Virus record (IMG/VR): IMGVR_UViG_3300020045_003670
Location: 1-42,857 of that record
DNA: 42,857 bases
Origin: a virus
Lineage: Duplodnaviria > Caudoviricetes
Direction: 5' to 3' (one strand)
The stretch's first letter is position 1, and every line of letters begins with the position of its first letter. The translations under genes were made by a program, and so were the position numbers. Of this stretch, positions 1 to 42,857 are shown piece by piece. The notes below the pieces were generated by a model. The model saw only the letters and a list, made by a program, of their open reading frames with translations. It searched no databases and was not told the origin of the DNA.

Positions 1-78
1 CATCAGTGCGGATGCTTCGGCGCGAAACTGTTCGGCTGGCGTTGTGGTCGTGAGTGCGGTTGTCTTGGTCATCTTCAT
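1..78 (-). CDS. First gene of leftward early operon, 5' fragment (MKMTKTTALTTTTPAEQFRAEASALM...)
   Basis: ATG at 78 preceded by GAGAGGGA SD on the - strand; frame open to the window edge; downstream of PL-like promoter. Confidence 0.6.
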   Translation of the reverse strand, partial: MKMTKTTALTTTTPAEQFRAEASALM

Positions 79-337
79 TCCCTCTCGGTTCGGTCAGCGT
101 GGCGCTTGGCGTCGGCTGATGGTTGCGGGCAGTTTCAGTTCGTACCCAGGAACACCACTCAAAAACCCACTCAAAAACCTTTGGCACCCTTCGACCTGCT
201 GTCCCGGTCGGGTAATCCCCGGAACTCTTCTCTCCGTGCGCGCTGTGCGCTGCGATTCACATGACGGCCTCCATTCCTTCAGGCTTGACCGGTCAGCGGC
301 TTCTTCGTGGAAACCAGATCGGCTGCTGATAGAAATC

Positions 338-366
338 AATATGCATGGTATGCATTGCCGCGTCAA
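338..366 (-). promoter_or_regulatory. PL-like leftward sigma70 promoter
   Basis: TTGACG (366-361), 17 bp spacer, CATATT (343-338); same -10 hexamer as the rightward promoter at 1596-1624. Confidence 0.7.
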
Positions 367-388
367 TAGCTAGATGCATCTGATGAAT
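341..388. promoter_or_regulatory. OL-like operators (two ATGCAT-N3-ATGCAT-type sites)
   Basis: ATGCATggtATGCAT 341-355 and ATGCATctgATGAAT 374-388 overlap or flank PL; same motif recurs at PR. Confidence 0.65.
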
Positions 389-431
389 ATTTATTTTGAC
401 TTTGGGGGAATCGCGGCCTAGAAATGGCTCT

Positions 432-473
432 AACGAAAATGGCCCGCGCAAAGTTACAAGCTTTGCGCGGGCC
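432..473 (-). terminator. Intrinsic terminator for leftward transcription (timm-like)
   Basis: Perfect 13-bp inverted repeat GGCCCGCGCAAAG 441-453 / CTTTGCGCGGGCC 461-473, followed on the - strand by ATTTTCGTT. Confidence 0.6.
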
Positions 474-642
474 GAGATGGAAGCGGTTTGACCTTCGGAA
501 GTTTGCCGCCCCATAGACAGATTTGTTATATCATAACATTCTCGTCATTCAAGCAAAACCTCCGAAACGAGTTTCAGATCTCAAAAAATCTGGGCATACG
601 TGCAGGTTCTGTCGCGAGCTCTCTCGGGCAAGCCTTCATGGG

Positions 643-888
643 TAAGGCATAAGTCAGTTCACGCGGGCTAGGACGGCCCTGAATGCCCCGCAAGGGTGGA
701 TAAACGACGTAAGTGGTGAGGTCTGGCGGCAACGCCAATCTACCGGGAGCGCAGGCCCCTAAGTTCCCCAGCGAGCTTGCTGGACACAGCCTGGTCGATA
801 ATGCGTGAGCTGGTTAGCGTCTGTCTATGGAATACGACGGGATTGATGTGAGTACCTCACCCACCGTCTATAGATTAACTATGCCTTG
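643..888 (+). ncRNA. Candidate large structured ncRNA of unknown family (immunity region)
   Basis: No ORF of 60 aa or more in any frame from 515 to 957; closing helix 644-651/880-887; 14-bp helix 652-665/802-815; two GCAA tetraloops; several more hairpins; G-U pairs indicate the + strand. Confidence 0.65.
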
Positions 889-1005
889 AGATTAGAGACA
901 AGCTAAGGATGCGATGGATATTTTGACGCAAATTGAGGTCTTTACAATCATTCTAGCGTGGTGAATTATTGTTTAATAAAAACATGGCGAATGAGGGCGA
1001 GGGAT

Positions 1006-1212
1006 ATGAGAACACGGAGAAACGTGCTGCAAAACATGTCTATCGCGATACTTGCCTCAACATCGGATTCTGACGCGGCAATATCCGACAAACTGGACGT
1101 TCCAGAATTATCTGAGCTGCTGAAACGAGCCTTGGAAAAGCGGACAGGGGAATCGTGGATAAGATTAGAAGATTCCGATGGTGAATACATACTCTTCAAA
1201 AGAAGAGTCTAA
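1006..1212 (+). CDS. Hypothetical protein (68 aa), convergent with repressor
   Basis: ORF with GAGGG SD before ATG 1006; lies in an AT-richer segment. Confidence 0.5.
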   Translation: MRTRRNVLQNMSIAILASTSDSDAAISDKLDVPELSELLKRALEKRTGESWIRLEDSDGEYILFKRRV

Positions 1213-1213
1213 A

Positions 1214-1537
1214 TCACCCGGTTTCTTGCAACTGTCGCAGCAGGCGAATTGCAAGCTCCTTATTTTTGTCGTTGAGCAACCGCACCAGGTCGATCACATC
1301 ACCTGCCTTGTATGGGTTGACGCCGATCATATCTGACGGCGTGCATTGGTATGCCTCAGCCGCCGCTTCTAGGTCGTCTTGATTATACGGCGTCTTTTGA
1401 TTTTCGATCCGGCTGAATTTTGACTGGGACCACCCAAGCCGTCCGATCGCCTGTTCTTGCGTCAAGCCGCGATACTCCCGCCACTCCTTAAAGAAGTGCT
1501 TAGTCCGAGTTCGCTTTGGTTTTGGCACTGGCGGCAT
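1214..1537 (-). CDS. cI: CI-like XRE-family HTH repressor (107 aa, no peptidase domain)
   Basis: KEWREYRGLTQEQAIGRLGWSQSKFSRIENQK is an HTH_3 motif; divergent from a cro-like gene. Confidence 0.85.
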   Translation of the reverse strand: MPPVPKPKRTRTKHFFKEWREYRGLTQEQAIGRLGWSQSKFSRIENQKTPYNQDDLEAAAEAYQCTPSDMIGVNPYKAGDVIDLVRLLNDKNKELAIRLLRQLQETG

Positions 1538-1582
1538 GGTGATTCTTTTACATCCATTTATTTTCAATATGAAGGTCATGTC

Positions 1583-1624
1583 ATGGATAAGATGCTTGAC
1601 ATGCATATGCTTGCTATGCATATT
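1583..1624 (+). promoter_or_regulatory. PR-like promoter with overlapping OR operators
   Basis: TTGACA 1596-1601, 17 bp spacer, CATATT 1619-1624; ATGGATaagATGCTT 1583-1597, ATGCTTgacATGCAT 1592-1606, ATGCTTgctATGCAT 1607-1621. Confidence 0.75.
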
Positions 1625-1630
1625 GGGGTC

Positions 1631-1840
1631 ATGAAGCTCAAATCGTATCTCGAAAATTCGCATATGACAGACGCTGAATTTGGCGCTCTCATCGGTGTGT
1701 CTCAGTCCCAGGTTAACCGAATTAAGCATGAGAAGACCAATCCTTCTCTTGAGGTTGCCGTGGCGATAGAGCGGCTGACAAAGGGAAAGGTCAAGGCTCG
1801 CGACTTCATTGATCTTCCAACCGTGGAGGCGGCAGAGTAA
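1631..1840 (+). CDS. cro: Cro-like HTH regulator
   Basis: MKLKSYLENSHMTDAEFGALIGVSQSQVNRIKHEKTNPSLEVAVAIERLTKGKVKARDF is a typical Cro/YdaS-type sequence; divergent from cI. Confidence 0.85.
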   Translation: MKLKSYLENSHMTDAEFGALIGVSQSQVNRIKHEKTNPSLEVAVAIERLTKGKVKARDFIDLPTVEAAE

Positions 1841-2103
1841 TGACCCATCAACCCCCAATACAGTGGCATGGCGATCGACCAGCCGACATTGACGCGATTG
1901 AAGCGCGTGTACTCTCTAGGCTTGTCTCTGACGGCGTGAATATGAGCAAGCCAAGCGACCTCATCTACTCGGTCGTTTCTTTGACCGACGATATTGAAGG
2001 CCCGTCTGTAACTGTGTGGGGCGAAGAAGATAACAACTCGTTCCATGCGGAATATTTTATCAAGACGGGATGGGCGACGGCAAGCGATCTGGTGGAGGAT
2101 TGA
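1840..2103 (+). CDS. Hypothetical phage protein
   Basis: TAATG coupling to cro, GGAGG SD. Confidence 0.7.
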   Translation: MTHQPPIQWHGDRPADIDAIEARVLSRLVSDGVNMSKPSDLIYSVVSLTDDIEGPSVTVWGEEDNNSFHAEYFIKTGWATASDLVED

Positions 2104-2106
2104 CCG

Positions 2107-2382
2107 ATGGCCAACCATAAAGACCTGCCTTGCGGAAGATGTGATGCTGGCGTTTACGATGCTCATCCGTTTCTCGTCGGGATTGAGATGTTTCGTGGTT
2201 GTTTGACATCTAAGGATGCATTGAAGTCCGCTCCACTATGCAAGAGTGACGAAACCCATATCTGTTTCGGCGCCAGAGACTTCATCACCTGCTTTGATTT
2301 CCCGATAACGGTTGATGATGTTGTGAGGTTTAGATCTGATATCGGCGTACCAGCCGGTCTTGTGGTGGAGGCTGCAGAATGA
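2107..2382 (+). CDS. Hypothetical Cys-rich phage protein
   Basis: GGAGG SD; CxxC near the N-terminus; operon position. Confidence 0.65.
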   Translation: MANHKDLPCGRCDAGVYDAHPFLVGIEMFRGCLTSKDALKSAPLCKSDETHICFGARDFITCFDFPITVDDVVRFRSDIGVPAGLVVEAAE

Positions 2383-2543
2383 GCGCTTTGGCAATATTTC
2401 ACTTGGTAGGAATTTCTTGTGTGGCGTTCAGTGGCATCCGAGCAGGAGTTCTGCTGTGGAACATTGATGGTCTTGCGTCAAGTTTGGTCTGTGTTCTCAC
2501 TATCCACGTTGTTTCTAGCATGGTTTTAAGGGTTATCCCATGA
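2379..2543 (+). CDS. Small hydrophobic protein (54 aa, MSALAIFHLVGISCVAFSG...)
   Basis: Translated by hand; ATGA overlaps on both sides; two hydrophobic segments. Confidence 0.6.
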   Translation: MSALAIFHLVGISCVAFSGIRAGVLLWNIDGLASSLVCVLTIHVVSSMVLRVIP

Positions 2544-2896
2544 GCAAGCACGACGCATGGAAAGACGAAGCGATTGCCATGAAACTTGCTGGCGCGCCCA
2601 TCGACGCGATTGCAGCTAAGTTCGGCGTCAAGAGAAATACCATCAATTACGTTACCAAGGGCGTGAGATCGACAAACATCCCGGTACGGACGAAAGGTCC
2701 AGCAGGACCATTTTCCACCCGCTATCAAGGGTCCGCCGGTTTCTCTATGGGATGCAAGAAACGTCATGCTGTGCAGTTTCTCCCTGAGCTTTTTGACGAG
2801 ATCAATTCTTTTGCTCAAGCGCGAGACATTTCCTTTTCCAGCGCCGTGACTGAGTTGGCCGCTATTGCTCTTTCGGACATAAGGAGCGCAGCATGA
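2540..2896 (+). CDS. Putative DNA-binding protein (N-terminal HTH, possible C-terminal RHH)
   Basis: PIDAIAAKFGVKRNTINY is HTH-like; ATGA coupling. Confidence 0.65.
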   Translation: MSKHDAWKDEAIAMKLAGAPIDAIAAKFGVKRNTINYVTKGVRSTNIPVRTKGPAGPFSTRYQGSAGFSMGCKKRHAVQFLPELFDEINSFAQARDISFSSAVTELAAIALSDIRSAA

Positions 2897-3099
2897 CCAG
2901 CGCAATCACTCCAGACGCTGCTATAGCGAACTACCAGCAGGCTTATGCTGAGTTCTTCGGCACCAAAGCTCCACCAGTACGCAAGCTGGAAAGCGGCGGG
3001 TTTGACATCCGGTTTTCTGATCGTTCCAAGCGCTACAGCAAGACTGATCTTTGTGCCGTTACGGCCATGATGCTGGCGATGAAAGACGAGGTATTTTGA
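2893..3099 (+). CDS. Hypothetical phage protein
   Basis: AGGAG SD, ATGA overlap. Confidence 0.65.
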   Translation: MTSAITPDAAIANYQQAYAEFFGTKAPPVRKLESGGFDIRFSDRSKRYSKTDLCAVTAMMLAMKDEVF

Positions 3100-3100
3100 C

Positions 3101-3244
3101 ATGGAGATCCTGGCTTATATCGGCATCGCCGTTTTAATCGCAACGTTTGCATTTCTCTGGGATGCGTTTCGTGAAAGCGGGCGTGAACTCGATGACCATG
3201 ACAGCGCTGATTGTGGCGCTAGTGAAGGGCGGTGGCCGGAATGA
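3101..3244 (+). CDS. Small single-TM protein (47 aa, MEILAYIGIAVLIATFAFLW...)
   Basis: Translated by hand; GAGG SD; ATGA overlap with the next ORF. Confidence 0.6.
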   Translation: MEILAYIGIAVLIATFAFLWDAFRESGRELDDHDSADCGASEGRWPE

Positions 3245-3402
3245 AGATCACGGTCGGTAAGGCGATGTTCTATTCGGTTATTTCAGCAGCTGCAGTGTTT
3301 TCGGTGAGTTATCTGCTTGGAGATCCTCTGCGTGAATGCGCTTCATACGCGTGGTATTGGTTTATGGGGTCGGCGACGGCCTTCTGGCTGGCGGGAAAAT
3401 GA
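3241..3402 (+). CDS. Small two-TM protein (53 aa, MKITVGKAMFYSVISAAAVF...)
   Basis: Translated by hand; coupled to the previous ORF. Confidence 0.55.
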   Translation: MKITVGKAMFYSVISAAAVFSVSYLLGDPLRECASYAWYWFMGSATAFWLAGK

Positions 3403-3409
3403 AATCGAA

Positions 3410-3484
3410 TTGACGGTGAGTCTCCTCCCCTGTGCTCCCGTCAAAGTGGACGATCCTTGCTCCCCCTCCCCGAGGGTCGTCCAC
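3410..3484 (+). ncRNA. Cuckoo/alpha-r14-like tandem hairpins with C-rich anti-SD loops
   Basis: Hairpin 3410-3444 with loop TCTCCTCCCCTGTG; 14-bp hairpin 3446-3459/3471-3484 with loop CTCCCCCTCCC. Confidence 0.55.
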
Positions 3485-3641
3485 ACCTAATCTTGGGAAA
3501 TTCGCTCGCTAGTTTAAGAACCACGGCTTGAGCGAGTTCTCCGACAGGAACAAAGGCGTCCGTAGCGGCGGGCCTTGAGGACGGCGACAGCAGGGTATTG
3601 CGTTTGTCGTCGTCCTCATCAAATTCGAATTCAATCTGCAT
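3441..3641 (-). CDS. Possible antisense hypothetical protein (66 aa)
   Basis: ORF with AGGGA SD fills a gap in the rightward operon; its C-terminus overlaps the hairpins. Confidence 0.35.
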   Translation of the reverse strand: MQIEFEFDEDDDKRNTLLSPSSRPAATDAFVPVGELAQAVVLKLASEFPKIRCGRPSGRGSKDRPL

Positions 3642-3790
3642 GGGTGTTGTCCCTGTACGATTAATGACTGGCCTAACGGATGATCCTGGCAGACGCCGCA
3701 GGCCCCTGAAATTTTCGCATGACGCATGTCTCTTTCTGTCAATCTCCTAATGTGCGCTTCCGTACATTCATCATGACACAGGAGATAGAC

Positions 3791-4204
3791 ATGTTGGAGT
3801 TTAAGAAGGACATGGGCTTGTCGGTGAAGGACAAGGCAACCAAGGATAAGGCAATGAGTGACGTTTTTTATGCCCAAAACCTTTTCAAAGAAGCGTTCCC
3901 AGAGCGTCGGTATGGGAGCGTCAAAGAGATGCTGAATGCGGCCTATTCGTTCATGAGTAGGCGGGTTCAAAAGGATTTCACGCACCGCCGTGCACGATCG
4001 ATCTGGGAAGCGACGGCCCACCGTATAGACGGTGAGGAAATCGACGTTCTGCGGCTGGCAATAATCGAGGAGAATAAGCGTGAACAATACGAATTACGCG
4101 CCCGCTTGGCTGCGCTTGATGCGCGGCTTGCCAATATCGATGAGGCTTTTCATAGCGAGACGCTGGCGGCGCTACGCTCATCGGAAAGCTGGAGAGGCAA
4201 ATAG
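3791..4204 (+). CDS. Hypothetical phage protein with C-terminal coiled coil (cII position)
   Basis: AGGAG SD before ATG 3791; position between the cro region and the replication genes. Confidence 0.7.
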   Translation: MLEFKKDMGLSVKDKATKDKAMSDVFYAQNLFKEAFPERRYGSVKEMLNAAYSFMSRRVQKDFTHRRARSIWEATAHRIDGEEIDVLRLAIIEENKREQYELRARLAALDARLANIDEAFHSETLAALRSSESWRGK

Positions 4205-4256
4205 GCTGTTGGATTGGGCGGAATTTATCGTGCCGGAATCGAAGGGAAAATGATTG

Positions 4257-4526
4257 ATGAGCGATGCAGTAGCAAAAGACCAACTCCGCGCTTTCGTGGA
4301 GAGAATAGAACGGCTGGAATCCGAGAAAAAGGAAACCGCAGATTTTATCCGGGACGTTTATGCGGAAGCCGCTGTGGATGGCTTCGACACCAAAATCCTT
4401 CGCAAGGTCATCGCCCTTCGCAAGATGGATGCCAATGACAGGGCAGAGCAAGAGGCGATATTGGACACGTATCTAATCGCCTTGAACATGATGCAGCCGG
4501 ATCTGTTTCAGGAAGCGGCTGAATGA
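4257..4526 (+). CDS. gapR: GapR/DUF2312 nucleoid-associated protein homolog
   Basis: [21 protein letters not shown]...DVYAEA...[15 protein letters not shown]...[11 protein letters not shown] signature. Confidence 0.9.
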
Positions 4527-4876
4527 CGCGAATTGTCTTACCATATCCACCGAGTGCTTGGGATCTATACGAGGGATGGGGAAAGACCCGCCGTCTCTCG
4601 CGGTCCTATGCCAAGTGGCATGATGACGCAGGATATTTCATCAAAAAGCCCAAGGAGCCAATGAGCGTGCCTTTCTCGCTGCATATAGCGCTACGCCGGC
4701 CGAACAAGCGGCAAGACATCGACAACAGATCAAAAGCCGTGCTGGACGTTCTACAGCACTACGGCGTGATCAAAAATGACAACCTGTGTGAGAGGCTTAC
4801 AATGGCATGGGATGCAGGCCTTGATTGCGAATGCGTTGTGTTGCTCCAAGCAGCAGAAGAGGCGGTGGCGGCATGA
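4523..4876 (+). CDS. rusA: RusA-family Holliday junction resolvase
   Basis: LPYPPS N-terminus; [22 protein letters not shown] catalytic motif. Confidence 0.9.
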
Positions 4877-5709
4877 GCAAGCTAACTAAGCCCCAAGCCA
4901 AGGCCCACCAGCAAGCGTGCGTGATACTTGAGCAGGATGTTCTGACGGAAGACGAAAAGGTATTTGTTTTGGAAAACTGGCAAGAGTCAGCTTCCCACAT
5001 CAATACGATCGCTGGCGCATTTTTCACGCCGTTTGATCTGGCAATGGATTTCGCGCTTGAGGCGCATGAGGGGCGGGTGATCGACCTGTGTGCAGGGATT
5101 GGAATGCTCTCCTTCGCGATGACCATGCGGAACCCATATAATCAATCCCCGCTTGAGATAACATGTGTCGAGCTTAACCCAGACTATGTGGCGGTTGGCA
5201 AGAAGATCATGCCCGAAGCAAATTGGATTTGCGCCTCAGTATTTGATGTCCTCGGAATGGGGCTAGGGAAGTTTAACTTTGCCATAAGCAATCCTCCGTT
5301 TGGTGCGGTGAAGCGTCCTGAAGGCAAGCGGTCGCCTAGATACACAGGTGCGGATTTTGAGTTCCACGTGATCGATATCGCCGCGCATCTGGCGAGCTAC
5401 GGAGTCTTCATCGTTCCTCAGATGAGCGCCGGGTTCAGCTACAGCGGCCAGCGTGGATATTCGCGCCAAGTAACTGGAAAAGCCGTCGATTTCCAGGAGA
5501 AGACGGGACTTCACTTCGAAGCCGGTTGTGGCATCGACACTGCCATTCACAAGGGCAAGTGGCGTGGTGTTTCACCGATCTGTGAAATCCTATGCATCGA
5601 ATTCCCGGAGAAGACAGGGATCGTCCAGGCTCCGGCTTCATCCTCAAAACACTCAACACAATCAAAACCGGCGCCGGGTCAACTCAGCCTCTTCGGAGAC
5701 GCGGCATGA
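4873..5709 (+). CDS. SAM-dependent methyltransferase, probably orphan N6-adenine DNA MTase
   Basis: GAFFTP, IDLCAGIG (motif I), ISNPPFG (motif IV). Confidence 0.8.
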   Translation: MSKLTKPQAKAHQQACVILEQDVLTEDEKVFVLENWQESASHINTIAGAFFTPFDLAMDFALEAHEGRVIDLCAGIGMLSFAMTMRNPYNQSPLEITCVELNPDYVAVGKKIMPEANWICASVFDVLGMGLGKFNFAISNPPFGAVKRPEGKRSPRYTGADFEFHVIDIAAHLASYGVFIVPQMSAGFSYSGQRGYSRQVTGKAVDFQEKTGLHFEAGCGIDTAIHKGKWRGVSPICEILCIEFPEKTGIVQAPASSSKHSTQSKPAPGQLSLFGDAA

Positions 5710-5855
5710 CCAGAACACCCCAACCATCCCCGAACATCATCAACACCAAGAGAATACCTCTCCCCTCGAATAGCAGGGAAGCAGACGAGATCGTACAGGC
5801 TCTCATTGAGGGCAGGGCAGACGAGTATCAACAGGACGCGAGGAAAGCGGCATGA
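5706..5855 (+). CDS. Small hypothetical protein
   Basis: GGAG SD; ATGA overlaps on both sides. Confidence 0.55.
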   Translation: MTRTPQPSPNIINTKRIPLPSNSREADEIVQALIEGRADEYQQDARKAA

Positions 5856-6268
5856 CACCAGATGAAGCAGCAGCACAATTAAACAATTGCCAATATCGCG
5901 AAGAGGGCGATGCAAGCCTCTTCAAACGCATGAAGGAGTCAGGGCTTGTCGCGGTTTACGGTGCCAGCGATGACTTAATGGAATTCAACGGGGCCATTAC
6001 AGATGAAGTCGGATGTTATGGCGGCGGCGAAGCATATGTGACCAAGGAAGGGTTGCTACAAAGCGAATGCGACGACGACGACTGCCCGTATTTTGAAAAG
6101 ATTAAACTTTCCGCATCTCGTATTGAAGCGGTTTGGGATGACGATAGTGGTTTCTCGTGGGTCTACGAGACGGCAATTCCTCATGTGACATTCGAAGTTA
6201 TGGAGGACGACGAGCCATATTGTCGCGGGATTGTGTTCGCCCTCAAAGACGTGGGTGGCGCGGCATGA
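5852..6268 (+). CDS. Conserved acidic phage protein
   Basis: GLVAVYGASDDLMEF...IPHVTFEVMEDDEPYCRGIVF pattern, which I recognise from phage proteins. Confidence 0.75.
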   Translation: MTPDEAAAQLNNCQYREEGDASLFKRMKESGLVAVYGASDDLMEFNGAITDEVGCYGGGEAYVTKEGLLQSECDDDDCPYFEKIKLSASRIEAVWDDDSGFSWVYETAIPHVTFEVMEDDEPYCRGIVFALKDVGGAA

Positions 6269-6651
6269 GCGACTTCTCTGACTTTTGGTCCATCTATCCC
6301 CGGAGAGTAGCAAAGCGTGCTGCACAGAAGGCTTGGGACAAAGAGATGAACGCCGGGACAGATCCCGATGTAATCATCGCCGGCCTTCGTCGCCAGTTGC
6401 CGATCTTCGCCCGCAAGGATGAGCAATTCATTCCACATGCGAGTACCTGGCTCAACCAGGGTAGGTTTGAAGATGAGGTTTCATTCCCCGAGCCGATCGG
6501 CCAAATCCGAAAAGGCGACATGGCGGATTTCATGAATGCAAGAAAGGCAGAACGCGATGTACGCACAATCGACGGTGAATATGCGCGAACAGCAGATCGA
6601 GGACCAGCTTCATATTTTATGGAGAACACTACCACTCAAAGGCGGCACTGA
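6265..6651 (+). CDS. Short replication-initiator-like protein (C-terminal domain only)
   Basis: FSDFWSIYPRRVAKRAAQKAW...FIPHASTWLNQGRFED matches the C-terminal domain of phage replisome organisers. Confidence 0.7.
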   Translation: MSDFSDFWSIYPRRVAKRAAQKAWDKEMNAGTDPDVIIAGLRRQLPIFARKDEQFIPHASTWLNQGRFEDEVSFPEPIGQIRKGDMADFMNARKAERDVRTIDGEYARTADRGPASYFMENTTTQRRH

Positions 6652-7048
6652 TCTAGCCGGAACACTATCTGATTTTCACTTCGCATTGAATGGCCTGAGC
6701 GTCAGAGCGATTGAGAATACAGTCTCCGCACTTCGAGCTGGAATGATTGAAGACGCATCGAAGGAATTCAGCCCGAAAGCTCCAAAGCTGGCAGATTATG
6801 TCCGGTCAGAACAGCGCCGCCTCGACGCCATCAATCGCCCGAAGACCATCGGCTATCAGCCCGCTCCACATGCATTTAAAGACTGGCGCGAAACGCACAG
6901 ACGGAAGACGGAAGATCTTGAAGCGCGAGGCTTTGTCTGCATCCCGAACGTGTCGATTGAGGATTGGGTATCGGGTGGCAAGCGCAGGCGGTGGCCGGTT
7001 GGTACGCAGTGGTTCTGGGGATTGAGTGAAGCATGGAGTCCATCATGA
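6557..7048 (+). CDS. Putative helicase loader/replication accessory protein
   Basis: Overlaps the initiator-like gene (lambda P position); FSPKAPKL motif; start could be 6557 or 6581. Confidence 0.5.
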   Translation: MYAQSTVNMREQQIEDQLHILWRTLPLKGGTDLAGTLSDFHFALNGLSVRAIENTVSALRAGMIEDASKEFSPKAPKLADYVRSEQRRLDAINRPKTIGYQPAPHAFKDWRETHRRKTEDLEARGFVCIPNVSIEDWVSGGKRRRWPVGTQWFWGLSEAWSPS

Positions 7049-7413
7049 ACATCGCATCATTTTCAACTTATGCCAGGTTTGAAGGCCACTCGATACAGGC
7101 CAAGCTTCAAGCGCCACAAGCCGATGTTGTTTCGTTTGTCTACGCGCTACCGGAACGCAAACTCATGTCCCAAATTGCGGAAGAAGTGCTGCAACAGTAC
7201 CCACTGGTATTCATGGCCCACATTATGGGGGATAGTAGGGAGCGCAACGTATGCATGGCTCGCCAGCATATCTGGTGGCAGATCGTCAATGAGCGTCCGG
7301 ACCTGTCTATGGCTGCCATCGCTAGGAAATTTGACCGGGATAGGCAGTCCGTTGGAAATGGCATCAGAAGGCACGCGGCGCGCATTGAACGCCAGCGCAG
7401 GGGTCTAACATGA
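7045..7413 (+). CDS. DnaA C-terminal-like HTH protein
   Basis: IMGDSRERNVCMARQHIWW...SMAAIARKFDRDRQSVGNGIRR resembles Bac_DnaA_C. Confidence 0.75.
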   Translation: MNIASFSTYARFEGHSIQAKLQAPQADVVSFVYALPERKLMSQIAEEVLQQYPLVFMAHIMGDSRERNVCMARQHIWWQIVNERPDLSMAAIARKFDRDRQSVGNGIRRHAARIERQRRGLT

Positions 7414-7709
7414 ACACCTGCCCGAACTGCGGATATCGCCACGCGACTACCTACGCGCCGGAGCTGTCCGGCCTGGTGCTGCCCAATAAGCGCGCCGAGG
7501 TGCTGCTCAGGCTGCAGCAGGCCAATGGGGCGCTGGTCACGGCCGACCAGCTGATTGAAGCACTATGGGATGCCGACGATGAGCCGGAGACGGCGCGGAA
7601 CCTGGTGTACGGCCATGTCTCCAAGCTAAAGCGCGAGATTGCCTCTACTGGCTGGACCATCAAGAGCATGCGCCATCAAGGCTATAGACTGATTAGGATC
7701 GCAGCATGA
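7410..7709 (+). CDS. OmpR-type winged-helix protein with N-terminal CPxCG
   Basis: LVTADQLIEALW...VYGHVSKLKREI...IKSMRHQGYRL fits Trans_reg_C. Confidence 0.8.
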   Translation: MNTCPNCGYRHATTYAPELSGLVLPNKRAEVLLRLQQANGALVTADQLIEALWDADDEPETARNLVYGHVSKLKREIASTGWTIKSMRHQGYRLIRIAA

Positions 7710-7978
7710 ACCGCACCGACGCCCGCGCCTACAAATCACTCAATGGCTGGACGGCTGAATACCGAGTGTATTGGAGATCAGGATACCGCACGGTTATGAC
7801 GGACGCCACCAAGGGCAAACCGAAGCCTGTGATCTATCCGAATGCCGACAAGGCCACAATCGCCGCCTACGAGGCAATGATGGCGGAATATGAGCCGCAG
7901 GTGCTTTGCACCAAGACGATGATAAACCCGCGCTGGGCGGAAGCCGAGGCGCTGTTTTGCAAAGGAGAAACTGCATGA
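7706..7978 (+). CDS. Hypothetical phage protein
   Basis: ATGA-coupled ORF. Confidence 0.65.
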   Translation: MNRTDARAYKSLNGWTAEYRVYWRSGYRTVMTDATKGKPKPVIYPNADKATIAAYEAMMAEYEPQVLCTKTMINPRWAEAEALFCKGETA

Positions 7979-8181
7979 CCTACATTCCAGATGACATCAT
8001 GAGGGATGCTTGGCTTGCCTACTCAAGATCAGCAGTCAAGGTACTTGGGAAAATCGAAAGTAGTGTCCTCGTCAGAGTGATCGCCACCGCCATCCTTGCT
8101 GAGCGCCAACGGTGCGCTGATATCGCGCTATACTCGCCACCGCAGGATATCCACGATCTAATAACGGAGCCAGCACAATGA
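7975..8181 (+). CDS. Hypothetical phage protein
   Basis: AAGGAG SD; IATAILAERQRCA motif. Confidence 0.65.
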   Translation: MTYIPDDIMRDAWLAYSRSAVKVLGKIESSVLVRVIATAILAERQRCADIALYSPPQDIHDLITEPAQ

Positions 8182-8315
8182 CCGCTTTCCGCTGGTGGCT
8201 ATTCCACCGCCTATCTGAATTTGGCTGGTGGGTTTGCCCTGAGCCGCACAAGTCGAGACTAACCGCCAGACTGCCGACGTGGCTGGACTTGGCCGAGAAG
8301 GAGATAGAGCGATGA
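8178..8315 (+). CDS. Small Trp-rich protein (45 aa, MTAFRWWLFHRLSEFGWWVCPEPHK...)
   Basis: Translated by hand; GGAG SD; ATGA overlaps on both sides. Confidence 0.6.
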   Translation: MTAFRWWLFHRLSEFGWWVCPEPHKSRLTARLPTWLDLAEKEIER

Positions 8316-8635
8316 GCAAAGTATACGAACTACTCACCAAAGCGCAAAGCCTAATCAGTGACCCTAGTCACTGGACTAAAGGTACTTTTGCCAGGAACAA
8401 AGATGGTGAGCCCCGCATGGATGATGAAGCCGACGCCACTTGTTGGTGTTCAATGGGAGCACTGCGCAAAGTAACCAGCGCTGGAATAACTCAAGAATAC
8501 CCGCGAGCTATAATCATTCTCAGTCAAGCAGCCGATGAACATATCGTAAAATTCAACGACTCCCACACCCACGCCGAGGTCATGGCTGTTTGGGACAAGG
8601 CTCGTGACTTGGCAGAGAAGGAGAAGCAAGGATGA
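8312..8635 (+). CDS. DUF6197-like phage protein
   Basis: WTKGTFAR...CWCSMGAL...FNDSHTHAEVMAVWDKA motif. Confidence 0.7.
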   Translation: MSKVYELLTKAQSLISDPSHWTKGTFARNKDGEPRMDDEADATCWCSMGALRKVTSAGITQEYPRAIIILSQAADEHIVKFNDSHTHAEVMAVWDKARDLAEKEKQG

Positions 8636-8832
8636 AGGCCGGACAGGAGATGAAAAACGGCAAAGTCTACGGATGCCATGTTGAATTGAGTGACGACGAG
8701 GATCCGGACGGATGCGTTATCGACGCCGGGGACAATGGATATTGCATCTATGCCAAGACGCCATCAGGCCGGGAGCGCAAATCAAAATGGACATGCCAAT
8801 ATTGGAAGCAAGTCAAGGAGAAGCAAGGATGA
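8618..8832 (+). repeat. 18-bp direct repeat AAGGAGAAGCAAGGATGA (8618-8635 and 8815-8832)
   Basis: Exact match read from the sequence; spans SD plus stop/start. Confidence 0.9.
8632..8832 (+). CDS. Small Cys-containing protein
   Basis: Coupled ORF flanked by 18-bp direct repeats. Confidence 0.65.
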   Translation: MKAGQEMKNGKVYGCHVELSDDEDPDGCVIDAGDNGYCIYAKTPSGRERKSKWTCQYWKQVKEKQG

Positions 8833-9437
8833 CCGATATCACAAAGGAAATGAAGGACGCCGCCTATCGGGTACTCAAAAACTGGGGCGTTGACAGTTAT
8901 GACGCAGCCCACGAGGTGCTTTATCAGGCGATGTCGGCTAGGTCCGCTGTAGCTGAGATCGCATCGTCGCCAGAGGTAGTTATGATGGTGAAGGCCATCG
9001 CCGCGCTCACCGCCGAGCGTGACGCTCTACTCCGGCGCGTCGAGGAATTGGAGCTCTTCCTGTTCCCATATGCGAACAACAAACAGATCAGCGGCATTTC
9101 ATGGGACGGCAAGTACCTGATCGGCGATAAGGCCAGCATCTCGTTTTTCCGCGAGATGAAAAACCGTGGCGAGCAGATTGATGTTTACAAGTCTTCCTAT
9201 GACCAGAAAATAGCTGCAGCCGAGTCCACTACCACCGCGCTACGCCAGAAACTTGCCGAGGCAGTGGAAGCGCTGGAGCCGTTTGCACGTGTTGGCGGAT
9301 ATCTAACGCCGGATTGCGGGTGGACACCAGACGATGAGGTGGAGCTAATGTTTGGAGATCGCAGCCATCTTCTTTGCAACATCATCGCCGTTCACTTCAT
9401 TCGCGCAAGAGAAATTCACAGGAAGGTGAAGGCATGA
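8829..9437 (+). CDS. Hypothetical phage protein (coiled coil, Ead/Ea22-like context)
   Basis: Coupled ORF; LAEAVEALEPFA motif. Confidence 0.65.
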   Translation: MTDITKEMKDAAYRVLKNWGVDSYDAAHEVLYQAMSARSAVAEIASSPEVVMMVKAIAALTAERDALLRRVEELELFLFPYANNKQISGISWDGKYLIGDKASISFFREMKNRGEQIDVYKSSYDQKIAAAESTTTALRQKLAEAVEALEPFARVGGYLTPDCGWTPDDEVELMFGDRSHLLCNIIAVHFIRAREIHRKVKA

Positions 9438-9772
9438 AAATCAAAGCAGATGGATACGATTTGCATATGCTGTCGCTTGAGTTGTCTCATGCGAATTGCC
9501 GTGATGCAAAACTCAACATGCATATAGCCGCGCTTTTTGGCCGCGATAAGGTTTTAGACTGGACTGGCAAGTTCGAGCTTGCTGCCGACCTATTCAAAAC
9601 CGAGTTCCCAGACTGGTCGCGGGAGTGCCTTTACAATTCATGCAACGGCATAAGCTGGCATGTTCGCCACGACGAAACAGACGTATGGTTTCCCGGCAGC
9701 GGAGAGACTGACGCGCTTGCACTATGCTGCGCAATGGTCAAGGCGAAGCGCGAAGAGGATGACTGGCTATGA
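9434..9772 (+). CDS. Phage ABA-sandwich-like protein
   Basis: WTGKFELAADL...PDWS...GETDALALCCAMVKA pattern. Confidence 0.5.
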   Translation: MKIKADGYDLHMLSLELSHANCRDAKLNMHIAALFGRDKVLDWTGKFELAADLFKTEFPDWSRECLYNSCNGISWHVRHDETDVWFPGSGETDALALCCAMVKAKREEDDWL

Positions 9773-10542
9773 TGCAATTCGCAGTCCAATACATGAGCGA
9801 GGCAGATCAGAGAGCCGCAGCAATAGCCCGTAGAGCGCGTATAATGGGGCCACAGAAGGCCACCAAGGCGATCGCAACTCCTGTGACTACACAGACGGCG
9901 GAAAAGCTAAAAACCGCCACCATGTGGAAGGTAGGCTCTCCGAGATACTGCCACCATGTTTTGGCTTTCAGGGCGCAATCATCTCCAGTTGAATTCATGA
10001 GACTCATGGCCATCGACGCGGGATATACACTGGATGACATCTATGCCAAGAACACAAACCGCAAGCTTGTGGATCTGAAGAAGAAAATCGCTTATAGCAT
10101 ACACCAGAAATTTGATATCAGCCTGAGCGAAATAGGCAGGATCATGAAGGTCGATCACTCGACGGTTATCAGCCGCATCAGGACATACGGGACTGTAAGG
10201 AAGACGGCGAAAAAGGTCTACAAGGTCGTGGAAGTCTGGCAGACTGGTGTTGACGAGAAAGTCAAGGCGATGTTTGAGGCTGGCAAATCATCGGAAGCGA
10301 TCGAGGCGGAAACAGGCATCCCATCCAAAATGATCCGTGACAAAGGCCGTGAACAGGGATGGTATCTCAACCCGAGAGAGTTGGCCTATATTAGGTTCAT
10401 GCGCGAGGCTGACAAAGGGGTGATCGCACGCATGCATAGATCCGGTCTGGCTTTTGATACGATTGCCGGGAAGACTGGCTTTACCCCATTGTCGATCAAG
10501 CGCTATATTAGTGGGCAGGGCGACAAATCACCGGCATCGTAA
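9769..10542 (+). CDS. Multi-HTH protein with DnaA-C-like domain
   Basis: SLSEIGRIMKVDHSTVISRIR plus two further HTH-like segments. Confidence 0.7.
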   Translation: MMQFAVQYMSEADQRAAAIARRARIMGPQKATKAIATPVTTQTAEKLKTATMWKVGSPRYCHHVLAFRAQSSPVEFMRLMAIDAGYTLDDIYAKNTNRKLVDLKKKIAYSIHQKFDISLSEIGRIMKVDHSTVISRIRTYGTVRKTAKKVYKVVEVWQTGVDEKVKAMFEAGKSSEAIEAETGIPSKMIRDKGREQGWYLNPRELAYIRFMREADKGVIARMHRSGLAFDTIAGKTGFTPLSIKRYISGQGDKSPAS

Positions 10543-10567
10543 CAATGCGGAAGAGAGGTGAATTCCC

Positions 10568-10789
10568 ATGACAAACATTGTACCTTTTACCGGAGAGACT
10601 GTGTTGGAACTTTCGCCCGACAACGTGCTGAATTGTGCAGTTGGCGGATATCCCGGAGGCGTGTTTGTCGTCGGGTATAACGAAGACGGAGACATAGCGT
10701 TCGCGAGTTCATTCGCGGAAGCCAAGGATATTATATGGCTACTCGAAAATGCGAAGACTTGGATCATTCGGGATTATGGCGATGAATAA
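10568..10789 (+). CDS. Hypothetical phage protein
   Basis: GAGGTG SD; VVGYNEDG...FASS...IIWLLENAK pattern. Confidence 0.7.
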   Translation: MTNIVPFTGETVLELSPDNVLNCAVGGYPGGVFVVGYNEDGDIAFASSFAEAKDIIWLLENAKTWIIRDYGDE

Positions 10790-11102
10790 AGTGAGCGTTG
10801 ATGATGCGATCGATGCCGTCCGTAATAAATTGCCCGGGTGGTCATGGCGGATAGCTACTTGCTGTGTTTCCGATGACGCTTGGGTAGCGCCAGACTATAA
10901 TTGTCCCGTTCACGGCGCTTTTCTCAAGAAGCAATTCCCGGTTGGAGAAGTCGATTGGGTTGATTTGACGGATGTCGATGTTCGGCCGTCTGGAGATCCT
11001 GGATATGCACTGTTGCTATCAATGAACATTGCATTGAGGAAGATTGATGAAATGAGGGGAAAATCAGACGCGGAAATTCACACCAATCAACAGAGAGACT
11101 GA
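10782..11102 (+). CDS. Hypothetical phage protein
   Basis: Overlapping ORF with LPGWSWRIATCCVSDDAWVAPD. Confidence 0.65.
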   Translation: MNKVSVDDAIDAVRNKLPGWSWRIATCCVSDDAWVAPDYNCPVHGAFLKKQFPVGEVDWVDLTDVDVRPSGDPGYALLLSMNIALRKIDEMRGKSDAEIHTNQQRD

Positions 11103-11105
11103 ACC

Positions 11106-11711
11106 ATGGCATCCAAAGGCGAGAAGCTACGTCAACTCCGCATTCGGCAGCGATCAAACGCTGGTCGGCCAAAGAAGGAAGGCGTCGAGCGATATCCGTC
11201 TGGCGGGATCAAACGAACGGAAACAGAAAAAGAGGTTATCAGCGTGGCTGTTGAAGGACTGAAGCGAGTGCATAATCTTGATTACCGCCGCGATGGGTTG
11301 GCAAGCTACACACTTGGTCGGATTTTTCTGGATGACAAGATATCAAAGGCCGAGCTTGACGCCGGCAACTGGTACATCGGCAAGGTCATCAAATACTATG
11401 GCCTAGTCGGTATTCCATTCCCTACACCACGCGCACAAAACCTGTTCGCCGTTCGAGGACATGACGGCGATATCAGCGAGACAAGAGCGGATAGAGCAAG
11501 GTCAGCAACAAACGCAGCCATGCGCCTGAATACGGTTCTAGGATGCTGTGAGCAGGGGCCACAGGTCAAGTCTACGGTGTTCAACGTCTGCATTGAAGAC
11601 AATGAGATGTTGCGCATGATGCCAGATCACCAAATGCAATTATTGAGGCGTGGGCTAAGGGCTCTATTATTCGAGCAGGGATTGCAAACCAACCACAAAT
11701 CGGTTAGTTAA
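11106..11711 (+). CDS. Putative late-transcription regulator (Q position)
   Basis: Last early gene before a long non-coding leader; basic N-terminus GRPKKEGVERYPSG; LLRRGLRAL C-terminus; function inferred from position. Confidence 0.55.
   Translation: MASKGEKLRQLRIRQRSNAGRPKKEGVERYPSGGIKRTETEKEVISVAVEGLKRVHNLDYRRDGLASYTLGRIFLDDKISKAELDAGNWYIGKVIKYYGLVGIPFPTPRAQNLFAVRGHDGDISETRADRARSATNAAMRLNTVLGCCEQGPQVKSTVFNVCIEDNEMLRMMPDHQMQLLRRGLRALLFEQGLQTNHKSVS
11682..11710 (+). promoter_or_regulatory. Putative late promoter (pR'-like)
   Basis: TTGCAA 11682-11687, 17 bp spacer, TAGTTA 11705-11710; predicted TSS about 11717, next to the first helix of the leader RNA. Confidence 0.45.
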
Positions 11712-11716
11712 TTCCA

Positions 11717-12190
11717 AGCTGCCGATTTTGACTTAAGGCGGCGATGACAAATTAGCCCGAACGGGCAACGCTATCAGCCACAGCAACGCAACGTGATCAC
11801 AAAACTGCCTGCTGTTAGGTTGGTATAGAGGCCCGGTAGTGTTAGCGCACTGCCGGGCCGGCTTGTTTCTAGAGAGAAACAATGAAGCATATTCGCCCAA
11901 TCGGGCAACTCAGTTTGGGATGGCGAGCAGTAGGACTGCTGGAGCAGGGCAGCCGGAAGCCTGTTCGATAATTTTTGGGGATAGCCCAAGGATTTCACCT
12001 CGGAAGCTCCTCTCGTCATTCCAAAACCCAACACGCCTCTTAGCAACGGGCAACAAGCTGAGTGTCGGCCTAATGCGTCGGGCTGATAACTGCCACTAAT
12101 CGGCGCATCTGCGGTTTGAGGATACCGTTATCAAATAGCAAAAACCTCACAAGCTTTCGCCCGTCGTCCTCGCAAGTGGCGGGTTTTTCA
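11717..12190 (+). ncRNA. Candidate large structured ncRNA / late leader RNA of unknown family
   Basis: Nested helices 11720-27/12098-105, 11737-41/12090-94, 11751-60/12078-87, 11908-16/12055-63 and 11917-27/12012-22, plus six or more local hairpins. Confidence 0.6.
12159..12188 (+). terminator. Putative intrinsic terminator (tR'-like)
   Basis: GCCCGTC 12159-65 / GGCGGGT 12178-84 followed by TTTT. Confidence 0.5.
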
Positions 12191-12359
12191 GTTTCATGGA
12201 AGGCTGGACCTCCTCCCGGTATCCACAGCGGTGCCGGGTCAAAAATGCCGAGATCGTGCATTTGCATGTCACCGTGGCCAGCCCGGCCGATCCCGGCAAA
12301 GGGTCGGTTGCATAGACTGCGGAATTTCGGCGCGCTGGATTTCATTGTAGGAGTGAAGC

Positions 12360-12674
12360 ATGAGTGTTTTCCAAGATCTTTATCACAGCGAGATCAACTT
12401 TGCTGTTAGCACAGCTTGGGATCTAGGCTTTGATGTAAAGCTTGGCGATGAAATGAATGGGTACTGCGCCGAGGCAAATTTTAGGCGTTTCGGGCAAATC
12501 GAGCCGTGGCTTATCGAGCAGGCTATCAACCATTTCCCGAATAGTGAGTTTACCCGACTTTATAAGGATTGCGCCGACCTTTTTTCCTTCGCGGATAACC
12601 CAGAAGAAGGCAGTTTTAGCCGGGCATGGAGCTATCCGCCATCATCTATCTATCTGAATAAGAACGAGACATGA
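12360..12674 (+). CDS. Hypothetical phage protein
   Basis: AGGAG SD; LYHSEINF...WDLGFDVKLGDEMNG pattern. Confidence 0.7.
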   Translation: MSVFQDLYHSEINFAVSTAWDLGFDVKLGDEMNGYCAEANFRRFGQIEPWLIEQAINHFPNSEFTRLYKDCADLFSFADNPEEGSFSRAWSYPPSSIYLNKNET

Positions 12675-12832
12675 GCCCGCAGCGAGACCCGCGCTTTGAA
12701 GCCATCATCGTCAAGCTCATGGCATACTGCAAGGCAAACGGCCTGACGGCACACACGAAGATCAGCGGGCTGTCACTCATGTTTCAGAAGCGGGCGCCTA
12801 GATATTCAAGGCTGACTGGAGAGAGACGATGA
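12671..12832 (+). CDS. Small basic protein (53 aa, MSPQRDPRFEAIIVKL...)
   Basis: Translated by hand; ATGA overlaps on both sides. Confidence 0.55.
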   Translation: MSPQRDPRFEAIIVKLMAYCKANGLTAHTKISGLSLMFQKRAPRYSRLTGERR

Positions 12833-13074
12833 ACGAAAGCGACAGCGCTGCCATTGAGCTTTTTATCCGCGAATGCCGTTTTGCAAAGTGCGTTCGTACC
12901 GCGACTGGTTTTGCGATCGAGGTATGCGGAGAGATTGTTGATGTAAACTCATCCAATCCTGAGTTTCACGCGTTCGCGATTTCCAGCGCGCTGCGGATAG
13001 GCGGTGAATCTCTCCACCAAGATGAGGTTAGGAATCCTTCCGAGCATAGCGGCCATCAAACCACGTTGATGTAG
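12829..13074 (+). CDS. Hypothetical protein
   Basis: GGAG SD, coupled. Confidence 0.55.
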   Translation: MNESDSAAIELFIRECRFAKCVRTATGFAIEVCGEIVDVNSSNPEFHAFAISSALRIGGESLHQDEVRNPSEHSGHQTTLM

Positions 13075-13088
13075 TTTGGAGAGAAACA

Positions 13089-13322
13089 ATGAAGCATGTG
13101 AGAACGTGGACGAAGTGGGGATTTTGGTCCTTTGGCGTTTACAGGTACGCCACAACAGTCAGCTCCAACATGCAGGTTTCCATCGGCCCTTTCCGGTTTG
13201 AGTTTGAGAAACAGACCAGCCCTGCGCCATCTATCTCGTTTGGCCAAATGAGGCGCGAATCTTCTGGAGCCTGGCAGGGCAAGAAGAAGATGGAAAAGAT
13301 CTACGGGTCGGTAAAGCCATGA
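13089..13322 (+). CDS. Hypothetical protein
   Basis: GGAGAG SD. Confidence 0.55.
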   Translation: MKHVRTWTKWGFWSFGVYRYATTVSSNMQVSIGPFRFEFEKQTSPAPSISFGQMRRESSGAWQGKKKMEKIYGSVKP

Positions 13323-13519
13323 GCCACACAGTCGTCTATGACCAGCACGAGAACACCAAGCAGATCATGAACGCGGTCAACTCGTTCGCCCGTCATTGCA
13401 AGATTGGCAAGGTGACGCGGAAACCAACCTTGTACACCCAGCAAGGCGTCATCTGGCCGAAGCCATGGTTCGAGTGCGAGCGCGTTCCACTCGGCACCGT
13501 AGGTGTTATGTTGCTATGA
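13319..13519 (+). CDS. Hypothetical protein
   Basis: ATGA-coupled ORF. Confidence 0.55.
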   Translation: MSHTVVYDQHENTKQIMNAVNSFARHCKIGKVTRKPTLYTQQGVIWPKPWFECERVPLGTVGVMLL

Positions 13520-13737
13520 ATACCTGGCTCGCCATCCTATTCCTGCTCATCGCCTCGACAGCAACGGCAGCAGTCCGCCAGATAGACCCGATGCCGCTCA
13601 CCGAGGCAGAGAAGGCCAAGGACAGCGACCGGCCCAAAGCGCGGTGTGTGAAGCCTCACATGTTCGTCCTCGCGCTCAAGGCGCCAGGTGGCAAGATGAT
13701 TGCGGTCAAGACGATCGTGGTGTTCAGGCCGTGCTAA
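13516..13737 (+). CDS. Small secreted protein (signal peptide, two Cys)
   Basis: MNTWLAILFLLIASTATAA signal-peptide pattern; ATGA overlap. Confidence 0.6.
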   Translation: MNTWLAILFLLIASTATAAVRQIDPMPLTEAEKAKDSDRPKARCVKPHMFVLALKAPGGKMIAVKTIVVFRPC

Positions 13738-13772
13738 AGTCAGCAACCACATAAACCAAACCGGAGGCCAAC

Positions 13773-14051
13773 ATGGTCGCTACATCAAACGGGCGCTCGT
13801 CGTTCGATCTCATCGCGCCGCCGTCTGCTGGTGAGGCAATCACTCCTAGCGACACAACGACAGGCGCCAACGAATTTAGCACATTTAGCCGATATATCTA
13901 CATTGGTGGTGCGGGTGCTGTGCGTGTGATCACGACGGCCGGCAGCACTTTGACTTTCTCGGCAGTGCCTGTAGGCACAATGTTGCCAGTTCAGGCCAAG
14001 CAGGTATTAGCTACAGGCACGACAGCAACAGATATGCTGGCGCTGTGGTAA
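13773..14051 (+). CDS. Head-spike base protein, RcGTA Rcc01079-like family
   Basis: LIAPPSAGEAITPSD...RYIYIGGAGAVRV...TFSAVPVGTMLPVQAKQVLATGTTATDMLALW; GGAGG SD. Confidence 0.8.
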   Translation: MVATSNGRSSFDLIAPPSAGEAITPSDTTTGANEFSTFSRYIYIGGAGAVRVITTAGSTLTFSAVPVGTMLPVQAKQVLATGTTATDMLALW

Positions 14052-14212
14052 TGATGACGATTGCGGAGAAGAAAAAATCTGCCGCACGGGCAATCAAGAT
14101 GACGCCTGCGCGGGCGCTATGGATCGGCGATGACGGCATTCTACGCCGTGGGCACAGCAGCGACATGATACAAATGTTAGAGGACTTGGGCATTCAAACA
14201 GCCGGCTACTAG
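14051..14212 (+). CDS. Small hypothetical protein (53 aa)
   Basis: TAATG coupling; translated by hand. Confidence 0.4.
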   Translation: MMTIAEKKKSAARAIKMTPARALWIGDDGILRRGHSSDMIQMLEDLGIQTAGY

Positions 14213-14451
14213 AGATGCAGGTATCGCCTCAGAACTGTGTTCATAAGCACCTGCCAACCATCTCCAGTCGCTCGATAGCCAGCGATAACATCAGGATCAA
14301 GACGAAGGGTTAGAAGCTGCTTGGCGGTCCCGGTCTTCGGTCGCCCGCGCTTTGCCATCTCACTCGCTTCTGTAGCGGCTTTAATCAGCCGTTCCCCAGC
14401 GGTTTTAGGCTTAACGACAGGCTTTGCATCTACTCGGTATTTGATACCCAT
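14209..14451 (-). CDS. brnA: BrnA-family antitoxin (no adjacent toxin)
   Basis: RGRPKTGTAKQLLTLRLDPDVIAGYRATGDGWQVLMNTVLR is the BrnA RHH signature. Confidence 0.85.
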   Translation of the reverse strand: MGIKYRVDAKPVVKPKTAGERLIKAATEASEMAKRGRPKTGTAKQLLTLRLDPDVIAGYRATGDGWQVLMNTVLRRYLHL

Positions 14452-14548
14452 GAGAAACCCTTTTCCGTAACTACGGCGATGATACCACGCCGGAATCAGA
14501 CGTACTACAAAAAATAACAGCACCAACTCCAGAAGAGAGTGCAGGTAA

Positions 14549-15085
14549 ATGAAGACTGCAATTTACGTCTTGTACGACCCAAGGGAATGCCGCGTTCGTT
14601 ATGTTGGCAAGAGCATTGACCCACATCGCCGCCTTCGCTCACATCGGTCCTTGAAGCGGACCAGATTTACTATGGTTGACCGGTGGATCGACGATATGAG
14701 GAAAGACGGAATAGCCCCAAGAATGCGGGTTGTTGGGTGGGTTGATGATTGGCAGTCTGCCGAGAAATATTTGATTGCTAGGTGTAGGGAAAGCGGGCGC
14801 AATATTTTCAATATTGAAGATGGTGGGTTGAGCGGAAAGACTTCTCAGAAAAGGCTATCCAACGCATGGGTTGTTTATAGAAAGTTGATGGCGACTCTCT
14901 CAAGGCACATAAACGCGGTTGAAGCTTCAGGCGGCAGTGACCGGCTTGTCTACATGAAGTCTAAACAGCGTTTGATCCGGCAACGTGTGATGGCTATGCA
15001 AAAAATCAGCCCAGACCTCGTGGAAGATTTTTACAAGAGGATCGAGGCCCGTTTTAGCCCGCAAGCCGCTTTACTGGGCGGTTGA
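14549..15085 (+). CDS. GIY-YIG nuclease (homing-endonuclease-like)
   Basis: AIYVLYDP...RYVGKSIDPHRRLRSH...AEKYLI...NIEDGG motifs. Confidence 0.8.
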   Translation: MKTAIYVLYDPRECRVRYVGKSIDPHRRLRSHRSLKRTRFTMVDRWIDDMRKDGIAPRMRVVGWVDDWQSAEKYLIARCRESGRNIFNIEDGGLSGKTSQKRLSNAWVVYRKLMATLSRHINAVEASGGSDRLVYMKSKQRLIRQRVMAMQKISPDLVEDFYKRIEARFSPQAALLGG

Positions 15086-15087
15086 CA

Positions 15088-15366
15088 ATGGCCGCAAGAA
15101 CAGCAATCCCGAGCAAGGAACAGCAGGAACGAACAAGGGCGGCAATTCAAACCACCCAGCTCGTAAAGCGCTTGCAGCTCTATGCGTTAGGCCAGAAGGA
15201 CGAGCAAGACTGCGTTCCTGATCTAGATGCTGGCAAGCTGAAGGCGATTGAAATCCTCTTGCGCAAGTCGCTGCCTGATCTTTCATCGGTTACGATTGGT
15301 GGTGACTCTGAAAACCCTCTGGTCTTGAACGTCACGATTGGCGGCAATGACGACGATCAATCTTAA
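15088..15366 (+). CDS. terS: Terminase small subunit (putative)
   Basis: Immediately upstream of and overlapping terL; RAAIQTTQLVKRL...KAIEILLRKSLPDL. Confidence 0.7.
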   Translation: MAARTAIPSKEQQERTRAAIQTTQLVKRLQLYALGQKDEQDCVPDLDAGKLKAIEILLRKSLPDLSSVTIGGDSENPLVLNVTIGGNDDDQS

Positions 15367-16615
15367 TTTTGTTGCGCGCCCTGCGTTCAACAAATATCTG
15401 AGGCGAGGGAACAGGTGGGCTTGCGTTGTTGCCCATCGCCGCGCCGGCAAGACTGTCGCCTGCATTATGGACCTGATCATCAAGGCCATTGAGCACAAAG
15501 GAAATGAGCCAAGATTTGCATATGTGGCACCGACCTATGCGCAGGCAAAGGATGTTGCGTGGTCGTATCTCAAAAAATATACGGCAGCTATCCCAGGCAT
15601 GGAAATTTCGGAGAGTGAGCTTTGGGTTCGCTTCCCGCACAACAAAGCGCGCATAAGGTTGTACGGCGCCGATAACTATGACCGAATGCGCGGGATCTAT
15701 CTTGATGGTGCGATCATCGATGAGGCTGGCGATATCGATCCGCGTGCGATCGGTGAGGTTATACGTCCAGCCCTGTCAGATCGCAAAGGTTGGGCTACTT
15801 TCATCGGCACTCCAAAGGGCCGCAATGAGTTTCATCGAATCCACGTCATGGCTGAGAGCCAGGATGACTGGTTTAGCGCGAGGCTCAAGGCGAGTGAAAC
15901 GGGAATCATCGATGCGGGCGAACTCAAAGACGCCAAACTGCAGATGACACCGGAAGCGTTTGCTCAGGAATATGAATGCAGCTTTGATGCTGCGGTCAAG
16001 GGTTCGTATTACGGCAAGGATGTCGAGGAGGCCCATGCTTCTGGCCGGGTTTGTTCGGTCGCCTACGACAAGGCCGCTGATGTCTTCGCGTCATGGGATC
16101 TTGGCATCGGTGACATGATGTCAATTTGGGTCGGCCAGATCGTTGGCAAGGAATGGCACTGGCTGCATTATTACGAGAACAACGGCTTTGGGCTCGACCA
16201 TTACGTTGATTACATCAAGAGCCTGCCTTACAATGTCCACCATCACTATTTGCCCCATGACGCCGAGGCAAGGGAGCTGCAAACCGGCAAGAGCCGCATA
16301 CAGTTTTTGACAGGTCGCGGACTGAAATGCTCTGTCGTTCCAAGGCATGAGGTTGACGACGGAATTAACGCTGTCCGAATGACATTCAACAAGATGTGGT
16401 TTGACAAGGATGGGTGCGCGAAAGGCATAGACTGCCTGCGAATGTACCGCACCGAGTTTGATGAAAAGAATCAGGTGTTAAAGTCCAGACCGCTTCATGA
16501 TTGGGCATCGCACGGTGCTGACAGCATGCGCTGTGGTGTCATGGGCGCCAATGAACCAAGAGACAAGCCAAAGATCGTCCGTCCCCGCGCTTCTGCCGGG
16601 GGGTGGATGGGTTAA
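15347..16615 (+). CDS. terL: Terminase large subunit
   Basis: HRRAGKT Walker A, IIDEA Walker B, GTPKG, WDLG, HDWASHGAD nuclease motifs. Confidence 0.95.
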   Translation: MTTINLNFVARPAFNKYLRRGNRWACVVAHRRAGKTVACIMDLIIKAIEHKGNEPRFAYVAPTYAQAKDVAWSYLKKYTAAIPGMEISESELWVRFPHNKARIRLYGADNYDRMRGIYLDGAIIDEAGDIDPRAIGEVIRPALSDRKGWATFIGTPKGRNEFHRIHVMAESQDDWFSARLKASETGIIDAGELKDAKLQMTPEAFAQEYECSFDAAVKGSYYGKDVEEAHASGRVCSVAYDKAADVFASWDLGIGDMMSIWVGQIVGKEWHWLHYYENNGFGLDHYVDYIKSLPYNVHHHYLPHDAEARELQTGKSRIQFLTGRGLKCSVVPRHEVDDGINAVRMTFNKMWFDKDGCAKGIDCLRMYRTEFDEKNQVLKSRPLHDWASHGADSMRCGVMGANEPRDKPKIVRPRASAGGWMG

Positions 16616-16634
16616 CAGCAATGGAGAGATTGCT

Positions 16635-16904
16635 ATGGATGTGAAAGCTGAAATAGACCGCATTGAGAGCCAAACAATCGGCCTCGATATAAACCTAAAT
16701 CGCCTAAGCACCGAGAAGGCAAAGATTGAATCCGTCATTCTGGCGATGCATACCCTTTACCTCTCTGTCTTCCAAGGTGGGGATGATAAGCCGCGCGAAC
16801 TTAAGTTCGAATGGAATGACGACGGGACTATTTCTGTCAACTATAAGATCAGCGTTTTGTCCAAGGCTTATGACAAGGTTCATGAAGAACTGACCGGTTC
16901 GTAA
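16635..16904 (+). CDS. Hypothetical moron protein
   Basis: GGAGAG SD; between terL and portal. Confidence 0.6.
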   Translation: MDVKAEIDRIESQTIGLDINLNRLSTEKAKIESVILAMHTLYLSVFQGGDDKPRELKFEWNDDGTISVNYKISVLSKAYDKVHEELTGS

Positions 16905-17019
16905 TCCAGCAATCCCCCGGTGCTCTCTCCCTGGGGTGATCGAGGGGCCTGCCGGCTCTATGCTTCAGGCTGGCGGGCCTCTATTGGAGATGGAGAGACA
17001 ACTTAACGGAGAGAATGAA

Positions 17020-17265
17020 GTGGAAATCTTGAACAAGCTTAATGAGAATGGTAAGATTCAATACACAGCTTATGTGACGCTATCCAAAAGTTGCGAATAT
17101 GTCCTTAATAGTTACTACGATGGGCTTCTCCCGAGCATTGAGCTCCGAGCGCACGTGATCAATGGGTCTTTGTCTGGGAGCGTGAAGTTTGACCTTTTTG
17201 ATTGGCACCACAAGGATGCTGAATTCACCCGCCACGCAAAGCTTCTGGAGGCGGTATTAACCTAG
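17020..17265 (+). CDS. Hypothetical moron protein
   Basis: GGAGAG SD before GTG; alternative ATG at 16990. Confidence 0.55.
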   Translation: MEILNKLNENGKIQYTAYVTLSKSCEYVLNSYYDGLLPSIELRAHVINGSLSGSVKFDLFDWHHKDAEFTRHAKLLEAVLT

Positions 17266-17312
17266 CCAACCGCCATCAAGCCCGGTATATTGAAGCCTTC
17301 ACAGGAGAGAAG

Positions 17313-17558
17313 GTGATGTTTGGATTGCTTCCGCCAAATTACATGCCGCCGCCTTTACATAAAATGAAGTTTCCTCATTCCCTCATAAACCCTAACCAAC
17401 ATTGTCATTGCCGAATTGGCAAGGTGAAAATGAAGCAGCCGGCCACGGCTAACCCTTTCGTTGATGAGCCGCCAACTGGAGCTGGAGTTATCGTCGGCTT
17501 GATTTTAGTGGTCTGGGTATTATGCGCGTGGATCATGAAATATGCGATGACCAATTAA
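17313..17558 (+). CDS. Small protein with C-terminal TM helix
   Basis: AGGAG SD; GVIVGLILVVWVLCAWIM. Confidence 0.55.
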   Translation: MMFGLLPPNYMPPPLHKMKFPHSLINPNQHCHCRIGKVKMKQPATANPFVDEPPTGAGVIVGLILVVWVLCAWIMKYAMTN

Positions 17559-17573
17559 CCTTCACAGGAGAGA

Positions 17574-17774
17574 GTGAAGATGATCAAAACCGAACTTCCA
17601 GAACCAATCATTCTAACGCACCAGATCGCTAGTTTGTGGCTCTATAGCATTGGCTGTTCCTCAATCGTAACGTGGTCATTCCTTGAGGGCGGTGTAGCGT
17701 CTGGGCTTGTCGCTATAGGTAGTGCTATTGCAATCCCGTTCATCGCAGCGGCAGCGGGCAGGGTGATGAGATGA
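17574..17774 (+). CDS. Small membrane protein
   Basis: AGGAG SD; two hydrophobic stretches. Confidence 0.55.
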   Translation: MKMIKTELPEPIILTHQIASLWLYSIGCSSIVTWSFLEGGVASGLVAIGSAIAIPFIAAAAGRVMR

Positions 17775-18139
17775 GGATTGTGGACCGTAAGACGTTTCTG
17801 GAGCTTCCTGCTGGAACGCTGTTTGCCCTGACCTTAGACGAAGAAACAATCATCCCGTATAGCGGGGTCATGATCAAGATGGGGCAGTCAGAGGGCGGCG
17901 CGAATGTGCTGAACACATTCCCTGATTTTGAGGGCGGCGATACCCCAGACAAGTTCTTTCAGTTGATGACAATGATGGTGTCTGGATGCGCTAGACCAAA
18001 GGCCAATTACGACATTGATGGTCTTGGTGTGGATGATTCCAAATGGGTTGATGATAAAGAATTGTATTTCGTGTGGGATAAGGCAGACCATAAGAAGCTG
18101 ATCAACTGCCTGACTATGGCTTACGATAAACTCCCATAA
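17771..18139 (+). CDS. Hypothetical phage protein
   Basis: MRIVDRKTFLELPAGTLF N-terminus; ATGA overlap. Confidence 0.7.
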   Translation: MRIVDRKTFLELPAGTLFALTLDEETIIPYSGVMIKMGQSEGGANVLNTFPDFEGGDTPDKFFQLMTMMVSGCARPKANYDIDGLGVDDSKWVDDKELYFVWDKADHKKLINCLTMAYDKLP

Positions 18140-18162
18140 GCTAATCACATTCCAATCCATTC

Positions 18163-18186
18163 AAGGCTCCTTCGGGGGCCTTTTTT
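18163..18186 (+). terminator. Intrinsic terminator
   Basis: AAGGCTCC-TTCG-GGGGCC-TTTTTT with a cUUCGg loop. Confidence 0.85.
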
Positions 18187-18205
18187 ATTGCCCGAAAGGC
18201 GATTT

Positions 18206-18391
18206 ATGCAAGCCCATAAAACAGATCATGACCAATGGGTTGAAACCACAAACGCCGACATGCATGCGCGTTGCGCTCAATTAGAACAAACTGGTGTGAA
18301 GTGCGAAATTGCGCACTGGGGCAATGGGAAGCTGCTCTCTTGGAGAGAGTGGTTCACATCCATGGGGATGAAGGCAGACGATGGCCGATAA
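18206..18391 (+). CDS. Small hypothetical protein upstream of portal
   Basis: GAAAGG SD before ATG; overlaps the portal start. Confidence 0.5.
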   Translation: MQAHKTDHDQWVETTNADMHARCAQLEQTGVKCEIAHWGNGKLLSWREWFTSMGMKADDGR

Positions 18392-20663
18392 ACCTAAGAA
18401 CGCAGAGACATCGCTGGAGGAAGCCCGCAAGGAATTCCAGCGCTGCCAGGATGGCGAGAAAGACAATCGCCTCACTGCGCTTGAGGACATCAAATTTGCA
18501 CGTCTCGGTGAGCAATGGCCTGAAGATGTTGTAAAACAGCGGATGATCGAAAAGCGCCCAATGCTGACGATCAACAAGCTGCCGGCATTCATCCGCCAAG
18601 TGGTGAACGACAGCCGCCAGAACAAGCCATCGATCACGGTGCATCCTGTCGATAGCAGGGCAGACCCGAAGACAGCCGAAGTTCTATCCGGGATCATCCG
18701 CAACATTGAATCCGTCTCAAATGCAGATGTTGCCTATGACACTGCATGCGAACAGGCTGTTACCGGCGGATTTGGCTATTGGCGCGTCACGCTTGGCTAT
18801 GCCTATGACGACGCATTTGACCTTGATGTTCTAATCGAGCGGATCACCAACCAGTTCTCGGTCTATGGAGATCCGAACAGCACTGCCGCCGATTCCTCGG
18901 ATTGGGATGTGGCATTCATCACCGATCGCATCCCGAAGGCGACGTTTGAGCGTAAGTACAAGGGCAAAGCGAACGTCTCATGGGATGACAGCGCATGGTC
19001 TGAGTGCGGCGAATGGCTGAATGATGACGGCGTTCTGGTTGCTGAATGGTGGCGTCGGTACGAAGAAGACAAGGAAATCGTACAGCTCGATGACGGGATG
19101 ATTTTCTCCATTGAGGACATCGAAGCGAATGAGGATTTGCAACTGGCCATCGAGATGGGCGAGCGGACAATCGTCAAGCGCCGCACCATCAAATCAAAGC
19201 GGGTGACGCAGACGATCATTTCCGGCGTCGATATTCTTGAAGAAGAAAAGGATTTCCCGGGCTGCTACATTCCGATCGTTCCGGTTTATGGCGATGAAAT
19301 CATTGTTGAGGGCAAGCGCTATTTCCGTGGTCTGGTGAATGCCGCCAAAGACGCGCAGCGGATGTTCAACTACTGGCGCTCGACAGCGACAGAGCTTGTT
19401 GCCCTTGCGCCTCGTGTGCCGTGGGTGGGCCATGAATCCGCCTTCGCCGCCGATGATCGATGGGCAACCGCAAATACCGATAGTCATTCATACCTGACCG
19501 TAACGGACGGCCAGCAGCTCCCACAACGCCAGCCTATGGACACAGGATCGGCTGGCGGCGCTCTGCAGGAAGCATTGAACGCTTCTGACGACATGAAGGC
19601 AATCATCGGCATGTATGACGCCAGCCTTGGCGCTCGCTCGAATGAAACATCTGGAAAGGCCATCATGGCCCGCCAGCGCGAAGGCGACGTGGCGACGTTC
19701 CATTTCATCGACAACGTAACCAGAGCAATCCGTCATACCGGCAAGATCCTGATTGGGCTTATTCCGAAGGTCTACACCGGAGAGCGCATCATGCGTGTTC
19801 TCGGTGAGGATGGCGAGGCGAAGAATATCCCGGTCAACAAGGAATTCGCCGCCGACGAGGAAGGCAACCCAATTCCCGAAGAACAGATGGCACAGCAGCA
19901 GATGGGCGGCGGAATGCCAATGGCTGGCCCAGGGATGGCACAGGAAGACGAAGGCGCGGCGCATGAGGATATGGAAGCCGCGCAACGCACGATGGCTCTC
20001 CATGACCTTTCCTTGGGCAAATACGACGTAACCGTTAAATCTGGCCCGTCGTTTACATCTAGGCGCGAAGAAGCTGCCTATCAGATGACTGAATTCGTCC
20101 GCAGCTTTCCGCAGGCGGCTCCTGTCATTGGCGACCTTCTGGCTAAAAACCTCGATTGGCCTGGTGCCGATGAAATCGCCAAGCGGCTTGAGAAATTGAG
20201 CGGGCAGGGCGAACAGCCTCAAATCCCGCCAGAACTTCAACAGCAGATCGAGCAGGGACAGCAGCTTATCGAGCAGCAGCAGGCTGAAATAGAGAGAATG
20301 AAGGCCGACACTGCATCCGAACAGCAGAAGATCCAGACGCAGGCCGAATTGCAGGCCCGCAAGCAAGACATGGATTATCAGCTTGGGCTGCAGAAGCTCG
20401 AACAGGAAAAGCGGTTGAAGCTGCTTGAAGATGGCGGCGTAGAGCAAATGGGCGCAGATGGTGCCGTTGTCATGAAAACCCGCGCTGACATGCAGAACGA
20501 AGCGATCATGCAGGGGCTGACGATGATTGCCCAGATTGCGCAGCAGACGGCGGCTGTAACTACGCAAAAGCTTGACCAGCTTGGGTATGTGATGGCGGCG
20601 CCAACAGTCATTGAGCGTGACGAGTCTGGCCGCCCGGTCGGGGCGCGCAAGGTTCTTAACTGA
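18381..20663 (+). CDS. Portal protein, P22-like
   Basis: GEQWP...RPMLTINKL...AKDAQRMFNYW...SNETSGKAIMARQ...GKYDVTV..GPSF; Q-rich barrel C-terminus. Confidence 0.95.
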   Translation: MADKPKNAETSLEEARKEFQRCQDGEKDNRLTALEDIKFARLGEQWPEDVVKQRMIEKRPMLTINKLPAFIRQVVNDSRQNKPSITVHPVDSRADPKTAEVLSGIIRNIESVSNADVAYDTACEQAVTGGFGYWRVTLGYAYDDAFDLDVLIERITNQFSVYGDPNSTAADSSDWDVAFITDRIPKATFERKYKGKANVSWDDSAWSECGEWLNDDGVLVAEWWRRYEEDKEIVQLDDGMIFSIEDIEANEDLQLAIEMGERTIVKRRTIKSKRVTQTIISGVDILEEEKDFPGCYIPIVPVYGDEIIVEGKRYFRGLVNAAKDAQRMFNYWRSTATELVALAPRVPWVGHESAFAADDRWATANTDSHSYLTVTDGQQLPQRQPMDTGSAGGALQEALNASDDMKAIIGMYDASLGARSNETSGKAIMARQREGDVATFHFIDNVTRAIRHTGKILIGLIPKVYTGERIMRVLGEDGEAKNIPVNKEFAADEEGNPIPEEQMAQQQMGGGMPMAGPGMAQEDEGAAHEDMEAAQRTMALHDLSLGKYDVTVKSGPSFTSRREEAAYQMTEFVRSFPQAAPVIGDLLAKNLDWPGADEIAKRLEKLSGQGEQPQIPPELQQQIEQGQQLIEQQQAEIERMKADTASEQQKIQTQAELQARKQDMDYQLGLQKLEQEKRLKLLEDGGVEQMGADGAVVMKTRADMQNEAIMQGLTMIAQIAQQTAAVTTQKLDQLGYVMAAPTVIERDESGRPVGARKVLN

Positions 20664-20962
20664 TGGCAAGTGGAATTGGGTCTGCGGAGATCGATTTTGG
20701 GGCTTTCCCAGGTTCGAACGAGGCCAGTGTTCTGGTGACGGGACAGGCCGACATCACGGCAGCAAGCAAGGCCGAATCCTACATCATGGCCGATAGCACG
20801 ACGACGGATCACACGGCCTCAGATCATCGATATGCAGCAGCGCTTATGGGTCTGACATGCGGAGATCTTGTCGCGGCAACTGGTTTCACAATTTACGCCA
20901 GATCACTGGAAAAGCTTCAAGGTAAGTTTTCCGTGCAATGGGTCTGGGCGAGGACGGAGTAG
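20663..20962 (+). CDS. Putative virion structural protein
   Basis: Coupled to portal; beta-rich; GFTIYA...VQWVW terminus. Confidence 0.6.
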   Translation: MASGIGSAEIDFGAFPGSNEASVLVTGQADITAASKAESYIMADSTTTDHTASDHRYAAALMGLTCGDLVAATGFTIYARSLEKLQGKFSVQWVWARTE

Positions 20963-20964
20963 AA

Positions 20965-22416
20965 ATGGCACTTGATGCAAATATCGTAGGCGCTCTAAGT
21001 GGTACTGGTGCCGATGTAGACGCCAGCCGACGCCTGAAAACCATCATGCCAGATGGGTCCGTTCCATCTGAGGCCGCTGGTGTGGTTTTCTTCTCGGAAT
21101 CGGACCCCGGCGCGATTACTGGCGATCGGTATATTTTGCCGCCGGAAGCGGATATGGATTACCGCCTGCGCATCGGGCAAGACACTCTTCTCGATGAAGA
21201 AGTGTTCAACTACACGGCGCAGAATACCGGGAAATTCTCCTATTCGAACACGACTATGGCCGTTGCTCATGCTACATCCGGTGTGCAGACAAACAGCGGT
21301 TCTATCGTCACGACCACGACGGGCGTCATGTATCGCGGATACAAGACATATCCGTTGATTGACCCTGGCACACTGGAAGTTTCCACAACGGTTGCATTCT
21401 CGGCATCTTCTGTCCCGACGAATACAATTGTCGATTACGGTCTGATGCTGCCGAACACGACAAACCCGTATGCCACGACGGACGGTTGTTATATCCGAGC
21501 AACGTCGGCAGGCTGGTTCGGCGTGATCAACCATAACGGGACCGAAACAACCACAAGCCCGTTTGACTTCACACCTGTTGCTAACCAGGCATATGGGTTC
21601 ATCATTGTCATCCATGAGCGCCAGGTGCAGTTCTGGATTGACAATGTGCTTTATGGCTCGATTGATGTTCCTGTCGGGCAGGGCCAGCTTTACATGTCGG
21701 AATCCCTGCCTTGGGGTTTCAGGCACGTCATCACGGGCGGCGCGGCTGGGTCGGTGTTCCAGTGCGTGTTCAAAAACTATTCGGTCGCCATCGGTGGATT
21801 GCAGATTTCCGACACCTTCGGGGAAATGACAAATCGGTCAGCGGGTGCCTATGAGGGCCTGTCTGGCGGCACGATGGGAACGCTTGCCTCCTATGCCAAT
21901 AGTGCGGACCCAACGGCATCAGCGGCTCTATCCAATACCGCTGCGCTCGTTACCGGGCTCGGTGGCCAGTTCCGGTTCAACGCTGCTGCCACGGCGGTTA
22001 CAGACGGGATTGTGGTATCGTATCAGGTGCCGGCGATCACAGTTTCGACGCGTAACAGGCGGCTGAAAATCAACGGTATCCGCATCGACTGCATCAACAC
22101 AGGAGCGGCTGTAGCAACGACAGCAACGGCGCTGCAATGGTCGCTGGCATTTGGCCATAGCGCGGTTTCTTTGGCAACGGCAGAAGCTGCAACAACCAAG
22201 GCCCCGAGGCGAATTCCTGTCGGTATCATGACATGGCCTATCGGCGCGGCTATCGGTGCGCAGCCGCAAATGGGCGCGATCGATCTGCAGTTTGACAGCC
22301 CGGTTTATGTCAACGCGGGCGAGTTTGTCGCCTTTGTCGCAAAGTTCATAATCGGCACGGCGACAGCCTCTCAGGTCATTTGGGGAACGGCAACCGTCAT
22401 CCATTCGTGGGAATAG
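20965..22416 (+). CDS. Putative head fibre/decoration protein (Thr/Ala/Gly-rich, possible lectin-like domain)
   Basis: GGAG SD; beta-strand-rich with VQFWIDNVLYG; head-module position. Confidence 0.55.
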   Translation: MALDANIVGALSGTGADVDASRRLKTIMPDGSVPSEAAGVVFFSESDPGAITGDRYILPPEADMDYRLRIGQDTLLDEEVFNYTAQNTGKFSYSNTTMAVAHATSGVQTNSGSIVTTTTGVMYRGYKTYPLIDPGTLEVSTTVAFSASSVPTNTIVDYGLMLPNTTNPYATTDGCYIRATSAGWFGVINHNGTETTTSPFDFTPVANQAYGFIIVIHERQVQFWIDNVLYGSIDVPVGQGQLYMSESLPWGFRHVITGGAAGSVFQCVFKNYSVAIGGLQISDTFGEMTNRSAGAYEGLSGGTMGTLASYANSADPTASAALSNTAALVTGLGGQFRFNAAATAVTDGIVVSYQVPAITVSTRNRRLKINGIRIDCINTGAAVATTATALQWSLAFGHSAVSLATAEAATTKAPRRIPVGIMTWPIGAAIGAQPQMGAIDLQFDSPVYVNAGEFVAFVAKFIIGTATASQVIWGTATVIHSWE

Positions 22417-22419
22417 CGC

Positions 22420-22902
22420 ATGTCTCTCCTGCTCTTTGTCGCCGGGGAAAGGCAGGCCGCACCACGCAAGGAAGTGTACTGGCCCGGGACGAAGATAACG
22501 CGGGACCGCTTCAAGGCAATGCAGCGGGAATCGCTGGGTCGGTATCTAGACAGCGAGCGTGAAAGACTAGCCAAGGCAAGCGTTCCGGTCACGCAAAGGC
22601 AGGTTAAGAAGGCAGCCAAGCGCGTCATCAACAGGATTGCGAACGACTATGAGGTGAGAGGGATTCTCACCCCTGCAGATCGAGCGGATTTAATGCCGGC
22701 TGCAATCACAGCAATACAAACAGTGGGACAACAGTCTGCTGTCATCCTAGACTTTTCCGAGGGCATGTTTCTTCGGGCATTGAGGATCAAGGAAGCGATC
22801 GAAGCGCGGCGCGAAGCCGATGCCCGGATTGCTGAATACAACGCGTCTGTGCAGCGGATGATGGACGAAGACGCAGCTTCCATCCTGTTGCTTCTCACAT
22901 AA
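22420..22902 (+). CDS. Hypothetical head-region protein
   Basis: C-terminal DEDAASILLL motif; position. Confidence 0.65.
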   Translation: MSLLLFVAGERQAAPRKEVYWPGTKITRDRFKAMQRESLGRYLDSERERLAKASVPVTQRQVKKAAKRVINRIANDYEVRGILTPADRADLMPAAITAIQTVGQQSAVILDFSEGMFLRALRIKEAIEARREADARIAEYNASVQRMMDEDAASILLLLT

Positions 22903-23000
22903 CCAGCGATCAAACCAATCCCACGCGCCAAGGGTTAGCGGCGCAATCACCTCTGACAGTCCCAAAACAATCATCAATCCTTGAAAGGGAATGACTCGCT

Positions 23001-23987
23001 ATGTCGCTTGAAGAGACAACCACGGCAGCTCCGGTTTTGCAGGAAACTGCACCGGAGCCAAGCACGGATCTCGCCACCCGCTTTGAGGGCTTTGTTGACC
23101 TTGACGCTCCTGAACCGGAAACGGCAACTCAGGGCGAACCAACGGAAGGCAATGAAGAAACAGACCAGCCCGATGATTTGGAACCCGAAGAAGCCGACAC
23201 TTGGGCCGGCTACGAAGATTTCGAAATCGACGGCAAGGTTCTGAAAATCCCGTCTGAAGCCAAGGAATACATGCTTCGGCAGGCCGACTACACCCGCAAA
23301 ACGATGGCAACTGCGGATCTGGAAAGGCAGCTGAAAGCTCGGGAACAGGAACTGAACCAACAGTTCCAGAAAACAGAGGAAGAATTCAACGCTCATCTGG
23401 AGCTATCCCAGATCAGCAAGCAACTGAAACAGGTTGAAGGTGTTGACTGGGCTGCAGAGTACCAGAAGATCCTCAACGACCCGGCCTTGATTGATGATCC
23501 GCTTGCTCAACAGGCGGAAGTCAACAAGTTTCAGGCTTTCTACATGCAGGCTCAAAACCTGCAACGCCAGCAGCAGGCATTGCTGCAGCAGACCGAACAA
23601 GCAGCACAAAGACGGACCGAAGCAGCGCAGCAGGACACTGCCAAGCGCCTCGCGGCAACCACGGAGTTCGCTGTCAAGAATATCAAGGGCTGGACGCCAG
23701 AACTTGATGCAAAGATCACCGAGTTCGCCGTGAAGGATCTCGGGTTTGATGTGGATACGCTCAAAGGATCGTACACCCCGCAAATCTACAAGACCCTGCA
23801 CCTCGCCTATCTCGGCCAGCAAACACAACTCCGTCAACAGACCGCCAGACCATCACCATCATTGAAGCCTGTCGCGACACAAACCGTCTCGGCAAAGGCT
23901 AGCGTTGCGACCAGCTTTGACCCTGAGAGGGCAAGCATGAGCGATTACGCGAAGGAATGGGCTGCGCGGCAAGCGCGAAAGACCTAA
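23001..23987 (+). CDS. Capsid scaffolding protein
   Basis: Acidic N-terminus, LRQADYTRKT motif, coiled coil; directly upstream of the coat gene. Confidence 0.85.
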   Translation: MSLEETTTAAPVLQETAPEPSTDLATRFEGFVDLDAPEPETATQGEPTEGNEETDQPDDLEPEEADTWAGYEDFEIDGKVLKIPSEAKEYMLRQADYTRKTMATADLERQLKAREQELNQQFQKTEEEFNAHLELSQISKQLKQVEGVDWAAEYQKILNDPALIDDPLAQQAEVNKFQAFYMQAQNLQRQQQALLQQTEQAAQRRTEAAQQDTAKRLAATTEFAVKNIKGWTPELDAKITEFAVKDLGFDVDTLKGSYTPQIYKTLHLAYLGQQTQLRQQTARPSPSLKPVATQTVSAKASVATSFDPERASMSDYAKEWAARQARKT

Positions 23988-23990
23988 CAC

Positions 23991-25232
23991 ATGGCTAATA
24001 CAGTCCTTACCCCTACCATCATTGCCAAAGAGGCTTTGATGATCCTCGAAAACAACCTGGTTATGCCCAAGCTGGTGTACCGTGGTTACGAGGATGAATT
24101 CACCAACGGAAAGAACGGCTATAAGACCGGCTCTTCTGTTTCCATCCGTCGCCCCACCGACTTCACTGTTCGCTCCGGTGCGACTGCCGTCATGCAGGAT
24201 GTCGTTGAAGGCAGCACCTCAATCACCGTTGACAAACAGCGCGGCGTTGATTTCAACTTCACTTCTACGCAGCTCACGCTTTCGATTGGCGAACTCTCGG
24301 ATCGGGTTCTCAAGCCCGCTATGATCCAGCTCGCGAACGAGATCGATTCTCAGCTCTGCGCCCTCTATTCGACGGTCTTCAATTGGGTCGGCACTCCCGG
24401 CCAGACGATCAACAGCTTCAGCGACTTCAATAAGGGCGCAACCCGCCTCAACGAATTCGCGGTGCCGATGGGCGATCGTTCCGCTGTCCTCTCCCCGAAC
24501 GACCAGGACGGCATGCTGGGTTCGCAGACCGCGCTGTACATTCAGGGTCCGGCAGGCGATGCTTATCGCTCCGGCAAGCTTGGCATGATCGGCAACGTCG
24601 ATACCTACATGGATCAGAACATCAAGACCCATACTGTGGGTGTTGCAACTGGTACGCCGCTGGTCAACGGAGCAAGCCAGAACGTCACTTACGCCGCGTC
24701 GAAGGATACCTATACTCAGTCGCTCATCACTGACGGCTGGACGAACTCCACGACCGGTATTCTGAAGGCTGGCGACATCTTCACCATTGCCAATGTTTAT
24801 GCTGTCAATCCCGTCAGCAAGGCTACGCTGTCGTTCCTGCGCCAGTTCGTTGTCACCGCAGACGCCGATTCCGGCGCATCGACCGGCCCGGCAACACTGA
24901 CGATTTCCCCGCCTATCATCACGTCTGGTGCTCAGCAGACCGTCAGCGCTGCCCCTGCCGATAACGCAGCGATTACTGTCCTTGGTTCCGGCAGCACCGG
25001 CTACTCCCAGAGCCTGGTATTTGACCGCAACGCATTCGCGTTCGTTTCCGTCCCGATGGAAATGCCGCAGGGTGTGAATGGTGGAACCCGCCAGTCGTAC
25101 AAGGGCATCAACGTTCGCCTGCTGCCCTACTATGACGGCACGAATGACATCAGCAATTGGCGCTTTGATGTTCTCTTCGGCACCAAAACACTGGACGCTC
25201 GCCTCGCAACCCGACTGAGCGGCACAGCTTAA
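23991..25232 (+). CDS. Major capsid protein, P22 gp5-like
   Basis: MANTVLTPTIIAKEALMILENNLV...LKPAMIQLANEID...LKAGDIFTIANV...RFDVLFG. Confidence 0.95.
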   Translation: MANTVLTPTIIAKEALMILENNLVMPKLVYRGYEDEFTNGKNGYKTGSSVSIRRPTDFTVRSGATAVMQDVVEGSTSITVDKQRGVDFNFTSTQLTLSIGELSDRVLKPAMIQLANEIDSQLCALYSTVFNWVGTPGQTINSFSDFNKGATRLNEFAVPMGDRSAVLSPNDQDGMLGSQTALYIQGPAGDAYRSGKLGMIGNVDTYMDQNIKTHTVGVATGTPLVNGASQNVTYAASKDTYTQSLITDGWTNSTTGILKAGDIFTIANVYAVNPVSKATLSFLRQFVVTADADSGASTGPATLTISPPIITSGAQQTVSAAPADNAAITVLGSGSTGYSQSLVFDRNAFAFVSVPMEMPQGVNGGTRQSYKGINVRLLPYYDGTNDISNWRFDVLFGTKTLDARLATRLSGTA

Positions 25233-25244
25233 TCTGAGTAACTA

Positions 25245-25272
25245 ATGGCCCTGCTTTAACGAGCGGGGCCAT
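25245..25272 (+). terminator. Stem-loop after capsid gene (stabiliser or weak terminator)
   Basis: ATGGCCCTGCTT / GAGCGGGGCCAT 12-bp stem with no U tract. Confidence 0.5.
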
Positions 25273-25304
25273 CCTCTCTCCCGAACAAAAGAAAGGCGCT
25301 CAAG

Positions 25305-25541
25305 ATGACCGCTGTTCAACTCTCCAATGCCACGGCTGATGGTACTACGCTCGGCCAGTCCACCACTGACCTGATTGCCTTCTATGGCAAGACACCGATC
25401 GCACAGCGCTCGCTCGCTGCGCAGGCAACGTCTTTGGTCGGCACTGCTTCCTCAACTGCTGTTGATACCAATCTCAAAGCAGCGGTTCTGGAAATCATGA
25501 ACACCCTGACCGCTGTGGGTTTGTGGAAGGGCAGTGCCTGA
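25305..25541 (+). CDS. Small capsid-associated/decoration protein (putative)
   Basis: DGTTLGQSTTDLIAFYGKTP...LTAVGL; follows the coat gene. Confidence 0.6.
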   Translation: MTAVQLSNATADGTTLGQSTTDLIAFYGKTPIAQRSLAAQATSLVGTASSTAVDTNLKAAVLEIMNTLTAVGLWKGSA

Positions 25542-25601
25542 TCAACGCATTCATGCCGGGGGCTGTCGTGGCCCTCGGCACTCTCTTTGACGTGAGGCTG
25601 C

Positions 25602-26288
25602 ATGACAAAAAAAGTGGTGTTCTGCACCCCAACCATGACTAAGCCATTGCCTGAATATCTCGATGCTCTTGAGAAGGCAGCGCCTGTTGTAAGGGAAGCA
25701 GGGTGGGATGAAGCCGCTGTGTTCGAAATCGGTAGTCCTTATATAAGCGGGGCAAGGGCAACGCTTCTACGGAAGGCGCTGGATGCTGATGCGGATGTCA
25801 TCGTGTTCCTCGACCATGACGTATCATTCCAGCCGGAAGACCTTTTGAAGTTGATTGAAACGGATGGTGATGTTGTCGCTGGAACATATCGTTTCAAGAA
25901 GGATGAAGAGGAATACATGGGGGTCTGGAAGACGGACCTTGATGGGGTGCCGCTCCTGCGCAAAGACGGATGCTTTTTGGCTGAACGTGTGCCAGCAGGG
26001 TTCCTGAAGGTCACGAAAGAAGCCGTCCACAGGTTTATGAAGGCTTACCCGAACTTGATCTACGGGCCGCTCTACAATGCATCTGTTGATCTGTTCAATC
26101 ACGGTGCAATCGATGGCGTTCTGTGGGGCGAGGATTATGCCTTTTCCAAGCGCTGGCTGGAGTTGGGCGGGGAGATAGCCCTGATTCCAAATCTTAACAT
26201 CAACCATCATTCTGGCGCTGCTGAATATGCGGGTAACTTGCATGAATTCATGTTGCGTATGCCAGGCGGATCAAAGGCGGTAGCTTGA
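25602..26288 (+). CDS. GT-A fold (family 2-like) glycosyltransferase
   Basis: VVFCTP...AR...VIVFLDHDVSF (DxD)...AGFLKV...GEDYAFSKRW. Confidence 0.75.
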   Translation: MTKKVVFCTPTMTKPLPEYLDALEKAAPVVREAGWDEAAVFEIGSPYISGARATLLRKALDADADVIVFLDHDVSFQPEDLLKLIETDGDVVAGTYRFKKDEEEYMGVWKTDLDGVPLLRKDGCFLAERVPAGFLKVTKEAVHRFMKAYPNLIYGPLYNASVDLFNHGAIDGVLWGEDYAFSKRWLELGGEIALIPNLNINHHSGAAEYAGNLHEFMLRMPGGSKAVA

Positions 26289-26932
26289 TGGCCCTCATCA
26301 CTGATTATACCAGTCTAAAAGATGCGCTTGCGGCGTTTCAGGACAGGTCCGATGTCCCGGCTGATCAGGCGATACAGCTCGCAGAGGCCCGGTTGAACCG
26401 CATCCTCAAGGTGGTCGAAATCAATTCGACACTGACCGGCGTTGCCAGTTCCCGCGAGATTGATGTTTCAACCCTCAATGTCATCTCTCCTGTTTCGCTG
26501 TTTCTCAACGATACGAACACACGCCGCGAATATGAGCTTGTCCCAAAGCCAGATGGTCAGTTTGCCTATGGTGAGACAACCGGGTTCCCATCGACATGGG
26601 CGTATGCAAACGACACCATTACCTTCGATGTCCCGCTTGATCAGGCGTACACATTCCGCTTTCACCACACTGGACGTTTTGCCCTCAGCGATGCCAACCC
26701 AACCAACGAATTGCTGACCAATAACCCCGATATCTACCTTTGTGCTGCAATCGTATGGGGCGGTTTGTTTGTGGCGGATGACGCCGCTGTGAGCCGGTAT
26801 GCCCAACCGCTACAGGCTTTCATTTCCGAACAGAAGCTGATCGAGGAACAGGCGCGGCGCGGAAAGCTGACCGTTGACCCTGCGCTATCAACTCACCGTG
26901 GCTATTCGTATCGAGGCTTTTACGGATGGTGA
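26288..26932 (+). CDS. Head-to-tail adaptor protein
   Basis: ITDYTSLKDA...IQLAEARLNR...TNELLTNNPDIYL pattern typical of podovirus adaptors. Confidence 0.75.
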   Translation: MALITDYTSLKDALAAFQDRSDVPADQAIQLAEARLNRILKVVEINSTLTGVASSREIDVSTLNVISPVSLFLNDTNTRREYELVPKPDGQFAYGETTGFPSTWAYANDTITFDVPLDQAYTFRFHHTGRFALSDANPTNELLTNNPDIYLCAAIVWGGLFVADDAAVSRYAQPLQAFISEQKLIEEQARRGKLTVDPALSTHRGYSYRGFYGW

Positions 26933-28476
26933 AGCTTGCCGCTGCGCTCTTTGAACCGGACAAAAGCCGGTATAATCTCGGGGCAAGCCAGGAAATTCTA
27001 AACGTGCTCCCGGTTGCCGATGGCTGGATGCCAATGCCGGCGCCGTCCGCACTGACACCAACGATGTACTTTTTCGTTGATGAGGAAGGCAATCCACTTC
27101 TGGACACGCCTCCCGAAGATCTGGAGTATTTTGTTGAGCTTGGAAGCGGTGCGGTTGTCGATGGCGATGTGCTTCTGCCAGAGACGGCGAGGGGCGGAAT
27201 CTTCGTTCGCCTGTCCAATGGTTCGACAAGACTTTTTGTAGGGACGGAAACTCGGCTCTGGGAATTCGACTACACAAATTACTACTGGCGGGATGCGTCT
27301 GGATCATCGGCACCATATGCAACACCGGACAGGTGGTCATTCGCGCTCTATGGTACGGGGCTTTACTGCCAGAATGGCGTTGATCCTGAACAAGTCATAG
27401 ACATCGGCACGGATACGGTATTCTCGGACAATGCGACGGCTCCAATCGCGTCCTATATTACGGTTGTTGCTGACTTCATGATGCGCGGGCGATTGGCGTC
27501 CAACATTGATCAAGTCCAGTGGTCTGCGCTTGATGACCCGGCGTCGAACACTATCGGCCTTGATTTTTCCGATGTGCAGCCTTTCGGCGTCGGCAATGGC
27601 GTTCAGGGGATTGTGTCTATCAGCAGCGGCGCGGTGGTATTCCTTCGCGATGCGGTCTATATTTTCAGCTATCCCGACCCTGAATATGTCTTCCGCAGTT
27701 CGCCTGTCACGCTTTACCGTGGGGCGATCGCTCCATATTCGATCTGCAAGATCGGACAGGATGATTTTGTCTTTTATGCCGCTGATGGGTTTTATCGCGG
27801 TACTGGAATGCAGCCGATCGGTGCCGAAAGGGTAGACCGGACGATTCTTTCCGTCTGCGATCAGACGGCGCGTGAGAACATGGTTTCGGCGGCTGACTTC
27901 CGGCGCAAGATCGTGTGGTTCCGCGTTGCCACGATGAACGGCGCATATATGCTTTTCGGCTATAATTGGCAGCTTGATCGCTGGTGCCAGTCTGACGCTG
28001 ATCTCGTTGATTTGTTCAGGCTCGAAACAGTCGGCATGACCATCGACGGCCTGGCGAATGTGTTTGAGACGTTTGACGACATCAACGTTCCTTTCGATTC
28101 CTCGCTGTTCGATGGCGGATCAACGGAGTTCGGCGGCGTCGATAGCAGTGGTGCACTTGTCTATCTCAACGGCAATCCGATGGAAGCCACGATAGCCACC
28201 AATGAAGCCTCGCTGAATGGGACAAATCGGGCATTCGTCAACGGCGGTCGCATGGATGGCGATGCATCTGACTTCTCGGCTGTTCTTTCGATGGCTGATT
28301 ACAAGGGCAGCACATTCCTTTCAAAGCCTGCCGTGTCGCCATCGTCTCGCACCCGGTTCGTTCCGTTTAGAGGTGATGGCCGCGTGCACAAGGTCACGCT
28401 GACAATCCCGGCCGGGACCGAATGGACAATATTCCAAGGGATTGATCTTGAGGCGACTGGATCTGGAAAGTCATGA
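26926..28476 (+). CDS. Tail hub/nozzle protein (P22 gp10-like)
   Basis: Beta-propeller-like composition; VQWSALDD and PIGAERVDR motifs; position. Confidence 0.7.
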   Translation: MVKLAAALFEPDKSRYNLGASQEILNVLPVADGWMPMPAPSALTPTMYFFVDEEGNPLLDTPPEDLEYFVELGSGAVVDGDVLLPETARGGIFVRLSNGSTRLFVGTETRLWEFDYTNYYWRDASGSSAPYATPDRWSFALYGTGLYCQNGVDPEQVIDIGTDTVFSDNATAPIASYITVVADFMMRGRLASNIDQVQWSALDDPASNTIGLDFSDVQPFGVGNGVQGIVSISSGAVVFLRDAVYIFSYPDPEYVFRSSPVTLYRGAIAPYSICKIGQDDFVFYAADGFYRGTGMQPIGAERVDRTILSVCDQTARENMVSAADFRRKIVWFRVATMNGAYMLFGYNWQLDRWCQSDADLVDLFRLETVGMTIDGLANVFETFDDINVPFDSSLFDGGSTEFGGVDSSGALVYLNGNPMEATIATNEASLNGTNRAFVNGGRMDGDASDFSAVLSMADYKGSTFLSKPAVSPSSRTRFVPFRGDGRVHKVTLTIPAGTEWTIFQGIDLEATGSGKS

Positions 28477-28841
28477 TTGTCACCTATTCGAATGACAAGC
28501 GGAATGTTTATCCGAAGAACCTCGGAAACACGACACTCACCGTTCTTGTCCCATGCCTCAAGGCAACAAAAACACTGGAAAGCGTATCGGTCGCATGTGG
28601 TGCGACAGGAGCGGATTTCACCCTCGTCTATAACGATGGGACAAATGATTACTATCTCGAAAATGCCCGTCCAATTGCGGCCAATGCATCCTACTACATC
28701 AAGGACCATTTGGTTCAGATGAAGATCGGGGATTCGATCAAGGTCAAGGCAAGTGCCGCCGATCGATTGAGTGTCATCGCGGTAACGATCGATACCATGC
28801 CGCAAACGTCTGCAACGCCTAACCTGGGCTTTGCGCGGTGA
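28473..28841 (+). CDS. Small tail-associated protein
   Basis: Coupled; GDSIKVKAS beta-sandwich pattern. Confidence 0.6.
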   Translation: MIVTYSNDKRNVYPKNLGNTTLTVLVPCLKATKTLESVSVACGATGADFTLVYNDGTNDYYLENARPIAANASYYIKDHLVQMKIGDSIKVKASAADRLSVIAVTIDTMPQTSATPNLGFAR

Positions 28842-29275
28842 ATACCGCACCGTTGGCCCAAAAGGCAGAGATTTGCGCTCAGGCGGTCGCTGTGGCCGAA
28901 GTAGACGCCATCTGGCCTATGATTGCCGATGACATCGTGCGGTGTCTGGAGAAGACACCTTCATACCTGACGGCCGGCGATCTGTGGACCATGTGCAGGA
29001 GCGGCAAGGCGTTTCTTCTCGCTGTTCATGATGGGTCTGTAATCAGGGCCGCGTCAGTCTGGCAATTCGAGGGGCAGAATTTTGTCTGTCTGGTGCTGGT
29101 CGGGAGAGGATCAAGCGATTGGATACCGGCGCTGTTTGATGCTGCGTCGTTCATCGCCAAAGCCGGCGGCGCAAAGACGCTCATGGCCACGGCAAGAATT
29201 GGCTTAGGCCCACGACTGAAAAAACATCTCCCGACACTCCGAACGATCAGACACACCTATACGGTGGAGGTTTAA
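28838..29275 (+). CDS. GNAT-like virion assembly protein (putative)
   Basis: VDAIWPMI...AKAGGAK...RIG pattern; position before the ejection genes. Confidence 0.5.
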   Translation: MNTAPLAQKAEICAQAVAVAEVDAIWPMIADDIVRCLEKTPSYLTAGDLWTMCRSGKAFLLAVHDGSVIRAASVWQFEGQNFVCLVLVGRGSSDWIPALFDAASFIAKAGGAKTLMATARIGLGPRLKKHLPTLRTIRHTYTVEV

Positions 29276-29277
29276 AC

Positions 29278-30360
29278 ATGGGCAGCAGCACGCAAGAGAC
29301 CAAACAGGTCAACCAGCCTTATAAAGAGCTACAGCCGCTCATCAATACGACCATTACCGACGCCTTGAGGGCTTATAAGGGCGGTGTCGGCGCAAATACC
29401 ACGTCGATGGTGGTGCCGTGGTCAAACCAGACCATGAAGGCGCAGGATGGAATTATGGGCATTGCCAGCCGCAACGCGAATGGCAAGAACGGCCTGAACG
29501 CGAACCTTCAAGGGATCATCAATAACGGTGGTTTCAGCGACCGCCAGAATTCCGCAATGGACAACATGACCCGCCAGCTTGGGCAGCTCGGCAAGAATGG
29601 TCTGTCCGATGCTGGTGATCGGGCCTTGGGCGTCTACGGCAAGCAGCTGAATCGCCTCGGTTCTAACGGCCTGACGAATGCTCAAGACGATGTGATGAGC
29701 AACTATTCGCAGCTTGCAAACAGCAAATACAACGCGAATGCCAACCCCGGTTATCAGGACGTTCGACAGAACCTGATTGACGACACCCAGAACGCAGTCA
29801 ACCTCAATGCGGCGGCGGCTGGGCGGTATGGCTCCGGCGTTCATGAGGGCGTGCAGGCGCGTGAAATTGGCAAGGTCACGTCCAATATGGACATGAACGA
29901 TTTCAACAACTGGCTGTCTCGCCGTGATTCCGCCAATTCTAGCCTTGCAAACCTCTCTCAGATGGGCCTCGGCAACATGCAGGGTCTTGCGCAAGGCATG
30001 GCCGGCCTCGGTCAGCAGGGTGTTGCAAACAGGCAGGGCCTTAGTTCTGGCCTGTTCAATGCGGCGCAGGCTGGTCAGGGCAACATGACAGCAGCCTATC
30101 AGGGCATGAAATCTCCATACACTGACATGATGGGCGTCGGATCAATGGATGAGGATCTGATGCGCCGGCAACTGGACGATCAGCAGCGTGTTGCGAACCT
30201 GCCTTGGACGCAGTTGCAAAAACTCCAGTCGATCGGATCTGGAACCGGCAATTATAACACAACGACAACCACGGCACCGGGTCCAAATCCATTCCTGTCA
30301 ACCATTGGCGGCGTTGGAAGCGGTCTAAGTTCGCTCAATTCCATCTTCTCGATGCTGTAA
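29278..30360 (+). CDS. DNA ejection (pilot) protein
   Basis: G/N/Q/A-rich; AAAGRYGSG motif; C-terminal amphipathic GG segment. Confidence 0.7.
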   Translation: MGSSTQETKQVNQPYKELQPLINTTITDALRAYKGGVGANTTSMVVPWSNQTMKAQDGIMGIASRNANGKNGLNANLQGIINNGGFSDRQNSAMDNMTRQLGQLGKNGLSDAGDRALGVYGKQLNRLGSNGLTNAQDDVMSNYSQLANSKYNANANPGYQDVRQNLIDDTQNAVNLNAAAAGRYGSGVHEGVQAREIGKVTSNMDMNDFNNWLSRRDSANSSLANLSQMGLGNMQGLAQGMAGLGQQGVANRQGLSSGLFNAAQAGQGNMTAAYQGMKSPYTDMMGVGSMDEDLMRRQLDDQQRVANLPWTQLQKLQSIGSGTGNYNTTTTTAPGPNPFLSTIGGVGSGLSSLNSIFSML

Positions 30361-30369
30361 GGAACGAAC

Positions 30370-30840
30370 ATGAAAAAACCAATGCGCTCTGATGACCGGG
30401 AGATGATCCACAGGGGTTTCCACAACAACAAGAAGAACGAAGGCGTCGGCGGGCAGGGCGGTATCCTTTCTGCCTTCATGCCGGGTGGTCAGGGCCTGTT
30501 GGCGCAGCAGCTTAACAACGGCTTCGGCGGTGGTGTAGGTAACATCAAAAAGCAGCTCGGGCAGGTCTATTCGCCAATGAATATTCCCAATTTTGTCTAT
30601 GGCGGCGAGGATGCTGTTGACGAGGAAAAGGTTAAAACCCGCAAGGGTCCAGACAACAACCTTGACGAAGACGGCATGTATCACGAGCCGTTCTATGATG
30701 GCGACCACACAAGGGCAGTCGGTGTCATGCAGCCAAACCAGATGCAGGCACAGCAAAACGCACTGTCGGCGCTCTCTGGCCAGCAGTTGACACCACAGAT
30801 GCTTGCCATGATCCGCCAGCGCCTCGCACAGAAGGTTTAA
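30370..30840 (+). CDS. Putative ejection-associated protein
   Basis: AAGGA SD; G/Q-rich; position. Confidence 0.55.
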   Translation: MKKPMRSDDREMIHRGFHNNKKNEGVGGQGGILSAFMPGGQGLLAQQLNNGFGGGVGNIKKQLGQVYSPMNIPNFVYGGEDAVDEEKVKTRKGPDNNLDEDGMYHEPFYDGDHTRAVGVMQPNQMQAQQNALSALSGQQLTPQMLAMIRQRLAQKV

Positions 30841-30843
30841 GCC

Positions 30844-31947
30844 ATGTTTGAAGATCCAAACAAGCGTAAGCAGTTCTTCGATGCTCTTGGCGCTCTAGGG
30901 CAGGGCCTTACTACGGGTAACTCTTGGCAGCAGCAGCTTGGAAACGCAAACCTCGGATTGACTGCGCATCGCGACCAGATGGCGCTCAAGCAGGCTGAAT
31001 CTGATAAGATCAATCAGACAGTCCAGATGTTGCAGGCACAGGCACCGGAGCTTGCGCAAGCCGTGCAGTCGGGGATTATGACGCCATCCGATGCCTATGG
31101 TACATTTCTGAAAAAGCAGCAGGAAGCAGTAGCAGAGGCGGCGAAGGCCAAACAGCCAGACTACATCAGCGTTAACGGGTTGATCTTTGACAAGAACTCC
31201 AAGCAGTGGATTCAGCCACCGGCCGACATGGCGGGGTCAAAGACAGAATACGGGTTGCAGCCGATTTGGATGAAAGACCCGAAAACAAAACAGTTGCGCC
31301 TAGCTGTTCCAGGCAAAGACGGAACCCTTAAACTTCTTGACACCCCGCCAGGTCTTGAGCCTCTGCCGGGTGTTTCGAATGTTGATCTCGGGACATCCAT
31401 CGGCGTGCGAGATAACCGCACTGGTGATATGATCAAGAGCTATCCAAAGGATGTCGCAGGGGCGGCGGCGGCAAATGCTTCTGGCAAGGTACAGGGTGAA
31501 ATCAAGGCGTCGATCCCGGCTGTCGAATCCACCGCCAGCACCATGAAGGAAATGATTAAGAGTGTGAAGGATGACCCGTATCGAGCGCGTGGTACTGGCT
31601 TCACATCGATCGCCAATTCAATTCCAGCAACAGGCGGCTACGACTTTCAGAAGAAAGTTGATCAACTTGGTGGTCAGGCATTCTTGCAGGCTATCCAGCA
31701 AATGCAGGGTTTTGGTGCGCTTTCCAATCAGGAAGGCCAGACCGCAAGGGACGCTATTGCACGTCTGGACACGGCGCAATCGGAAGAGGCATTCGACACA
31801 GCATTGAAAGACCTTGAAACGATCATTGACCGTGGCGTTGAAAAGGCGAGGGCTATGGGCGGTGTTGAGAATGCAGACCCTAGCGCATCGACGGCCAACA
31901 CTCCCAACCGCACATCAAGCGGCGTGACTTGGAGCGAGGAACCATAA
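30844..31947 (+). CDS. DNA ejection protein (gp20-like)
   Basis: QAFLQAIQQMQGFGALSNQEG...AIARLD..QSEEAF motif. Confidence 0.7.
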   Translation: MFEDPNKRKQFFDALGALGQGLTTGNSWQQQLGNANLGLTAHRDQMALKQAESDKINQTVQMLQAQAPELAQAVQSGIMTPSDAYGTFLKKQQEAVAEAAKAKQPDYISVNGLIFDKNSKQWIQPPADMAGSKTEYGLQPIWMKDPKTKQLRLAVPGKDGTLKLLDTPPGLEPLPGVSNVDLGTSIGVRDNRTGDMIKSYPKDVAGAAAANASGKVQGEIKASIPAVESTASTMKEMIKSVKDDPYRARGTGFTSIANSIPATGGYDFQKKVDQLGGQAFLQAIQQMQGFGALSNQEGQTARDAIARLDTAQSEEAFDTALKDLETIIDRGVEKARAMGGVENADPSASTANTPNRTSSGVTWSEEP

Positions 31948-33908
31948 TGCCAATTCTCAATATCGAAGGCCGCAAGATCCGGGTTGATGACAGCTTTTCA
32001 TCGCTGTCTACCGAGCAAAAGAACGCGACCGTCGAAGAGATCGTGCGGGCGATGAAGATTGTGCCTAAAACCCCTGAACTGGCAAAACCGGACGAAAGCA
32101 AGGGGACATATCGCGGAACAATCCTGCCAATGGAACGCAACCTTGATACGGGGGAACGCTCTTGGGCAATGCCTACCATGTTGCAGGGTATCCTTGACAG
32201 CGGCGCGGCGGCGGTAACTGCACCGGGCCGCGCTATGGCTGGCGATCTGCCGATGACGGACGAGAAGGGCAACACATCCCCGCAAGCTATCGCAGAAGGG
32301 TTTAACCTTGCATCGTGGGTATCGCCAACGTCGATCGCTTCTGGCACAGGGAAAGAAATTGCCAAGAATGCAGGGGTAACGACAGCAAACGACGCGCTTG
32401 AATCCGTTTCGGCGCGGCTTATGCGCAAGACGACGCCTGAAATGGCCGACAAAGCGTTGAACTCAGAGCGCAACCAGCTTTTGCAGGCTTCTGGTCGGCT
32501 TGGTGTTGATATGCCGCGTGCGGCCATAAGCGAAAGTTCAAGCGTTCAAAATATTGGCAAGAAACTCTCTGAACTTCCTATCGTCGGCACACCGATCAAG
32601 ACGGCATCTCGGAATGCCATGAACCAGCTTGATGATGCAGCGACAGCAACGCAGACTAGCCTGGGAACGGGCGACATGGCCGTTGCAGGAAACAAGATTA
32701 GCCGCTCAATTAGTGATTTTGCCAAAATCGAGGAACCTGCGAACGTTTCCGCTCTGTACGGCGAGCTAAAGAAGGTAGTGAACCCTGATGTTACTACCCC
32801 TCTATCCGCCACGGCAAAAATTGCATCCGAACTGACAGCGCGGGATGCCCGCCAGCGCATTGGCGCAAACCGCGCCGCTGATTTCGTCGCCGATGCTGTG
32901 CAATCGCCTATGGCTTATGAAGATATCAAGGGGCTGAGAACCCGCGTTGGCAATATGCTGGCAGATCCATTGAGAAAAGAACTCTCAAACCTGAAAGTAT
33001 CAGAAGAGGACATGAATGCTCTGTATGCGGCTTTGTCCACAGATTTGAAAAATTCTGTGAAAGCAGCAGGCGGCGACGAAGGTCTTAAGCTTTTCAATGA
33101 GGCCAACAACAGAGCTGCTATATTTGCTCGTGACAAGGCTGCGATCAAGAAGGTCATGGGAACGGGGTCAGACGAGAATATTGCGTCAAACCTCATCGCT
33201 ATGGCCGGGAATACTGGTCGCGCCAACGTTAAAGATTTGATGCTGATGAAATCAAAGGTCAGCAAAGATTCGTGGAACGAACTTTCATCGGCGGCTATTT
33301 CAAGACTAAGCGGCGGGGATGCCGACTTCTCTCCAGCGAAGTTTACCACGGCATGGAATAAGATGTCCCCAACGGGCAAGAAAATATTGTTTGATGAGCA
33401 GTCACGCAAGGCTCTGAATGACATTGCGCTGGTATCCGGGCGATTTCAGAAATTGCAGCAATACGCCAACCCGTCGCAGTCTGGCGCAATGGCGTTAACC
33501 GGTGCTGGAGCTACGGGCCTAATAGCTGGGTTGTTTGAGCCAACCACTCTAGCTGTAACTGCGACGACGGCCCTTACAGGCCGTGGGTTGTCTTGGTATC
33601 TATCAAAACCAGCCCGCGTTAAGGTGTTGGCAGATTACTCCAAGGCTTACGAGATGGCTGCTAGAGCGCCTGGGAAATCCTCAACAGCATTTCTCGGCAG
33701 GAAGGCTCAAGAGCTTGCGTTGATCGTTGCAAACGACGTTGGGAAACCCGGTATGGCGGGCAGTCTAGCGGCTAAGCTCATGCTTCAGAAGCAGGCAGCA
33801 GCAGATCAAAACGACAATGTAGGCGTCGGGGAAGACGTAGGCCAGCAGCAGCCCCGCACTGAAAGTCAGATGTTTAACGACGCCTATCTGCAAGGCAACG
33901 CGCTCTAG
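31947..33908 (+). CDS. Large DNA ejection protein (gp16-like)
   Basis: Ala-rich helical; FSPAKFTTAWNKM...NPSQSG followed by a hydrophobic segment. Confidence 0.7.
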   Translation: MPILNIEGRKIRVDDSFSSLSTEQKNATVEEIVRAMKIVPKTPELAKPDESKGTYRGTILPMERNLDTGERSWAMPTMLQGILDSGAAAVTAPGRAMAGDLPMTDEKGNTSPQAIAEGFNLASWVSPTSIASGTGKEIAKNAGVTTANDALESVSARLMRKTTPEMADKALNSERNQLLQASGRLGVDMPRAAISESSSVQNIGKKLSELPIVGTPIKTASRNAMNQLDDAATATQTSLGTGDMAVAGNKISRSISDFAKIEEPANVSALYGELKKVVNPDVTTPLSATAKIASELTARDARQRIGANRAADFVADAVQSPMAYEDIKGLRTRVGNMLADPLRKELSNLKVSEEDMNALYAALSTDLKNSVKAAGGDEGLKLFNEANNRAAIFARDKAAIKKVMGTGSDENIASNLIAMAGNTGRANVKDLMLMKSKVSKDSWNELSSAAISRLSGGDADFSPAKFTTAWNKMSPTGKKILFDEQSRKALNDIALVSGRFQKLQQYANPSQSGAMALTGAGATGLIAGLFEPTTLAVTATTALTGRGLSWYLSKPARVKVLADYSKAYEMAARAPGKSSTAFLGRKAQELALIVANDVGKPGMAGSLAAKLMLQKQAAADQNDNVGVGEDVGQQQPRTESQMFNDAYLQGNAL

Positions 33909-34210
33909 TCGCACGCCGGAATAAACACGATGGAATCAAAAATCACATCACCCGTTAGCTTATCTCGGGTGATGTAGTGGGTGTCTGCTTTTGGATCACT
34001 CAGAAATGCAGCGGACTCCATGAGGACGCCGAAATTCTTGGAAATCGCTTTGGGATAAGTCTCCGCATACCGCCCCCAGGAGACCGTAAATGCCTTCTCG
34101 CTCTCTTCCATGCGGACTGTTGAATAATCACGAGCAACGTACCGATCACACGCACTTGCGCTTAGCGTGAACGCTGCGCTGAAAAGCAGGGCTGCTAATA
34201 TGGTTTTCAT
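33905..34210 (-). CDS. Secreted/periplasmic moron protein
   Basis: MKTILAALLFSAAFTLSASAC signal peptide; GGAGAGG SD; opposite strand within the ejection cluster. Confidence 0.7.
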   Translation of the reverse strand: MKTILAALLFSAAFTLSASACDRYVARDYSTVRMEESEKAFTVSWGRYAETYPKAISKNFGVLMESAAFLSDPKADTHYITRDKLTGDVIFDSIVFIPACD

Positions 34211-34231
34211 GAACCTCTCCAAGGGCACAAA

Positions 34232-36742
34232 ATGGTAAAAGCTATAAGCGTGCCTCAGGTAATCGCCGCCGAAGCCGTTTCAGGAACCTACGCAGAGCGT
34301 TGGGCTGACATGGTTGGCATCGCCAGTGTTATTGCCAACAGAGCGGCGATGATGGGCGTAACAGCAGAAGACGTTGTGGGCCTTACCAAGGAATTCAACG
34401 CTTACAATAACCCAATGCCTGCCGGCACTCAAGCGCTCACTGACATGGCAGAACAGGCCATGCGCTATGTCGAAGAGAACGGGCCAGTGCACAAGGCAAC
34501 GTTCTACGCCACACCGGAAACCGTAGACAATCTTCCAAAAGGGCTAGACTACGAGACGGAAACAACGGGGCACATCTATAAAAGCGATCCTCAGTTTCGT
34601 AATATTGAGACCGCACAAGGGTACAAAAAGGTCAACCCCGAGAACGCTCCACAACTCGCCAGCCAAGACCCTTTGCAGTCTGCGCTCACGCGGCCATATG
34701 AAGCCAATGGGCTGATCAATGGGGTTAACTCTCTCGGTGGGCTGGCTGGCGTTGCGGCTGACACAGCGGTTACATCTCAGGCAATGCCGGCGGTTGCAGC
34801 AGATCCGGCATTTGGTGCCAACGGACTTCTGACTGGAACGCCTCAGACATTCGCTGGTCTTCTTTCCCCGACCGCTCCACAGGATAGCTTTGGTGATGTC
34901 GCCGCAGCCGGTCCAATGGGGCTGATTAGCGCTCCAGATCCAACGCAGCAGGCAATGACAGGCCCATACGAAGCCAACGGCCTGCGTAACACCATTACAT
35001 CCGCGTCTGATGTCCCGTCGAATGTCGTGCAGTCTACGCCGGTCAGTGGCATTCTGTCAGGCCCGCAAGATCCGGCATTCGGCCAAAATGGTCTCATGGC
35101 CGGCGCATTTCCCGGCGAGGTGTCGGACACGCAATATGCGGCATCTCAGGCACCCGCGCCATCCGCCGCAAACCAGTCAAACTTCGCCACTGGACTATTG
35201 GCACAGAATGATTATGCCGGTGCAGCGCCGACGACAGACAGGCTCAACGGCAGTGTTGTGCAGACCGCAGATCCTGGCAGGCTTGCGGCTCCAAGCCAAC
35301 TTGACACGGCAAACGCTGCGCTGAATGCGTCTATCCAGCAGGCAATCAATACTCCGAACGTTGCGAACACCGATAATTTCAGCGCCCTTGCGGCGGCTGG
35401 CCCCGTATCCGCGCCGATGTCTGTTGCAGCTCAAGGCGGGCTTCTAGGAAATCCGGCTCTTTCGGCGGCGGCAAGCGTTCCGATGTCGGCTGCTTTGTTT
35501 GCTCCGAACATCGAACAGGCACCGGCCGCAAACAGCTTCTCAGAACTGGCAGCGGCTGGACCTATATCCGCTCCTATGGATGTATCCGCAACTGGCCTGC
35601 TTGGTGGGCAGGATCTCGCGGCAAGCGCAAAGGCAGTCCCATCCGTAAATGCAACTGCGGCCGGTCTACTCGGTGCCGCGCCGAACCTGCAAGCGTCTGC
35701 CGTTGCGTCACCTCAAGCCGCAACCGGCATTACATCTCCCGGCTTCCAAGAGATTGCAGCGCAGGCACAGAAAAATCTCGCTGATATGCAGGCGCAGCAG
35801 ACGCCATCATTCGCCGCGCCGGCTGTCACGCCTAGCGTATCGATGCCGACACAAAACAATTTTGGCGACATGGCCGCAGCTGGTCCGCTCGCAACGGGGC
35901 TTCTCAGCGCTCCAGCAGTGGCAGCGCCTCAGACTATGGCCGTGACACCTTCTCTCCTGTCTGGAACGCAACTCGCCAATGTCGATCCGACCTTGACATC
36001 TTCGGTCACGTCGATGGGGATTCTGTCTCAGCCTTCGCTTGCGGGGCTTGCAAACCAGTACAAGACACTCACGCCGCCAGACGCAACATCTCTCGACGTT
36101 GCCACGCCAGAAGTTGCGCCTAGCACCATTAATATCGCGCAAGACCCGGCTGTATCAATGCCGAACATCAGCACGATTTCGGTGCCAGACCAGCCGACGA
36201 TTGCGGCAAACCCAACTGTCACAGCAACAACCCCGACGATCGACGGCCCGGTAAATACGCCAGCAGTTACCCAACAGCAAGTGACTGCAACCGCACCATC
36301 GGCAACAGGCATTAGCGGGAACGCAAAGAAGGGCTTGTTCTCCGGCCTGATGAACAAGGAAACGGCCATAGGTGGCCTTCTGGGCGGGTTGACGCTTGGT
36401 CCAGTCGGTGGGTTGCTTGGCGGACTTCTCGGCTCTCAGGTGGCTAACAATGGCGGTCTGACCGGCCTTCTCGGTGGGCCGATGAGCATCAACAACATCG
36501 GCTCCGGTCTGGCAAATACATCGTCTGTCTGGGGCGGCGCTCCGATGGGTACGCAGGCGTATACGAACAATAATGGCACCGTAACTAGCCTCGGTGGTGG
36601 CTGGACGGCTGTAACGGGACCATCAGGCGTAACAACGTCCTTTGGGCCGAACAACACACATGCCGGCTATTTCGGTGCGGACATCGGCGGGCGCACTCCT
36701 GGCGGTGCACCTGGCGGCGGTGGCGGCGGCGGCTCGCTCTAA
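34232..36742 (+). CDS. Virion ejection protein: N-terminal SleB/Hydrolase_2-like cell-wall hydrolase plus long low-complexity repeat region
   Basis: VIAAEA...MVGIASVIANRA...FNAY...ATFYATP...GHIYK; internal peptide repeats; glycine-zipper GGLLGG near the C-terminus. Confidence 0.7.
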   Translation: MVKAISVPQVIAAEAVSGTYAERWADMVGIASVIANRAAMMGVTAEDVVGLTKEFNAYNNPMPAGTQALTDMAEQAMRYVEENGPVHKATFYATPETVDNLPKGLDYETETTGHIYKSDPQFRNIETAQGYKKVNPENAPQLASQDPLQSALTRPYEANGLINGVNSLGGLAGVAADTAVTSQAMPAVAADPAFGANGLLTGTPQTFAGLLSPTAPQDSFGDVAAAGPMGLISAPDPTQQAMTGPYEANGLRNTITSASDVPSNVVQSTPVSGILSGPQDPAFGQNGLMAGAFPGEVSDTQYAASQAPAPSAANQSNFATGLLAQNDYAGAAPTTDRLNGSVVQTADPGRLAAPSQLDTANAALNASIQQAINTPNVANTDNFSALAAAGPVSAPMSVAAQGGLLGNPALSAAASVPMSAALFAPNIEQAPAANSFSELAAAGPISAPMDVSATGLLGGQDLAASAKAVPSVNATAAGLLGAAPNLQASAVASPQAATGITSPGFQEIAAQAQKNLADMQAQQTPSFAAPAVTPSVSMPTQNNFGDMAAAGPLATGLLSAPAVAAPQTMAVTPSLLSGTQLANVDPTLTSSVTSMGILSQPSLAGLANQYKTLTPPDATSLDVATPEVAPSTINIAQDPAVSMPNISTISVPDQPTIAANPTVTATTPTIDGPVNTPAVTQQQVTATAPSATGISGNAKKGLFSGLMNKETAIGGLLGGLTLGPVGGLLGGLLGSQVANNGGLTGLLGGPMSINNIGSGLANTSSVWGGAPMGTQAYTNNNGTVTSLGGGWTAVTGPSGVTTSFGPNNTHAGYFGADIGGRTPGGAPGGGGGGGSL

Positions 36743-36803
36743 ACAACCAAACACATCAGCAACGGCTCAACTCTCGTCATGACATGGCGGGTGGAGATAT
36801 TTC

Positions 36804-37730
36804 ATGGCAAAAACGAGAATTTCCGAATACTCGCAAACCGCGACATCCAATCTGGATATCAACGGGGTCGGCATTGCTGGCAACGACACGGCGCGAAACA
36901 TCCGGCCTGCATTTCAACAGCTCATGAAGGCTTTGGCCGACATGAATGCTGGAACGGCACTGGATGATACATTCGCTCTGCGCAATGTCACCGACACCAC
37001 AAAGGTAGTCGAGATTTCGGCAGAGAACGTCCCGACAGGCACGATCTACACACTCGACGCGGCGGCTCTGTTTAGGCAGGGCGCGTGCATCGAGACAATT
37101 CACACAGCAAGCGGAACACACACGTTCAACACTGCCTCAACCTACTTCCAGATCGAGGCGGTTGGTGGCGGTGGTGGCGGTGGTGGCGTCGATGGTCAGG
37201 GCGCTGGAAACTATGCGGCGGCTGGCGGTGGATCGAGCGGCTTTTACGGTCGCAGCCGTGTCCTGTCCAGAGGCGCAATTCTCACCGGAACAATCGTTGT
37301 CGGTGCGGCTGGTGCGGCTGGTGTCGGCCTAGCTGGCGGCAACGGTGGGGATGGCGGTGACACGACTTGGACCGATGGCACGAATTCCTTCACATGGGGC
37401 GGTGGCAAGGGCGGTGAAGGCCGCACAGCGATCTCTACAGGCGCGGACGGCTATGGCGGTCTGAGGGCGTCTGTGACCGGCACACTGTACGGTTTCTCAT
37501 CGATTGGTGATCAGGGCAAAACAGACCGTGCGCAGTTCTTCATGCTCTCGGGCAAGGGCGGCTCTAGCGGGCTTGGATCTGGCGGTTGTTTGACCGGTCC
37601 AAGTTCGTCTGCAGGACAGTCTGGGAATGGATATGGCGCGGGTGGTTCCGGCGCTCAAGCCTACGAAGGCGCGACAAATTATGCGGGTGGTGCTGGCAGC
37701 ATCGGCCTTCTCATCGTGAGGGAGTGGTAA
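36804..37730 (+). CDS. Tail fibre/adapter with N-terminal anchor and glycine-rich domain
   Basis: EYSQTATSNLDINGVGIA...RPAFQQLMKALAD anchor; IEAVGGGGGGG...GLLIVREW Gly-rich domain. Confidence 0.75.
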   Translation: MAKTRISEYSQTATSNLDINGVGIAGNDTARNIRPAFQQLMKALADMNAGTALDDTFALRNVTDTTKVVEISAENVPTGTIYTLDAAALFRQGACIETIHTASGTHTFNTASTYFQIEAVGGGGGGGGVDGQGAGNYAAAGGGSSGFYGRSRVLSRGAILTGTIVVGAAGAAGVGLAGGNGGDGGDTTWTDGTNSFTWGGGKGGEGRTAISTGADGYGGLRASVTGTLYGFSSIGDQGKTDRAQFFMLSGKGGSSGLGSGGCLTGPSSSAGQSGNGYGAGGSGAQAYEGATNYAGGAGSIGLLIVREW

Positions 37731-37731
37731 C

Positions 37732-39417
37732 ATGGTTACATTCACCGGAACACCTGTTGCTCTTGCTGCCAAGCCTTTCACCACGACTGGCATTGCATCT
37801 CTGATTGGTGTGAATGACGAAGGCGCAATAAAGCGCTCCTACATCGGTGGGGGCGTCAGCCTGAAAAATTTTGGCTCCCCAGCAACCGGGAATGACTGGA
37901 CCCTTGTTTGGCAGAATGCCGTTGACAGTGGTGAGACAATCATCGTCCCGCGAGGAACTTTTATCCTTGAGGGCGCGGACGTATCGGCGGGGAACCTGCG
38001 CGAAGGCATATGCATCATAGGTGAGAGCTGGTCTGAGAGCATTCTTAAACTTGCGGATGGCGCGAACAACCATCTTCTCGCTCATTCAACAATCAATGAT
38101 GTGTATCTGCGAAACATAATCCTTGATGCCAACAAAGCAAATCAGGGCCTAGGCAGCGGTCATAACTATCGCGGGTTTTATCTCCTGGGGAACTGTGAAC
38201 GAATTAGCGTAGAGGACATGACAGTCCGCAACTCAGTTGATCACGGATTTATGCTCTCGGCTGGCGGTGATCCGGCAGACCGATGCGGCATTGATTCCGT
38301 CATCAAAAATCTTCGCGTGGAGAATAGCGGTTCCGCAGCGCATATATCCGCTGGAGGTGCTGGTGGTAGCGGGATCAATGGCGGGGACTACTCTACGTCT
38401 TGGATTAGCTGCTACGGCACTGGAAATTATCTCAACGGCATGAAGACCCAAGGGAAGATGTTCTATTGCTATTCGTATCTGAATGGGTCTGGGTTTGAAA
38501 CCGGCTTCACAACACCAGAGGTGAAGGACGCTTATTATTACGGCTGTGTTGCCTATGGCAACACCGGTGACGGTTTTCGAAATCAGGGGCAGACAGACCG
38601 CATTACGTGGATCGGTGGTCAGTCGGCTAATAATGGCCAATGCGGTATCACGCTCGTGAACGGGATCGATAAGGCCCGAATCATCGGGATGGATATCGTG
38701 AACAACAACCAGCTGAATCAGACACGAGCTAATACCGTAGGACGGGACGGCATCTTTTTTGGGGAGGGATCACAAGATCCATCTGAGGTTATCATCGACT
38801 CTTGTAATATTTACGATGATCAAGGAACCGCAACGCAGGAATATGGTATCTATTTCCTCGGCGCTCCAGGTGGGTCAGTACGTATTACGAGAACGAATAT
38901 AATAAAAGACAATCTGCTTGGTAGTACATACGTTTCTGCTACTGCTACCGGTGGGGAAATTGACATAGAGCCATATGATGGGTGCTCTGGTAAGTATCGT
39001 AATAACACATCCGTATCTGTCACTGGTACATTGACGGACACCTCGCTAATGGATAGGACAATTATTGCTCGGGAGTTGCCTCCAAGGGCAATTTTTAGAG
39101 GAAAAGCTGTTGGAACAGTCACTGGTACTAACGGAACAAAGACAATAAGATTGAATGTGGGTGGGTCAGGCGCAGTAATCTCAAGCCAGGCGGCAGGTGA
39201 GACTCAGAGGTGGGGGGTTAACTTCACTATCTTGAGGCAAGCAAGCACTAGGGTCGATGTCCTTTATAGTGCCTTTGAGGTCGGAGGGACTTCGGGATCT
39301 GGGTGCTTTTCTCTGACTACATCACTTGGAACGGACTTACCCATTTCGATCACAGGTCAACTCGGAAATATTGCCGACACGATCACGGCGGAACTTTTGG
39401 ATTTGACGATTGAGTAA
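37732..39417 (+). CDS. Tailspike with right-handed beta-helix (pectate-lyase-like depolymerase)
   Basis: SLKNFG..ATGNDWT...VPRGTF...IIGES..SILKL...LDANKANQ; Asn/Gly ladder repeats. Confidence 0.8.
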   Translation: MVTFTGTPVALAAKPFTTTGIASLIGVNDEGAIKRSYIGGGVSLKNFGSPATGNDWTLVWQNAVDSGETIIVPRGTFILEGADVSAGNLREGICIIGESWSESILKLADGANNHLLAHSTINDVYLRNIILDANKANQGLGSGHNYRGFYLLGNCERISVEDMTVRNSVDHGFMLSAGGDPADRCGIDSVIKNLRVENSGSAAHISAGGAGGSGINGGDYSTSWISCYGTGNYLNGMKTQGKMFYCYSYLNGSGFETGFTTPEVKDAYYYGCVAYGNTGDGFRNQGQTDRITWIGGQSANNGQCGITLVNGIDKARIIGMDIVNNNQLNQTRANTVGRDGIFFGEGSQDPSEVIIDSCNIYDDQGTATQEYGIYFLGAPGGSVRITRTNIIKDNLLGSTYVSATATGGEIDIEPYDGCSGKYRNNTSVSVTGTLTDTSLMDRTIIARELPPRAIFRGKAVGTVTGTNGTKTIRLNVGGSGAVISSQAAGETQRWGVNFTILRQASTRVDVLYSAFEVGGTSGSGCFSLTTSLGTDLPISITGQLGNIADTITAELLDLTIE

Positions 39418-39493
39418 CCCACCTTCATGAACCTCATATGGAATAGTTGCCTCGCCGGCATCTTGCCTCTATATGAGGTCGGGTGGAGGCAAG

Positions 39494-39856
39494 ATGGTCA
39501 GATATTCTGAAATCTTAAGACAACTAGAAGCATGCGAAGCACCAGATAAGTCGCTTGATCGTCTGATCAGCGTGACCTTGACGGGCGGCAGGATGGACCT
39601 GCCTTTCACTTCATCCCTGCATTCTGCGAACGCAATCATAGAGGAATACGTGCCGGGCTTGGTTCTTAACGACATTCAAACTCAGGCGGGAACAACGGTT
39701 ATCAGAGATGCATGGTGTTCCGCAGTCTTTGGTGGGGAAGAATTCGTGGTTGCCACCGTAGATGATCCCATCATAGCGTCAGAAGCCGTTGCTAGGTTGA
39801 TTGCGGTCTTCCGTGTGATGAGCAAGGCTGAAGTCATACAGGACGTTGGGGCATGA
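39494..39856 (+). CDS. Hypothetical protein (ABA-sandwich-like)
   Basis: GGAGG SD; LDRLI...PFTSSLHSA...VPG pattern. Confidence 0.55.
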   Translation: MVRYSEILRQLEACEAPDKSLDRLISVTLTGGRMDLPFTSSLHSANAIIEEYVPGLVLNDIQTQAGTTVIRDAWCSAVFGGEEFVVATVDDPIIASEAVARLIAVFRVMSKAEVIQDVGA

Positions 39857-40009
39857 TTGAGAAAAGGCTCCACTTCATTTGGCTTTCCGACAAAAATACC
39901 CCCCTGCCAGGTGACATGGCGCCCAATATCGCACAGCATCGCAGTCCGGCGCTACCGACTTAGTGGTGAAAGCGCAGTGCACGCTTGGCAACGTCATAAC
40001 CTGCCTCGC

Positions 40010-40741
40010 TCAAAGTCCAAATGCGGCTCGCAGGTCGGCTGAAGCGTTTAGTTCCTCAAGGCCAGTTTTCATTTGGTTTGCAGCGTTGCTGCCATGTATC
40101 ATCTGAGCCCACATTGGTTGCGCCGTCGCAGTTTCCCTGACGGAAAAGACCTTCGGAGCTTCGTGGTGGGCAAACCCAAATGCTGTCTTCATCTCGTTCG
40201 AGGGGCGCTCGACGACGCCAAGAAATGGATTATTCAGATACACGTAGGCGAAAAGCTTGCCATTGTGCGCTTGCGCACCGTATGGAAATTCCAGGACAGA
40301 TGGAACGGCGTTGTTATTTTCCGCCGACCTTCCGGCGGTGTGCATTGCGGAGACATAGTCTCGATGGATCAAATCGTCGGTGTCCAGTCGGCAGGTCAGC
40401 ACATTCTCTTCGGTGCCGCCAATTTCGAGAATCTTAGCGATCATTTCCAACATGAACCCTTTGCCTTCCCCTGGCCGATTATTGGAGATGATCGGCACAA
40501 TTCTCGGATGCGACTTCAGCCTTTCGAGTAGCTCGGCGACCTCGTCGGTTATCACTGTGTCGAACCCAATGATCCATTTGAAGTGGGGGAAACTCTGGTT
40601 AAGAACTGACGGGAGCGTATACTTCTCAAATAGATCAACCCGATTGGCGCACCACTTCGCGAATTGGTCATCAGTTACGCTGGCCATTTCCCGGAAATGT
40701 TTAATGTAAATGTTGAAGCGTGAAATCAGAAACAGTCGCAT
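40010..40741 (-). CDS. Putative rhamnosyltransferase (Rhamno_transf-like GT-A) moron
   Basis: LISRFN...W..NRVDLFEKYTLPSVLNQS..FKWII...CRLDTDDLIH...IHGSN. Confidence 0.75.
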   Translation of the reverse strand: MRLFLISRFNIYIKHFREMASVTDDQFAKWCANRVDLFEKYTLPSVLNQSFPHFKWIIGFDTVITDEVAELLERLKSHPRIVPIISNNRPGEGKGFMLEMIAKILEIGGTEENVLTCRLDTDDLIHRDYVSAMHTAGRSAENNNAVPSVLEFPYGAQAHNGKLFAYVYLNNPFLGVVERPSNEMKTAFGFAHHEAPKVFSVRETATAQPMWAQMIHGSNAANQMKTGLEELNASADLRAAFGL

Positions 40742-40807
40742 CGGTTTTCCAGACGAGTTTAGAGCGTGCATTTTAGATTGAAAGTACCTACCATCCTCTG
40801 AGACGTA

Positions 40808-41017
40808 ATGACAGGCGTCGTCTCTCTGTGCCCAGAATGCGGGAGCCCAACAGGTGGAATTTTCAATGACGTCGTGATTTGCTACAGTTGCGATCACGCC
40901 GGCCCACGCCAAAGCGGGCCGAATCCAGACTGGAGGAAAGCAATCGCCGATTGGAACGAACTGGCGGAAGATCGCCACTCGAAAGGCGACAGGCCGAAGT
41001 CGCTCTACTTGGACTGA
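40808..41017 (+). CDS. Lar-like (restriction alleviation) zinc-finger protein
   Basis: CPECG...VICYSCDHAGP...AIADWN. Confidence 0.6.
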   Translation: MTGVVSLCPECGSPTGGIFNDVVICYSCDHAGPRQSGPNPDWRKAIADWNELAEDRHSKGDRPKSLYLD

Positions 41018-41041
41018 CGCCAATCAACATCAAATGATCGC

Positions 41042-41071
41042 AAGGCCTCTTTCCGGGGGCCTTTTTCTTTT
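41042..41071 (+). terminator. Intrinsic terminator
   Basis: AAGGCCTCT-TTCC-GGGGGCCTT followed by TTTCTTTT. Confidence 0.75.
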
Positions 41072-41084
41072 CAAGGAGAAAGCA

Positions 41085-41816
41085 ATGAAACTGTCCTCTC
41101 AAGGGGCGGCCGACATTCGGCTGCATGAAGGGTTTGTAGACCACGTTTACAAAGACCCAATCGGGATTTTAACTTTGGGTGTCGGCTTCACGATGCGATC
41201 AAGCTCGTTCAAGAAATGGTGGGCTGCTAATCGTGCCGGCGTCACGTTCGGACCCGGAGCAACGATGACAAAGACAGAAGCCGACCAAGCGCTGATTTAC
41301 CTTGCAGACGAAGAGTACGGGGCATCTGTCAACAAGTTCCTAGGCAAAACCGTTCCACAGAATGTCTTTGATGCGATGCTCTCGATGGTTTTCAATTGCG
41401 GCGCAAAGTCGCTCGACTGGACATGGGCGCAGCTTGCCAAGAATGGCGACTATGACGCTTCTGCTGAAAGGCTCCGCACCACCGCCACAACGGCCTCTGG
41501 AAAGCGTTTAGCTGGTCTCGTGACCCGTAGGGCAGACGAGGCGCGGCTTCTATCGCAGGGCATCTATGCGTCTGGCGGCAGAGTATCAATGCCGGAAGAT
41601 CAGGCAATGTCAGATGGCATCCTTAAGAGAGGCGAACGCGGCGAGTCTGTCGCTAACCTCCAGCGCAATCTCATTCGATTTGGGTTCAAGCCTGGCGCTG
41701 CTGATGGGGTATTCGGCTTCGGCACAGAAGCGGCTGTAATCGCATTTCAAAAAACGCAAAACCTCAAGGCAGACGGCATCGCAGGACCGATGACGCTCGC
41801 TAAACTCAAAGATTGA
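41085..41816 (+). CDS. Endolysin: GH24 lysozyme plus C-terminal PG_binding_1 domain
   Basis: HEGFVDHVYKDPIGILTLGVG...GLVTRRADE; GESVANLQRNL...ADGVFG..TEAAVIAFQ...ADGIAGP. Confidence 0.92.
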   Translation: MKLSSQGAADIRLHEGFVDHVYKDPIGILTLGVGFTMRSSSFKKWWAANRAGVTFGPGATMTKTEADQALIYLADEEYGASVNKFLGKTVPQNVFDAMLSMVFNCGAKSLDWTWAQLAKNGDYDASAERLRTTATTASGKRLAGLVTRRADEARLLSQGIYASGGRVSMPEDQAMSDGILKRGERGESVANLQRNLIRFGFKPGAADGVFGFGTEAAVIAFQKTQNLKADGIAGPMTLAKLKD

Positions 41817-41828
41817 AAGGATACCGCC

Positions 41829-42185
41829 ATGACCAATCCCCTGACCACAGCAACATCGATCGGTGTGGCCATCCGTTATTCCATCGCAATCGCGTCCTCC
41901 ATCCTCACCATCGTTAGCATCCTTGGCTGGCTTACACCTGAGCAGGTTGCGGGCATCATCGAAAAGGTTCGCATGATCACTGCGCAAGTTCCAGAGTTGC
42001 TGACCGCTAGCGCTGGCCTCGTAGCCATCCTCATGCCGGTCTACGCGGCGGTTACCAAGTCAAATTCAGACAAGGCCCAGGTTGCCGCTAACGCGATCGA
42101 CAAGCTTATTCCGGCAAGCCAGACCGTTATCATTGAGACGCCCCCTGGCCGGCCAGACATCGTAGTTCGTGGTGTGGAGAAGTAA
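41829..42185 (+). CDS. Holin-like membrane protein
   Basis: Two TM helices; directly after the endolysin. Confidence 0.6.
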   Translation: MTNPLTTATSIGVAIRYSIAIASSILTIVSILGWLTPEQVAGIIEKVRMITAQVPELLTASAGLVAILMPVYAAVTKSNSDKAQVAANAIDKLIPASQTVIIETPPGRPDIVVRGVEK

Positions 42186-42186
42186 C

Positions 42187-42465
42187 ATGATGAAACTCGC
42201 CGCAATCATTCTCGCTCTAATCCCATCGATGGCAGGCGCTGCTGTTTGCGTTCCTGACTTCATTGCCTTCACCAAGGCAGTGAAAGAAAAGGCGGGGCAA
42301 TCCATCATCTGGTATGGTGAAGGACCGCATAAGGGAGACAAATACGTTATTTTCTCTAGCCCAAAAACACTGGAATGGACGGCTGTGCGCGTAGCACCAA
42401 CTGGAAAGGCTTGCATCCTCGTCGGTGGGGTAGGATCAAAGCTTGTAACCAACGCGCCGTTCTAG
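42187..42465 (+). CDS. Small secreted protein
   Basis: Signal peptide MMKLAAIILALIPSMAGA; WTAV...GKACILVGG. Confidence 0.6.
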   Translation: MMKLAAIILALIPSMAGAAVCVPDFIAFTKAVKEKAGQSIIWYGEGPHKGDKYVIFSSPKTLEWTAVRVAPTGKACILVGGVGSKLVTNAPF

Positions 42466-42494
42466 TTAACCGTGACAAACAGAAAGTTGAGCGC

Positions 42495-42794
42495 ATGATA
42501 CTTGGTGGCCAAGATCATAGATTCTGGATTGCGGTCATAGGTGCTGCGGCATTCAAGGTCTGGACCTCGCAGTCAAAACAGCGATCAAAATGGGGTGCGG
42601 CACTGACCGGCGCGTTTGCCGTGTTTTGCCCTTATGTTTTCACTGACCCGACGCTTGCTGTACTCGGGTGGGGAGAGGGGTATAAAATCATTGTTGCCGC
42701 CATGCTCACGCTTACAGGCGAGGGCATCATGCGATGGGTGGTTAATCTCACGCCGGATAAGGCTATTGAACTTTGGCGGGAGTTCAAGAAATGA
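42495..42794 (+). CDS. Membrane protein, second holin candidate (3 TM)
   Basis: Three hydrophobic segments and a basic C-terminus. Confidence 0.55.
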   Translation: MILGGQDHRFWIAVIGAAAFKVWTSQSKQRSKWGAALTGAFAVFCPYVFTDPTLAVLGWGEGYKIIVAAMLTLTGEGIMRWVVNLTPDKAIELWREFKK

Positions 42795-42857
42795 GACTTT
42801 GGCACCTGACAGAATGGCAATGGCTCAAGACGATCCTGCTTATGTGGGCCGTCGTTA
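42791..42857 (+). CDS. 5' fragment of a hydrophobic N-terminal protein (lysis region)
   Basis: ATGA overlap; MRLWHLTEWQWLKTILLMWAVV...; truncated by the window edge. Confidence 0.45.
   Translation, partial: MRLWHLTEWQWLKTILLMWAVV

Follow-up and report, generated by a model that had tools for sequence, protein, structure and literature searches.

The window analysed here, a stretch of phage DNA of 42,857 nt, carries a member of an RNA family that we judge to be real, undescribed and of the ornate phage RNA kind. A preliminary description had drawn a large structured RNA at 643-888, on the plus strand of the slot that separates the cI stop from the leftward early promoter. Its kind and strand are supported, and the conserved unit reaches beyond these limits, to about position 474. 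Judged from the alignment of its homologs, the structured RNA is real, and both larger and more knotted than had been drawn (Table 1). A 52-pair model on a 34-row alignment is 90.4% paired and 25 of the 52 pairs have changed on both sides, so that covariation, which the preliminary description had proposed as a check, is present. None of 500 shuffles reaches the model and slid controls are 33-48% paired, the shuffle controls being inflated by the relatedness of the aligned sequences.

Table 1. Features of the RNA cassette and its surroundings in window coordinates
Feature	Position	Strand	Basis or remark
Predicted large structured RNA, ~345 nt	541..887	+	Start predicted from -10 box, end from cassette boundary
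Leader hairpin	574..593	+	69.5% paired
5' domain helix	600-605/634-639 (600..639)	+	94.9% paired; 5/6 pairs with both-side changes, 20 sequences
P2	652-665/802-815	+	74% paired, both-side changes
Hairpin 666-668/676-678	666..678	+	Loop 670-675 pairs with 3' tail 865-870 (pseudoknot 1)
Variable hairpin, GCAA-type loop	684..698	+	Alignment, 52-pair model
Invariant helix closing inner domain	705-708/794-797	+	34/34
Pseudoknot 2, long-range near-invariant helix	713/862 and 715-722/854-861	+	97% paired
Covarying hairpin	724..737	+	4/4 pairs with both-side changes
H-type pseudoknot 3	745..793	+	Stem 745-747/758-760; loop 752-756 pairs with 789-793; stem-loop 763-787 inserted
Alternative local hairpin	836-840/864-868 and 848-852/856-860	+	91% and 79% paired
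Long imperfect palindrome centred on promoter	494..566	both	Arms co-vary between phages
Promoter boxes in palindrome	-10 box 529-534; -10-like 530-525 and -35-like 552-547	+; -	Putative function
Hairpin of predicted small leftward RNA (~518 to 441)	478..513	-	Loop repeats 11-nt leader motif
Intrinsic-terminator-like hairpin	441..473	-	Kept in empty-site relatives
Accessory cassette: small RNA hairpin, two-way promoter, large RNA	474..887		L303 versus L299/L300 alignment
68-aa ORF, twin-arginine-like N terminus	1006..1212	+	Neighbour, not obligatory partner
cI-like repressor gene	1214..1537	-	Convergent with large RNA

A knotted and largely invariant core

All helices of the preliminary description can pair in the window sequence, and the homologs uphold several of them (paired shares are cells over the 33 homologs other than the window). 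P2 and the CGAC/GTCG helix closing the inner domain both stand, and the hairpin at 769-782 is retained in the 52-pair model. The pseudoknot that had been drawn between 752-756 and 789-793 is 91% paired with strong covariation, and it is right because single pairs clearly covary: among 34 sequences pair 753-792 is A-U in 19, G-C in nine and C-G in six, and pair 754-791 is G-C in 16, A-U in 12 and U-A in five. The stem 745-750/763-768 proposed beside it is 48% paired and gives way to 745-747/758-760 (99/99 cells). For the extended stem at 715-744, the inner part 724-728/733-737 holds (81%) and the outer part (70%) is replaced by the long-range helix 715-722/854-861; likewise, the three-part stem at 823-875 keeps its inner element 836-840/864-868 (91%) and loses its outer one at 823/875 (44%). 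The closing helix P1, 644-651/880-887, is 56% paired, with cognate ends at -9.9 kcal/mol versus -9.7 for non-cognate ends, and as a conserved helix it was rejected (z < -1.64 in 5/33).

Two long-range pairings had been overlooked. Pseudoknot 1 is 95% paired, and its flank pair 670-870 covaries (A-U 18, U-A three, G-C two, G-U two, unpaired nine). The long helix of pseudoknot 2 shows one both-side change, in L026. The 5' domain upstream of 643 also covaries, in the helix 600-605/634-639 and in the leader hairpin. Since 705-708/794-797 never varies, it has no covariation proof, and the same invariance leaves the partners of the core helices in general unproved by covariation. Around three invariant short helices, the joining residues A702, A704, A711, A788, A798, U799 and A800 are themselves invariant (34/34).

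The 3' tail can enter either pseudoknots 1 and 2 or the alternative local hairpin (836..868), which compete for it, and GACG occurs at 672, 706 and 836, each copy being able to pair with the single CGUC at 865. Rough energies, with initiation and loop costs left out, are about -30 kcal/mol for the long-range helices versus -13 for the local hairpin. This hairpin does no better than shuffles when considered as a selected switch, with z < -2 in only 1/34 sequences (300 shuffles of the upstream strand).

The plus-strand fold of 643..888 was recovered (z -2.40, with 1/200 shuffles as good, versus z -0.36 on the minus strand), yet its energy is not special: folding energy alone proves little, because three of 47 246-nt tiles elsewhere in the window reach z <= -2.4. 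Nested-fold z over the 33 homologs averages -0.75 on the plus and -0.74 on the minus strand (12 shuffles each), which does not separate the strands. The strongest fold among the 47 sampled tiles lies at 11800-12045 (z -3.95, 12 shuffles). As had been stated, 515-957 is free of ORFs of 60 aa or more. A conserved reading frame was not found across the loci, where spacer lengths vary modulo 3 and downstream peptides of 9-77 aa lie in differing frames; a candidate peptide after an SD-like GAGG was rejected, its start codon being present at 24/34 loci and absent from the window.

Family, cassette and promoter

In a blastn search four Rhizobium phages share the region at 72-74% identity, and in each it occupies the slot that follows the repressor gene. 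Scanning viral, genome and metagenome collections by pattern, with candidates sorted by profile (true matches at least 92 bits, chance matches below 13 bits), yielded 34 distinct cores including that of the window, with a mutual identity of 46-99.5%; the window core is 48-79% identical to the others. Carriers are mostly Rhizobiales phages and prophages. Eight of 14 genome-collection loci were true, seven of them in Rhizobium, Mesorhizobium, Neorhizobium or a Rhizobiales isolate; the eighth, in a bin labelled Pseudobdellovibrionaceae, is a near-repeat of L024 and is probably a misplaced sequence. A plasmid search found no homologs. A covariance model of the RNA core retrieved no more distant members from the family, Mesorhizobium and viral samples: model R1 matched two of 151 genomes in one family sample, both previously in the set, and two of 151 in the Mesorhizobium sample, one known already and the other a partial match of 24.5 bits that was rejected. 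In a looser viral scan (44/64 parts; 10 loci from contigs already known left out), L289 was, among the matches listed, the sole gain from 146 sources scored, and it repeats L124. One further homolog search gave three known contigs and another none.

The family is rare. Where whole records were searched there is one copy per record, with the exception of one Rhizobium assembly that holds two (L138 and L140), their far-upstream DNA being different. In these two loci and L013 the 5' region, some 150-330 nt upstream of the core, is of a third type that has neither the palindromic promoter nor the small RNA. The Rfam search that the preliminary description had proposed returned no match (Rfam 15; whole window; 300-1300 at E<=10), and on 13 homolog loci it gave 11 matches, of which the sole one to the core was snoRNA sR30 (15.6 bits versus a gathering score of 38, E 9.7). 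The family did not come up in literature searches or in four of the six supplementary files of PMC10690425 (motifs and contig ids), and it may still be among that paper's candidates.

Six loci (L007, L010, L120, L152, L156 and L165) form a divergent clade in which the core is kept and the 5' domain is longer; where the flanks allow, the RNA's neighbours are RusA, methylase and initiator genes in the same orientation. A conserved, apparently structured 5' extension about 240 nt upstream of the core would perhaps bring the RNAs of these loci to ~500 nt. L156 and L165 (two of the six, two of all 34) carry a tRNA-like, CCA-ended domain inside the RNA, at L156:1123-1257 (-, 135 nt) and L165:2781-2891 (+, 111 nt); the window RNA is without one. 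By eye the insert site corresponds to the leader hairpin at 574-593, and it is enclosed by a 12-bp stem. Both inserts have an acceptor stem, a T arm and CCA, lack a normal anticodon arm and are unrelated to each other. ARAGORN reports no tRNA or tmRNA in the window or in 33 loci; in the Rfam scan, only the L156 and L165 inserts score weakly. The L156 insert has G3-U70 and A73, the alanine identity, and matches the ends of tmRNA with E 7e-8 (Rfam model); it also shows a possible loop-loop pairing. Because the inserts differ while their flanks match, this position suggests an exchangeable cargo slot.

The strand is indicated by G-U cells at Watson-Crick-majority pairs, which number 99 versus 40 A-C cells (counted per pair this evidence is weak, 17 versus 14), by a plus-strand TAnnnT box at 529-534 in 22/24 loci, and by the tRNA-like inserts, which lie on the same strand. 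L165 has a terminator-like hairpin right after the RNA 3' end in the sense of the RNA; in the window no plus-strand terminator follows the large RNA. From these sequence features, 541-887 would be transcribed from the -10 box within a putative two-way promoter, whose palindrome folds about equally on the two strands (mean z -2.8 and -2.9, 24 loci). The long palindrome and a leftward hairpin within the block are present in 24 of 28 main-clade loci. An 11-nt motif has exactly two window copies, 494-504 and 556-566, which are inverted and change together between phages. Because of this inversion, the loop of the predicted small RNA is same-sense with the large RNA leader and complementary only to cI read-through, at 566-556, where cognate beats non-cognate pairing in a permutation test (0/5000) and mismatches are G-U on the minus strand in 34 cases, G-U on the plus strand in 17 and other in 15. 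No cognate pairing of the small RNA to the large RNA was detected (-21.1 vs -21.8 kcal/mol). With the motif same-sense and cognate pairing absent, a type I antitoxin role of the small RNA against the large one was rejected; the motif was likewise rejected as a cI operator, since by eye it does not track cI type (L024, L005, L026). Repeated ATGCAT-type palindromes at 340-354, 373-384 and 1600-1620, overlapping two early promoters, are likely repressor operators.

In L299 and L300 the terminator and the downstream DNA are the same and a similar small ORF is present, and what is missing is exactly the block equal to 474-887; L303 has a short GCCT microhomology at both cassette ends. Such clean empty sites in close relatives make 474-887 an accessory cassette independent of ORF 1006-1212. 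The hairpin at 441..473 lies outside it, as the empty-site relatives also have it, and would end both cI read-through and the small leftward RNA. The suggested partnership of the RNA with ORF 1006-1212 fails, in that relatives of the ORF occur at only about 7/34 loci and are present at both empty sites. The ORF has no Pfam or PHROG hit, and a protein search returned the ORF itself and no related viral loci. Small ORFs of this family are convergent with cI in several phages and, from the N-terminal twin-arginine-like motif as seen by eye, the product is possibly an exported exclusion protein. Scanning confirmed a convergent cI-like gene at 15/28 main-clade loci, often ending within ~30 nt of the RNA 3' end; among the main-clade loci scanned, the exceptions are L015 (an Arc-like gene), L135 (another gene) and L129 and L166 (no family hit). 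One of nine relatives of the cI gene carries the RNA. L301, whose repressor, promoter palindrome, terminator and small ORF are similar, holds a different ~450-nt stretch in the slot (L301:3170-3680, -), for which no Rfam or phage match was found (fold z -0.47); the slot beside the repressor may take several RNA cassettes.

Possible roles of the RNA

We tentatively favour, as possible rather than probable, a role in trans: the ~345-nt three-pseudoknot RNA would benefit phage or lysogen by acting as a decoy or scaffold towards an RNA-binding machine of the host. This role is argued by analogy to GOLLD and ROOL. It fits best because the RNA, with a predicted promoter of its own and an invariant knotted core, has no fixed protein neighbour and no reverse transcriptase in five of five records, is freely gained or lost as a block, and optionally carries tRNA-like cargo; its occurrence in two genomic settings is further support. 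Transcription would start from the -10 box at 529-534, and the 3' tail (854-870) would fold back locally at first, before engaging in the long-range pseudoknots; these would shield the 3' end without a terminator. Contacts swapped between molecules could give oligomers. A conserved partner in the host, most plausibly an enzyme directed at tRNA or the ribosome, would bind to the invariant surface at 702-713, 788 and 794-800, and the leader hairpin would serve as the cargo slot, from which host RNase P and 3' nucleases could excise the cargo.

The main rival to the decoy or scaffold is a new ribozyme class, which we consider unlikely, with the invariant double-pseudoknot core cutting RNA and thereby making its own ends or freeing tRNA-like cargo. 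Invariant joining residues around invariant short helices, a helix order matching a glmS-type double pseudoknot, the missing plus-strand terminator in the window and two members with processable inserts all speak for such an activity. They have to be set against models that find nothing (glmS RF00234, 0/3 records searched at E <= 10, with positive controls detected; RNase P RF00010, no match at E <= 10), the absence of counterparts to the glmS catalytic G and G1, and the fact that host RNase P could explain the inserts without a phage ribozyme. Distinctly improbable, in our estimate, is an RNA-only module in which a ribozyme with a glmS-like core and a different active site would mature itself and free interchangeable tRNA-like decoys (one with alanine G3-U70 and a tmRNA-like 5' end), blunting trans-translation or those host defences that target tRNA; a palindromic two-way promoter and a mimic small RNA would control the module. 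Lysogeny control in cis or by antisense, where convergent transcription, palindrome and small RNA tune cI mRNA stability or termination, appears quite unlikely. P4 CI and lambda OOP exert antisense-type control of their targets, and control of this kind would account for the palindrome and the small RNA, its loop complementary to cI read-through, as well as for the convergent cI-like gene. It leaves unexplained the core in the divergent clade, where the six loci are equally conserved with no cI neighbour seen (three are short contigs), and antisense action needs no invariant knotted core. Also against it are the small RNA's lack of cognate pairing to the large RNA, the eight of nine cI relatives without the cassette, and the C4 model (RF01695), which finds no match, the small RNA motif having no third copy in the window.

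Two further readings concern the cassette as DNA or as a passenger. That it is a selfish, non-autonomous mobile element, its RNA moved by a protein in trans, is very unlikely in our view: the clean empty sites, the GCCT microhomology in L303, hairpins near both ends and two different genomic settings would be expected of one, and yet most carriers use the same slot with the single copy per record noted above, no end repeat common across loci was seen by eye, and reverse transcriptase (PF00078) was found in 0/5 records, which likewise speaks against a retron or RT-associated ncRNA. We give least credence, as scarcely likely at all, to a DNA-level or replication element (origin, cruciform or primer RNA), a role the preliminary description had raised. 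The palindrome's equal folding on both strands agrees with it, as does the failure to detect a tyrosine integrase or serine recombinase in the near-complete or complete carriers G304 and G306, and for the palindrome alone it could hold; pseudoknot covariation with G-U wobble nevertheless indicates RNA, an integrase-bearing carrier phage has its replication genes about 5 kb away, and relatives lack the cassette.

The family is small enough to synthesise and is found in cultured Rhizobium phages and lysogens, and it comes with natural controls in the empty-site relatives and in variants with and without the tRNA-like insert; the function of large ornate phage RNAs thereby becomes directly testable. 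If the invariant core were catalytic, it would represent a new ribozyme class.

Comparison with known RNAs

As a temperate-phage non-coding RNA near, or acting on, lysogeny control, the RNA resembles P4 CI/P1 C4, lambda OOP and BTP1 STnc6030, the last of which gives superinfection exclusion (10.1101/787010). In contrast to these RNAs, the large RNA does not run antisense to a gene along its length, and the small RNA motif is same-sense with the leader. RNase P RNA has an invariant bulged U and a conserved 3' joining strand. The likeness to it is loose and lies in closing helices, in a long-range helix from which a pyrimidine bulges at 714, and in the tRNA-like sequences of some members; in contrast to RNase P RNA, bulge 714 is U in 22, C in 11 and G in one of 34 sequences, and the joining strand before 854 is variable.

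The crossing helices lie in the same apparent order as in glmS, two of them being invariant and the correspondence drawn by eye: P2, 705-708 and 713-722 appear to match the glmS order P2.2-P2.1-P2. As in glmS, GACG and then a purine run precede the long helix, with UCGA on the opposite strand (residues from part of PMC11602151; the double-pseudoknot core is described in parts of PMC11602151 and PMC8495972). Unlike glmS, the RNA has no counterpart of the catalytic G (Bsu G42, Tte G40), of G41 or of G1: the equivalent positions 712, 711, 710 and 660 are A, A, variable and variable, with A711 in 34/34 and A712 in 31/34 at the G41 and G42 equivalents, A in 29, T in four and C in one at the A40 equivalent, and no conserved G1. 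It also differs in a 70-nt insert in the core and in not lying upstream of a glmS gene.

The structures of GOLLD and ROOL, oligomeric cages made of RNA only, have been solved; to our knowledge neither has a known function. The GOLLD model (conserved 3' domain) matched 0/5 records at E<=10, with control genomes also below the cut-off, and the ROOL model matched 0/5 records and 0/14 controls and was also absent from all-family scans. In GOLLD the 3' part is conserved and the 5' part varies, with a tRNA sometimes in the linker (10.1101/2024.12.08.627333), and ROOL has three pseudoknots (PMC5737381). Compared with both, our RNA is much shorter (~345 nt, perhaps ~500 in the divergent clade, versus 581 and over 800), lies at the cI end outside tRNA islands, with no ARAGORN gene at the 33 loci, and brings a palindromic promoter and a small RNA; unlike those of GOLLD, its inserts are tRNA-like without a normal anticodon arm. 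With GOLLD it shares the layout just described, its 5' part being of three domain types by eye and its optional insert tRNA-like, and like GOLLD and ROOL alike it is a large, multiply pseudoknotted phage or prophage RNA without a fixed protein partner.
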